NCBI GenBank assembly: GCA_040285825.1
Contig: JAUPSS010000004.1
Location: 372,001-436,000 of the forward strand
DNA: 64,000 nt
Reading direction: 5' to 3'
Source: Eukaryota sp. TZLM1-RC
Lineage: Eukaryota > Protista > Metamonada: BaSk clade
The position numbers were made by a program, and so were the translations under genes. Each line of letters begins with the position of its first letter. Position 1 is the stretch's first letter. Below are positions 1 through 64,000 of this stretch, in pieces. The notes beneath the pieces are model-generated. The model made no database searches and was not told where the DNA came from. It worked only from the letters and a program-made list of their open reading frames with translations.

Positions 1-525
1 TGATATCACCATCTGGTGTTAAACACGGTCATCCATTAGGTCTTTTCTTCTTCCATCTTGCAGATCAACTTCTAATGTGTGAATTAAAACAGCAATACCC
101 TGAAATTGAAATTCTGACTTATATGGATGACATTTCAATAATTTGTCCTCATTGATTTATTGGGATAAAATTCTAAAACTCAACAGAGTTGTAATCCAAT
201 TGATCTTTCTTTAAACATTTTTCAATGTTTATTGATTGGTAGAGAGCCTGTTGAGCTTGTTATTGATTACCTAAGTGTTCATTTCATCAATTATTTTGAA
301 CCAGGATGACGATTTTTAGGTTGTCATTTAGGTTTTGATGATCCCGCAATCAACTTTCATCTCTTGCAGCAAGTTTTGAGTGTGAATTTATCGCACTTCC
401 AGATTCAGATCTTGAAAAACATATCAAATTTTTCATTCTCAAGTTGTTTAATTTCCGAAATTCCAAATATATAGTGTTTATTGTTAAATGACCACCAATA
501 AACAACTACCCTAAAATTGAGGTGT
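1..525 (+). pseudogene. Degenerate non-LTR retrotransposon RT fragment (CRE-like)
   Basis: Translates to SGVKHGHPLG...ILTYMDDI (decayed QGDPL and YMDD motifs), followed by stops and frameshifts. 1-352 recurs at 13748-14099 and, inverted, at about 32500-32845. Confidence 0.75.
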
Positions 526-1065
526 TTTTGGGCTTTATTATTGTCACTTAATTTTGATTAATACCTTCGAAAATCAATAGTATTGATTTTTGGTCCTTCA
601 GAAGAGTAATCCAGAAACTGGTTTTCAAGAAGGACAGTATTCAGAAAAAAAGAAATGAAAAAGCCAGGCTGTATATATTTATGAAGGGGAGCAGGAGTGA
701 AACTGGAGTTTCAATACTTCAATTGATAAAATCATTCTTGCTGAATTGTTTAAATTCTAGAATTTTTCTAATCATTGATGAAACATTTAAACAAACAAAA
801 TAATACAAAAAATGTTAATTAAAATCACAAGAGGCCTCCTGGTGGTTTTCAGCAAGTTTAAAAGTTCAAAAAGGAAAACAATCAGGTTGAACTTTGATAA
901 CTTAGTAATGGTTACACGAAATTATTACATGATCAGAAAATAAATAAATTATTTATAAAGCTGTTCAAATTCCAATAAAAATTTACCATGAGAAAACTGT
1001 TCAATGAAAAACAAACTTTTTCGTTAACCTTAAAACCTAAAATTAAAAATAAACAGTTGTTAAAT

Positions 1066-3033
1066 TAAAACTTACATGTTGTGTGATCAACACCTCATCA
1101 AAAATCCAATAATAAACCAATGATTTTTGTAAGTTTTTAAAAGCTAATGGAAAATAATTCCATTCATTCTAAATCTGTCATTCAAGGTGATTTAAAGCCT
1201 GAAAACACCTGGTTTGTAAATGCACAAAATTGGCTTTATTGGCATTTACCCCCAAATATGCTGCATTGGATGTAGCAAGGTTAATGAATGTATGTAAAAT
1301 GATCCCTCAATAGACCAAATATTGACAAAATAATTCAGTAAATCAAATTCATTGAGTGGTGGTAATGAAGAAATACAATTACCAAACAAAATTAATTTAA
1401 ATTAAAATTGAATCCTACAAATAAATAAATACTTCTTAAAAAAATCTCTAAAGTAGATAAATAGTAGTCATTGATAAATGCTTTGATAACAAGTGGTCTA
1501 GGGCTTTGTCTGCTTTAAGTTTGGAGTGAAATCTCCCAACAATCAAGATACTATGGATAAACTAAAAATACTTCATCCATTGGAAGACCCCAAAAATGGA
1601 TCAAAATTTTTACGGAAATTATACGGAAACTCATCCGTTGATGGCATCAGAAGTATTTTCAGTGATAAAAAAGAGACCACGCGGTAAGTCTGCCGGACTT
1701 TCTCGTATCTCTATTGATCATGTAAAAGCGGCAATTATTTCATCAGAGGATTGTCTTGGTTTATTAACCAAATTTTTCAACAAAATATTGACTGGTCAAC
1801 TCAGATACCCAGAAGAATTAAGAAGTTCTCGTTTGACTGCACTTGTCAAAAATTCAAAAATGGATTTTCGTCCTATTGCAGTCTCTGAGAGCTTACAAAA
1901 TATTTTTTCTGCGTGTTGCTTGAGCAGGTTCAATGAGAAAGCAAAAAAGAGTTTATTACCCTTTCAGTATGAAATTAATACCACTGATGGAGTCTCTTCA
2001 GCGATATTTGCTACAAATGTATTATTTCGCCAAAATGAATCCAATGTTTGTATGTCATTGGATTTTAGTAATGCATGCAATTCACTCAGTCGTTGCAGTA
2101 TCCATGGTGCTTTATTGCAAAATATGCCGGAATTGATGCCGTATTTTCAATCAACATATAGCACATATTCTAATTTACATTTTGGTAATTCCATTTTGAG
2201 TTCATCAAGTGGTGTAAAGCAAGGAGATCCGTTAGGACCTCTTTTGTTTTGTTTATCCATTCATCCTATTTTATTACAAATTCAAATATGATAGATATGG
2301 ATGATGTTGTTCTTATAGGTGACTTAACCATTGTTAGAGAAGCAACTATGTGTTTTAAAGAATTACTAGAATTGGTGCATGAGAAGTCAATTGGATCAAT
2401 GAAGTCCCAGTAGTTCTGAGTTAATGATATTTGAGTTGAGTAAAGAACACAACAAGATAATAATAGTGAGGAATTTAGATTTGAAAAAGATCAAACAAGC
2501 ACCAAACCAAGTCAAATTCGGTGAAGTAAAAGGACTGGCAATTGGATCTTCAAGGTAGTTCAAAAGATTGTGAAATTACTTTGAATACTTGGTCTTACTT
2601 GAAGTAGCAAAAAGAATTTAAGAACAGATCTTAATTGGTAATATAAACAAAATAAAAAGAGTATTAAGTTCGAAACATTTAAAATCAGTAAATCTGGATA
2701 CATCCGATCGATCGGCTATATGGACAATCAAGGTGTCAATCAGCGCGGCCAAAGTGCAGGTATTAAAGCGATTCACTGATGACGTGGTGTGGCGTGGCAT
2801 TTGGTCATTGCAAGAACAAACACCGTATCAAACGGGAACTGAGTGCGATGAAGAGAGAGAGAGAGGTTGAGCGAGCATAGTCTTCTGAGACAACTATAAG
2901 AGAAAACGATGGTGGCTTCACAAAGTCATCATTTCAACAAATTTTAGCAGAAATCATGAGGGCACATGTGCAGTATCAAAGGGCCATTCATAGGCTAGTG
3001 ACAAGGTGTTGATCACACAACATGTAAGTTTTA
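1066..3033. mobile_element. ~1.97 kb segment bounded by perfect 30-bp inverted repeats (possible non-autonomous TIR element)
   Basis: TAAAACTTACATGTTGTGTGATCAACACCT at 1066-1095 and its exact reverse complement at 3004-3033. The same pair occurs at 29834-29863 and 31760-31789. Confidence 0.5.
1470..2370 (+). pseudogene. Non-LTR retrotransposon (family B, CRE-like) RT fragment
   Basis: ORF 1596..2291 has KSAGLS, FRPIAVSE, SLDFSNA and GVKQGDPLGPLLF. YMDDVVL follows a stop/deletion. Confidence 0.9.
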
Positions 3034-3091
3034 CAGTATAAGAATTGCAAATTTGACTTAGTATTAATGACCATTTATACAACATACCTTG

Positions 3092-3445
3092 ATGTACCTT
3101 GTTTTACATTGTTGTTACTTTGATGTTTTTGAGTTTGTTCATTTTTGTGGTTTAGATTCTTACACTTTAGATGTGGCATGTGGTGTCTTAAATTGTTATT
3201 TTGAAATTGTTGAGTTTGATTATTATGTTTATAGTTTATTTTTTCAATCAAGAAGCTGCCAACATCTTCTATCAACAAACCCATTTACTGTTGATTTAAC
3301 AATGGATGGAGATGTTGAAGCAAATCCTGGTCCCAGAAAGAGAAGATCTAGTTTTGAATCAACTCCTCCATCAAAAATTATAAGAAATGCAATTTTTGAC
3401 CAACAAACATCAAAGCGTAAGCTAAAAAACAACAAAAAGCACTGA
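3092..3445 (+). CDS. Short ORF with 2A-like ribosomal skipping motif and NLS-like basic stretches (possible Fanzor N-terminus)
   Basis: LTMDGDVEANPGP (D-V-E-x-N-P-G-P at 3311-3334) followed by RKRR and KRKLKNNKK. Confidence 0.6.
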   Translation: MYLVLHCCYFDVFEFVHFCGLDSYTLDVACGVLNCYFEIVEFDYYVYSLFFQSRSCQHLLSTNPFTVDLTMDGDVEANPGPRKRRSSFESTPPSKIIRNAIFDQQTSKRKLKNNKKH

Positions 3446-3469
3446 ACCGAGAAATTTGTATTGAGAATA

Positions 3470-3917
3470 CAATCCAAAAGAAACTTTAATTCTACTGGGT
3501 GATTATAGTAAAAAAGGTTCCAAGAATTTGAAACATCATAGACCTACTCCAGGCATTGGATGGATCCAATTTCTGAAAATAAATGGTTTTGAAGTATTGA
3601 TGATTAATGAAGCTTTTACTTCAGCAAAATGTCCTGGTTGTTTTGAAAAGGTTGCTACGTTTTTGAGAGTAACAAACCCCAGAGTGTATAGAAGAGAAAA
3701 GACTCCTGTTACTACATGTCATGATTTATTAGCTTGTAACAGTGAGAGTTGCAAACTCAGTAACAAAGGCTCAACAAAGCTTTTCAATAGAAATATGCTG
3801 GCTTGTCTGAATATATTTGCAATTGCTGAAGTCAGAATGAGTGGTAATGAAAGGCCTCAGTATCTGTGTAATAGATAGTTTTTGTAATTATTCCACACGA
3901 AAATTGATCGTGTATTT
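3470..3917 (+). pseudogene. Fanzor1 (TnpB-like) C-terminal fragment plus conserved 3' tail
   Basis: LGDY..PTPGIG..INEAFTSAKCPGC..H.LLAC...C..FNRNMLACLN..G.ERPQYL is the typical Fanzor1 RuvC-II/zinc finger/RuvC-III ending. The 39-nt tail after the stop is shared with the copy at 26370-26409. Confidence 0.85.
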
Positions 3918-5930
3918 ATGGGAATTTCCCACACTTCTTGCTTCACTTTGATGTCTGATATCATTAAACAAGAAATCAACTCTATCTCTGCTAGCCATCA
4001 TACCCTCATTCTCACCAATTCAGGTTACTGTTATGGTTGTGGAAGTAACACATACAACAACGTCTTCTTCAGTGATCTCAGTGATTACCTCCTTCCGATC
4101 AAACTGCCAGTCACTAACATAAGGTCAATTGCAGCTGGATTTGGACATTCTCTAGCATTGACAGTAGATGGGGAAGTCTATGCATGGGGTTCAAATATAG
4201 TTCATGAGATTAATTCTTCAAACAATCAAATTCTGCCAATCATCAACGTGCAATTGCCTTATTTAATTACCCAAGTGTTTGCAAGTAACTGGAGCTCCTT
4301 TGCACTTACTATTGGTGGTTACGTCCTGCATTGGGGTAACGGTGTAGAAAGGTCCATCATTAAAGGATTAAGTAATGTTGTTTTCCTAGATTGCTTTAAA
4401 GGGAATTTTGTTTGTGGAACTTCTACAAATGAATTATTTTTGTATTATGAAAATCAAGCAATTGATACATTTGTTTTGGAAAATGTGGGAAATTTTGAAG
4501 GAAAATCATGTTGTGGGTTTACTGAACTGGCTGAATCAAATATTTTCCACATTGCTATTATCAATCTTGAAAATATTGTTTTTGAAGTAACGTTTAATTT
4601 TCAAAGCAAAACTTGGTCTAATCCTGTGTTTATTCTAGGTTTAAATAATGTAAAATCAATTAAATCTGGTGAAGGATTTTTTGTTGCCCTCACAACAGAT
4701 GGAAGTGTTTTTTATTGGGGTAACACATCTAGATTATTTCAAAATGACGATGATGTTTATTCTTTTTCAGTTAAACCAATAACATCCCTAGAAAATATAG
4801 AAGGTATTTCTGTTGGTCCAACTCATTTATTTGCTTTCAATGGTAATTGTGTTTATGCAGTGGGTCAGAATTATTTCGGACAATTAGGAACTGGTGATTA
4901 CAAGAATGAAGTAAATCCACTAGTGGTTCTCGGGTCAGAAACATGTGGAATCTTTGAGAAATCAACAGAATTTACCATGAATTTGTTTCCACATTTGATC
5001 AAAACTGTCCTTCTAAAAATACTTGATTATTACAACAATAATTACAGCAATGCGAAATTTGTGAAGACGATGTTCCTATCAAAATACGCTCTCAGTAAAC
5101 AGTTTTTCTGCTTTTGTTCTCAGTTACTATCAACTTATTCTTTTAGGAATCATTTTCTAAACATTTGTGATTTAGGTGATATTAAGAATTCAAAAGTTAC
5201 AATATCTTTGTGTACACAATATTTTAAATTAAATCAAGTCAATAATGTTATTACTGATTTACACTTGATAACTGACACAGTTGAACATCTCAAATTAATT
5301 CAAACTAAATGTCCCAATTTATTATCATTTTCCATCTCCAAAGGGGATTCACCTATTGATCACATGACTGATTTTGATTTTTTGAATAAAACAAAGCTCA
5401 GATATATTCAAATCAATTATCCAATACTTGATTTTCCAAAGCTACCAAGTTCTCTGACAAAGTTGGTTGTTAGTGATGAATCTTATTTGTTCAACCGTGG
5501 ACGTATTGACCTATCTTATTTATATAGACTCAAGGATGTTACTGTTAGTGGATTTCATCTATCCAATGCACTGGCTTCTGGTCTATTTTTACTTCCTCCT
5601 ATTGTTTCAAGATTAACAATCGAAGGATACAGTTTACGTTTTGGTGAATTTATTAAATTTCCAATGTTGAAAGAGTTGGTGTTGATTGTGTCGTTTTATC
5701 AAGTTCACAATGTGAAAGAGTCTTGTTTTCCATCTTTAAGTTTTTTACAGTTCAAAAAAATTGGATCTGGTTTTAATGACAATCCTCAGTTTTGCCCAAT
5801 TAGGCTCAATAAGGAGGGTAGGATCAAGTCGGTTGTTAAAATGAAACATGGATTCCTCACAGCATTACTGGCCTTTCCTTATTGGATTCAATATTGTTAT
5901 CAAAAAGAGGTTGAAGAGTTGTTTATTTAG
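3918..5930 (+). CDS. RCC1/BLIP-II repeat protein with C-terminal LRR-like region (start may be ATG at 3951)
   Basis: Intact 670-aa ORF. RCC1 motifs IAAGFGHSLALTVDGEVYAWGSN and GQNYFGQLGTGD; LPSSLTKL-type repeats in the C-terminal part. Confidence 0.9.
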   Translation: MGISHTSCFTLMSDIIKQEINSISASHHTLILTNSGYCYGCGSNTYNNVFFSDLSDYLLPIKLPVTNIRSIAAGFGHSLALTVDGEVYAWGSNIVHEINSSNNQILPIINVQLPYLITQVFASNWSSFALTIGGYVLHWGNGVERSIIKGLSNVVFLDCFKGNFVCGTSTNELFLYYENQAIDTFVLENVGNFEGKSCCGFTELAESNIFHIAIINLENIVFEVTFNFQSKTWSNPVFILGLNNVKSIKSGEGFFVALTTDGSVFYWGNTSRLFQNDDDVYSFSVKPITSLENIEGISVGPTHLFAFNGNCVYAVGQNYFGQLGTGDYKNEVNPLVVLGSETCGIFEKSTEFTMNLFPHLIKTVLLKILDYYNNNYSNAKFVKTMFLSKYALSKQFFCFCSQLLSTYSFRNHFLNICDLGDIKNSKVTISLCTQYFKLNQVNNVITDLHLITDTVEHLKLIQTKCPNLLSFSISKGDSPIDHMTDFDFLNKTKLRYIQINYPILDFPKLPSSLTKLVVSDESYLFNRGRIDLSYLYRLKDVTVSGFHLSNALASGLFLLPPIVSRLTIEGYSLRFGEFIKFPMLKELVLIVSFYQVHNVKESCFPSLSFLQFKKIGSGFNDNPQFCPIRLNKEGRIKSVVKMKHGFLTALLAFPYWIQYCYQKEVEELFI

Positions 5931-6608
5931 TCAAAGTATGACCTCGGATATCTCCAATTCGAAAACAGTTTAAATAGTTGTTTACTTTTAATTGTTGATG
6001 AAAATGACTTGTGGCTATGGACCACAGCCTGTTTATTGTTGATTTAAACAGTTTTTTTATAACATTGTTAGAAAAATAATCATTAAATTTTTCCAATACA
6101 TCTTACTCGAAATTTTCACAAGATATGTATTGATTGTTGTTTTTGTTGAATCTTAATGACAAACTGTTTGAATGGTAAAAAGGCAATTGCTGTGACTTGA
6201 AACATACTCGCGAATTATAGCAATTTCAATTTTGATTTTTAAATCATTTTTAACAGTTTTTTGTATAAATTGTTATTTAAAACAAAACCCTAATATCAAT
6301 TGTTTATTCAATTACTCAAAATTAAGCAAAAATAACGAACTATTTACCCCGATTAGGTCAGTGACGATGAATCTTTCAGAAATAGAAAATCTTTCAGTAT
6401 CAACTATGGAGTTCTCATTATCATCACCTGAAAATTTTTATGTTTTCGGTTACTTCTTCGTATTGGTGCAGTTGTCATCCAGATTACCACTGATAGTGAC
6501 TCCAGAAAGATGTTGTCATGAGTTGAGGCGAATTTTAAGGCTGTTGTTCCATAACATCATCTTTCATAATCAATGATTGTGAAGCTATAACTTTATTGTG
6601 TGTGTTTT

Positions 6609-6763
6609 AACATCAAGAACTGCATAAATGTGGTTACTCAAGCAGTATCCAAAAATCACACAACAAATGATTTGGTTTATAACTACAGTTTAAAATGATG
6701 ATTTTTGATCTTTCAAAATGTATTTTGCTGGACATTTCAACATCAAAAACTGCATAAATGTGG
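6609..6763. repeat. 25-bp direct repeat pair (1 mismatch)
   Basis: AACATCAAGAACTGCATAAATGTGG at 6609-6633 and AACATCAAAAACTGCATAAATGTGG at 6739-6763. Confidence 0.85.
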
Positions 6764-6767
6764 CCAA

Positions 6768-8637
6768 TTCTGCCCAACGCTGCTAAATCAATCATTTTGC
6801 CAATCAAATTACCCCAAACTAATACCACCCAAATTTCTGGTCATTCCCGACACTTTTCTTATTCCTTTATTTTAACATTAAGAGGATATTTATTTGGTTG
6901 GGTTTGGTATTCAAATAACCAAATTTCTTTAATTGATATTCCTTATTACATAGAAAGGGTATTTCCCTTTGGTTTTGAATACATTTTTGCTTTACTAAAA
7001 ATGGTTTGGTTATTGGTTTGAAATTTAATCCCGTTTTCGAAGTAATTAAGTTTGATTTAATTAATATTGTTTATTTAAATGTGTTGGTAGATGGTGATTC
7101 TTTTATTGGTATTGATTCCAAAAATGATTTTTTCTATTTTGATCATGTGGAAAATACCTTGACCAAATTTCCGATCAATAATTTCTTAACTCCAAAAGTA
7201 TCCTATGATCATTCAATCATTTTTGATGGTGATTTACTTGTTCTTGATGTTGATGGAAATGTTTGGAAGTTCGCGGAGGAGTATGATGATCATTATCTTG
7301 GTAATCCTTTTACTAAACCCATCAAAGTTGAAGGTTTGGGCAATATTGTTTCTGTTGCTGGTTATAGTGGCATTTATGCTGCTGTTGATGACAATGGTAA
7401 AGTTTTTGTGTAGGGCTTATTGTTTAGATTAAGTGATGTTTATGAAGAATATTGTTATTATCAACCAATCTCCATCGAAGCTTTCACTAATATAGAAAGT
7501 GTTTCAGTAGGTCGTGAATTCTTGTTTGCCTACAACAAAAACACTGTTTGGGCTTGGGGAAGGAACGATAAAGGTCAATTAGGTACAGGTGATTTGATTG
7601 ATCGACTGCAACCTGTCAAAGTATTTGGATCTGAAATATTTGGATCCATCATTTATCCCAAACCCAATTTTGGTAGAATTTATTTGGATTTAATTAAACT
7701 TATTTATAACGAATATTTAAATCTTTTATTCATGTCAGTTGGTAATCAGCTCTATGTTAGAGCTAAATTTTGCCCAAAATGTTCAATTAGCAAGAGAGTG
7801 GCTCTCCTTGCCAAGGAAGTATTTGGAGGTCACCCAATAAATAATATGGTCTATTTAAAAGATCCTCACAATTTGTTTTTAAACAGCAATGTTTCTGTTC
7901 TGCAACTCCAATTGTTCAATGATTTCAAAGGCCCTAGAATAATGAATAATAAAATTCAACAATTGGAGATTTACTACGATATGGTTGATTATGATCCAGA
8001 ATTAGTAACGCTTTTCCCAAATGTGGAGGTAGTTAAGCTTTTTCACAGGTTGAAATCTAATTTGAGGTTAAACTTGGCTTATTTATCACGTTTGAAAAGT
8101 TTAGAGCTTCATTGTTTCATTATTGTAGAACAATTACCTACTTCACTAGTGAAGTTAGTGCTTGGAAATAATGTCAGGCAAATTGGTGATTTGAGCCACC
8201 TGAAATCATTAAAACAATTGTTGGTGCTTTATTTTGAACTCTCTCACAGAATGGTAAGAGGAGAAATACCTTTACCTCAATCAATTGTTAGAATGGAAGT
8301 GCGATTGATTGATCCTATTATTGTTAAACTGCATTTATCAAACTTGAAAGAATTACTAATTCATTATGGTGCTCCAGTTAATATCACAAAACATAACTTT
8401 CCTTCTTTAAGATTTGTTCAATTCATAAGACCGTCATTGGAAAAATTGTCGGATTCTACTCTATCTTCAACAAATCTTATCAATCAAGGTTTAATTAAAT
8501 CTGTTCAACTAATTAATTATGAATATTTAGTGGAATTGTCCTGCTTTCCGAGGTGGATTCACTATCCATCCATTCGTTGTATAGTGGACTTGTACAATCA
8601 TTATTCAAAGACAAATGAAGAAGATGTGAATCAATAG
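6768..8637 (+). pseudogene. 5'-truncated, frameshifted copy of the RCC1/LRR-like gene at 17823-20042
   Basis: ORFs 6758..7021, 7006..7413 and 7420..8637 align in pieces to the 741-aa ORF. There is a frameshift near 6995 and TAG replaces TGG at 7411. The inverted match continues to ~9117 vs ~17333. Confidence 0.9.
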
Positions 8638-9134
8638 AAATAGAGTCATTTTAATGACTACCATTAACAGGAATTGGTTTTTCAACAAGTGTCTTAGTAT
8701 ACAATTTTTAGAGATAATACACTACAATTTATCATTATTCTATTTGTTTAATAGTAGCTTTGCTTAACTCAATTTGTTCAACCATTACATTTGTAGAAGC
8801 TAGACAATCATTAATTGAAGTTTGGTGAAACGAATACTGAATTGAAAATGGAGCAACAGAAACTGCTTTTTCTTTTGACTTTGTTGTGCTAAAATTGTAA
8901 AACTATTTGAGTTTTTTATATAACTTTTTTGGATGTTTAGAACATTTTTCGTTTCTTCAATTCAAAGTTAATTGGCAAAATTCACCCAACATTCCTAGAG
9001 TCGTTAAGCTTTGGAAATTTTCAAATAAACGGTGTAGAGGAAATCATGGATCACTGAATTTCGTCCCATTAGTTCTTAGTTTATTTTATTAAGTGTTGTA
9101 ATTCTATAAAATATTATCTCGATGATCGGTTATT

Positions 9135-12100
9135 TCGCCAATTTCACTAGTGCTTGCTTCAAATGTTTTATTTCATCAAAATGAATCCAATGTTTGTATG
9201 TTGTTGGATTTCAGTAATGCATTCAATTCAATTCATTGGTGCAGTATCCATGGTGCTCTATTGCAATATATGCCGGAATAAATGCCGTATTTTCAATCAA
9301 CATATAGCAAAAATTCTAATTTTCATTTTGGTAATTCCATTTTGGCTTCATCAAGTGGTGTAAAGCAAGGAGATCCGTTAGGACCTCTTTTGTTTTGTTT
9401 GGCCATTCATCCTATTTTATTGCAAATTCAAGAGATGTTTCCTTAGCTAAAATTGATTGCCTATATGGATGATGTGGTTTTAATAGGCGACTGAACGATT
9501 GTCGGAGAAGCAATTGTATGTTTCAAAGAATTATTCAACAAAATTGGTCTTCGACTGAACTTACTTAAATGTGTTTTGCTTTCAACTTCTCCAGTTTCTA
9601 CAATAGTTTATGAAATTAACATCCAATCCAGGTTATTTTCAATTGATGCTATTCGTGATGTAGGTTCGTTTTTAGGCAATACTGATGAAATCTCCAAACA
9701 ATGAATTGAAAAATTGAATATTGTTTCTAAAAAATTGATCGAATGATGAAATTGGATGCGCAGAAACATATCAAATTTACCATTTCAAGATTCTGTTTCA
9801 ATTCAAATTTCAATCATATATTTCGATCTTTTAATCATTTCATCTCTACACCCGTGGCCCAAAAGTTTAATGAATTATGTGCAAAAATTTTGTCACAATT
9901 ACTGGGATGTAAAATGTTCCAAATTCCTGATCATGCTTTTCTTAGTCCACATTATGGCGGTTTAGGGTGGACGAAGGCTTCTATTCTTACTTCATGTGCT
10001 TTAAGCAGTGGATGCAGAAATGCAATCTTTGAGTTTTCTGAAAGATGTGCCGATTGGGAAGATTTTATTTATGAAGATTTTAGTTATGAATTTGTGAATC
10101 GTTTTCCTGAAAAAATTCATCTCATTGAAAATTGTGGCAGCTCTTATCTTATTTCTATGCAACAAGAATGGAAACTCTTTCACCCAATATTTGGTCTAAA
10201 TGTTTCCCCTCTGATATTGTGGAACTTCCTCCAAGAAGCTTGCTCTCCTTACCACTGATTTTTGCAAAATTGCAGAAAAAAATCTTAAAAGTTTTAGAAA
10301 ACTTGGATTGTATTGTACGTCTTAGCTTGGCTAAAGAAAAAAATCCCGTTTTTGCAAACTTTTTGATTGATCTTGAAGACAGTTGCTCAAGTTGCCTAAT
10401 CTCCCAAATTCCCAACATTTATGGCCTTCTACTTAATGATCACCAATGGACCACTGCAATGAGAATGAGATGTTTTCTATGGCCTTGTTCATTACCAAAT
10501 GATTTTATTTGTCGCTGCAAAAGTGTTGTTACGCTTTTCCATATTTTAAACTGTAAGTATTTTATAACTTATCGCTCAATTGTTCATGACTCAGTTCGTG
10601 ATCAATTATATGCCATGTGCAAAAGTTTCAATATAGAGGCATTTATTGAGCCACTAGTACGTAAGCTGTCTTCAGATCAAACTGATGATTCCTTTGGTAA
10701 AAGAAGGGCAGATTTAGTAGCTCCAGGGATCGATGGTGTTCTCAATGTTGTAGATGTTGTCTCAGTTGATGTTTGCAGAAATTATGCTGCTCGTTTAGTG
10801 TATTCCGCTGATTCGCCGTTATCTAACGCCGAAAAAAAGAAGATAAAAAAGTATGAAGAACCTTTGGCACAGTTAAGTAGAGTGGAACATGTGAAATATC
10901 AGTTTGTGCCGTTTGCAATTTCTCTTTTTGGCAATATTGGACCTTCAGGGTTGCACTTTTTTGAAAATTTCAAAAAAGTGTTACTGAATAGGTCTGGTAA
11001 AACAATGAACTCCACTTTCTGGTTAAATAGAATTGTTTTTTGCATTTTCAAGTCTATTCCTACAATGATTTCAAAGGCACTTTTAGCTATTGGTGTAGAA
11101 TATGAACGTAATGCTGTGAGTAGGTTTAGTAATAGTGAAGCTTGTTTGGAGGATATTGAATTCTAGATGGTTATTTTTGTCTCAATAAATATTCCAGTTT
11201 TTTAAAAAAAATTGGGAAGATTTATTAAGTTCTACTATTTTTGCATTAAATGAAGAAATTTCAAAAATTGATGTGGAAATATGGGGTCGATGCTTTCCCC
11301 AATCATTCAATGGAAACACTCCTGAAGACAATTGTATAAATTTAAAATACATTCTTCGAACATTACAGAAACAATTGACTGGAATGTATGAAAATGACCT
11401 TTATAATAATATATGCAGCTCGGCTGTTTTAAATCATGATCTTCACTCATTGTTATTGGAAAAGGGTGTTTGTGAAAATCAGTCATCAGATTCTTCACTT
11501 TTTGTAACCATTGTACCACGAAGATTTGGATTGTGTGCCACTAATGAAGCATTTGTAACAAAAATGAGATTATATTTGAACATCCCCATTAACCAATTAT
11601 TATCAAAAGAAAAATGTATTTGTTCGAATTCACCTCAACTCACTTTGCGCCATGCTCTAAATTGCTCTAAATTGATAACTTATCGTTCTTCATTACATGA
11701 TGCTGTTAGAGACACTGTTTTCAATATGGCACAAACTGCAAGGATATCGTTTATCAAAGAGCCCCTGCTGAAGGAAACACTTTCTCTGAATAATTTAGGT
11801 TCTGATGATAGAGGTGATGTATACTGTGATTGGATTGATAATTCTGAAGCTATTGTTGACTTTGTCTCATGTAATGTTGCAAATGATACTTTGGTTCACA
11901 GAAGAAAACTTAATCCTGTGGCTGCTCTGGATTTTAAAGCAAAAGAGAAACATAGAAAATATGATAAAGATATTGAAGAGGCAAATCTCGATAGAAATAC
12001 ACAGCTGGTTTTTATTGCTTTCCCATTTTCGATAAATGGAAGATTATCAGATGAAGCAGAAACTTTTTTGGATGACTTCCAAAAAATGGTGCAAGAAAAA

Positions 12101-12305
12101 ACAATGAAAAGATTTGATACTTTTTTATGGCGTTCACGGATTCAATTTGCCAATATTAATAGATTTCCGCGGTTTTTCAATCGAATAAGAGAAGCTTTAG
12201 CTAGACAGCAAGCAGATCAAGATTTTGTAGAGGAAATCTTGGTTCAATGATAGTCGTCCCATTAGTATTGAGTTAATTTAATCAAGTGTGCAAATTCAAT
12301 AAATA
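9135..12305 (+). mobile_element. Family B CRE-like non-LTR retrotransposon, 5'-truncated, interrupted by a nested insertion at 10066-11210
   Basis: GVKQGDPLGPLLF, YMDD and LSPHYGGLGW in 9135-10065. The element resumes at 11211 with ORF 11273..12250 (CICx8HALNC, LHDAVRD, RGDV..D..KEKHRKY RLE) and a 3' UTR ending (TAAA)n. Confidence 0.85.
10066..11210 (+). mobile_element. Family A non-LTR retrotransposon 3' fragment (CCHC + RLE) with A-tail and 13-bp TSD
   Basis: ORF 10132..11166 has CRC..HILNC, VHDSVRD and RRADL..DV..KKY. AATAAA then an A-run at ~11204-11211. Flanked by ATTGGGAAGATTT at 10053-10065 and 11211-11223. Confidence 0.85.
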
Positions 12306-12311
12306 AATTTT

Positions 12312-13667
12312 TCCAATTTTAATCATATATTTCGATCTACAAATCCTCTTGTCACTAGACCTTTGGCTCAAAAGTTTAATGAGTGACGTGCAAAAGTTCT
12401 GTCTCAATTACTGGGATGTAAAATATTTCAAATTCCAGATCATGCTTACCTTAGTCCACATTATGGTGGTTTAGGGTGGACGAAGGCTTCTATTCTTACC
12501 TCATGTGCTTTTGTTGGTGGATGCAGAAATGCAATCTTTGAGTTTTCCGAAAGATTTGCAGATTGGGAAGATTTATTGATGACAACGCAAAGTTCCACTG
12601 TTTTTGCATTAAATGAAGAAATTTCAAGACTTGATGTAGAAAAATGGGGTCGTTGTTTTCCCCAATCATTCAATGGCAATATTCCAGAAAAAAATGTTTT
12701 AAATTTGAAGTACACTCTTCGAACATTACAGAAACGATTGACTGGAATGTATGAAAAAGATCTTTATAATAATATATGCAGCTCGGTTGTTTTAGATCAA
12801 GATCTTCACTCATTGTTATTGGAAAAGTGTGTTTGTGAAAACAAGTCGTCAGATTCTTCACTTTTTGTAACCATTGTACCACGAAGATTTGGATTGTGTG
12901 CCACTAATGAAGCATTTGTAACAAAAATGACATTATATTTGAACATCCCCATTAACCAGTTATTATTAAAAGAAAAATGTATTTGTTCGAATTCACCTCA
13001 ACTCACTTTGCGCCATGCTCTGAATTGCTCTAAATTGATAACTTATCGTTCTTCATTACATGATGCTGTTAGAGACACTGTTTTCAATATGGCACAAACT
13101 GCAAGGATATCGTTTATCAAAGAGCCCCTGCTGAAGGAAACACTTTCTCTGAATAATTTAGGTTCTGATGATAGAGGTGATGTATACTGTGATTGGATTG
13201 ATAATTCTGAAGCTATTGTTGACTTTGTCTCATGTAATGTTGCAAATGATACTTTGGTTCACAGAAGAAAACTTAATCCTGTGAGTGCTCTTGATTTTAA
13301 AGCAAAAGAAAAACATAGAAAATATGATAAAGATATTGAAGAGGCTAATGCTGATAGAAATACACAGCTAGTTTTTATTGCTTTCCCATTTTCGATAAAT
13401 GGAAGATTATCAGATGAAGCAGAAAATTGTTTGAATGACTTCCAAAAAATGGTTCAAGAAAAAACAATGAAAAGATTTGATATTTTTTTATGGCGTTCTC
13501 GAATTCACTTTGCCATTATTAATAGATTACCTCGGTTGTTCAATCGAATAAGAGGAGCTTTTGCTAGACAGCAAGCAGATCAAGATTTTGTAGAGGAAAT
13601 TTTGGTTCAATGATATTCGTCCCATTAGTTATGAGTTCATTCAATTAAGTGTGCATGTTCAATAAAT
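12312..13667 (+). mobile_element. Second family B non-LTR 3' fragment, head-to-tail after the first
   Basis: ORF 12576..13613 is nearly identical to 11273..12250 and has the same ~55-nt 3' UTR. Confidence 0.9.
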
Positions 13668-13699
13668 TTATATGAATTTTCTGCAAGATGAGTCTTTTT

Positions 13700-14100
13700 T
13701 TTACAATTTTTATGGACAATGAACACCTGTCTATGAAATCTTCAATTTGATATCACCATCTGGTGTTAAACACGGTCATCCATTAGGTCTTTTCTTCTTC
13801 CATCTTGCAGATCAACTTCTAATGTGTGAATTAAAACAGCAATACCCTGAAATTGAAATTCTGACTTATATGGATGACATTTCAATAATTTGTCCTCATT
13901 GATTTATTGGGATAAAATTCTAAAACTCAACAGAGTTGTAATCCAATTGATCTTTCTTTAAACATTTTTCAATGTTTATTGATTGGTAGAGAGCCTGTTG
14001 AGCTTGTTATTGATTACCTAAGTGTTCATTTCATCAATTATTTTGAACCAGGATGACGATTTTTAGGTTGTCATTTAGGTTTTGATGATCCCGCAATCAA
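13700..14100 (+). repeat. Duplicated non-LTR RT fragment
   Basis: 13748-14099 reads identical to 1-352. The inverted homolog is at ~32500-32890. Confidence 0.9.
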
Positions 14101-14201
14101 CAAAATACAACACATGATTAAACACAACTTATACATTTATTAAACTGCACTCGAAGCCATCCCAAAAGCCTTCAAATGAATAAATACTGCAAATCCACAT
14201 C

Positions 14202-16532
14202 TCAAAGTGGCTTAGACTGGTAAGTTTCGGTTACTTCATTAAATGTTTTGATTATTTCCTCTACTGCGGACGACTGTTTTCTATCAGAATCTTTGTGCAA
14301 GCAAGCACGCCAGAGTGCGCCATAGAACGATCCATCAACCAAAATATGACGCTCAGTTGCTTCGGTGGCCAAATTGTCACACTGAAGACAAATGTCCTGA
14401 TCTTGACAACAGTGCATTCCACGAAGTCTCTGCAAATATTGAGCAGTTTGTGGCCTTCTAACAGGCTTATCTGACACCAACAAACGAATTGACACAAGAA
14501 AGTCTATATGAACGAAAGTATTATCAAGTCTGTGCACCATTGCTTTGGCATATTGAGAAGCAAAGTCCTGATTTTTTAACTTTGAATCAACACCCACCAA
14601 AACTACCCTACCATTATCAGGATCAATTGCCTTGAAGATTAAGTCAGGTCCTTCTGCAGAATCTGCATTTAGGCAAACAAATCCAACTGGAAGCATGTTG
14701 AGATGGTCGTTCACCTTTTGGATTTCATCATCATTATTATTACCAATTTCGTAAGGAGCAGGCAACTTGGTGACAAGATCAAATAACGTACAGAATGTCC
14801 TACCAAGTGCATTGATGACGTGAGCGTCATCCACCAGTCGAGGAAGTGAAAGTCTATAAAAATTGTTATATTCTTCGCCTGAAAAACCTAAACACTTTGG
14901 TTGGGGTAAATTGAATACTCTCCAAACAGATTTAGTGAGGCCACAGCTGTGTGATCCTGCTGGTATGATATCTGAATAACACATTACAATGAGCGATCGA
15001 CCAAGAATCAGTTGGCCCATTACAATTTCAAGATTCAAACCAAAATCCTGTTCAGTTGGATCAAAAAGCTCGTGTATCAAACTAAAACCAAACAAAAACC
15101 GCTCCAATGAAGATAAATTATTCCTTCTAGTTGTAGAATGAGGAAACATCAACTGAAGTTGATAATTAGTTCCAGACTTTGGTGGCAGAAGTAATGATGG
15201 GGTTAAATAGGCTTTTCCTTTTGTTTCAAGCTCCACAAGCGAAATGCTGTGGTCTTTATCCCCTGGAACCACTACTTTATCTTCAGGAAGGAGAGGAAAA
15301 GCAAACCTGGTTAAAGTGGAAAACATTGGACAATATTCATTATCAAAATAAGAATTGGCACAATTCCCAAACTCGCTACTTCGAATCATCCAATGAACCA
15401 CAGAGAGAAAGCGACCAACTACTGCATCAAGTGGAGGAGAAGGAGGACGGGAGAAATCACGTGCAATTGTGGGCAAGTCGGCACCTGCTCTACTTCTTAA
15501 ATCAGCATCGAAATTAAACGTGTACGACAGGAGCATCTTGACAGATTGCACGATTATTCGAGGGATACCACAAGAACGTCGTAACATGTTGATCAGAACA
15601 CTTTGCACTTCGGGGTTTTTGGTAAATAAGGGAACATAAGAACAATTAACAGAATCATACTTAAAGTAGGTACTAATTGTGCTTCTGGGGAAGTTATCCT
15701 TAACCCAGCGATGTGTAATATTATTGAACATCTGTACAAGATGGTTGTGATGGATCAATGGTTCCAGCCTGTACGGTTTTATTCTAATTGTAGTTTCAGA
15801 ATTGCCCTTTACAGCTTCAAAATGATCGCTAGTCAAATGTCCAGCAAATATGCATGTTCCAAGCTTTAATTTGTGTACTCTGTGGGCGAAAGCCATGGCA
15901 GCTGTTGACATTTTCTGAGATTCGTCTAGATAAAAAACCCATTGGCCAGAATACTTTTCAAACAAATACTCGCATAACTCTTCCAGACTCATGGTTTTAT
16001 GTTTTCTGTTTATGTAATCTCTTAAACCTTCAGAAGCATCTAAATAATGGTAAAAATTACCTTTAAAACTGTCCATTGAGTGCTGAAAAGTGCTTATTTC
16101 AGATAATGTGGTGAATGCAACATTGTGTATGATCCCAAACTCTTCAAGAACACCATCGATAAACTTCCCAGGTTCAAAAGTCCCGACGTCTACAAAAATT
16201 TCACTTCTGGATAAGTACACCCCAAGCGCTCGATCAATGAAGCCTTCGAAGGACTCACCTGTCCACCGCTTGTGTAAGTGCTGAAGAATCTCCATTGGCT
16301 GATTGATAACAGTACCCATCCAGTTAAAGATGAGATTAGTCTTGCCAATACCTGTACTGCCAATAACACTGGCACAAGTGGGTTTCTCGTCTGTGTGTTC
16401 TCCTTGGTCTGAAGAGCAAAGTTGATGACAAAGATGCCGCAATAGAGATGCTACATGGGGGATTCGGTTCACCATTTTGTCTGTCAGATGCGGTTCTGAC
16501 ATTGTGCACCGTTTTGTAGGATATAAGGTCAT
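14202..16532 (-). CDS. Crinkler/RHS-type P-loop NTPase fused to a C-terminal restriction-endonuclease-fold domain
   Basis: 776-aa ORF with Walker A GSTGIGKT, Walker B FYLDESQ, CGIPR motif, and C-terminal NADSAEGPDLI...VGVDSK resembling PD-(D/E)xK. Confidence 0.65.
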   Translation of the reverse strand: MTLYPTKRCTMSEPHLTDKMVNRIPHVASLLRHLCHQLCSSDQGEHTDEKPTCASVIGSTGIGKTNLIFNWMGTVINQPMEILQHLHKRWTGESFEGFIDRALGVYLSRSEIFVDVGTFEPGKFIDGVLEEFGIIHNVAFTTLSEISTFQHSMDSFKGNFYHYLDASEGLRDYINRKHKTMSLEELCEYLFEKYSGQWVFYLDESQKMSTAAMAFAHRVHKLKLGTCIFAGHLTSDHFEAVKGNSETTIRIKPYRLEPLIHHNHLVQMFNNITHRWVKDNFPRSTISTYFKYDSVNCSYVPLFTKNPEVQSVLINMLRRSCGIPRIIVQSVKMLLSYTFNFDADLRSRAGADLPTIARDFSRPPSPPLDAVVGRFLSVVHWMIRSSEFGNCANSYFDNEYCPMFSTLTRFAFPLLPEDKVVVPGDKDHSISLVELETKGKAYLTPSLLLPPKSGTNYQLQLMFPHSTTRRNNLSSLERFLFGFSLIHELFDPTEQDFGLNLEIVMGQLILGRSLIVMCYSDIIPAGSHSCGLTKSVWRVFNLPQPKCLGFSGEEYNNFYRLSLPRLVDDAHVINALGRTFCTLFDLVTKLPAPYEIGNNNDDEIQKVNDHLNMLPVGFVCLNADSAEGPDLIFKAIDPDNGRVVLVGVDSKLKNQDFASQYAKAMVHRLDNTFVHIDFLVSIRLLVSDKPVRRPQTAQYLQRLRGMHCCQDQDICLQCDNLATEATERHILVDGSFYGALWRACLHKDSDRKQSSAVEEIIKTFNEVTETYQSKPL

Positions 16533-17822
16533 TATCTATCTATGAATTAGCACAAGATGTTCAAGAGGCAAAAACTTCTATTTGATTTGAAAATGGCTGA
16601 ATTAACAGCTTTACTAACCAATACCATCTTTAATGCTGGCAAACGCATCATAATTCGTGCTATTTATGTGGTGGTCGTTCTGAAATCAGCATGGCTGAAC
16701 GTTGTTGTGCGCCGTTCTGTTTATAAATTCTCTGTATTTATTTCTAACTCTGCACTTGGTAATGTTTCTCTTTTAGCCAGGCCTAAACTACAGGAAGCAT
16801 ACCCTCTGCCTATCAAGTATTTCAATATGCTACTATACGGTGTTATCTCACTCCTTCAGACACTTCTTTTTGTTGTTGTATTTTTGAATCATAAATTTGA
16901 TTGTATGATGACTACTTAGTAGGATCTCAAGGGTTTAGGTAAAAGAATATTGCAGCTGACAGTATCTAGAGCCATTTGGTCTTCACCTACATTAGTAACA
17001 GTTAAACATACTTAGGCAAAAATACTTGATTCAATCAATTATACGTATAGTTTATTTGATAAATTATCTAAATACGAAAATATAGTGATTATCAGAGTGT
17101 CTTAATCAACAATTTTGGAAAATTGTGTACTTTGAAAAATATTTGTATCGATCCACTTATTCATTGGTGGTGGTTGTAGACTATGAAACAAAACACTAAA
17201 TTTCACACCAGTCCAGTCCATACACGATAATTTAACTTTCTTAAATCTTTTCATGCTTGTAAAAAATGAATTTGTCAAAAAATAACTTTATATATTTACA
17301 TCTAAATTGATGAATTAAACAAATATCAAGATATAATATTTCATAGAATTACAACACTTAATAAAATAAAGAACTAATGGGACGAAATTCAGTGATCCAT
17401 GATTTCCTCTACACCGTTTATTTGAAAATTTCCAAAGCTTAATAACTCTGTTGGGTGAGTTGTGCCAATTAATGGTGAATTGAAGAAACGAACAATTTTC
17501 TAAACATTCAAAAAAGATATATAGAAAAACTCAAATAATTTCACAATTTTAGCACAACAAAGTCAAATAGAAAAAAACAGTTTCTGTTGCTCAATTTTCA
17601 ATTCAGTATTCGTGTCACCAAACTTCAATTAATGATTGTTTCGCTTCTACAAATGTAATGGTTGAACAAATCGATTTAAGCAAGGCTACAATTAAACAAA
17701 TAGAATAATGATAAAAAATGTAAAAATGATAAATGTAGTGTATTATCTTTAAATATTTTATACTAAGACACTTGATGAAACACCAATTCCTTTTAATGGA
17801 AGTGATTAAAATGAATCTCCAT

Positions 17823-20042
17823 CTATTGATTCACATCTTCTTCATTTGTCTTTGAATAATGATTGTACAAGTCCACTATACAACGAATGGATGGATAGTG
17901 AATCCACCTTGGAAAGCAGGACAATTCCACTAAATATTCATAATTAATTAGTTGAACAGATTTAATTAAACTTTGATTGATAAGATGTGTTGGAGATAGA
18001 GTAGAATCCGACAATTTTTCCAATGACGGTCTTATGAATTGAACAAATCTCAAAGAAGGAAAGTTATCTTTTGTGATATTAATTGGAGCACCATAATGAA
18101 TTAGTAATTCTTTCAAGTTTGATAAGTGCAGTTTAACAATAATAGGATCAATCAATCGCATTTCCATTCTAACAATTGATTGAGGTAAAGGTATTTCTCC
18201 TCTTAACATTCTGTGAGAGAGTTCAAAATAGAGCACCGCCAATTGTTTTAATGATTTCAGGTGGCTCAAATCACCAACTTGCCTGACATTATTCCCAAGC
18301 ACTAACTTCACTAGTGAAGTAGGTAATTGTTCCACAGTGACGAAACAATGAAGCTCTAAACTGTTAAGACGTGATAAATAAGCCAAGTTCAACCTCAAAT
18401 TAGAATTCAACCTGCAAAAAAGCTTTATTACCTCAACATTTGGGAAAAGCGTCAATAATTCGGGATCAAAATCAACCCTATCGTAGTAAATCTCCAATTG
18501 TTGAATCTTGTTATTCATTATTCTAGGGCCTTTGGAATCATTGAACAATTGGAGTTGCAGAACAGAAACATTGCTATTTAAATCCAAATTGTGAGGATCC
18601 TGTAAATAGACCATATTATTTATTGGGTGACCTGTAAATACTTCCTTGGCAAGGTTAGCCACTCTCTTGCTAATTGAACATTTTTGGCAAAATTTAGCTC
18701 TAACATAGAGCTGATTACCAATTGACATGAATAAAAGATTTAAATATTCGTTATAAATAAGTTTAATTAAATCCAAATAAATTCTGCCACAATTGGGTTT
18801 GGGATAAATGATGGGTCCAAATATTTCAGACCCAAATACTTTGACAGGCTGTGATCGATCAATCAAATCACCTGTACCTAATTGACCTTTATCGTTCCTT
18901 CCCCAAGCCCAAACAGTGTTTTTGTTGTAGGCAAACAAGAATTCACGACCTACTGAAACACCTTCTATATTAGTTAAAGCTTCAATGCTGATTGGTTGAT
19001 AATAACGATATTCTTCATAAACATCACTTAATCTAAACAATAAACCCCATACAAAAACTTTACCATTGTCATGAACAGCAGCATAAATGCCACTATAACC
19101 AGCAATAGAAACAATATTACCCAAACCTTCAACTTTGGTGGGTTTAGTAAAAGGATTCCCAACATAATGATCATCATACTCCTCCACGAACTTCCAAACA
19201 TTTCCATCAACATCAAGAACAAGTAAATCACCATCAAAAATGATTGAATGATCATATGATACTTTTGGAGTTAGGATATTATTGATCGGAAACTTGGTCA
19301 AGGTATTTTCCACATGATCAAAATAGAAAAAATCATTTTTGGAATCAATACCAATAAAGCAATCACCATCTACCAACACATTTAAATAAACAATATTAAT
19401 TAAATCAAACTTGATTACTTCGAAAACGGGACTAAATTTCAAACCAATGACCAAACCATTTTTAGTTAAAGCAAAAATATATTCAAAACCAAATGGAAAT
19501 ACCTTTTCTATGTAATAAGGAAAATCAATTAAAGAAATTTGTTGATTTGAATACCAAACCCAACCAAATAAATATCCTCTTAATGTTAAAATAAAGGAAT
19601 AAGAAAAGTGTCGGGAATGACCAGAAATATTGGTGGTATTAGATTGGGGTAATTTGATTGGAAAAATGATTGATTTAGCAGCGTTGGGCAGAAGTTCCTC
19701 ATTGCTATTTGAACCCCAGCCATAGAGCTCACCGGAACAAGTGTAAAGAAAGGTGTGATCAGAATAACCAACCAGTTTAGATATACTTAAACTTGAATCC
19801 GATCGATTGGAGGAGTTGGGGATGGAGGGGGATGGTATGTCGTTTCTTGGCTTAGAGTTTTCTGTCAAAGGCGCGCTTGTTAAAGTTTTGGAAGTGTTTG
19901 GTGGTGGAGATTCGTGAGAGAAGGCACACGACACAGATAAGGCTGGAGAATCCGATATGTGATCGGAGAATCGTGATGAGGACTCTGGTGCAAGATGTTC
20001 TGCTAAGAGAGGTGACATCAAATCTTCGTTAAGATTCAACAT
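17823..20042 (-). CDS. RCC1-repeat protein with Ser/Pro-rich N-terminus and LRR-like C-terminus
   Basis: Intact ORF with GELYGWGSN, GKVFVWG and WAWGRNDKGQLGTGD; LPTSLVKL and LPQSIVRM repeats. Confidence 0.9.
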   Translation of the reverse strand: MLNLNEDLMSPLLAEHLAPESSSRFSDHISDSPALSVSCAFSHESPPPNTSKTLTSAPLTENSKPRNDIPSPSIPNSSNRSDSSLSISKLVGYSDHTFLYTCSGELYGWGSNSNEELLPNAAKSIIFPIKLPQSNTTNISGHSRHFSYSFILTLRGYLFGWVWYSNQQISLIDFPYYIEKVFPFGFEYIFALTKNGLVIGLKFSPVFEVIKFDLINIVYLNVLVDGDCFIGIDSKNDFFYFDHVENTLTKFPINNILTPKVSYDHSIIFDGDLLVLDVDGNVWKFVEEYDDHYVGNPFTKPTKVEGLGNIVSIAGYSGIYAAVHDNGKVFVWGLLFRLSDVYEEYRYYQPISIEALTNIEGVSVGREFLFAYNKNTVWAWGRNDKGQLGTGDLIDRSQPVKVFGSEIFGPIIYPKPNCGRIYLDLIKLIYNEYLNLLFMSIGNQLYVRAKFCQKCSISKRVANLAKEVFTGHPINNMVYLQDPHNLDLNSNVSVLQLQLFNDSKGPRIMNNKIQQLEIYYDRVDFDPELLTLFPNVEVIKLFCRLNSNLRLNLAYLSRLNSLELHCFVTVEQLPTSLVKLVLGNNVRQVGDLSHLKSLKQLAVLYFELSHRMLRGEIPLPQSIVRMEMRLIDPIIVKLHLSNLKELLIHYGAPINITKDNFPSLRFVQFIRPSLEKLSDSTLSPTHLINQSLIKSVQLINYEYLVELSCFPRWIHYPSIRCIVDLYNHYSKTNEEDVNQ

Positions 20043-20082
20043 TATCAAGGAAAAAATTATTATTATTTATTAATTATGACCA

Positions 20083-20900
20083 ACAAGCGTTCAAGTTTCT
20101 TGGATGTTGGCTAGGTAATTTGGATGAAATTTATTCCCAGTTGAACAATTAATTAGGGAATTTTGACAAGGATCTTAATTTTATTGCTGAATGTGATGTT
20201 GAAAAATACATCAAATTTTTTCTTTTAAAAAATTTCTATTCTGGAAGATTCACTCATATTTGAAGGTCAACTTCTCCTTCAGTATCCCTTGATTTTTGTA
20301 TATTTTTCAACAAACTTCAGGTCAAATTTTTTTTCTTTATTGGAGGTAAATGAATCTTTAATTCGAAGCCATGTATTTTGTTCTGCTGAATTGGGTGAAA
20401 TTGCTGTCACTGAATCTTCGATTTTATGTAAAGCAACTTTTTGAGGAGGTGGAAAATATTTCATTTTGAATTTTCCAAAGTTGCCCTTATGATGTTCATT
20501 TGAACCATGGTGAATCAAATTTTTATTTAAATCAACTTCAAATTCAATTAGATAATTTGCCTAGTGATATCTGGATTCAGTGTTTTCCTCAAAATGTTCA
20601 AGAAATTCCCAACCGATCACTCCCAAATTTACGTCTTTGTTAAAAAAAGCTTCAGCACCATCTGGTTAAATTATATGAAGGTTTGGATTATGAAGTAAGA
20701 CTTGGCTTGGCCAAAACTAAAAATCCCGCTTTCGGTAATTTTTTAAAGGATATTCGTGATAGTTCTGCTGCTGCTGCTTTAGTAACTCAAATTCCCTCTG
20801 TTTTTGGACTTTTGTTAAAAAACAATGAATGGCTTCTAAACATGCGTTTTCGTTGTTTTCTGTGGCCAAACAATTTGCCCAATCATTTAACTTGTAAATC
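20083..20900 (+). pseudogene. Degenerate non-LTR retrotransposon fragment (post-RT region to zinc knuckle)
   Basis: FLGCWLGN..., VRLGLAKTKNPAFGNFL, NMRFRCFLWPNNLP, homologous to family A ORF 10132..11166. Confidence 0.75.
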
Positions 20901-20909
20901 GAGTTTTTT

Positions 20910-22290
20910 TTAAAATTTAATTTTTTTCTAAACCTATAAATCAACATCTAAAAAATCCATCTCTCCCAAAACAAAAACACTAGATGCAACTCTCTCATAG
21001 TGAGATCCAAGAGAAAGCAAAGCATCAGAAACCATCTTCAACATCCCCTTAAAAATAGAAAACACAATTCTATTTTGCCAAAACAATTTGTTGAAATTTC
21101 TGCCAGTTCTTCTCTTTACAATCATTTCAAAATCATCCAAAAAACGTAAAGCAGTTGGTGCAAGTGAACCAAAAAGGGAAAATACAAATGGATACAAATT
21201 GTATTTTGCATGCTGTAGACTGGCCAATTTGGACAAAGGTTCATTGTATTTTTTGAATTTAAAATTTTCAGCATTTGAAAGGGGATTATGAATTTCAGAA
21301 TTAACAAGCCTTTCATTTGAGGCATTACAAGGATCAACAGACATTACATCCAATAAAATGAAGCTTCCATCTAATCCAGGTAATATGACATCACCTCTAT
21401 TATTCTTATGAAAATCATTTTCAGCATCAAACAGATTTGACAACAGAGGTTCCAAGAAGGATTCAATTCTATGAGATTTACACATACAATATAACTGGTC
21501 TCTGACAGCATCATGAACCTTGCTTCTAAAAGTAATAAAATGTTTACAATTTAACAAATGAGTAGTTGTAATTTCTCGAGAACATTTACAAATTAAATTA
21601 TGAGGTAAATTATCAGGCCAGATAAAGGAACGAAATTGCTTCTCGCTTTACAGAATTAAAAGCATTTTTAAAGTCGAGATTAAAAATAAAATTATTTTCC
21701 TCTGCATTAAAAAAGGTATCAGAGGCAATAGCAGCAACCGAAGCACCATCAATTGTTTTGATTCCAAATTGATGAGGATTCAAAAATGTAGAAGCTTTGT
21801 CTTTGACACGATCGAAGACAATTGATGCCAGCAAACGAGAAAGAGATTCACCAACAGCAATTGGGCGTATTCCATCAGGTTTGATTCCGTTTCCAGGCTT
21901 TACTAAAGCAATCAGACGTGCTGCGAGTAATTCAAATGGAGGATTAATTTTCAAAACAATTAATTGTTGAAAATAATGGGCTAGATCATCAGCAATTTCG
22001 GGAACATTGGAACACGCTATTTTTAAGAGATCAAAAGAAATTCCAGATGGACCTGCTGCTTTCCCCTTTGGTAATTTTTGAATAGCTTTAAGAACTTCAA
22101 TTGCAGTAATAGGATTTTCAATCCAAAAAGGACACACATCAGGCTTGCTGCACTTGAAATTTTCTTGAAGATGCAACTTTTGAAGTTTTTCAAGGGTATC
22201 AGAGTTTGCATCAGCCAAAGAAGAGGAAAACAAAGACTGCTTTGCGGCACCATAACGACCACGTAAGCACAATTTTCGGCAAATTTTTGA
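20910..22290 (-). mobile_element. Family C non-LTR retrotransposon with internal deletion (N-terminal RT half joined to CCHC-RLE)
   Basis: ORF 21613..22272 has KAAGPSG, IRPIAVGE and LDFKNAFNS. ORF 20934..21557 has VHDAVRD and RGDV..DV..KKY. Confidence 0.85.
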
Positions 22291-22378
22291 ATTTACAATT
22301 TTTGTTTTTCGAAATTTTTTCTTAAAATAATTTTTGTTTTTCTAGCAAAATATTTTCAGAAGGATGAAATATTCCACT

Positions 22379-22431
22379 TATTATATTATTATTATTATAT
22401 TATATTATTATATTATTATTATTATATTATT
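22379..22431. repeat. Imperfect (TAT)n/(TATAT) microsatellite
   Basis: About 53 nt made only of TAT/TATAT units. Confidence 0.9.
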
Positions 22432-22432
22432 G

Positions 22433-23010
22433 TAAATCGAGTAGATTCCTTTTTAGAGCCGTTGTTATCAAAATTAATTCTTGATGATCCCAATATTGAC
22501 AGTACGCGTTACAACAGAGCTTCTATGGGTCTGACTAGAGGTGATCTAGTTGTTCCTGGTTTAAATGGTAGTTTTACTATTTTAGACGCCATGTCTATTG
22601 ACCCTTGTAATTCCTCTAACGAACATCTCATTTACTCAGATGTAAATAATCCTCTTCTTGCAGGCGAAAAATATAAAATTGCTAAATATGCAAAACCCAT
22701 TTCCTCGATTAATGAAAATTCTCATGCTCAATACAATTTATGTCGCTTTGTTTTTTCTTTGCTTTGATCTCTAGGCAAGGTTGTTATGGCTTTCCTTGAA
22801 GATTTTGTTGTGTTGGTAAAGGAAAGAACTGGAAGAATTTTCAATCGCGGTTACTGGCAAAACAGGATTGTATTTTCTATTTTTAGGGGAATGGTAAAAC
22901 TAATTTCTGATTCACTCTTCTTTTGGGAAATTTTCTGAATCTTTGGCAATTAATTGTTTTGATGTAGGGAAGGCAGATTTTGAGGATGTGGAGTTTTAGT
23001 TTTTTTATGT
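22433..23010 (+). pseudogene. Non-LTR RLE-domain 3' fragment
   Basis: DSFLEPLL, TRGDLVVPGLNGSFTILD, KYKIAKY, YWQNRIVF; stop at 22765. Confidence 0.8.
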
Positions 23011-23099
23011 ATTCATTTTTTTTGTTGAAGGAACACAATATATCGTGTCAAAAAAATCAAAAATATCGTGTCAAAAATCAAGCAAAATGCAAATTAATA

Positions 23100-23591
23100 T
23101 TGTATAGAGTCTTTACAACAATATACGCAAGTTGTGAATCCTTGTATTTGGGACAATCAAAAGTCTGTCCATCAGATTTGACTGAGCCTTATGTAGGTTC
23201 TTCTATCATGAAGCGCTCGTTTGGTAATCCAATTGATAATAGAGTGCTCGATATCGATTTTACTGATCTCTCATTTACGGGCCCAAACGGTACATACGAA
23301 GAATTATCGGTTTACCGACTATTTATAGGTCTATTTGTCGATGTTCCGGATGCAGGATGGAGAGAGCTCCCAACTGGGTTTTCTTATCACAATAATAGCG
23401 TATACGGATTTGCATGGCATATCAATCAACAAGATGATAAGGTGTTTCTGCAGATGGTCACTGCTGATCTTTACCCAAATGTAAAAAAAGATTTTTATTG
23501 TACAAACTTCACTCGAAAACACGAACCCTTATACTGTTCAGATATAGATCAGTTTGTTGAGGTGAATGATAATCAAGGAGAACAGATTTAG
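23100..23591 (+). CDS. Hypothetical protein, probably a 3' fragment of a host gene truncated by the adjacent TE
   Basis: Open, protein-like composition over ~160 codons; no family recognised. Confidence 0.35.
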   Translation: MYRVFTTIYASCESLYLGQSKVCPSDLTEPYVGSSIMKRSFGNPIDNRVLDIDFTDLSFTGPNGTYEELSVYRLFIGLFVDVPDAGWRELPTGFSYHNNSVYGFAWHINQQDDKVFLQMVTADLYPNVKKDFYCTNFTRKHEPLYCSDIDQFVEVNDNQGEQI

Positions 23592-23687
23592 TAACCATTG
23601 GACTAGAATGCAATTGTTCAAATACAATACGTAGATAGTAATGAATATTAAATGAAAGCATTGCAGTAAAAAGATTAGAACACAAGC

Positions 23688-23817
23688 ACAGTAATGATAA
23701 AATTTAAGCATATATGATGACTTATCTCATGTTGACTCATCTGCATACAAAGGTTCATTTAACCACAGTAATGATAAAATTCAAGCATTTATGATGATGT
23801 CATCCCTCACGTTGACA
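23688..23817. repeat. Imperfect direct repeat, ~50-bp unit, ~76-bp period
   Basis: CACAGTAATGATAAAATT(T/C)AAGCAT(A/T)TATGATGA...GTTGAC occurs twice. Confidence 0.8.
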
Positions 23818-23944
23818 AAACATGTTGCTACATCTTTGAGTTCACTGTTAGAAGAAACAGAACACATGAAAAACCCAAGAACGATTGTATGGAAAAGAAA
23901 CACTGTTTTATTTACAAATCGATAACATTTACAATAATAATTAA

Positions 23945-24532
23945 TCAAATGTGATTGTACAACCATTGTCTAAGCTGATCAACACTATCAGTATCAATAG
24001 CACAAAGGTTCATAGTAGCCCACTTCCTCTTAAAACTATCCAGTCCTAAGATGCCCCTAATTTGATCACATGGAACGAAACCCTCACAATCTTTTTTGTT
24101 GACAACAACCATCATTTTGCAGTTTTTGCTCAGATCAGATGACTCGTCAACCATAATGAGTTCATCCAAAGCTTCTTTGAAACGATCAGGTTTTGAGCCG
24201 TCAATAACAAAGCAGATTAGCTTTGTAGAGTGGAAATAGTGTCGCCATAATGGTCTAATTGGTCTTTGGCCTCCAACATCATACACAGTTACAACTTTGT
24301 TATAACCAAGTGTTACATTTTCAACGTTAAAACCGATTGTGGAAGGCATATCATAGATCTCGTTATCTTTGAGCATATACAACAGCACGGACTTGCCTGA
24401 GTTATCCAACCCTATGAATGTCACTTTGGGAGCATCAAATCTTTTGTAAAAAGATCTGCGCAAGATCAATACGACGATAACATAGGACAACAACCCAATG
24501 AAGAGAGAAGTCAAAACAAGTGCAACAACCAT
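23945..24532 (-). CDS. Arf/Arl-family small GTPase with N-terminal transmembrane helix
   Basis: GLDNSGKS, PSTIGFNVE, DVGGQ..IRPLWRHYF, NKKD, CA; residues 2-24 are hydrophobic and followed by RR. Confidence 0.9.
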   Translation of the reverse strand: MVVALVLTSLFIGLLSYVIVVLILRRSFYKRFDAPKVTFIGLDNSGKSVLLYMLKDNEIYDMPSTIGFNVENVTLGYNKVVTVYDVGGQRPIRPLWRHYFHSTKLICFVIDGSKPDRFKEALDELIMVDESSDLSKNCKMMVVVNKKDCEGFVPCDQIRGILGLDSFKRKWATMNLCAIDTDSVDQLRQWLYNHI

Positions 24533-25315
24533 TGTTTTGAGAGAAATTCTGATGTTATCAACCTCTCAGAATGACGCTAACAGTATTGTCAATATTCATT
24601 CTTATACGTTCTTGTTAGTGTTGTGACCCACTTATAACACACACTGATGTAAGTGTAACGTTGCTCATCCGTCCAGTAACGTGTCCTTCAATTTATTGTA
24701 ACTGGTACAAACTTCAATTGTTTGAATTTGTATAAAAATGAATTTTTTAAATTATTGTGTCATATATATCAATATTTAATTAACCAACTCAATTGTTTCT
24801 TGTCAATGATGTATAAACAACAAAACATCACTATCACAATTTGAATAACCTACTTTTCTGAACACTGGTTCCTTGATTCAGTCTGTTTATCCCACCACCT
24901 TCTTGGCATAAGTTTCCAGGTGATGAAATCTAATGCCTCATTCATGCCGTAACCTTTGGGTTGATGGCGAATTGTATCATTGGGAATCATGGTTTATAAG
25001 AACCATCATTTATATCTCTCTAAATGTTTTATTCAAATGTTAGCCATTGCATTAAATATGAATTTAATTATTTTTTTGCTTTTTATTTTTAAAATTGCAA
25101 TTCACCTGTCTTCAAATTGCAAAACAGAAACCGAAAAACAAGTACATGCACAAATCCACTAATTGATTGATTATCTTTTTAATTAAGAACAAACAGAAAC
25201 GTTCCATCTGACTGAAACCTGATTCACTGTCTAGTTCTTGTTATGTGGTGTTGAAAATTCACAATATCCTTGAATTGTAAATTTCAAACTAAAAAAATGA
25301 AATTAATTGATAAAT

Positions 25316-26332
25316 TTACATAAAACTTGAATAGGCCAAAATATCCAAGTCCTCATCACTATCGTCACTTGAAGTTTCGTCTGAATTCCCCTCATTTATT
25401 GGAGGATGATTGATATTTTTGACAATTGTGTACCTATAACTACCAGAAGAAGACATAATCCTTTGTTTTTTCCAACAAGATTTAAAAACAAAAAACAGTT
25501 GACACACGAGAAACACTCCAAATAATCCAACTAAAACCCATAATAATAGTGGTACTTTTGCTTGAAACTCGGTACTAGCTTCACCTCCATCGTCCTCTAC
25601 ACAGAGTTCATCATCACCTTGTACTAATTTTTTGAAACCATTTATACAAGAGCAAAGACCCAAGTCAGAAGGAAAAGCAAAAGGGCCACAATCAAAAATA
25701 AAGATGTGGTCTTCATCAGTCTCAATGCTGACGTCATCATTATGACCCATAGTGATACACTTTCCGTTTAAGTGAGAAAAAACTTCAAGAGAATTGCAAG
25801 TAGGAATTGGCTTGCACTGAAATGTTGAATAGTCAAAATAATCACCATCTTCACAGTGAATGGTGCAAATGCCACTGTCACTCAACACCATATCTCCTGG
25901 ACAATGAGGAACACAGAGAGTGTGATTGAACAAGGAAAATCCGGGTACACATGCAGGAGTATCTGGAAAATATGACATAGGATGGGGGGTGGGATTGGAT
26001 GAGGAAATGTTATAAGAGAAACGGGGAGAGTATGATTGAGTGGAGAGGGAATAAGATATTTCAAAAAAAGAATCCGTGGGAAAAGAGAGGTAGAATCGGT
26101 AAAGAGAAGATGTGGATGAAGAGGCTAGCGATAAGGAGAAACGACTGCATCGGTGAGGATTGAAATGGCAGACTTCATGTGGTGTAAGATGCACTTGATC
26201 GGACCCTTGAGGTATTGAAACATCAATGTAAATTAGTGAAGAAGAGATGACACCTATATCAATGGGTATTGGTGGTATAATTGTAGAAAGGGTAAGGGTG
26301 CAAAAGAGCAGAAGCAGAGTCAAGTTGACCAT
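25316..26332 (-). CDS. Cys-rich (EGF-like) type I membrane protein
   Basis: Signal peptide MVNLTLLLLFCTLTLS, repeated C-x-x-G...C modules, TM segment LLLWVLVGLFGVFLVCQLFFVF, acidic tail. Confidence 0.8.
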   Translation of the reverse strand: MVNLTLLLLFCTLTLSTIIPPIPIDIGVISSSLIYIDVSIPQGSDQVHLTPHEVCHFNPHRCSRFSLSLASSSTSSLYRFYLSFPTDSFFEISYSLSTQSYSPRFSYNISSSNPTPHPMSYFPDTPACVPGFSLFNHTLCVPHCPGDMVLSDSGICTIHCEDGDYFDYSTFQCKPIPTCNSLEVFSHLNGKCITMGHNDDVSIETDEDHIFIFDCGPFAFPSDLGLCSCINGFKKLVQGDDELCVEDDGGEASTEFQAKVPLLLWVLVGLFGVFLVCQLFFVFKSCWKKQRIMSSSGSYRYTIVKNINHPPINEGNSDETSSDDSDEDLDILAYSSFM

Positions 26333-26369
26333 ATAAAAAATGGAATTATACAATATTTCAGTGAATGAA

Positions 26370-27900
26370 AAGTATATGATCAATTTGGTGTATGGAATAA
26401 TTACAAAAACTATCTACTACACAGATACTGAGGCCTTTCACTACCACTCGTTCTGACTTCAGCAATTGCAAACATATTCAGACAAGCCAGCTTATTTCTA
26501 TTGAAAAGCTTTGTTGAGCCTTTGTTACTGAGTTTGCAATTCTCACTATTACAAGCTAATAAACCATGAAATGTAGTAACAGGATTCATTTCTCTTCTAT
26601 AGAATTCGGTATTTGTTACTCTCAAAAACGTAGCAAGCTTTTCAAAACAACCAGGACATTTTGCTGAAGTGAAAGCTTCATTAATCATCAATACTTCAAA
26701 TCCATTTCTTTTCAGAAATTGAATCCATCCAATGCCTGGGGTAGGTCTATGATGTTTCAAATTGTTGGAACCCTTTTTACCATAATCACCCAGTAGAATT
26801 AAAGTTTCTTTTGGATTGCCAAACTTCTGAACAAGGTTTTTTAACAAGCAACTTTAAGTCTTTTGCTTGTAAATAAAAGCTTACATTTTATAAATGCACC
26901 ACAACTCAAGACTGTAAAAGTCAATTGTCAAATCAATTTGCCGAAGTTTGACACCCACAAAGTTGGAAAAATCTATAAAAGTTGCTGAATTGGCAGCAAA
27001 CGCGGACAATACGTTGTTTGCATCTTCAATTGTCATTTCGTTAGACTCTATCATTTGGTTCCTGTCGTAATATACCTCAGTATACTTTATCGCCCATCGT
27101 TTTTGTTTATCACTCATCCTACTTTTCAAAGACCAGGACATCTGAGTCGTTCTCAACCATCTGTACTTCTTGTCTTGATTCATCACCAGACTATTTCTTT
27201 GCTGTTCAGTTTCATGTTCAGGCAACATGGCTAATTCTTGATCAGTCTTTTTACTCCCAAAATACAATAAATAACGTCTTCCAGGATTCCTTTGTCATGA
27301 AATGCAGCAACATCAACATCATGAATTTATAATTCTGAAATACCGGCCATGTTGTCTGGCTTACAGTTCTGTCTTTGTAAATCCTGACGAACAAATTCTA
27401 CTGCAATATTAAATCCATCTGTTTGGATAATGTTGTTAAATTTATAGCTCTTCTGTTTGAACATTTGTTGGTTTAAATCCAGATTACTAGAACAAAGGTC
27501 AAATTACTCAGGTGGTTTGAATTCTATAATGTGGGCTATTGTATTGGACATTTTCAGCGTCGGTGTAGATGATAAATCATCCATTTATGTTTGTCTAACA
27601 ATTATCCATATTGTTCTTGTGTCAATAAGAAAATGTCCAGGGCCTCAAGTGGTTGAAACAGGAGAAATATGATATTGATGCATAAAGATTATTGTAGTAA
27701 AGAGATAGGCATATGTTGATGGAAAAACAGTGTTGTTAGATTTTTTTTAATTGACTGTTGGGTGAAAGTTTCAGGTTAAAGCAATAATGTTGCCTAAAGG
27801 CTATTGTAGTAAAGGAATGTCTGATTTACTTTTTATTCATCTGATATAAGCATTAGGGCGCCAACACTGCTTCTTCCCTTTTTCTAAATCAATCAGCTTA
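26370..27900 (-). pseudogene. Fanzor1 pseudogene, 5'-truncated
   Basis: In order across frameshifts: PGHFLIDT, FNNIIQTDGFNIAVEF, (D)PGRRYLLY (RuvC-I region damaged by an indel), LGDYG..PTPGIG, INEAFTSAKCPGC, HGLLAC, FNRNKLACLN, ERPQYL. Confidence 0.88.
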
Positions 27901-27956
27901 TATGAATATTAAACATAGCTATTTCAAATAACTAAATAATCTATACAAACACAGAA

Positions 27957-28283
27957 TTAGCTACGTTTCCTAATTCTATTACTACTTTTTAGCCTCTGAG
28001 AAAACGTAGACTCATGGGAGGCAGCTTTACGTTGGCTAGTGGTACACTTTCCAATTCTCTTGTTATCCCTACTAAATAACTGATAAGCTTCGGAATTTTT
28101 TACCGAATGGAGAGGCTCTTCTGTTGTCTCACCGTCAAACCATTGAACAGTACAGAAACTACCTGAATCAGAACTATATTCTGAAAGGATTTTCTCTTTA
28201 ACGTGTATTTCAATAATTTTTTTTTGGCAAAAACCAGAATATCTAGAAAAAGGCCATGTTCCCAGATGACAACTTCTCTCCAT
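27957..28283 (-). pseudogene. Chromodomain-like fragment (integrase C-terminus of a chromovirus-like element)
   Basis: EKILSEY...FCTVQWFDGETTEEPLHSVKNSEAYQLF resembles the chromodomain at 42764..42946. Confidence 0.6.
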
Positions 28284-28689
28284 CTCGGTGAAAGTTGATT
28301 GAGTACATCAATTGCTGTATCATCTGGAACAACGGGATATGGTAATTTATATCAATTTAATCTATTCTTTAAAACCTGTAACTCAAACTGCATTAAATTG
28401 TGATTAAGACAACAATGAGGTTGATAATTACAAATAAGGTTTAAAAACCTACGAAGCAAGGTTTTTTCATCAGAGAATATTTCTGCCTGAATTTCCATAG
28501 CAATGTCTGGTATTTTGCTGACTTGAGAACTTATTCTCAACATAAGTGAATATTTACTGTCCAAAAAGAAATTCGGGCGGTCAAACTTATTTACTTTTTT
28601 GTGAAAAAAAAACTTTTTGACGGGTTGTCCGTTGTTACATCTTTTTTTGAACAGTTACGCCTCAAAGTCAGAAGGAGCTGCCACAGTGA

Positions 28690-28850
28690 CTTTATTGAAG
28701 AAGATCAACTTAGGAACTTATTGATTACACATCAATCCGCTATCCAATTTAGAATACGTTTTAGGTTTTTGTTTTCTATGGATTGTGCTTATAAGACGAA
28801 TAAGTAATCTTTGTCATTGTTGCTTATTGGATACAAAACTTTTTCCTGGC
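28690..28850 (+). pseudogene. MULE (Mutator-like) transposase remnant
   Basis: FSMDCAYKTNK*SLSLLLIG matches the MULE motif hhDxTYKTNxYxhPLh around the first catalytic Asp. Confidence 0.55.
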
Positions 28851-29037
28851 TTCGAATTTTTGTAATGAAAAAAGCTTACCTCGATTTCAATGGTTTCTTC
28901 GGGTCATGAAGACAATTTCAGCTCTTTCGTGCCATCAAGAACGTCTCAAATTCAAAATGATTTCAATTACATCTTTTTTTGAAGATATTGAATTTTAGAT
29001 TGTAGTTTTAAAAATAAATAAAAAATATTTAATAAAA

Positions 29038-29113
29038 TACTTGAGTTTAATGATGTCCAAGCTTTATAAGTAATTTATCAAGGATTGGCGTGGAGAATGT
29101 TGTTTCTTATGGG
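29038..29113. repeat. ~75-bp dispersed direct repeat (partner ~33175-33250)
   Basis: TTTAATGATGTCCAAGCT.TATAAG...TTGGCGTGGAGAAT.TTGTTTCTTATG is present at both loci. Confidence 0.8.
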
Positions 29114-29779
29114 TTTTAATTTGTTTTTCTTTTTTTGTTTCTTCGTAGAAAATATAATGTTTTTTCAATTAACCTTAACTTTATCAACAAACACCAATTC
29201 AAACAACAAAATTGATTAGAGAGAGGCATTTGAAAAGGTTCAGCATTCATAAGTCTTTGCCTTATATTTGTTGCCACAAAATCTGTTTCATGTTTGTGAG
29301 ATGATTTTGCGTTTCCAAATATAAAAAGATCACCTATTTTAAACTTAAAAGAACAGACGTGTGGAATTATCAGCTAAAGTTCAATTATCATTATTAGTCA
29401 ATTTTGCAAATAGTTATATAGTCTGCTGCTGATGTTTCTCGACTCCTGATGTGAAGGGCAAAGTTGTAGTAATGGACAATATTGTTTCTGGTGAACCCTT
29501 TATTTTGATTGTTTCGGAATTCAATATTGAATTATATAAGTGTTATTTCCATCAAGGTAGAATCAGTGTGTCTTTATCTGATCAAAATCTGTGACAAATG
29601 AACCCCAAAATATCGATTATTTATTTATATATTTTTGTGTTGAATTTGATTGTTGTCATTGATTGTATTTATACTACCTACTTAAATGCTTCATTCACAA
29701 TGTATTTCCTTCTGATTCACTCTTATCTGTTCTTTATTTGTCATTTAATACCATTTATTTTGTATAAATGTGATTCATG

Positions 29780-32700
29780 GTATGTTGTATAAATGGTCAT
29801 TGATACTAAGTCAAATTTGCAATTCTTGTACTCTAAAACTTACATGTTGTGTGATCAACACCTAGTCACTAGCCTATGAATGACCCTTTGATTCTGCACC
29901 TGCGCCCTAATCATTTCCGCTAGAACTTGTTGAAAAGATGACTTTGTGAAGCCACCATCGTTTTCTCTTATAGTTGTCTCAGAAGACAATGCTCGCTCAA
30001 CCTCTCTCCCTTTATCGCACTCAGTTCCCGTTTGATACCGTGTTTGTTCTTGCAATGACCAAATGCCACGCCACACCACGTCCTCAGTGAATCGCTTTAA
30101 TACCTGCACTTTGGCCGCGCTGATTGACACCTTGATTGTCCATATGACCGATCGATCGGGTGTTCCAGATTTACTGCTTTTAAATGTTTCGAACTTAATA
30201 CTCTTTTTATTTTGTTTTCTATTACCAATTAAGATCTGTTCTTATATTTTTTTGCTACTTCTAGTAAGACCAAGTATTCAAAGTAATTTCACAATCTTTT
30301 AAACTACCTTGAAGATCCAATTGCCAGTCCTTTTACTTCACCGAATTTGACTTGGTTTGGTGCTTGTTTGATCTTTTTCAAATCTAAATTTCTCACTATT
30401 ATTTTCTTGTTACGTTCTTTACTCAACTCAAATAACATTAACTCAGAACTACTGGGACTTCATTGATCCAATTGACTTCTCATGCACCAATTCTAGTAAT
30501 TCTTTAAAACATACAGTTACTTCTCTAACAATGGTTAAGTCACCTATAAGAACAACATCATCCATATAATCAATCATATTTGAATTTGCAATAAAATAGG
30601 ATGAATGGTCAAACAAAACAAAAGAGGTCCTAACGGATCTCCTTGCTTTACACCACCTGATGAACTCAAAATGTTATTACCAAAATGTAAATTAGAACAT
30701 GTGCTGTATGTTGATTGAAAATACGGCATTAATTCCGGCATATATTGCAATAGAGCACCATGGATACTGCGACAACTGAGTGAATTGAATGCATTATTAA
30801 AATCCAATGACATACAAACATTGGATTCATTTTGGCGAAATAAAACATCAGTAGCAAATATCGCTGAAAAGACTCCATCAGTGGTATTAATTCCATATTG
30901 AAAGGGTAATAAAATCTTTTTTAAACCTGCTTAAGCAACAAGCAGAAAAAATATTCTGTAAGCTCTCAGAGACTGCAATAGGTCGAACATCCATTTTTGA
31001 ATTTTTGACAAGTACCGTCAAACGAGAACTTCGTAATTCTTCTGGGTATTTGAGTTGACCGGTCACTATTTTGTTGAAAAATTTGGTTTATAAAACAAGA
31101 CAATCCTCTGAAGAAATAATTGCCGCTTTTACATGATCAATAGAGATACCAGAAAGTCCGGCAGACTTACCGCGTGGTCTCTTTTTTGTCACTGAAAATA
31201 CTTCTGATGCCATCAATGTATGAGTTTCCGTATAATTTCCGTAAATATTTTGATCCATAATAGGGTCTTCATAAGGATGAAGTATATTTAGTTTATCTAT
31301 TGTATTTTCATTGTTGGGAGATTTCACTCCGGAACTTAAAGCTGACAAAGCCTTGGACCATTTGTTGTCAAAGCATTCATCAATGACTACTATTTATCTA
31401 CTTTAGAGATTTTTTTAAAGAAGTATTTATTTACTTGAAGGATTCAATTTTAATTTTAATTAATGTTGTTTGGTAATTGTATTTCTTCATTACCACCACT
31501 TAATGAATTTAATTTACTGAATTATTTGGTCAATATTTGGTCTATTGGGGGACCATTTTACATACATTCATTAACCTTGCTACATCCAATGCAGCATATT
31601 TGGGGGTAAATGCCAATAAAGCCAAATTTGTGCATTTACAAACCAGGTGTTTTCAGGCTTTAAATCACCATGAATGACAGATTTAGAATGAATGGAATTA
31701 TTTTCCATTAGCTTTTAAAAACTTACAATAATCATTGGTTTATTATTGGATTTTTGATGAGGTGTTGATCACACAACATGTAAGTTTTAATTTAACAACT
31801 GTTTATTTTTAATTTTAGGTTTTAAGGTTATCGAAAAAGTTTGTTTTTCATTGAACTGTTTTGTCATGGTAAATTTATATTGGAATTTGAACAGCTTTAT
31901 AAATAATTTATTTTTTTCTGATCATGTAATAATTTCGTGTAACCCTTACTAAGTTACCAAAGTTCAACCTGTTTGTTTTCTTTTTTGAACTACTAACCTT
32001 GCTGAAAAACACTAGGAGGCCTCTTGTGTTTTTAATTAACATTATTTGTAGTATCTTGTTTGTTTAAATGTTTCATCAATGATTAGAAAAATTCTAGAAT
32101 TTAAACAATTCAGCAAGAATGATTTTATCAATTGAAGTATTGAAACTCCAGTTTCACTCCTGCTCCCCTTCATAAATATATACAGCCTGGCTTTTTCATT
32201 TCTATTTTTCTGAATACTGTCCTTCTTGAAAACCAGTTTCTGGATTACTCTTCTGAAGGACCAAAAATCAATACTATTGATTTTCGAAGGTATTAATCAA
32301 AATTAAGTAACAATAATAAAGCCCAAAAACACCTCATTCTTAGGGTAGTTGTCCATTGATGGTCATTTAACAATAAACACTAAACATTGGTAATTTGGGA
32401 AATTAAACAACTTGAGAGTGAAAAATTTGATATTTTTCAAGATCTAAATCTGGAAGTGCAATAGATCAACATTCAAAATTTGCTAAAAGAGAAGAAAATT
32501 GATTGCGGATTTCATCAAAACCAAAATGACAACCTAAAAATCGTCAGCCTAGTTCAAAATAATTGATGAAATGAACACTTTGATCAACATTAACAAGATC
32601 AACAGGCTCTCTACCAATCAATAAACATTGAAAAATGTTCAAAGAAAGATCAATTTGATGACATCTCTGTTGAGTTTTAGAATTTTATCCCAATGAATCA

Positions 32701-32890
32701 ATGAAAATTATTGAAATTTCATCCATATAAGCCAGAATTTTAATTTCGGGATACTGTTTTAATTCACACATTAGAAGTTGATCTGCAAGATGGAAGGAGA
32801 AAGGACCTAATGGATGACCGTGTTTAGCACCAGATGGTGATATCAAATTGAAGATTTCATAGACAGGTGTTCATTGTCCATAAAAATTGA
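29780..32890. repeat. Right arm of the inverted duplication of 1-3088, including family B RT fragment (~30490-31390, minus strand)
   Basis: Reverse complement of the window start. ORFs 30574..30813 and 31088..31348 carry QGDPL and KSAGLS. Confidence 0.95.
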
Positions 32891-33340
32891 AAAAGAAAGA
32901 CTCAGCTTCTATAAAATGAGAATGATGCAGAAAAATTCCATAACGAAATTTTTCTTTCTCCATGCTCATTCATAATTCAGTTACTTCTAAATCTTCTAGA
33001 GAACGCCTAAAAACTCAGTGACTACTTGTTCTGTGTGTAAGACTGTTGGTCAAACAAAACAACATGTCCTTTTCGGATTTAATTTATGTCTTTCGTGTGG
33101 AAAAATTATTCCCCTCTTTAATTATTATATGGAATAATCGTATCATTTTTGCTTTGTACAGAAGTGTTCCCAAGTACTTAAATTTAATGATGTCCAAGCT
33201 GTATAAGGATTCATCAAGAGTTGGCGTGGAGAATTTTGTTTCTTATGTGTTTTGGTTTGTTTCGTTTTGCTTTGTTGAATAACTAACGAAATTGCATCTT
33301 TTCAGTTCAATCAACCCAAACTATCACCATCCCATCCATT

Positions 33341-35815
33341 ATGGTACTACAACTCTTTCACTTACTGTTGTTCACCTCTGTTCTTGGTTTTAATGTTCAC
33401 CTTGTACCCCACAGTCACATCGACCATGGCTGGCTCCACACAATTGATTATTACCAATCAAAAGCATTCACCATTCTTGACTCTGTCTTTGCCTCCTTGT
33501 TAGATGACGCTAATAGAACTTTCACATGGTCAGAGACCTACTATTTCCATAAATGGTTTCTTAATCTAAATACTTCTTCTCAAGCAACATTCAAACTACT
33601 TCTATCCAATGAGCAGTTTACCATGGTTCACGGAGGCTTGGTTTCTAGTGATGAAGCAACAACAACTCTTGAGGGAACCTTTCTTCAGTTTCACAATGGA
33701 TTTAATTTACTTACAGAATTAAATATTTCCCACGCTCCTGTCCTGTTTAATATTGACTCATTTGGGCATTCTCAACATCATTTATATGCAGCTTGTCAAT
33801 TAGGGTTCAAATATGCATTATTGAACCGTATTCATTATGATCAAAAGTCTTTTATTTTCGACTCTCATGAAGGGGTTTTTAACTGGTTTCATGATGATGA
33901 TTGCAGTTTGATTGCTCACCTCTTAGATAATCACTATAGGTCACCTGAAGGTTTTGATTTTGAGAAGGAAGAAATTGAGGAGTTGTCAACTATCAATATT
34001 TGGGAGCGTAGTCAGAAATTAGTTAGTGATCTCTTCAATAGATCAGCGAATTATTGCCAAAATTTTGACAATTGTGAGATTCTAATTCTAATTGGTGATG
34101 ATTTTCGCTTCCTAAATTCTAGTATTCAATTTACTAATTGGGATAAATTAATTTCATTTATTAATTACCATTACCAGAATATCTCTGTCTTCTATTCAAA
34201 TCCGTCCAATTATTTTAATTCGATTCTTGAAAAAAAGAAATCAATAAGTAGATATTCTACCAATTTTTTGCCTTATGCTGATTCTAAATACAGTTATTGG
34301 ACTGGTTTTTACTCAACAAAACCCTATTTAAAATATATAATTAGAAAATTAGAATCTTTTACTCTACTTCTACAGTTTGACAAAGTCACCCAACTCTACA
34401 GTAAGGTCTACAGTAAGGTCTACAGTAGAGTTTTGGAGACGACTTGTCTTCTACAACATCACGATTCCATTACAGCAACGTCGAAGCAAGAGGTTCTTAA
34501 TGATTATGTCGACCGAGCTGAGCAGTCACTACTTTTAATCAATCAATCTGATTATTTTGAACGACTGCCTAATTTTTTGACAGTCAAGAACCCTGGAAAC
34601 CGTCTCATCAAGAGTTTTTCTTTTTCTATTCCAGTAATACATCCTCCTTTCGCTTTAATTAATTCTAAAAACAATTCTGTGCCCTATGTGTTGATCCCTT
34701 CTTCAAAATGTCCTGATCTTGATGTGAGCTGTCCTTCAAAATTTGTGGATGTCACAGTTTACCATACAATAAGGGGTTCTTCTAGGGTTACTTTTCGAGT
34801 GGTAGATGAAGAAAAGAGCCAATACAGAAAAAGGTTTGCAATGGTGAACGTGTTTCTTAAACAGAAGAATTCCACCTTTATTGACCATTTTAATGATTTA
34901 AAAAGGACTTACTTACCAAGAATTTTGTCTTTTTCAAATTACATTGATATTCCAGAAGTTATCGAAACGGGAAACCTTACAATCAAATCAAATGGAATGA
35001 TTGAAAAGTTCAAAAATGAACAATTTTCCACCAATTTCTTTATCTTACCTGCTGGTCGCTCGGGTTCTTATGTATTTAACCCAATACCGACAGCATTATT
35101 AATAAGATTTGACGTGGAAATGGTTATTCTTTCTGAAAGTAGCTTTGGATCCACCGTTGCCTTTTTCACTTCTCTTGGATCTGTTATCAAGTATTCTCAA
35201 AGATTTCAAGAGAATTCTTTCTTTGATTTGTCTTTTTTGATCTTTCCACCTGATAATACTGAAGTTTTTCTTCGTGTAGCCCCAAGTTTTTCCAATTCAA
35301 ATGGTTTCTATCACAATAGCTTACAATATCTCCCTACTGATTCTAATCAACGAGAACCATATCCAAGTCGTATTTTCCCTGCAGTGACGTCAGCTGCATT
35401 GACCAGCCCTGACTCTCACGTTATTGTCGATATTTTTCATTCAATGGGAGCTCATTTTGGTGCTGGTTTTCTTGATTTATTGGTATCTCGACATTCTGAA
35501 AATGATGATTATAAGGGTTTAAATGAAGGAAACCTATCACGTGATGTCTTTAATTATGACCTCATCATATCAATTCTGACTGGGAAACTAGATCACTGTA
35601 GACAGCCAGTTAAGTTTCCTTTTGTTCTTGGTTCTGATAGTTTTCTGCCTGAAATACGGTTCAATCTGGATCAAAACGACCGAGTACTATCCTTTTCTGA
35701 TCGTGGAGCAGTTGTGGAAGTTGAGCTTTTGAAATGTAGTTATTTTGATGGTAATCTTAGACATCTATATGCTACCAAATTAATTTCTAAATGGTCATTA
35801 AACTTTCCTTTGTAA
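33341..35815 (+). CDS. Glycoside hydrolase family 38 alpha-mannosidase (lysosomal type)
   Basis: Signal peptide; VHLVPHSHIDHGW, IDSFGH (nucleophile), GDDF, YWTGFYST, QHHDSITAT. Confidence 0.95.
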   Translation: MVLQLFHLLLFTSVLGFNVHLVPHSHIDHGWLHTIDYYQSKAFTILDSVFASLLDDANRTFTWSETYYFHKWFLNLNTSSQATFKLLLSNEQFTMVHGGLVSSDEATTTLEGTFLQFHNGFNLLTELNISHAPVLFNIDSFGHSQHHLYAACQLGFKYALLNRIHYDQKSFIFDSHEGVFNWFHDDDCSLIAHLLDNHYRSPEGFDFEKEEIEELSTINIWERSQKLVSDLFNRSANYCQNFDNCEILILIGDDFRFLNSSIQFTNWDKLISFINYHYQNISVFYSNPSNYFNSILEKKKSISRYSTNFLPYADSKYSYWTGFYSTKPYLKYIIRKLESFTLLLQFDKVTQLYSKVYSKVYSRVLETTCLLQHHDSITATSKQEVLNDYVDRAEQSLLLINQSDYFERLPNFLTVKNPGNRLIKSFSFSIPVIHPPFALINSKNNSVPYVLIPSSKCPDLDVSCPSKFVDVTVYHTIRGSSRVTFRVVDEEKSQYRKRFAMVNVFLKQKNSTFIDHFNDLKRTYLPRILSFSNYIDIPEVIETGNLTIKSNGMIEKFKNEQFSTNFFILPAGRSGSYVFNPIPTALLIRFDVEMVILSESSFGSTVAFFTSLGSVIKYSQRFQENSFFDLSFLIFPPDNTEVFLRVAPSFSNSNGFYHNSLQYLPTDSNQREPYPSRIFPAVTSAALTSPDSHVIVDIFHSMGAHFGAGFLDLLVSRHSENDDYKGLNEGNLSRDVFNYDLIISILTGKLDHCRQPVKFPFVLGSDSFLPEIRFNLDQNDRVLSFSDRGAVVEVELLKCSYFDGNLRHLYATKLISKWSLNFPL

Positions 35816-36952
35816 GTTATTGGTTGGTTAATTAATCTAAAAAATTGTACTTTTTGGATTTGAAAACAATTCTTCAATCTCAGTGTCTTTTCATTTTCTT
35901 GGTATTTTCATTGAATTTTGCTCATTTTATTTTTTCTGATTTGAGTTGAGGTCTTTATCTTCTTTTCTTTTACTTTAACCCCAGTTTTATTGGAAGTGGA
36001 TTATATTGAACTGATTATAGATAGAGTTTGTTTGTTTATTTATTTATTTATTAATTGCTTTAATGCGTCAACATTTTTGGATTTTTCATTCGGACTGAAT
36101 GCTTAATTGATGAATGAAGCTTTTGGCTTTAGGTCATAATTTACATTTTCAATTTTGTTTCCTTTAGGTCACAATTTACGAAATTTTCTACGTTCCAATC
36201 AATTTACTTTCAAATCTTCCATGAGATCAATCTACAGCTTGGTGATTCAACATTCAATTATATTATTAATTATTTAATTAATTCTTTAATTAAGTTAAGA
36301 TCAAATACTTCATTTTATTTAGTAATGTGATGTGATTTAGAAATGTAGAGTCAACTTAACTTTGCGGATGACTAGTCTTAAGCCATTTTTTAATGATCAA
36401 GACCTTGTTGATTTGGCTTCATTTCTAGTTTTATTAAAAGAATACATCAAAAACTATATTGTCATTCAAAGTAAACTTCAACAATCCTATGTAATTTACA
36501 TTTTAATCAGACGTATTTATTCTTGTGTCCATCAGTTACAATTTGGCTTGTTAGTGTATGTTGGTTTGACTGTGCACATTGATGTGAAATCAACTCAAAA
36601 AAATACAATCACTACAATGCTTTCATCAAACAACTACCAGGTTTTAATGCCTAGTTGGCTCAAAAGTGTACTGTTTTCCGGGTGATTACAGTTGATCTCA
36701 CAGAATTGTGGCAAGGAACTTTTCCTATATGACTCACAAAATTTAAAGCATTTGTCTCTTCATTTGAGCTTATATGTGCCATCATAATGCATCATGATGA
36801 TATAGATCCTTCAAAAGAGGGTCATTATACTTGTTGGAGTGATTGAAACTAAAAACAACAATAATTATGTTTCTCATCTTGCTATAACCATTTTAAGCCA
36901 TAATAAACTGCACTAGCAAAAAACAAATAAGAATATATACAGAAATTACAGA

Positions 36953-37544
36953 CTATTTATTAATTGATAACAAACTAAGCTTATGAATAGCTTCATAGCT
37001 ACATTTATCACGAGCAAGCTCACCCACACTCTCAGAATTGGAAGATAACAGATATCTCTGTCCATCCTCCAACACCAAAAAGCATGAGCAAGTGTTCTTC
37101 GTCTTGCTGGAAATCTGGTCAGACTTGGATGTAAACTCCAATATCTTCTGGACTTCGAGCTTTTGCAGAAGGTTAAACGAAGATCCCTTGTGTTTTTTGA
37201 AAATATCCAGTATTTGTGGCGTTATCTGTGGATTCTCAGTAAAGTATTTCTTCAAAACCATGTCACTGGCAGCGTAAAGAGAAGGATGTTTACGTGGAGC
37301 AGCTCCTTCGCCTGATAACTTGTTGTTCACAGTAACGGAGGAATACCTGACGTGAGGAAAAGAAAGACACATACCACATAACGTCAGAGGTGCTCTCAAG
37401 GTCAAAGTTTATTGAAACACGTTGACCAGCAAATATAGATTTAAGAAATGTTGTGGGGTTGTTCTGAGATCTTCGGTCAAGGAAAGACCTACACTGTGAA
37501 ATAATCACAGTTGGTACAGACGCTTGCCAAAGTGTTTGAACCAT
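36953..37544 (-). CDS. Tandem dsRNA-binding-domain-like protein, 187 aa, two exons (intron 37347-37374)
   Basis: Removing the 28-nt GTATG...CTCACGTCAG intron joins ORFs 37290..37544 and 36953..37405 in frame. NPTTFLK...WYSSVTVNNKLSGEGAAPRKHPSLYAASDMVLKKY fits the dsRBD pattern; a second, weaker repeat follows. Confidence 0.65.
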
Positions 37545-37929
37545 TGTTAAAGATAATACTTATAACAAGGGAATGTGGGTGCTTAATGGACCCAAATTGC
37601 AGTATGAAATTGGAGAATTTGTTCTGTTTAAACTTTGAATCTTTGAACAGCAGTTGCTCTCTGCACTCCTTTAATTCAATAAGCATCATGTACATCCAAA
37701 CATGTTCATGTTAATTATTAAAGCATTTCAAATTCTATTCCACATTTGTTGTTGACTTATAGAAGGAATCCCTTAACAAATAGACATCTCACGCATTTGG
37801 CCTCAGTCCTACAATCTCAGTCTATGCTTCCATGATCTATAAATCATTGTTGATTGCTTCAAGTGATACCTACTTACCTAGCAACCCTTTACCAATACAC
37901 CACACATACCTTTTGCTTGTACCCTCTCA

Positions 37930-39540
37930 ATGGCAAACAAACTACGTGATGTTTTCTTTCTCATCCTCTTCGTGGCTACCATCGTCGTCAACCTCTTCAT
38001 CTCTAGTTATGCATTCCGTAATGGTGATCCTACTCTCCTTTACGTTCCTCTTGACACTGATGCTCTTGCCTGCGGTATAGACTTCCCTGCCCGTCCTGTC
38101 CTTTTCTTCCCCGATCAATTGGACTTTTCTCATTCCATCTGCATTGAAGAGTGTCCTACCACCAACTCTACCACTGAAATCGACGGCACCACCATCCACC
38201 TTTACCCTACATCAAACATCTTCGACCGTTGCCTCTCTCCTTCCATGATTAAACCATTTGCTGATTACTTTGGGGGAGATTTTCTTCACAAAACATTAAT
38301 TGGATTGAGAGGCAGTTCATCGGTTCTTGTTGAATCCCTTTTTCTCACCATTTTTCTTTCCTTTACAACTCTTTTGCTACTCAATTTCACCGCTTCCTTT
38401 ATTGTTTACATTCTGATTGGAGCTGTCTACGTTGCTGCTTGGATGATTACCATAAAGCTACATAATGATTCAAGAGACACTAATGCATCAAATAAGCAGT
38501 TCTATCTCTCTATGGCTGCGTGGTTGGGGTTGCTCATCCTTACAATATCCTTAATTATCTGCAGAAAAGCTATTCGTTTGTCAATTACATTAATAAAACA
38601 AGCGAGAAATGCGTTGAAAGCAATGCCCTCTTTGTTTCTTGCTCCTATTTTAACCTGGTCTTTACTCGTCTGCTTTCTTGTTTTTTACGCTGTTCCTTCT
38701 GTAGCTGGTTACTATTCAACTGGTGAATTTAACTATGAAGATGGTAAACGGTCGTTTGACTTCTCAAGACACACTCAGTTCTTGCTAGGTTTCCATTTCT
38801 TTTTCATGACTTGGATTATTGCCTATTTATTTGCACTTACCACTGCTAGTATTGCTGCGAGTATTTCAGGTTGGTGGACTCATAACTCATCGTTGCCGTT
38901 TAATTGGATACAGAAAATGGGTAAGATTAGCTTATTCAATACTGGTTCTTTGGCTTTTGGTTCTTTCCTAGTTGCATTACTGGCTATATTCAAGGGAATT
39001 GTTAGGTTCATTTATGCTAGAACTCGAAATATTGCAAATAGGCCCGGAATATCGATATTTTCCAAGATTTTGTTCTGTCTTGTCAGTTGTATGGAAAAAG
39101 GTGTCAAGTATCTCAACCGTAATGTGTATATTCTTATTGGAATTGGTAATTATTCCTTCTTTTCTGCGGCAGGTAAGGCCATGGGTCTGTTGTGTAGTAA
39201 CATTAGAAGATCCTTTACATTGAATTTTATCTTGGGAACTCTATTATTTATTCTAAAAATAGGCATTTCTTCTTTTTCCACTTGGATGGTGTCACTGAGG
39301 ATCAAAGATGAAGTTGCTGCTGGTTTTGAAACCGTGTTGGTTGCTTGTTTCTTAATTAGTTTTATTATAGCCTCAATAGTTTTTTCGGTGTTTTCCATTA
39401 TAGTTGAAACTCTTTTCCTATCTTTTTTGATTGAGGAAGGGAGCGCACAGTTTGGAATACTCTCTAGGCGTAATCTTCTGTTTAAAAGTGATGTTGTAGA
39501 TGGATTGGGATCACCAGTGGCTCAGGATGTCACGATGTAA
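37930..39540 (+). CDS. Choline transporter-like (CTL/SLC44) family membrane protein
   Basis: RDVFFL, D...CG, ICIEECP, NTGSLAFGS, KYLNRNVYI, VETLFLSF; about 10 TM segments. Confidence 0.93.
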   Translation: MANKLRDVFFLILFVATIVVNLFISSYAFRNGDPTLLYVPLDTDALACGIDFPARPVLFFPDQLDFSHSICIEECPTTNSTTEIDGTTIHLYPTSNIFDRCLSPSMIKPFADYFGGDFLHKTLIGLRGSSSVLVESLFLTIFLSFTTLLLLNFTASFIVYILIGAVYVAAWMITIKLHNDSRDTNASNKQFYLSMAAWLGLLILTISLIICRKAIRLSITLIKQARNALKAMPSLFLAPILTWSLLVCFLVFYAVPSVAGYYSTGEFNYEDGKRSFDFSRHTQFLLGFHFFFMTWIIAYLFALTTASIAASISGWWTHNSSLPFNWIQKMGKISLFNTGSLAFGSFLVALLAIFKGIVRFIYARTRNIANRPGISIFSKILFCLVSCMEKGVKYLNRNVYILIGIGNYSFFSAAGKAMGLLCSNIRRSFTLNFILGTLLFILKIGISSFSTWMVSLRIKDEVAAGFETVLVACFLISFIIASIVFSVFSIIVETLFLSFLIEEGSAQFGILSRRNLLFKSDVVDGLGSPVAQDVTM

Positions 39541-40464
39541 AAATTTGGTAAATAAAGTTTTGGTTTTTTGAAAATTTGTTTTTTGGGAGACAAGCAGACA
39601 AAAAACCTTTTTTGGCCAGATTTGCTATTTTGCGTGACACGTGCACTTCCGGCTTTGGTCAATATCTATTCTTAACACTCTTTAACATGTTGTTTCTTTT
39701 TGGAAGATAAGGATTGAGTCGTGGTACTTTTTTGTTGCAACCCACTCTATAATTAATGTATCTCTATTTATTTTAGTCAAAGCCAATATACTTCAAAAGA
39801 GAGAACTGCGGCACAAAGAGTTCTTTTAAAGAAGGTCAAGCGGTTTGTCTCAAGAATCCAGGGTGACTGAAAATACAATTCAGAAACAATAAACAAACAG
39901 ATATCTTTAATCATTATGATTCAGAAGCAATTTTACAATGGAAAATGTTTGAGCACATAGTTATTCTTATAAATCAGTTAACCACGACATTAGTTCATGT
40001 CTCTTAACGAAAGTATTCTTGCATTAATATTAAACCTTAAACCTAGTAAAATAGACAAGATGGAAGGAAATTCAAACTCACCAACTTTGGTACAGTTGAG
40101 TCAGACAACATTATTGCTGCACCAACGACTTAATTACTCAAGAGCACTTAATTTCCAGATCTGATTACATACTTAACACCAATTGTGCAACTGAACTACC
40201 AGATATCCAGATGATTTTATGATGAAGAAGACTATTTCACTTTTAAGAAGAAGTGGCAAGTTGTACTATCACATCAATGTACCAATGTATGATAAACAAA
40301 TACACATGGACAGGCCCAAGAATTGACAATGATTATCCTATGGTATTATGGTATTCTTGGTATAGAATTTTTTAGCAAATGTTGATTTCAATTTGTATTA
40401 AAGCAAAAATAACAATAGTTTTCAATCTCCAAACGATTTATTTTCTAAAACTATGGGCTGTACA

Positions 40465-40776
40465 TCAGAGGTCGTTCATTTCGGGCATATGTGGACCACA
40501 TGGAACATCAAAACCTTGACAAACAGGAGTATCCAACCAAAACTTACAGTAGGAGCCGGGATCTAAACTTTCACAGAATTCATGTCCACCACAAGGAACG
40601 TCAATATGTTGGCAAACGGGGATGTGTAACCAGTGCTTACAATAAGAACATGGTCTGAGACTGTTGCAAAATTCGTCACCATTGAAATCATTGTTGTTGT
40701 CGTTGTTATCATTGTGGTCGTGTCCACTAGCAAATGTTAAAGCTAATACTGCTGCTAACAGAAAAAGGTACTTCAT
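40465..40776 (-). CDS. Small secreted protein with two 4-Cys repeats
   Basis: Signal peptide, N/D-rich linker, two copies of EFCxSLxPxSYCKxWLxxPVCQxxDVPCG. Confidence 0.8.
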   Translation of the reverse strand: MKYLFLLAAVLALTFASGHDHNDNNDNNNDFNGDEFCNSLRPCSYCKHWLHIPVCQHIDVPCGGHEFCESLDPGSYCKFWLDTPVCQGFDVPCGPHMPEMNDL

Positions 40777-40892
40777 TGGAGTCGAATAAATGGGTATTTC
40801 CTAGTCAAAGCCCATTTAACTGAGAACTTTACAGTGCTGTAAAGTTTAGGAATTATTTAAAAATGATAAATAATTAATTAAATACGTCTGCA

Positions 40893-42350
40893 TATTTATT
40901 GAATTTGCACACTTAAATAAATTAACTCATAACTAATGGAACGACTATCATTGAACCAACATTTCCTCTGCAAAATCTTGATCTGCTTGCTGTCTAGCTA
41001 AAGCTTCATCTTATTCGATTGAAAAACCGAGCTAATCTATAAATGATGGCAAATTGAATCCGTGAACGCCATAAAAAAATAGCAAATCTTTTCATTGTTT
41101 TTTCTTGCACCATTTTTTGAAAGTCATTCATAAAAGTTTCTGCTTCATCTGATAATCTTCCATTTATCGAAAATGGGAAAGCAATAAAAACCAGCTGTGT
41201 ATTTCTATCGACATTAGCCTCTTCAATAACTTTATCATATTTTCTATGTTTCTCTTTTGCTTTAAAATCAAGAGTAATCACAGGATTAACTTTTCTTATA
41301 TGAACCAAAGTATCATTTGCAACATTACATGAGATAAAGTCAACAATAGCTTCAGAATTATCAATCCAATCACAGTATACATCACCTCTATCATCAGAAC
41401 CAAAATTATTCAGAGAAAGTGTTTCCTTCAGCAGTGGCTCTTTGATACACGATATCCTTGCAGTTTGTGCCATATTGAAAACAGTGTCTCTAACAGCATC
41501 ATGTAATGAAGAACGATAAGTTATCAATTTAGATCAATTCAGGGCATGGCGCAAAGTGAGTTGAGGTGAATTCGAACAAATACATTTTTCTTTTGATAAT
41601 AATTGGTTAATGGGGATATTTAAATATAATCTCATTTTTGTTACAAATGCTTCATTAGCGGCACACAATCCAAATCTTCGTGGTTCAATGGTTACAAAAA
41701 GTGAAGAATCTGATGATTTGCTTTCATAAACACCCTTTTCCAATAATAATGACTGAAAATCTTTCTTTAAAACAGCCGAGCTGCATATATCATTATAAAG
41801 ATCATTTTCATACATTCCAGTCAATCGTTTCTGTAATGTTCGAAGAGTGTACTTCAAATTTAAAACATTCTTTTCTGGGATATTGCCATTGAATGATTGG
41901 GGAAAGCATCGACCCCATGTTTTTGCATCAATTTTTGAAATATCTTCATTTAATGTAAAAACAGTGGAACTTTCCGTTGCCATCAATAAATTTTCCCAAT
42001 CTGCAAATCTTTCGGAAAACTCATTGGATTTTTGCATCCAGCAACAAAAGCACACGAGGTAAGAATAGAAGCCTTCGTCCACCCTAAACCACCATAATGT
42101 GGACTAAGGTAAGTATGGTCTGAAATTTGGAACATTTTATATCCCAGTAATTGATACAGAACTTTTGCACGTAATTTATTAAACTTTTGAGCCAAAGGCT
42201 AGTGACAAGAGGATTTGTAGATCGAAATAAATGATTAAAATTGGAACTAAAACACAGTCTTGTAATGGTAAATTTGATGTGTTTTTGTATACCTAAATTC
42301 ATTTGTATATCTAAATTCACCATTCGGTCAATTTTGTCGGAAATTAAGTT
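40893..42350 (-). mobile_element. Family B non-LTR 3' fragment (unit 1)
   Basis: Frameshifted homolog of 12312-13667 with the same 3' UTR. Confidence 0.9.
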
Positions 42351-42719
42351 TGTTACAATCAGTACGGCAGGATTTCCATTTCAGGAATTTTACTTGATTT
42401 TTCCATTTGAAGTTATTATATGTGGCATAGTCACATACATCAGCCGCTTTATTGACAAAGGCAGTTTTCAAACAGTCATTTCAGGTTGTTTTTACAAAAT
42501 TGATCATCATTTGATATCTTCCTATGGCGCTCTCAAAATGAATTTGTCATTATTAATGGTCTTGGCTGTTCGTTATTACCGAACATACTGTATGAATGTA
42601 AAGAAATTTATTACGCAGAAAATAAAAATTCACTCTACTTGGCTAGCAGTAAAGTACAATAAACTTTAATAACTATAATATAACTATAATAGACTATCAA
42701 ATACTATTCAAGACTAACA
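42351..42719 (-). repeat. 3' LTR of chromovirus, 369 bp
   Basis: Termini TGTTA...TAACA; on the minus strand it is preceded by the purine tract GAAAGAGATAAAAAGACAG. Same length at 60958-61326. Confidence 0.8.
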
Positions 42720-45440
42720 CTGTCTTTTTATCTCTTTCGAGCGACGAGCCCTAGAAGCTCTCATCACAGGATGTGAAGTACTAGTTTTGGGACGCTTCTA
42801 GGATTGGATTTAGTATAGCGACGTGCTTTCGAAGTCTTGGTAAAGTCTTCATACGCGACAGTATTTTGGACTGTAAACATATGTTCGGTGGTCATCTTTT
42901 TTCCCGGCCATTGTACTTGGCAAAAATTACCGTACTGACTGAGCACCTTTTCTATGATGTGTTCTTCGACATCACCAGCTGCAACCCATGAGTGGAACTC
43001 ATCGTTGACAATAACGCTCGAGTGCTAGGGTGCTAAATGTTTGACGCTAGCTTGAACTGTCGTACCTATGCAGAGATTGCTAATATGCACTGACGAATTG
43101 GATACAATCTCAGTTGTTATCAAAGGTCCTAAATAATTTCCATGTAGCTTAGCGGAGGAAATGAAAGCTCTTAAAACCAATTGACCAACTTCAAAAAGAC
43201 TTGGGGTTGTTGATATTTTCAGCTTGGAAGCTTTGAAAGCTTCATGTTGTTGTGCCGCCTTTTCCTGTTTTTCTCAATCTACGAAAATTGATTTCTTGAA
43301 TAAAAGTTGACTCAGACGTCGAGCTTTCAATGATTTCCAGAATTTGCCAGGATCAGATCTAGGCGACACATCAAAACCACAGATCATTTGGTATGGCGTG
43401 TGGTTTGTTATTGAGCTCTGAGAAGAGTTGATCAAAAATTGTACATAAGGCAAATTTTTGGACCACAGGTCGTAGGCGTTGAAGTTTACGAGCAATCTCA
43501 GCAGGTTTTGCAGGATGTCTTTGTTTCGGCGTTCTACCATGCTGTTGGGCTGAAAAAATTCTGGGAATTGACTTTGACACCTTTATGCCCAAAAATTTGC
43601 TCAATTCGTCGAAGACAGCCTTGGAAAATTCGGGTCCATTATCACTGTATATTTGAAATGGGATGCGAAAAATGGCACTGACTGTCAAAATTGATGCATC
43701 TGCAGTAAAATTGGCATTTATTGCTTTTAAAGTGACAATAATCGTGAACCTAGAGAAGCTGTCAATAAATACAAGGATGTGTTTGTGGCCTTTTGGATCT
43801 TCTTGAAGAGGACCAATGACGTCGTCGTTGACACGAGCTAAGGCTTTGTCAGCCCACAATAAACCGGATGGGGGATCGTGCAGTTTGGAAACTGGCTTAG
43901 TTTTCTGACAGGAGTGCCATTCGTTGACGTGCTTGTTCATGTCAGTGAGCATGTTTGGCCACCAATAATCACTGTTTCTGTGCTTGTTCAGGCATTCAGT
44001 TTTGCTTTGGTGGTCTTTTTGTAAAGGTCTGTGCAACAAGTTGAAGGTGTCCTTAATAAGTGATTTGGGAATCACAATTTTGTTGTGAGTCATATATAAA
44101 TCAAGATCATTATTATGCACACAGTTGTTGAAAAAGTGGTCTTTGGAAACTATGGCAAGCTTCTGTTTGAACCTCATCCTACAAAGCCATGGTTCAAAAA
44201 TAAGAAGGTCGTTGGAACAACGTTCTTTGAGGACCATGATGATGTGTTCAAAGTTGTTCAAGTCTTCGATGTAGTATCTTTCGTTTTCAGTTCCATCAAT
44301 TTTATCTACGTTAAACATTGAATGGAAATTTGAAGACGTTTGATGGTACAAATGATTGATCTCATGATGGTTCGTAGGCAAAAATATTCTAGACGACATG
44401 TTTGCATGAACAATATAGCATAGAGTTCCTTTTGGTTAGTTAAACCAGTTCTTTTGACTGTTTGATAACAAACAATTGAAGAAACTGATTGGCCTACGCT
44501 TTTGGTTGATTAAAGGTGCACCGGGGTCTTTGTCAGGTTTAGTTTGACTCCAAATGACTCCACCAACAGCGATATAGGATGTATCGCAACTTATCAGAAC
44601 TTGATTCCTGAATGGAGGTAAGTTGAGAGGCATGTGCATTGCTATCAATTGTTTGATCTGAGTCAGGAGTTTATAGTGCATGTCGGTCCATTGAAGGCGT
44701 TGCGCTCTGCGTTTGGATTTAACGTTTTCGTTGTTCCCCTCCTCATTCTGAATCAGTTTGATGATAAGAGCAATGAGCTCAAATACATGTAGCAGCCATT
44801 TTTTGACAAAGTTGACTGATTCTACAGGGTTGCCGACGTCCTTCACCGACTTTGGTCTAGCAAGATTCAACAGAGATTCGGTCCAAGTGGGATCTATTGT
44901 CCTTGTTTTGTTCTGAAAAACACTGCCCAATATCTTTATTGGGTGTTTAGACGACACGAGGTGGCGCTTTGCAAATCCCAAGGATACTTTTTCGGATCTT
45001 GCTTGCTCAAGGTTATGCTTGAGGTGGTCGTGGAATTCGTCAAAGGTTGTACCTATGGCTATTTTGGCATCTATGCAAATGAATATTCCTTCTTCAGAGA
45101 AGCTGTCAGTCATGACGTTTTGGAATTCAACTGGGACATTCTTGAGGCCGTAAGCTGCACGTTTGACCATGATGCTTTTGCAGGGAATGTTCAGGACTGT
45201 TTTCTGCCAGTGTTTTTTAGCAATCTTCAGTTCCCAAAAAAACTTTGGAAAGGTCAAAAGTGGCTATGTAGTTCGCTTGGGAGAGAAAGATTAGCACATT
45301 CGTTCAACAGGGGCTCAACAAAAATGGTGTTGGCGTTAACTCCTTTGGCTCTCATAAAGGTGATGTATCCAGTAGACAGAATGCGTTTCAAGTCAATGAT
45401 CCCAATGCTAATGTACTTGCTGTGAATGGTGATAAAGTTC
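42351..45440 (-). mobile_element. Degenerate, 5'-truncated Ty3/gypsy chromovirus (RT-RH-IN-chromodomain-LTR), unit 1
   Basis: YGLKNVP and CIDAK (decayed YIDD), CDTSYIAVGG (RNase H), YWWPNM..CQ, DVIGP, IDSFSRF, SDNGPEF, VERRN, chromodomain 42764..42946. Confidence 0.92.
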
Positions 45441-45579
45441 CCTTCTTGGTGGAAAAGAAATAGAAAAGAAATAGTTTACATTGATTTATTGTCCTATATA
45501 TATAGGTTTGCTCACTGGGAGAAAGTTGATCTTTTGCTTCAAGAGATGATTATTCACAATTTCTATCATTAAGTCTAGT

Positions 45580-45860
45580 TTATACTGTTTTGATTTCAAT
45601 AAATTTGTTTGTATTTTTGACTTCTGAATTAATGAAATGTTCGTTAGAAGGATTACGAGGGTGTATGGACATAGTATCTAAAATGGTAAAACTACCATTT
45701 AAGCTGGGAAGAACCATATCACCTCTTGTCAGACCCATAGAAGTTCTTTTTGTAGCGCGTACTATCAATATTGGGGCCATCCAGAATTACTTTTTGATTG
45801 CAAAACCTCTGAGAAGGAATCTACTCGATATGATTCGGACATGACGGAATAATACAATTA
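45580..45860 (-). pseudogene. Non-LTR RLE fragment (same family as 22433-23010); second copy ~55448-55723
   Basis: SMGLTRGDMVLPSLNGSFTILD. Confidence 0.75.
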
Positions 45861-47191
45861 CAATATTGCAAAACATAATTGTTCTACAAAATCATTATTT
45901 TCCATCTTGTGTTAAAAAGCAATGACGATTTTTACTTCCAGGATGAGGAAGCTATATGAACGTACATCAACAGCGCCTTTAAAAACCTTCAAATGTCCCA
46001 TGTAGATTTCGTGACCGCTATAAAATGATTTCAATTTCAATTCTCTCAATACTGTTTTTAGACCATCTTTGGTTTTTTCTTAAACCTTAAATAAATGATC
46101 CAAATTTTGTATGCCAAGACCAATTCCCAATAAACTGAATGATCACATTATTAACCCCTTTAAAAAGTACCCAAGCCCAATTGCGTTGCAGATGACCAAT
46201 ATGATGGCTGCAAAATCTTTGACACTGTTGGTAGTAATTGAATACACAATGACGATATTTGCATCAGAAATTATACCATGAAGATCAAATGCATTGGTCT
46301 GGGTAGAGATCATTGGTCCTTCAACTGATCTGCAACAATTACAAAATTGGGTTTAAGCTTGGAGCATGAGACAACTTGGACACTGTAGACATTATCGTTT
46401 AGGTAAAGCCAAGTTCCAACATTGCTTCTATAACACAATCATCGTTTGTGGCAGCAAATATGAACAAGGCGGTCTGTGCCTGAGTAACGAGAACCATGAC
46501 TTATGTCTGTTTTTCAACGAAGAAAACCTGGAAGCGAGCCACCAATTACCTTAACAAGTTGTCTTTCAGTTGTACCAACAAAAAAGTGTGAACAATGAAA
46601 CAACAAATGAATTGAAGAATGATACAAGGAATCAATGCAAAGAACTAATCTAACCTAACCTGACCAAACCTGTGATGAAGTGGCAGTGAGTAAGCAATGT
46701 GCTTATTCAATGAAAAACAGAGACGATTCAAAAACAATGATTGCAAACATGTTTTCATCCATCGAAGGACATGGCGTTTACAGAAGTAATTCAATACAGC
46801 AGAATCATTTCAACAACTGTTGTACATGATTGGTCATCAAACTCGTCATCAGAAGAGAAACGCAATTGTGAAGGAAGATTCTTTAACCATAATTTGAGCA
46901 AGACAGATGGTTTTAAAGAAGAAACACCTACAAATTAATCATCAGCCTGCTTTTAAAATCGAAAAGGATAAGCAAACCTTAATTGTAAAAAAACGGCGCC
47001 TTTAGAGATTTTGTTATTGTGAAATAGGTTTGGGAAGATTTAGAGAAAACAGTGTCCTTGGTATAAATCACATCAACTGAATCATTATTGAGACAGATCT
47101 TGATCAGTTGTAGTGATTGTAAAACCAGCAAAACATGGTTTGTTGTGTGATATCATTTATTTACAATTCTATATTTAAAAACAACAAAGAA

Positions 47192-48222
47192 CTATACTTC
47201 CTTGATAAGCAGCCCATATGGACGTACATCAACATCTTCTTTAGACACCCAATATTCACCCACTTTGGTTTTCTTTTTGGAAATAATGATCAATCTGTCA
47301 GAAGCTGGGTTAACTCTATTTTGCAATACAACCTTAAAGCGTCGACCATCAGCTTCATAAGTTGGTGCGTACAGTGCTGCAACTTCAACATCGGGAGTTG
47401 TGTAAACACCTGGAATGAGCAACAAAATGATGAGGGCATACCATGACCAAAGAGAAATCTTCTCCCCTTTGAGAGATTGAAACCATCATTTGCGATAGTG
47501 TTAGCGCTGTTGTGTGCGGTACCATGGTACGAAACTGGCCATTCATTATCGTTGGATTTTGTTCGTAGTCCCTGGGTACCTAGCCATTCGTTACCATCAT
47601 TGAACTTGTCCTTCACTTTCAACGCAATTCTGTTCCATCCATATGGGCGATAGTATCTGTGTTTTCCACGATAGAAAACAGTACCATCGTCTCTTAAGTT
47701 TGTAAAGTCAAAGCTGAAGGCAGAGTCCACAATGTTCATATCAAAACCATATGGTCTTACTTCATCACCGCCACCACGGAGACGTAGAACTAGGTGAATT
47801 GTTGAATTATTCTGTACACTATAAGATGATAGAGACCGACCATCCTCAAGTTGCCTTCCGGAAAAAATCAAGCGTTGTTGATCATAAGGGATACCTTCCC
47901 GTTCTTGAATTTTGTACTTGAGTGATTCAACGGTGTCTAGTTCTTGCAAATCAATTGGAATGGTTTTTCCTGTTATAGTTTTAACTTTCAGACCATCGGG
48001 TTCGGAGATCGGGGACGAAGGCCTGTTACTAGAGGCAGGAGGCCCACCTCCTATGGCATCCGTGATGCGATCAGGACTACGATCTCCTACTGTACCACAT
48101 TGAAGAGAAAGTTGGTGTAAGTCAAAGAACGTGATCGGAGCCACTACATCAGGATCTGAAGTTGTACTAAGGGCTTGACCGAAGACTGTCTCTAAAGCAC
48201 CTTTGATGACGTTAGTACTCAT
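47192..48222 (-). CDS. Ubiquitin-like domain fused to PARP-like ADP-ribosyltransferase, 332 aa, two exons (intron 47410-47441)
   Basis: [36 protein letters not shown]. Removing the 32-nt GTATG...CCAG intron gives YHGT...FGHGVYTTP...VVLQNRV...GEYWV...RPYGLLIK (H-Y-E triad). Confidence 0.88.
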
Positions 48223-49664
48223 TCGTGAATGTTGATACAATAAAGTCGATTATTTGATTGTAATTCACTGATTATCATTTGCGTTAAAGGATTGAATTTT
48301 GAAATCAATCTTTCCTTCTTTAAATATGATTGCTTTAACGGCATATATGCAGGTCTAAATGAGCAGCTTTACATTTTAAAAAAACTATTCAACAAAATAG
48401 GCTGCAATAGAACTTGGTTAAATTTGCTTTACTTTTGAATTCTCCAATTTGGATGGAATTGACATAACGGTAAGTCATATTCATATGGGGCTATTCCACA
48501 TTTTCTGATTTTATTGTGAGGAAAAATCAAGAGTTTAAACCAAAAACGTAAAATTTGATTAAATATTGTTTCCACAAAAATTTACAATGTTAACAACTGT
48601 TTTTATTCAAACTTCATACATTTCGATAAAGTGATCGCTGATTTTGATTCAAGGCGGTAGGTTTAGAAGTTTCATGGACTAGGTACTGAAAGGGATACCC
48701 CATTCAATCGACATTTGGCATAGATTTCTATGATATCCAACACTGTTTCGACAAATAATCTGCTTTTATCAGCCTTCAGAATGTTCTAAGTCCCTAGCTT
48801 ACTTACCCAGAACTTAAAGAGTGATGGTTTAGATTATTTGCCGAACTTTGAATGATGTGGTTCCTATTGCATCAGCAATGTCAGATAATCAACATTCAGG
48901 CTGATGGTGCTATACAGGTAGTGTATATGGATCATATAACTAAATCTTACAAATACAAAAGTTGACAAAGGTCATTGAGAATGAACTTATTAAACTTGTG
49001 GATCGCAGATGAAGGACTTGAAATCATATGAGACTGACTTTAAGCTAAAATCCAATTGAACCCGTCCTGACAAAATTATCGAAGAAAATTAAAAATTTGA
49101 AAGAGCAGACAACAATTGAGAAATATCAGGAAATCCTAGATTGTCAACACAACAATAGTAAACTTTGCTCGGATTTCCTGTCAATGGTAAATAATCAAGC
49201 TTGGTCTTAGGAACAGTCGCTGTTATAAGTGATAGAACCAAACCTATAGAAAGAACTCCGTGAAAGTCAGAAGCAAATAGGTTGGAAACGATCGTATTGA
49301 AAGCAAGTCTTGTTGTTGCTTTTACTTGAATTCTGACAATACCAATCACATTTGCAGCACTTTTGCGATTCAAGGGATCTGTTTCTAAAATTTACAAAAA
49401 TCTCAGAGAATATATTATATCAAGTATTTCAGCAATACAAAAAATGATGCTTGTGTTGTTCTTGTTTCTGACACCTTTTCAATGTCGAAAATTTTAATAT
49501 TTTACTCAATGCAATATTTATTTAAAACACAGTGAATGAAAAATCATCAACTATACAACTAGTGCTCGCACATTCTCAAAACCCGCCTCTCATTCATCGA
49601 AACAATTAATTAACTAAAGATTTGGAAAAATTACCACCTTTTTTTGAAATATTTCGATCTATCT

Positions 49665-51111
49665 ATTTATTTAATTGGCACACTTAATTAAATTAACCCA
49701 TAACTGATGGGACGACTATCATTGAATCAAAATTTCCTCTCCAAAATCTTGATCTGCTTGCTGTCTAGCTAAAGCTTTTCTTATTCGATTGAAATACCGA
49801 GGTTATCTATTAAAAATGGCAAATTGAATCTGTGAAGTCATATCAAATCTCTTCATTGTTTTTTCTTGAACCATTTTTTGGAAGTCATTGAAACAGTTTC
49901 TGCTTCATCTGATAATCTTCCATTTATCGAAAATGGTAAAGCAATAAAAACCAGCTGTGTATTTCTATCAGCATTAGCTTCCTCAATATCTTTATCATAT
50001 TTTCTATGTTTTTCCTTCGCTTTAAAATCCAGAGCACTCACAGGATTAAGTTTTCTTCTGTGAACCAAAGTATCAATTGCCACATTACATGAGACAAAGT
50101 CAACAATAGCTTCAGAATTATCAATCCAATCACAGTATACATCACCTCTATCATCAGAACCAAAATTATTCAGAGAAAGTGTTTCCTTCAGCAGGGGCTC
50201 TTTGATACACGATATTCTTGCAGTTTGTGCCATATTGAAAACAGTGTCTCTAACAGCATCATGTAATGAAGAACGATAAGTTATCAATTTAGATCAATTC
50301 AGGGCATGGCGCAAAGTGAGTTGAGGTGAATTCGAACAACTACATTTTTCTTTTGATAATAATTGGTTAATGGGGATATTTAAATATAATCTCATTTTTG
50401 TTACAAATGCTTCATTAGCGGCACACAATCCAAATCTTCGTGGTTCAATGGTTACAAAAAGTGAAGAATCTGATGATTTGCTTTCACAAACACCCTTTTC
50501 CAATAACAATGACTGAAAATCTTTCTTTAAAACAGCCGAGCTGCATATATCATTATAAAGATCATTTTCATACATTCCAGTCAATCGTTTCTGTAATGTT
50601 CGAAGAGTGTACTTCAAATTTAAAACATTCTTTTCTGGGATATTGCCATTGAATGATTGGGGAAAGCATCGACCCCATGTTTTTGCATCAATTTTTGAAA
50701 TATCTTCATTTAATGTAAAAACAGTGGAACTTTCCGTTGCCATCAATAAATTTTCCCAATCTGCAAATCTTTCGGAAAACTCATTGCATTTTTGCATCCA
50801 GCAACAACAGCACACGAGGTAAGAATAGAAGCCTTCGTCCACCCTAAACCACCATAATGTGGACTAAGGTAAGTATGGTCTGAAATTTGGAACATTTTAT
50901 ATCCCAGTAATTGATACAGAACTTTTGCACGTAATTTATTGAACTTTTGAGCCAAAGGCCTAGTGACAAGAGGATTTGTAGATCGAAATATATGATTAAA
51001 ATTGGAACTAAAACACAGTCTTATAATGGTAAATTTGATATGTTTTTGTATATTTAAATTCATTTGTATATCTAAATTCACCATTCGGTCAATTTTGTCG
51101 GAAATTAAGTT
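49665..51111 (-). mobile_element. Family B non-LTR 3' fragment (unit 2)
   Basis: ORFs 49853..50287, 50294..50842 and 50743..51084. Confidence 0.9.
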
Positions 51112-51285
51112 TGTTACAATCAGTACGGCAGGATTTCAATTTCAGGAATTTTACTTGATTTTTCCATTTGAAGTTATTATATGTAGCATAGTCACATACA
51201 TCAGCCGCTTTATTGACAAAGGCAGTTTTCAAACAGTCATTTCAGGTTGTTTTTACAAAATTGATCATCATTTGATATCTTCGTA

Positions 51286-52386
51286 TGATGCCGTTAGGCA
51301 GATGAACACACGAAGAAGAGAGAGAAATCTGAGTTTATTAATAAAACTGATTCATAAATGAGTATCACGTCATCAGTCGAAATACAAAGAAACCTACTAA
51401 TTCAATTTGAGTTCAACAACAACACTACTTTTTCCCACTTTTCTGAGGACAAATACAGTACTGTCTCAATAGAGGGAAGATATGGGGTTTGTTAAACTCT
51501 TTGGTGCATCGTTTGTGTGACACAAATAATTTACCTCATGTTTGATTTTAGTTGGACAATCGCGGGAGATGTGTCCAGGCTTGTGGCACTTGAAGCACGA
51601 TTGATTTTTTAAATCCTGAGAGCGCCAAGAGGACCTCGTTTTAGTGCCAGCCGTACGTTCCACATCATTCACTGAGGTTTTGAAACCACGAGTCCATGAA
51701 GCAACCCTAGAGCAGTCCAACAGCTCATCAGTAGTGGTTTCGACAAGAGAGTGAAGATCTGGGAATACATCATCTCGAATTCTCGCTAGTAGAGAACGTT
51801 GAAGACCTACGGGAAGAATTCCTCTGGCAAATCGATTCAGAAAAGCTGTGTCTGGTAACTTCAGTCCGGAAGCCCTACTCTTTACCTGGAGGAAACGTCG
51901 CAGGTAACAGGACATACGTTCTCGGACGTCACCAATACGGACATCAAGCTTCAGTTCTGACATAGCCAGACTAAAATCTTCGTACGTGGCGAACGATACG
52001 ACAGATTGAAGATGTCTAAGAAGAACATCGTCACTGGAAGAGACGTCGGATTTCTGGAGAGATAGGGACTCTAACAGAAAAGAATCGACCAAGAGTCTTG
52101 CTGGAACAAGCTCTTTCTTAGAAGTCACAGAAGAATAGATCTTCCACTCTTGTAGGAACAAGAGAACACTTTCAACTTTCATGGAAGAAAGAGACGGGAG
52201 GTTGACAGAAGGAACAGTCATCTGAAATAAGAAGGGTCAATAATTATTGATGCCGTTAGGCAGATGAACACACGAAGAAGAGAGAGAAATCTGAGTTTAT
52301 TAATAAAACTGATTCATAAATGAGTATCACGTCATCAGTCGAAATACAAAGAAACCTACTAATTCAATTTGAGTTCAACAACAACA
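51286..52386 (-). mobile_element. Gag-only LTR retrotransposon, 1101 bp
   Basis: Two identical 139-bp TG...CA LTRs (51286-51424, 52248-52386), 4-bp TSD CGTA (51282-51285, 52387-52390), PPT AAAAGTGGGAAAAAGTAG on the minus strand, empty sites in units 1 and 3. Confidence 0.93.
51466..52221 (-). CDS. gag: Gag-like protein with CCHC zinc knuckle
   Basis: Intact 251-aa ORF. YLRRF...FLNRFARGI resembles the capsid major homology region; knuckle CFKCHKPGHISRDC. Confidence 0.88.
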   Translation of the reverse strand: MTVPSVNLPSLSSMKVESVLLFLQEWKIYSSVTSKKELVPARLLVDSFLLESLSLQKSDVSSSDDVLLRHLQSVVSFATYEDFSLAMSELKLDVRIGDVRERMSCYLRRFLQVKSRASGLKLPDTAFLNRFARGILPVGLQRSLLARIRDDVFPDLHSLVETTTDELLDCSRVASWTRGFKTSVNDVERTAGTKTRSSWRSQDLKNQSCFKCHKPGHISRDCPTKIKHEVNYLCHTNDAPKSLTNPISSLY

Positions 52387-55300
52387 CGTATGGCGCTCTC
52401 AAAATGAATTTGTCATTATTAATGGTCTTGGCTGTTCGTTATTATCGAACATACTGTATGAATGTAAAGAAATTTATTACGCAGAAAATAAAAATTCACT
52501 CTACTTGGCTAGCAGTAAAGTAAAATAAACTTTAATAACTATAATATAACTATAATAGACTATCAAATACTATTCAAGACTAACACTATCTTTTTCTCTC
52601 TTTCGAGTGACGAGCCCTAGAAGCTCTAATCACAGGATGTGAAGTACTAGTTTTGGGACGCTTCTAGGAGCGGATTTAGTATAGCGACGTGCTTTCGAAG
52701 TCTTGATAAAGTCTTCATACGCGACAGTATTTTGGACTGTAAACATATGTTCGGCGGTCATCTTTTTTCCCGGCCATTGTACTTGGCAAAAATTACCGTA
52801 CTGACTGAGCACCTTTTCTAATGATGTGTTCTTCGACATCTCCAGCTGCAACCCATGAGTGGAACTCATCGTTGACAATAACGCTCGAGTGCTAGGGTGC
52901 TAAATGTTTGACGCTAGCTTGAACTGTCGTGCCTATGCAGAGATTGCTAATATGCACTGACGAATTGGATACAATCTCAGATGTTATCAAAGGTCCTAAA
53001 TAATTTCCATGTAGCTTAGCGGAGGAAATGAAAGCTCTTAAAACCAATTGACCAACTTCAAAAAGATTTGGGGTTGTTGATATATTCAGCTTGGAAGCTT
53101 TGAAAGCTTCATGTTGTTGTGCCGCCTTTTCCTGTTTTTCTCAATCTACGAAAATTGATTACTTGAATAAAAGTTGACTCAGACGTCGAGCTTTCAATGA
53201 TTTCCAGAATTTGCCAGGATCAGATCTAGGCGACACATCAAAACCACAGATCATTTGGTATGGCGTGTGGTTTGTTATTGAGCTCTGAGAAGAGTTGATC
53301 AAAAATTGTACATAAGGCAAATTTTTGGACCACAGGTCGTAGGCGTTGAAGTCTACGAGCAATCTCAGCAGGTTTATGCAGGATGTCTTTGTTTCGGCGT
53401 TCTACCATGCTGTTGGGCTGAAAAAATTCTGGGAATTGACTTTGACACCTTTATGCCCAAAAATTTGCTCAATTCGTCGAAGACAGCCTTGGAAAATTCG
53501 GGTCCATTATCACTGTATATTTGAAATGGGATGCGAAAAATGGCACTGACTGTCAAAATTGATGCATCTGCAGTAAAATTGGCATTTATTGCTTTTAAAG
53601 TGACAATAATCGTGAACCTAGAGAAGCTGTCAATAAATACAAGGATGTGTTTGTGGCCTTTTGGATCTTCTTCAAGAGAACCAATGACGTCGTCGTTGAC
53701 ACGAGCTAAGGCTTTGTCAGCCCACAATAAACCGGATGGGGGATCGTGCAGTTTGGGAACTGGCTTAGTTTTCTGACAGGAGTGCCATTCGTTGACGTGC
53801 TTGTTCATGTCAGTGAGCATGTTTGGCCACCAATAATCACTGTTTCTGTGCTTGTTCAGGCATTCAGTTTTGCTTTGGTGGTCTTTTTGTAAAGGTCTGT
53901 GCAACAATTTGAAGGTGTCCTTAATAAGTGATTTGGGAATCACAATTTTGTTGTGAGTCATATATAAATCAAGATCATTATTATGCACACAGTTGTTGAA
54001 AAAGTGGTCTTTGTAAACTATGGCAAGCTTCTGTTTGAACCTCATCCTACAAAGCCATGGTTCAAAAATAAGAAGGTCGTTGGAACAACGTTCTTTGAGG
54101 ACCATGATGATGTGTTCAAAGTTGTTCAAGTCTTCGATGTAGTATCTTTCGTTTTCAGTTCCATCAATTTTATCTACGTTAAAGATTGAATGGAAATTTG
54201 AAGACGTTTGATGGTACAAATGATTGATCTCATGATGGTTCGTAGGCAAAAATATTCTAGACGACATGTTTGCATGAACAATATAGCATAGAGTTTCTTT
54301 TGGTTAGTTAAACCAGTTCTTTTGACTGTTTGATAACAAACAATTGAAGAAACTGATTGGCCTACGCTTTTGGTTGATTAAAGGCGCACCGGGGTCTTTG
54401 TCAGGTTTAGTTTGACTCCAAATGACTCCACCAACAGCGATATAGGATGTATCGCAACTTATCAGAACTTGATTCCTGAATGGAGGTAAGTTGAGAGGCA
54501 TGTGCATTGCTATCAATTGTTTGATCTGAGTCAGGAGTTTATAGTGCATGTCGGTCCATTGAAGGCGTTGCGCTCTGCGTTTGGATTTAACGTTTTCGTT
54601 GTTCCCCTCCTCATTCTGAATCAGTTTGATGATAAGAGCAATGAGCTCAAATACATGTAGCAGCCATTTTTTGACAAAGTTGACTGATTCTACAGGGTTG
54701 CCGACGTCCTTCACCGACTTTGGTCTAGCAAGATTCAACAGAGATTCGGTCCAAGTGGGATCTATTGTCCTTGTTTTGTTCTGAAAAACACTGCCCAATA
54801 TCTTTATTGGGTGTTTAGACGACACGAGGTGGCGCTTTGCAAATCCCAAGGATACTTTTTCGGATCTTGCTTGCTCAAGGTTATGCTTGAGGTGGTCGTG
54901 GAATTCGTCAAAGGTTGTACCTATGGCTATTTTGGCATCTATGCAAATGAATATTCCTTCTTCAGAGAAGCTGTCAGTCATGACGTTTTGGAATTCAACT
55001 GGGACATTCTTGAGGCCGTAAGCTGCACGTTTGACCATGATGCTTTTGCAGGGAATGTTCAGGACTGTTTTCTGCCAGTGTTTTTTAGCAATCTTCAGTT
55101 CCCAAAAAAACTTTGGAAAGGTCAAAAGTGGCTATGTAGTTCGCTTGGGAGAGAAAGATTAGCACATTCGTTCAACAGGGGCTCAACAAAAATGGTGTTG
55201 GCGTTAACTCCTTTGGCTCTCATAAAGGTGATGTATCCAGTAGACAGAATGCGTTTCAAGTCAATGATCCCAATGCTAATGTACTTGCTGTGAATGGTGA

Positions 55301-57057
55301 TAAAGTTCCCTTCTTGGTGGAAAAGAAATAGAAAAGAAATAGTTTACATTGATTTATTGTCCTATATATATAGGTTTGCTCACTGGGAGAAAGTTGATCT
55401 TTTGCTTCAAGAGATGATTATTCACAATTTCTATCATTAAGTCTAGTTTATACTGTTTTGATTTCAATAAATTTGTTTGTATTTTTGACTTCTGAATTAA
55501 TGAAATGTTCGTTAGAAGGATTACGAGGGTGTATGGACATAGTATCTAAAATGGTAAAACTACCATTTAAGCTGGGAAGAACCATATCACCTCTTGTCAG
55601 ACCCATAGAAGTTCTTTTGTAGCGCGTACTATCAATATTGGGGCCATCCAGAATTACTTTTGATTGCAAAACCTCTGAGAAGGAATCTACTCGATATGAT
55701 TCGGACATGACGGAATAATACAATTACAATATTGCAAAACATAATTGTTCTACAAAATCATTATTTTCCATCTTGTGTTAAAAAGCAATGACGATTTTTA
55801 CTTCCAGGATGAGGAAGCTATATGAACGTACATCAACAGCGCCTTTAAAAACCTTCAAATGTCCCATGTAGATTTCGTGACCGCTATAAAATGATTTCAA
55901 TTTCAATTCTCTCAATACTGTTTTTAGACCATCTTTGGTTTTTTCTTAAACCTTAAATAAATGATCCAAATTTTGTATGCCAAGACCAATTCCCAATAAA
56001 CTGAATGATCACATTATTAACCCCTTTAAAAAGTACCCAAGCCCAATTGCGTTGCAGATGACCAATATGATGGCTGCAAAATCTTTGACACTGTTGGTAG
56101 TAATTGAATACACAATGACGATATTTGCATCAGAAATTATGCAATGAAGATCAAATGCATTAGTCTGGGTAGAGATCATTGGTCCTTCAACTGATCTGCA
56201 ACAATTACAAAATTGGGTTTAAGCTTGGAGCATGAGACAACTTGGACACTGTAGACATTATCGTTTAGGTAAAGCCAAGTTCCAACATTGCTTCTATAAC
56301 ACAATCATCGTTTGTGGCAGCAAATATGAACAAGGCGGTCTGTGCCTGAGTAACGAGAACCATGACTTATGTCTGTTTTTCAACGAAGAAAACCTGGAAG
56401 CGAGCCACCAATTACCTTAACAAGTTGTCTTTCAGTTGTACCAACAAAAAAGTGTGAACAATGAAACAACAAATGAATTGAAGAATGATACAAGGAATCA
56501 ATGCAAAGAACTAATCTAACCTAACCTGACCAAACCTGTGATGAAGTGGCAGTGAGTAAGCAATGTGCTTATTCAATGAAAAACAGAGACGATTCAAAAA
56601 CAATGATTGCAAACATGTTTTCATCCATCGAAGGACATGGCGTTTACAGAAGTAATTCAATACAGCAGAATCATTTCAACAACTGTTGTACATGATTGGT
56701 CATCAAACTCGTCATCAGAAGAGAAACGCAATTGTGAAGGAAGATTCTTTAACCATAATTTGAGCAAGACAGATGGTTTTAAAGAAGAAACACCTACAAA
56801 TTAATCATCAGCCTGCTTTTAAAATCGAAAAGGATAAGCAAACCTTAATTGTAAAAAAACGGCGCCTTTAGAGATTTTGTTATTGTGAAATAGGTTTGGG
56901 AAGATTTAGAGAAAACAGTTTCCTTGGTATAAATCACATCAACTGAATCATTATTGAGACAGATCTTGATCAGTTCTAGTAATTGTAAAACCAGCAAAAC
57001 ATGGTTTGTTGTGTGATATCATTTATTTACAATTCTATATTTAAAAACAACAAAGAA

Positions 57058-58089
57058 CTATACTTCCTTGATAAGCAGCCCATATGGACGTACATCAACA
57101 TCTTCTTTAGACACCCAATATTCACCCACTTTGGTTTTCTTTTTGGAAATAATGATCAATCTGTCAGAAGCTGGGTTAACTCTATTTTGCAATACAACCT
57201 TAAAGCGTCGACCATCAGCTTCATAAGTTGGTGCGTACAGTGCTGCAACTTCAACATCGGGAGTTGTGTAAACACCTGGAATGAGCAACAAAATGATGAG
57301 GGCATACCATGACCAAAGAGAAATCTTCTCCCCTTTGAGAGATTGAAACCATCATTTGCGATAGTGTTAGCGCTGTTGTGTGCGGTACCATGGTACGAAA
57401 CTGGCCATTCATTGTCGTTGGATTTTGTTCGTAGTCCCTGGGTACCTAGCCATTCGTTACCATCATTGAACTTGTCCTTCACTTTCAACGCAATTCTGTT
57501 CCATCCATATGGGCGATAGTATCTGTGTTTTCCACGATAGAAAACAGTACCATCGTCTCTTAAGTTTGTAAAGTCAAAGCTGAAGGCAGAGTCCACAATG
57601 TTCATATCAAAACCATATGGTCTTACTTCATCACCGCCACCACGGAGACGTAGAACTAGGTGAATTGTTGAATTATTCTGTACACTATAAGATGATAGAG
57701 ACCGACCATCCTCAAGTTGCCTTCCGGAAAAAATCAAGCGTTGTTGATCATAAGGGATACCTTCCCGTTCTTGAATTTTGTACTTGAGTGATTCAACGGT
57801 GTCTAGTTCTTGCAAAATCAATTGGAATGGTTTTTCCTGTTATAGTTTTAACTTTCAGACCATCGGGTTCGGAGATCGGGGACGAAGGCCTGTTACTAGA
57901 GGCAGGAGGCCCACCTCCTATGGCATCCGTGATGCGATCAGGACTACGATCTCCTACTGTACCACATTGAAGAGAAAGTTGGTGTAAGTCAAAGAACGTG
58001 ATCGGAGCCACTACATCAGGATCTGAAGTTGTACTAAGGGCTTGACCGAAGACTGTCTCTAAAGCACCTTTGATGACGTTAGTACTCAT
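57058..58089 (-). pseudogene. Second ubiquitin-ART fusion copy with a +1 frameshift near 57815 (intron 57276-57307)
   Basis: Otherwise nearly identical to 47192-48222. TGCAAAATC vs TGCAAATC could be a homopolymer assembly error. Confidence 0.8.
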
Positions 58090-59530
58090 TCGTGAATGTT
58101 GATACAATAAAGTCGATTATTTGATTGTAATTCACTGATTATCATTTGCGTTAAAGGATTGAATTTTGAAATCAATCTTTCCTTCTTTAAATATGATTGC
58201 TTTAACGGCATATATGCAGGTCTAAATGAGCAGCTTTACATTTTAAAAAACTATTCAACAAAATAGGCTGCAATAGAACTTGGTTAAATTTGCTTTACTT
58301 TTGAATTCTCCAATTTGGATGGAATTGACATAACGGCAAGTCATATTCATATGGGGCTATTCCACATTTTCTGATTTAATTGTGAGGAAAAATCAAGAGT
58401 TTAAACCAAAAACGTAAAATTTGATTAAATATTGTTTCCACAAAAATTTACAATGTTAACAACTGTTTTTATTCAAACTTCATACATTTCGATAAAGTGA
58501 TCGCTGATTTTGATTCAAGGCGGTAGGTTTAGAAGTTTCATGGACTAGGTACTGAAAGGGATACCCCATTCAATCGACATTTGGCATAGATTTCTATGAT
58601 ATCCAACACTGTTTCGACAAATAATCTGCTTTTATCAGCCTTCAGAATGTTCTAAGTCCCTAGCTTACTTACCCAGAACTTAAAGAGTGATGGTTTAGAT
58701 TATTTGCCGAACTTTGAATGATGTGGTTCCTATTGCATCAGCAATGTCAGATAATCAACATTCAGGCTGATGGTGCTATACAGGTAGTGTATATGGATCA
58801 TATAACTAAATCTTACAAATACAAAAGTTGACAAAGGTCATTGAGAATGAACTTATTAAACTTGCGGATCGCAGATGAAGGACTTGAAATCATATGAGGC
58901 TGACTTTAAGCTAAAATCCAATTGAACCCGTCCTGACAAAATTATCGAAGAAAATTAAAAATTTGAAAGAGCAGACAACAATTGAGAAATATCAGGAAAT
59001 CCTAGATTGTCAACACAACAATAGTAAACTTTGCTCGGATTTCCTGTCAATGGTAAATAATCAAGCTTGGTCTTAGGAACAGTCGCTGTTATAAGTGATA
59101 GAACCAAACCTATAGAAAGAACTCCGTGAAAGTCAGAAGCAAAGAGGTTGGAAACGATTGTATTGAAAGCAAGTCTTGTTGTTGCTTTTACTTGAATTCT
59201 GACAATACCAATCACATTTGCAGCACTTTTGCCATTCAAGGGATCTGTTTCTAAAATTTACAAAAATCTCAGAGAATATATTATATCAAGAATTTCAGCA
59301 ATACAAAAAATGATGCTTGTGTTGTTCTAGTTTCTGACACCTTTTCAATGTCGAAAATTTTAATATTTTACTCAATGCAATATTTATTTAAAACACAGTG
59401 AATGAAAAATCATCAACTATACAACTAGTGCTCGCACATTCTCAAAACCCGCCTCTCATTCATCGAAACAATTAATTAACTAAAGATTTGGAAAAATTAC
59501 CACCTTTTTTTGAAATATTTCGATCTATCT

Positions 59531-60957
59531 ATTTATTTAATTGGCACACTTAATTAAATTAACCCATAACTGATGGGACGACTATCATTGAATCAAAATT
59601 TCCTCTCCAAAATCTTGATCTGCTTGCTGTCTAGCTAAAGCTTTTCTTATTCGATTGAAATACCGAGGTTATCTATTAAAAATGGCAAATTGAATCTGTG
59701 AAGACATATCAAATCTCTTCATTGTTTTTTCTTGAACCATTTTTTGGAAGTCATTGAAAAAGTTTCTGCTTCATCTGATAATCTTCCATTTATCGAAAAT
59801 GGTAAAGCAATAAAAACCAGCTGTGTATTTCTATCAGCATTAGCTTCCTCAATATCTTTGTCATATTTTCTATGTTTTTCCTTCGCTTTAAAATCCAGAG
59901 CACTCACAGGATTAAGTTTTCTTCTGTGAACCAAAGTATCATTTGCAACATTACATGAGACAAAGTCAACAATAGCTTCAGAATTATCAATCCAATCACA
60001 GTATACATCACCTCTATCATCAGAACCAAAATTATTCAGAGAAAGTGTTTCCTTCAGCAGGGGCTCTTTGATACACGATATTCTTGCAGTTTGTGCCATA
60101 TTGAAAACAGCATCCTGTAATGAAGAACGATAAGTTATCAATTTAGAACAATTCAGAGCATGGCGCAAAGTGAGTTGAGGTGAATTCGAACAAACACATT
60201 TTCTTTTGACAATAATTGATTAATGGGGATATTCAAATATAATCTCATTTTTGTTATAAATGCTTCATTAGTGGCACACAATACAAATCTTCGTGGTACA
60301 ATGGTTACAAAAAATGAAGAATCTGATGACTGGTTTTCACAAACACCCTTTTCCAATAACAATGAGTGAAGATCTTGATTTAAAACAGCCGAGCTGCATA
60401 TATTATTATAAAGATCATTTTCATACATTCCAGTCAATCGTTTCTGTCATGCTCGAAGAGTGTATTTTAAATTTAAAAGATTCTTGTCTGGAATATTGCC
60501 ATTGAATGATTGGGGAATGGACGACTCCTTTTTTTACATCAATTTTTGAAATTTTGTCATTTAACGTAAAAACAGTGGAACTTTGCATTGTTATTAATAA
60601 ATCTTTCCAATCTGCAAATCTTTCGGAAAACTCAAAGATTGCAATTCTGCATCCACTAATAAAAGCACACGAAGTAAGAATAGAAGCTTTCGTCCACCCT
60701 AAACCGCCATAATGTGGACTAAGATGAGCGTGATCTGAAATTTGGAACATTTTACATCCCAGTAATTGTGACAATACTTTTGTAAGTAACTTCTGGGCCA
60801 AAGGCCTAGTGATAAGAGGATTTGTAGATCAAAATATATGATTAAGGTTGAAACTAAAACACAGTCTTGAATTGGTAAATTTGATGTGTTTTTGTATATC
60901 TAAATTCATTTGTATATCTAAACTCACCATTCGGTCAATTTTGTCGGAAATTAAGTT
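59531..60957 (-). mobile_element. Family B non-LTR 3' fragment (unit 3)
   Basis: ORFs 59719..60168, 60153..60437 and 60421..60801. Confidence 0.9.
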
Positions 60958-63900
60958 TGTTACAATCAGTACGGCAGGATTTCCATTTCAGGAATTTTAC
61001 TTGATTTTTCCATTTGAAGTTATTATATGTGGCATAGTCACATACATCAGCCGCTTTATTGACAAAGGCAGTTTTCAAACAGTCATTTCAGGTTGTTTTT
61101 ACAAAATTGATCATCATTTGATATCTTCCTATGGCGCTCTCAAAATGAATTTGTCATTATTAATGGTCTTGGCTGTTCGTTATTACCAAACATACTGTAT
61201 GAATGTAAAGAAATTTATTACGCAGAAAATAAAAATTCACTCTACTTGACTAGCAGTAAAGTACAATAAACTTTAATAACTATAATATAACTATAATAGA
61301 CTATCAAATACTATTCAAGACTAACACTGTCTTTTTATCTCTTTCGAGCGACGAGCCCTAGAAGCTCTCATCACAGGATGTGAAGTACTAGTTTTGGGAC
61401 GCTTCTAGGATTGGATTTAGTATAGCGACGTGCTTTCGAAGTCTTGGTAAAGTCTTCATACGCGACAGTATTTTGGACTGTAAACATATGTTCGGTGGTC
61501 ATCTTTTTTCCCGGCCATTGTACTTGGCAAAAATTACCGTACTGACTGAGCACCTTTTCTATGATGTGTTCTTCGACATCACCAGCTGCAACCCATGAGT
61601 GGAACTCATCGTTGACAATAACGCTCGAGTGCTAGGGTGCTAAATGTTTGACGCTAGCTTGAACTGTCGTACCTATGCAGAGATTGCTAATATGCACTGA
61701 CGAATTGGATACAATCTCAGTTGTTATCAAAGGTCCTAAATAATTTCCATGTAGCTTAGCGGAGGAAATGAAAGCTCTTAAAACCAATTGACCAACTTCA
61801 AAAAGAATTGGGGTTGTTGATATATTCAGCTTGGAAGCTTTGAAAGCTTCATGTTGTTGTGCCGCCTTTTCCTGTTTTTTTTCAATCTACGAAAATTGAT
61901 TTCTTGAATAAAAGTTGACTCAGACGTCGAGCTTTCAATGATTTCCAGAATTTGCCAGGATCAGATCTAGGCGACACATCAAAACCACAGATCATTTGGT
62001 ATGGCGTGTGGTTTGTTATTGAGCTCTTAGAAGAGTTGATCAAAAATTGTACATAAGGCAAATTTTTGGACCACAGGTCGTAGGCGTTGAAGTCTACGAG
62101 CAATCTCAGCAGGTTTTGCAGGATGTCCTTGTTTCGGCGTTCTACCATGCTGTTGGGCTGAAAAAATTCTGGGAATTGTCTTTGACACCTTTATGCCCAA
62201 AAATTTGCTCAATTCGTCGAAGACAGCCTTGGAAAATTCGGGTCCATTATCACTGTGTATTTGAAATGGGATGCGAAAAATGGCACTGACTGTCAAAATT
62301 GATGCATCTGCAGTAAAATTGGCATTTATTGCTTTTAAAGTGACAATAATCGTGAACCTAGAGAAGCTGTCAATCAATACAAGGATGTGTTTGTGGCCTT
62401 TTGGATCTTCTTGAAGAGGACCAATGACGTCGTCGTTGACACGAGCTAAGGCTTTGTCAGCCTACAATAAACCGGATGGGGGATCGTGCAGTTTGGGAAC
62501 TGGCTTAGTTTTCTGACAGGAGTGCCATTCGTTGACGTGCTTGTTCATGTCAGTGAGCATGTTTGGCCACCAATAATCACTGTTTCTGTGCTTGTTCAGG
62601 CATTCAGTTTTGCTTTGGTGGTCTTTTTGCAAAGGTCTGTGCAACAAGTTGAAGGTGTCCTTAATAAGTGATTAGGGAATCACAATTTTGTTGTGAGTCA
62701 TATATAAATCAAGATCATTATTATGCACACAGTTGTTGAAAAAGTGGTCTTTGGAAACTATGGCAAGCTTCTGTTTGAACTTATCCTACAAAGCCATGGT
62801 TCAAAAATAAGAAGGTCGTTGGAACAACGTTCTTTGAGGACCATGATGATGTGTTCAAGTCTTCAATATAGTATCTTTCCTTTTCAGTTCCATCAATTTT
62901 ATCTACGTTAAACATTGAATGGAAATTTGAAGACGTTTGATGGTACAAATGATTGATCTCATGATGGTTCGTAGGCAAAAATATTCTAGACGACATGTTT
63001 GCATGAACAATATAGCATAGAGTTCCTTTTGGTTAGTTAAACCAGTTCTTTTGACTGTTTGATAACAAACAATTGAAGAAACTGATTGGCCTACACTTTT
63101 GGTTGATTAAAGGTGCACCGGGGTCTTTGACAGGTTCAGTTTGACTCCGAATGACTCCACCAACAGCGATATAGGATGCATCGCAACTTATCAGAACTTG
63201 ATTTTTCAATGGAGGTAAGTTGAGAGGCATGTGCATTGCTATCAATTGTTTGATCTGAGTCAGGAGTTTATAGTGCATGTCGGTCCATTGAAGGCGTTGT
63301 GTTCTGCGTTTGGATTTAACGTTTTCGTTGTTCCCCTCCTCATTCTGAATCAGTTTGATGATAAGAGCAATGAGCTCAAATACATGTAGCAGCCATTTTT
63401 TGACAAAGTTGACTGATTCTACAGGGTTGCCGACGTCCTTCACCGACTTTGGTCTAGCAAGATTCAACAAAGATTCGGTCTAAGTAGGATCTATTGTCCT
63501 TGTTTTGTTCTGAAAAACACTGCCCAATATCTTTATTGGGTGTTTAGACGACACGAGGTGGCGCTTTGCAAATCCCAAGGATACTTTTTCGGATCTTGCT
63601 TGCTCAAGGTTATGCTTGAGGTGGTCGTGGAATTCGTCAAAGGTTGTACCTATGGCTATTTTGGCATCTATGCAAATGAATAATCTTTCTTCAGAGAAGT
63701 TGTCAGTCATGACGTTTTGGAAATCAACAGGGAAATTCTTGAGGCCGTAAGCTGCACGTTTGACCATGATGCTTTTGCAGGGAATGTTCAGGACTGTTTT
63801 CTGCCAGTCCTTTTTAGCATTCTTCAGTTCCCAAAAAAACTTTGGAAAGATCAAAAGTGGCTATATAGTTCGCTTGGGAGAGAAAAAATAGCACATTCGT

Positions 63901-64000
63901 TCAACAGGGGCTCAACAGAAATTATGTTGGCGTTAACTCCTTTGTCGTTCATAAAGGTGATGTATCCAGTAGACAGAATGCGTTTCAAGTCAATGATCCC
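60958..64000 (-). mobile_element. Chromovirus copy, unit 3 (LTR 60958-61326), runs off the window
   Basis: Homolog of 42351-45440 with additional stops and frameshifts. Confidence 0.92.

Follow-up and report, generated by a model that had tools for sequence, protein, structure and literature searches.

Within a 64,000-nucleotide stretch of the genome of Eukaryota sp. TZLM1-RC (the window, meaning this whole stretch), a short open reading frame that encodes a 2A peptide is followed closely by the C-terminal end of a Fanzor1 protein. The question raised by this locus is whether the two pieces lie together by chance or are the remains of a single gene in which a 2A peptide precedes an RNA-guided nuclease. 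2A/StopGo peptides occur in RNA viruses, in non-LTR retrotransposons and in a few cellular gene families, and Fanzors are stand-alone RNA-guided nucleases. The initial annotation proposed that the element has suffered an internal deletion and that its intact form encodes a leader, a 2A peptide, and then a proline, a nuclear localization signal (NLS) and Fanzor. The features of the locus, and of a second copy in the window, are the following.

1-3092, plus strand: upstream block outside the Fanzor gene, with a decayed non-LTR reverse transcriptase (RT) fragment (RVT_1, 1596-2291).
3093-3277, plus strand: leader remnant, truncated on its 5' side at 3092/3093, with the final one to two units of a Cys/Phe-rich tandem repeat.
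3278-3334, plus strand: 2A/StopGo peptide NPFTVDLTMDGDVEANPGP, with the class A core GDVEANPGP at 3308-3334.
3332-3445, plus strand: opening of the post-2A product, with Pro ahead of two basic clusters (RKRR and KRKLK) and the frame closed by a stop at 3443-3445.
3446-3470, plus strand: family sequence that is out of frame here, reads ..NREICIEN in intact copies and ends at the deletion point.
3470-3473: deletion junction, with about 2.73 kb lost relative to locus L005 (9140-11868) and 2.75 kb relative to locus L006.
3471-3878, plus strand: the last 135 codons of Fanzor1 and the stop (3876-3878), with MINEAFTS, CPGC and NRN.
3879-3939, plus strand: right end of the element, kept in six other loci to 3931-3939 and including an ATG at 3918.
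26370-28618, minus strand: copy 2, decayed, with an exonuclease remnant at 28618-28226 and Fanzor from 27674 to a stop near 26410.

The reading frame occupies 3089-3445 on the plus strand, with a TTG at 3089, an ATG at 3092 and the stop at 3443-3445, and encodes 118 amino acids. Its product consists of a Cys/Phe-rich stretch, NPFTVDLTMDGDVEANPGP (3278-3334), PRKRR (3332-3346) and KRKLK (3413-3427). A perfect D(V/I)ExNPGP motif followed by basic residues had been reported for the frame from 3092, and both are present as described; DVEANPGP at 3311-3334 is the sole NPGP found in a six-frame scan of the window. Class A 2A peptides carry the motif (G/H)D(V/I)ExNPGP, in which x is the most permissive position in deep mutational scans (bioRxiv 10.64898/2026.09.24.754024), and GDVEANPGP at 3308-3334 conforms to it. 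Given the amino-acid composition, a protein of this size would be expected to contain the strict motif G-D-[VI]-E-x-N-P-G-P about 1e-7 times. The break is predicted to fall between Gly (3329-3331) and Pro (3332-3334), and the basic clusters RKRR and KRKLK are putatively NLS-like. Past the 2A peptide the frame closes after 37 codons. Alignment reveals that one base is absent after 3423 relative to all related copies, and the early stop, which follows KNNKKH, is due to this loss; the extra base is present in contigs of related copies from public DNA runs. At the other end of the frame, the match of the leader to full-length copies begins at 3099.

The Fanzor1 C-terminus was said to begin about 25 nt past the stop, and this placement is correct. 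The peptide NPKETLILLGDY begins at 3471, 25 nt past the stop of the 2A frame, and is read in the frame of 3090. This frame is off by one base from that of the 2A peptide, so that no single product joins both here. Residues 8-132 of the 137-aa translation of 3465-3875 correspond to the final ~125 residues of the Parasitella Fanzor1. A PDB search with the fragment matched PpFz1 (9cf0, E 4.5e-17) and the Spizellomyces Fanzor1 (8gkh, E 6.9e-9), and it is on this significant match to solved proteins over the RuvC and zinc-finger region that the fragment is assigned to Fanzor1. The RuvC-II region contains MINEAFTS (3600-3623), the zinc finger contains CPGC (3630-3641), and RuvC-III reads NRN instead of NRD (3786-3794). 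The conserved Fanzor motif is D ... [TS][TS]-x-x-C4 zinc finger ... RD (Bao & Jurka 2013); the RuvC-III Asp of RD is absent from the window fragment, which comprises the last 135 codons only. A splice joining the 2A frame to the Fanzor fragment was considered and rejected, as the gap consists of family sequence and the deletion junction, contains no GT..AG, and separates two different frames.

At the right end of the element, the ATG at 3918 lies inside the conserved segment and opens a downstream RCC1-like reading frame. The next called host gene begins one base past the end of homology in L005 (12338/12339), and where homology ends in L007 (12004). The right ends of these Fanzor elements (window 3879-3939, L005 and L007) adjoin host gene starts.

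Other copies of the leader and 2A peptide are present in TZLM1-RC. A word search with the 118-aa product recovered one 192-aa protein of the same organism. A profile built from these two leader-2A sequences and run against a representative library of 1.84 billion proteins gave 16 matches, comprising 13 TZLM1-RC hypothetical proteins, one avihepatovirus polyprotein and two weak matches. All 13 TZLM1-RC proteins carry the same leader, and the avihepatovirus polyprotein aligns through its 2A peptides only. Six TZLM1-RC loci (L001, L002 and L005-L008) were reached via the leader proteins. In all six, the leader-2A segment, basic stretch, exonuclease, linker, and the N-terminal, middle and C-terminal parts of Fanzor are colinear on one strand, and in L005 a single frame change interrupts about 4.3 kb. 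The six loci match window 3099-3473 at 86-94% identity and window 3470-3939 at 87-95%, and hold 2.2-2.75 kb extra between the two matching blocks (e.g. L005 9140-11868). The internal deletion that had been postulated is thus borne out by sequence on both of its sides (86-95% identity in six loci). The annotation had also allowed that other copies of the 2A segment might continue into a non-LTR RT or another gene; none of the six does so, and all six continue into exonuclease and Fanzor. No fully intact gene was found in TZLM1-RC itself.

In L002, one uninterrupted reading frame (6001-9219) encodes a 1072-aa protein (KAL0207688.1, here P0021). In order, it contains four to five leader repeats, DGDVEANPGP, PRKRR, a second basic cluster, an exonuclease domain (PF03104, E 1.4e-7, 31.7 bits), a long linker and the N-terminal part of Fanzor, which was identified through its 72% identity with copy 2. 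The Fanzor C-terminus of this locus is in a different frame, after a deletion of about 476 bp. A PDB search with P0021 gave no match, because its reading frame ends before the RuvC part.

Locus L001 was considered as a second copy of the window deletion. This was rejected, since past ..ICIENT the normal gene continues there, interrupted by MULE and Gypsy insertions. The MULE and Gypsy elements occupy L001 10900-18300 and are nested inside the Fanzor element. In addition, the TZLM1-RC protein P0025 (948 aa) is a gene model that fuses a non-LTR RT with the exonuclease region. Either other elements often insert into Fanzor copies, or the reverse holds.

Comparison with the full-length copies indicates what the window copy has lost. 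The deletion at 3470-3473 removed the exonuclease, the linker, and the N-terminal and RuvC-I parts of Fanzor. Short similar words, AGAAT..CAAT, are found on both sides of the deleted stretch in the full-length copy, which suggests a deletion of the microhomology type. Among public sequencing runs, three DNA runs and no RNA runs contain the stretch, the DNA runs in small shares. None of the short contigs of related copies from DNA runs bridges the junction at 3470, and one contig departs from the window at 3471 into the full-length continuation. The leader is cut at its 5' end, one base is lost, about 2.7 kb is deleted, and the join is out of frame; the window copy therefore makes no nuclease. 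Restoring the lost base would not bring the two sides of the deletion into one frame, so that no functional product is encoded by this copy. Judged from its sequence, the segment 3093-3939 is the dead and non-autonomous relic of a member of a Fanzor1 element family of Skoliomonas, the flagellate to which strain TZLM1-RC belongs.

The surroundings of the relic are duplicated within the window. The upstream block (1-3092) matches 32845-29775 on the minus strand at 93%, and, as part of the same inverted duplicate, 3470-3917 matches 26818-26370 at 92.7%. The decayed non-LTR RT fragment is bracketed by perfect inverted repeats of 30 bp (1066-1095 and 3004-3033), and in the second upstream block it is bracketed by an equivalent perfect 30-bp pair (29834-29863 and 31760-31789). 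The upstream block ends at the same base in both copies (3092 and 29775), next to different Fanzor sequence. The duplicated blocks are separated by the 377-bp 2A segment in copy 1 and, in copy 2, by 2956 bp of stop-rich sequence that contains no NPGP. The exonuclease remnant of copy 2 matches PF03104 (E 1.1e-7; the piece 28355-28654 scores 32 bits) and belongs to a different subfamily, with 74% amino-acid identity to P0023 and 56% to P0021. No leader or 2A peptide was detected with blastn or tblastn in the 1156 bp upstream of it (29774-28619). That segment, read on the minus strand, matches nothing among the fetched sequences except for a 92-bp piece similar to 33262-33172. Elsewhere in the window, 1-354 and 13748-14101 are 100% identical over 354 bp and diverge beyond; the cause is either duplication in the very recent past or a fault of assembly.

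Open versions of the gene are present in the sister strain TZLM3-RCL. Searching with the portion of P0021 that follows the 2A peptide recovered P0026, a protein of 1194 aa encoded without stops at L003 4001-7585 and belonging to a 14-member 90% cluster. P0026 begins with an unrelated leader of 66 aa, followed by LLLDGDVEANPGP and a Pro/Arg-rich basic stretch. Its exonuclease domain is recognised by PF03104 (E 1.3e-13, 51.3 bits) and also by solved family-B polymerases, and its Fanzor1 is complete (residues 732-1191, SpuFz1 8gkh, E 1.4e-21). Members of the P0026 cluster that are 1308 aa long have yet another leader and an unchanged core. A second TZLM3-RCL protein, P0028, is 1491 aa long, is encoded without stops at L004 3001-7476 and has the same module order, with a Fanzor match to SpuFz1 (8gkh) at E 3.1e-8. 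These proteins are divergent. P0026 and P0021 are 31% identical, and BLAST aligns 13% of the length of P0028 to P0026 at 25% identity. A 2A peptide in frame with coding sequence on both sides is thus found in L002, L003 and L004, and not in the window copy. The intact form first proposed for the element stands as to the order of leader, 2A peptide, basic stretch and Fanzor, which holds in all six TZLM1-RC loci and in the open P0026 and P0028; it falls short in that an exonuclease and a linker, which it lacked, precede Fanzor.

The exonuclease is of the PolB 3'-5' type, is about 300 aa long, and lies between the basic stretch and Fanzor, to which a long linker leads. P0026, P0021 and the copy 2 piece 28355-28654 all score above the PF03104 cut-off of 23 bits; the domain is lost from copy 1 of the window. 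In an alignment of P0026, P0021, P0023 and P0028, the ExoI D-x-E, the ExoII N-x3-F-D and the acidic residue of ExoIII are invariant, and the ExoIII Tyr is present in P0023 and P0028 only. The RuvC-III motif is NRN in the window copy, in copy 2 (near 26500), in L002 and in the P0026 family, and NRD is kept in P0028. As NRN is common to the window family and to the intact, multi-copy P0026 family, it is a trait of the lineage and not the decay of a single copy. With NRN at RuvC-III, the Fanzor part of these lineages may not cut DNA by the usual route.

The core of the 2A peptide is far more constant than its surroundings. DGDVEANPGP is identical in P0021, P0026 and P0028. Across its ten codons, the window copy and L002 differ from L003 at five positions and L004 differs at more, and all of these differences are synonymous. 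The residues just upstream of the core are unrelated among the three lineages. Leaders consist of tandem repeats of 96 bp in L002 and 66 bp in L004, both multiples of three. The repeat regions lie at L002 6283-6689 (96 bp), at L004 3008-3256 (66 bp) and at the N-terminus of P0029 (~29 aa), and the repeats of three lineages share no sequence likeness. They may be a DNA-level feature of the left part of the element that is translated through. Synonymous-only change in the core, repeat periods in multiples of three and invariant DEDD residues together show continuous reading of one frame, from the leader across the 2A peptide and into the enzyme. Purifying selection evidently holds the 2A core. 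The leaders are unrelated between lineages, built of repeats and only sometimes hydrophobic; a disposable leader is therefore likelier than one that serves as a second functional product.

These observations bear on several explanations of the locus. One is that the 2A peptide comes from some other gene, or from a non-LTR retrotransposon, whose 5' end happens to lie beside a Fanzor fragment. The window itself gives grounds for this, with a decayed non-LTR RT directly upstream of the 2A frame and with the RT block and Fanzor adjacent in copy 2 without any 2A peptide. Some non-LTR ORFs are known to begin with such peptides (work cited in PMC12338488), and in one environmental contig an APE endonuclease follows the same core immediately. 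The RT block (1-3092), however, is absent from all six other TZLM1-RC loci (L001, L002 and L005-L008), in each of which the leader-2A segment runs into exonuclease and Fanzor on the same strand, and single reading frames span both parts in L002, L003 and L004. A chance or non-LTR origin of the 2A peptide is refuted for the window family by the six colinear loci and the spanning frames, and we give it almost no probability as an account of the locus. The relic in the window is one more independent junction that ties the leader-2A segment and Fanzor to one element.

Two further explanations accept the gene and differ in how it is expressed. The leader and the 2A peptide could be untranslated, with the true start at a Met past the 2A peptide and the long reading frames produced by gene calling through a repetitive 5' region. 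Methionine codons do follow the 2A peptide in P0026, which makes internal initiation conceivable, and the leaders, made of repeats, are unrelated from one family to the next. Yet the ten core codons change only synonymously across three lineages, the repeat periods are multiples of three, and in L002, L003 and L004 the open frame begins in the leader and runs on past it, all of which make an untranslated leader very unlikely. Alternatively, the motif could be translated and conserved and still skip poorly in Skoliomonas, so that the leader stays on or the motif acts as a translational brake that limits the nuclease. In published screens many motif-bearing peptides have low activity, and the residues upstream of the motif matter; no StopGo test in any metamonad was found in the literature accessible without subscription. 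Against poor skipping, the core is canonical class A, its DLT-x-DGDVE context equals that of picorna-like virus polyproteins (P0016; L022 and L028), and selection keeps the core while leaders swap freely, as would fit a leader that is discarded. Poor skipping is unlikely, though it merits consideration. The preferred explanation, which we regard as probable, is that the locus is the relic of a 2A-led exonuclease-Fanzor1 gene whose leader would be shed by StopGo and whose fusion protein would be made.

Under this explanation, a ribosome that has translated the leader would skip the Gly-Pro bond at the 2A peptide and so release the leader. It would then carry on into an exonuclease-Fanzor protein that begins with Pro and the basic stretch. 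The NLS-like basic stretch would carry this protein to the nucleus, and the 2A peptide would insulate the nuclease from variable or repetitive sequence translated upstream. We infer StopGo in Skoliomonas, the NLS function and the purpose of the leader from sequence; the insulating role is modelled on the logic proposed for the 2A peptides that start trypanosome and animal non-LTR elements. More tentatively, and with less than even confidence, the open, multi-copy genes of TZLM3-RCL may represent a live Fanzor lineage in which the 2A peptide sheds a freely evolving leader built of repeats and delivers the fusion protein with Pro and the NLS at its N-terminus, so that any upstream in-frame start would be usable, including read-in from host sequence, and in which the exonuclease processes DNA ends found by the RNA-guided module and may replace RuvC cutting in the NRN lineages.

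The arrangement resembles several known systems in part. Class A 2A peptides at the N-terminus of non-LTR ORFs occur in L1Tc/ingi of trypanosomes and in animal APE-type elements (Heras 2006 and Odon 2013, as cited in PMC12338488). In both cases a class A 2A peptide lies near the start of the main ORF, where it would free the enzyme from upstream translation; in Skoliomonas, by contrast, the cargo is a TnpB-type nuclease with an exonuclease and not an RT or endonuclease, and the host is a metamonad. Of three large 2A surveys, none refers to a Fanzor, TnpB or nuclease context, and the one that covers eukaryotic contexts names LINE ORF1p and ORF2p, RapGEF, death-domain and ankyrin proteins. Among viruses, the avihepatovirus polyprotein QUS52569.1 (DLTIDGDVESNPGP) has nearly the same peptide, DLT-[MI]-DGDVE-[AS]-NPGP, and the exact DGDVEANPGP occurs in environmental RdRP-bearing polyproteins of picorna-like viruses. 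The viral peptides lie between the capsid and replication proteins of RNA genomes, whereas the Skoliomonas peptide lies in a chromosomal DNA element. The latter was either acquired from a virus or is convergent.

Scans of metagenome and viral contigs for DNA encoding the exact core gave 22 loci, in none of which was there likeness to the exonuclease or Fanzor beyond the 2A peptide, and no relatives of P0026 were found in metagenome contigs. In the environmental locus L019 (365-5098), the exact DGDVEANPGP stands directly before an APE-type endonuclease domain. In the environmental loci L014 (4005-8384) and L017, the exact core follows a RING finger in reading frames of about 1500 aa. The environmental loci L022 and L028 encode picorna-like polyproteins with the exact core.

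Described Fanzor1 proteins (SpuFz1 8gkh, PpFz1 9cf0 and GtFz1 9cer) align with the Skoliomonas proteins over the C-terminal RuvC and zinc-finger region. Unlike them, those described in the literature searched have neither a 2A leader nor a PolB exonuclease, and the founding Fanzor paper (Bao & Jurka 2013) mentions no exonuclease or fusion. The closest design is the engineered TREX2-SpCas9 (PMC13370227), which likewise places a 3'-5' exonuclease and an RNA-guided nuclease in one polypeptide. Engineered fusions are man-made and use TREX2 or T5, whereas the Skoliomonas fusion is natural and its DEDD domain is of the family-B-polymerase type. In literature accessible without subscription, no paper on a Fanzor with a natural 2A peptide was found, and Fanzor together with an exonuclease was found in engineered fusions only. 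Within that literature, the claim that the architecture lacked a prior description holds. 2A peptides and Fanzor1 are each known; what appears to be new is the combination of a 2A peptide in the ORF of a mobile element with Fanzor1 and an exonuclease.

The sequences of two Skoliomonas strains, the only ones in which the architecture has so far been seen, point with good confidence to a family gene that consists of a variable repeat leader, a class A 2A peptide, Pro and a basic stretch, a DEDD exonuclease, a linker and Fanzor1. Such a gene would be a case of a DNA element that employs a natural 2A peptide for the expression of an RNA-guided nuclease, with the nuclease fused to a proofreading-type exonuclease. 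Fusion of exonuclease and nuclease is a design at which genome engineers arrived independently. The intact P0026 and P0028 provide test objects for StopGo in metamonads, for the benefit that a 2A leader may bring to such an element, and for the role of an exonuclease in RNA-guided targeting.
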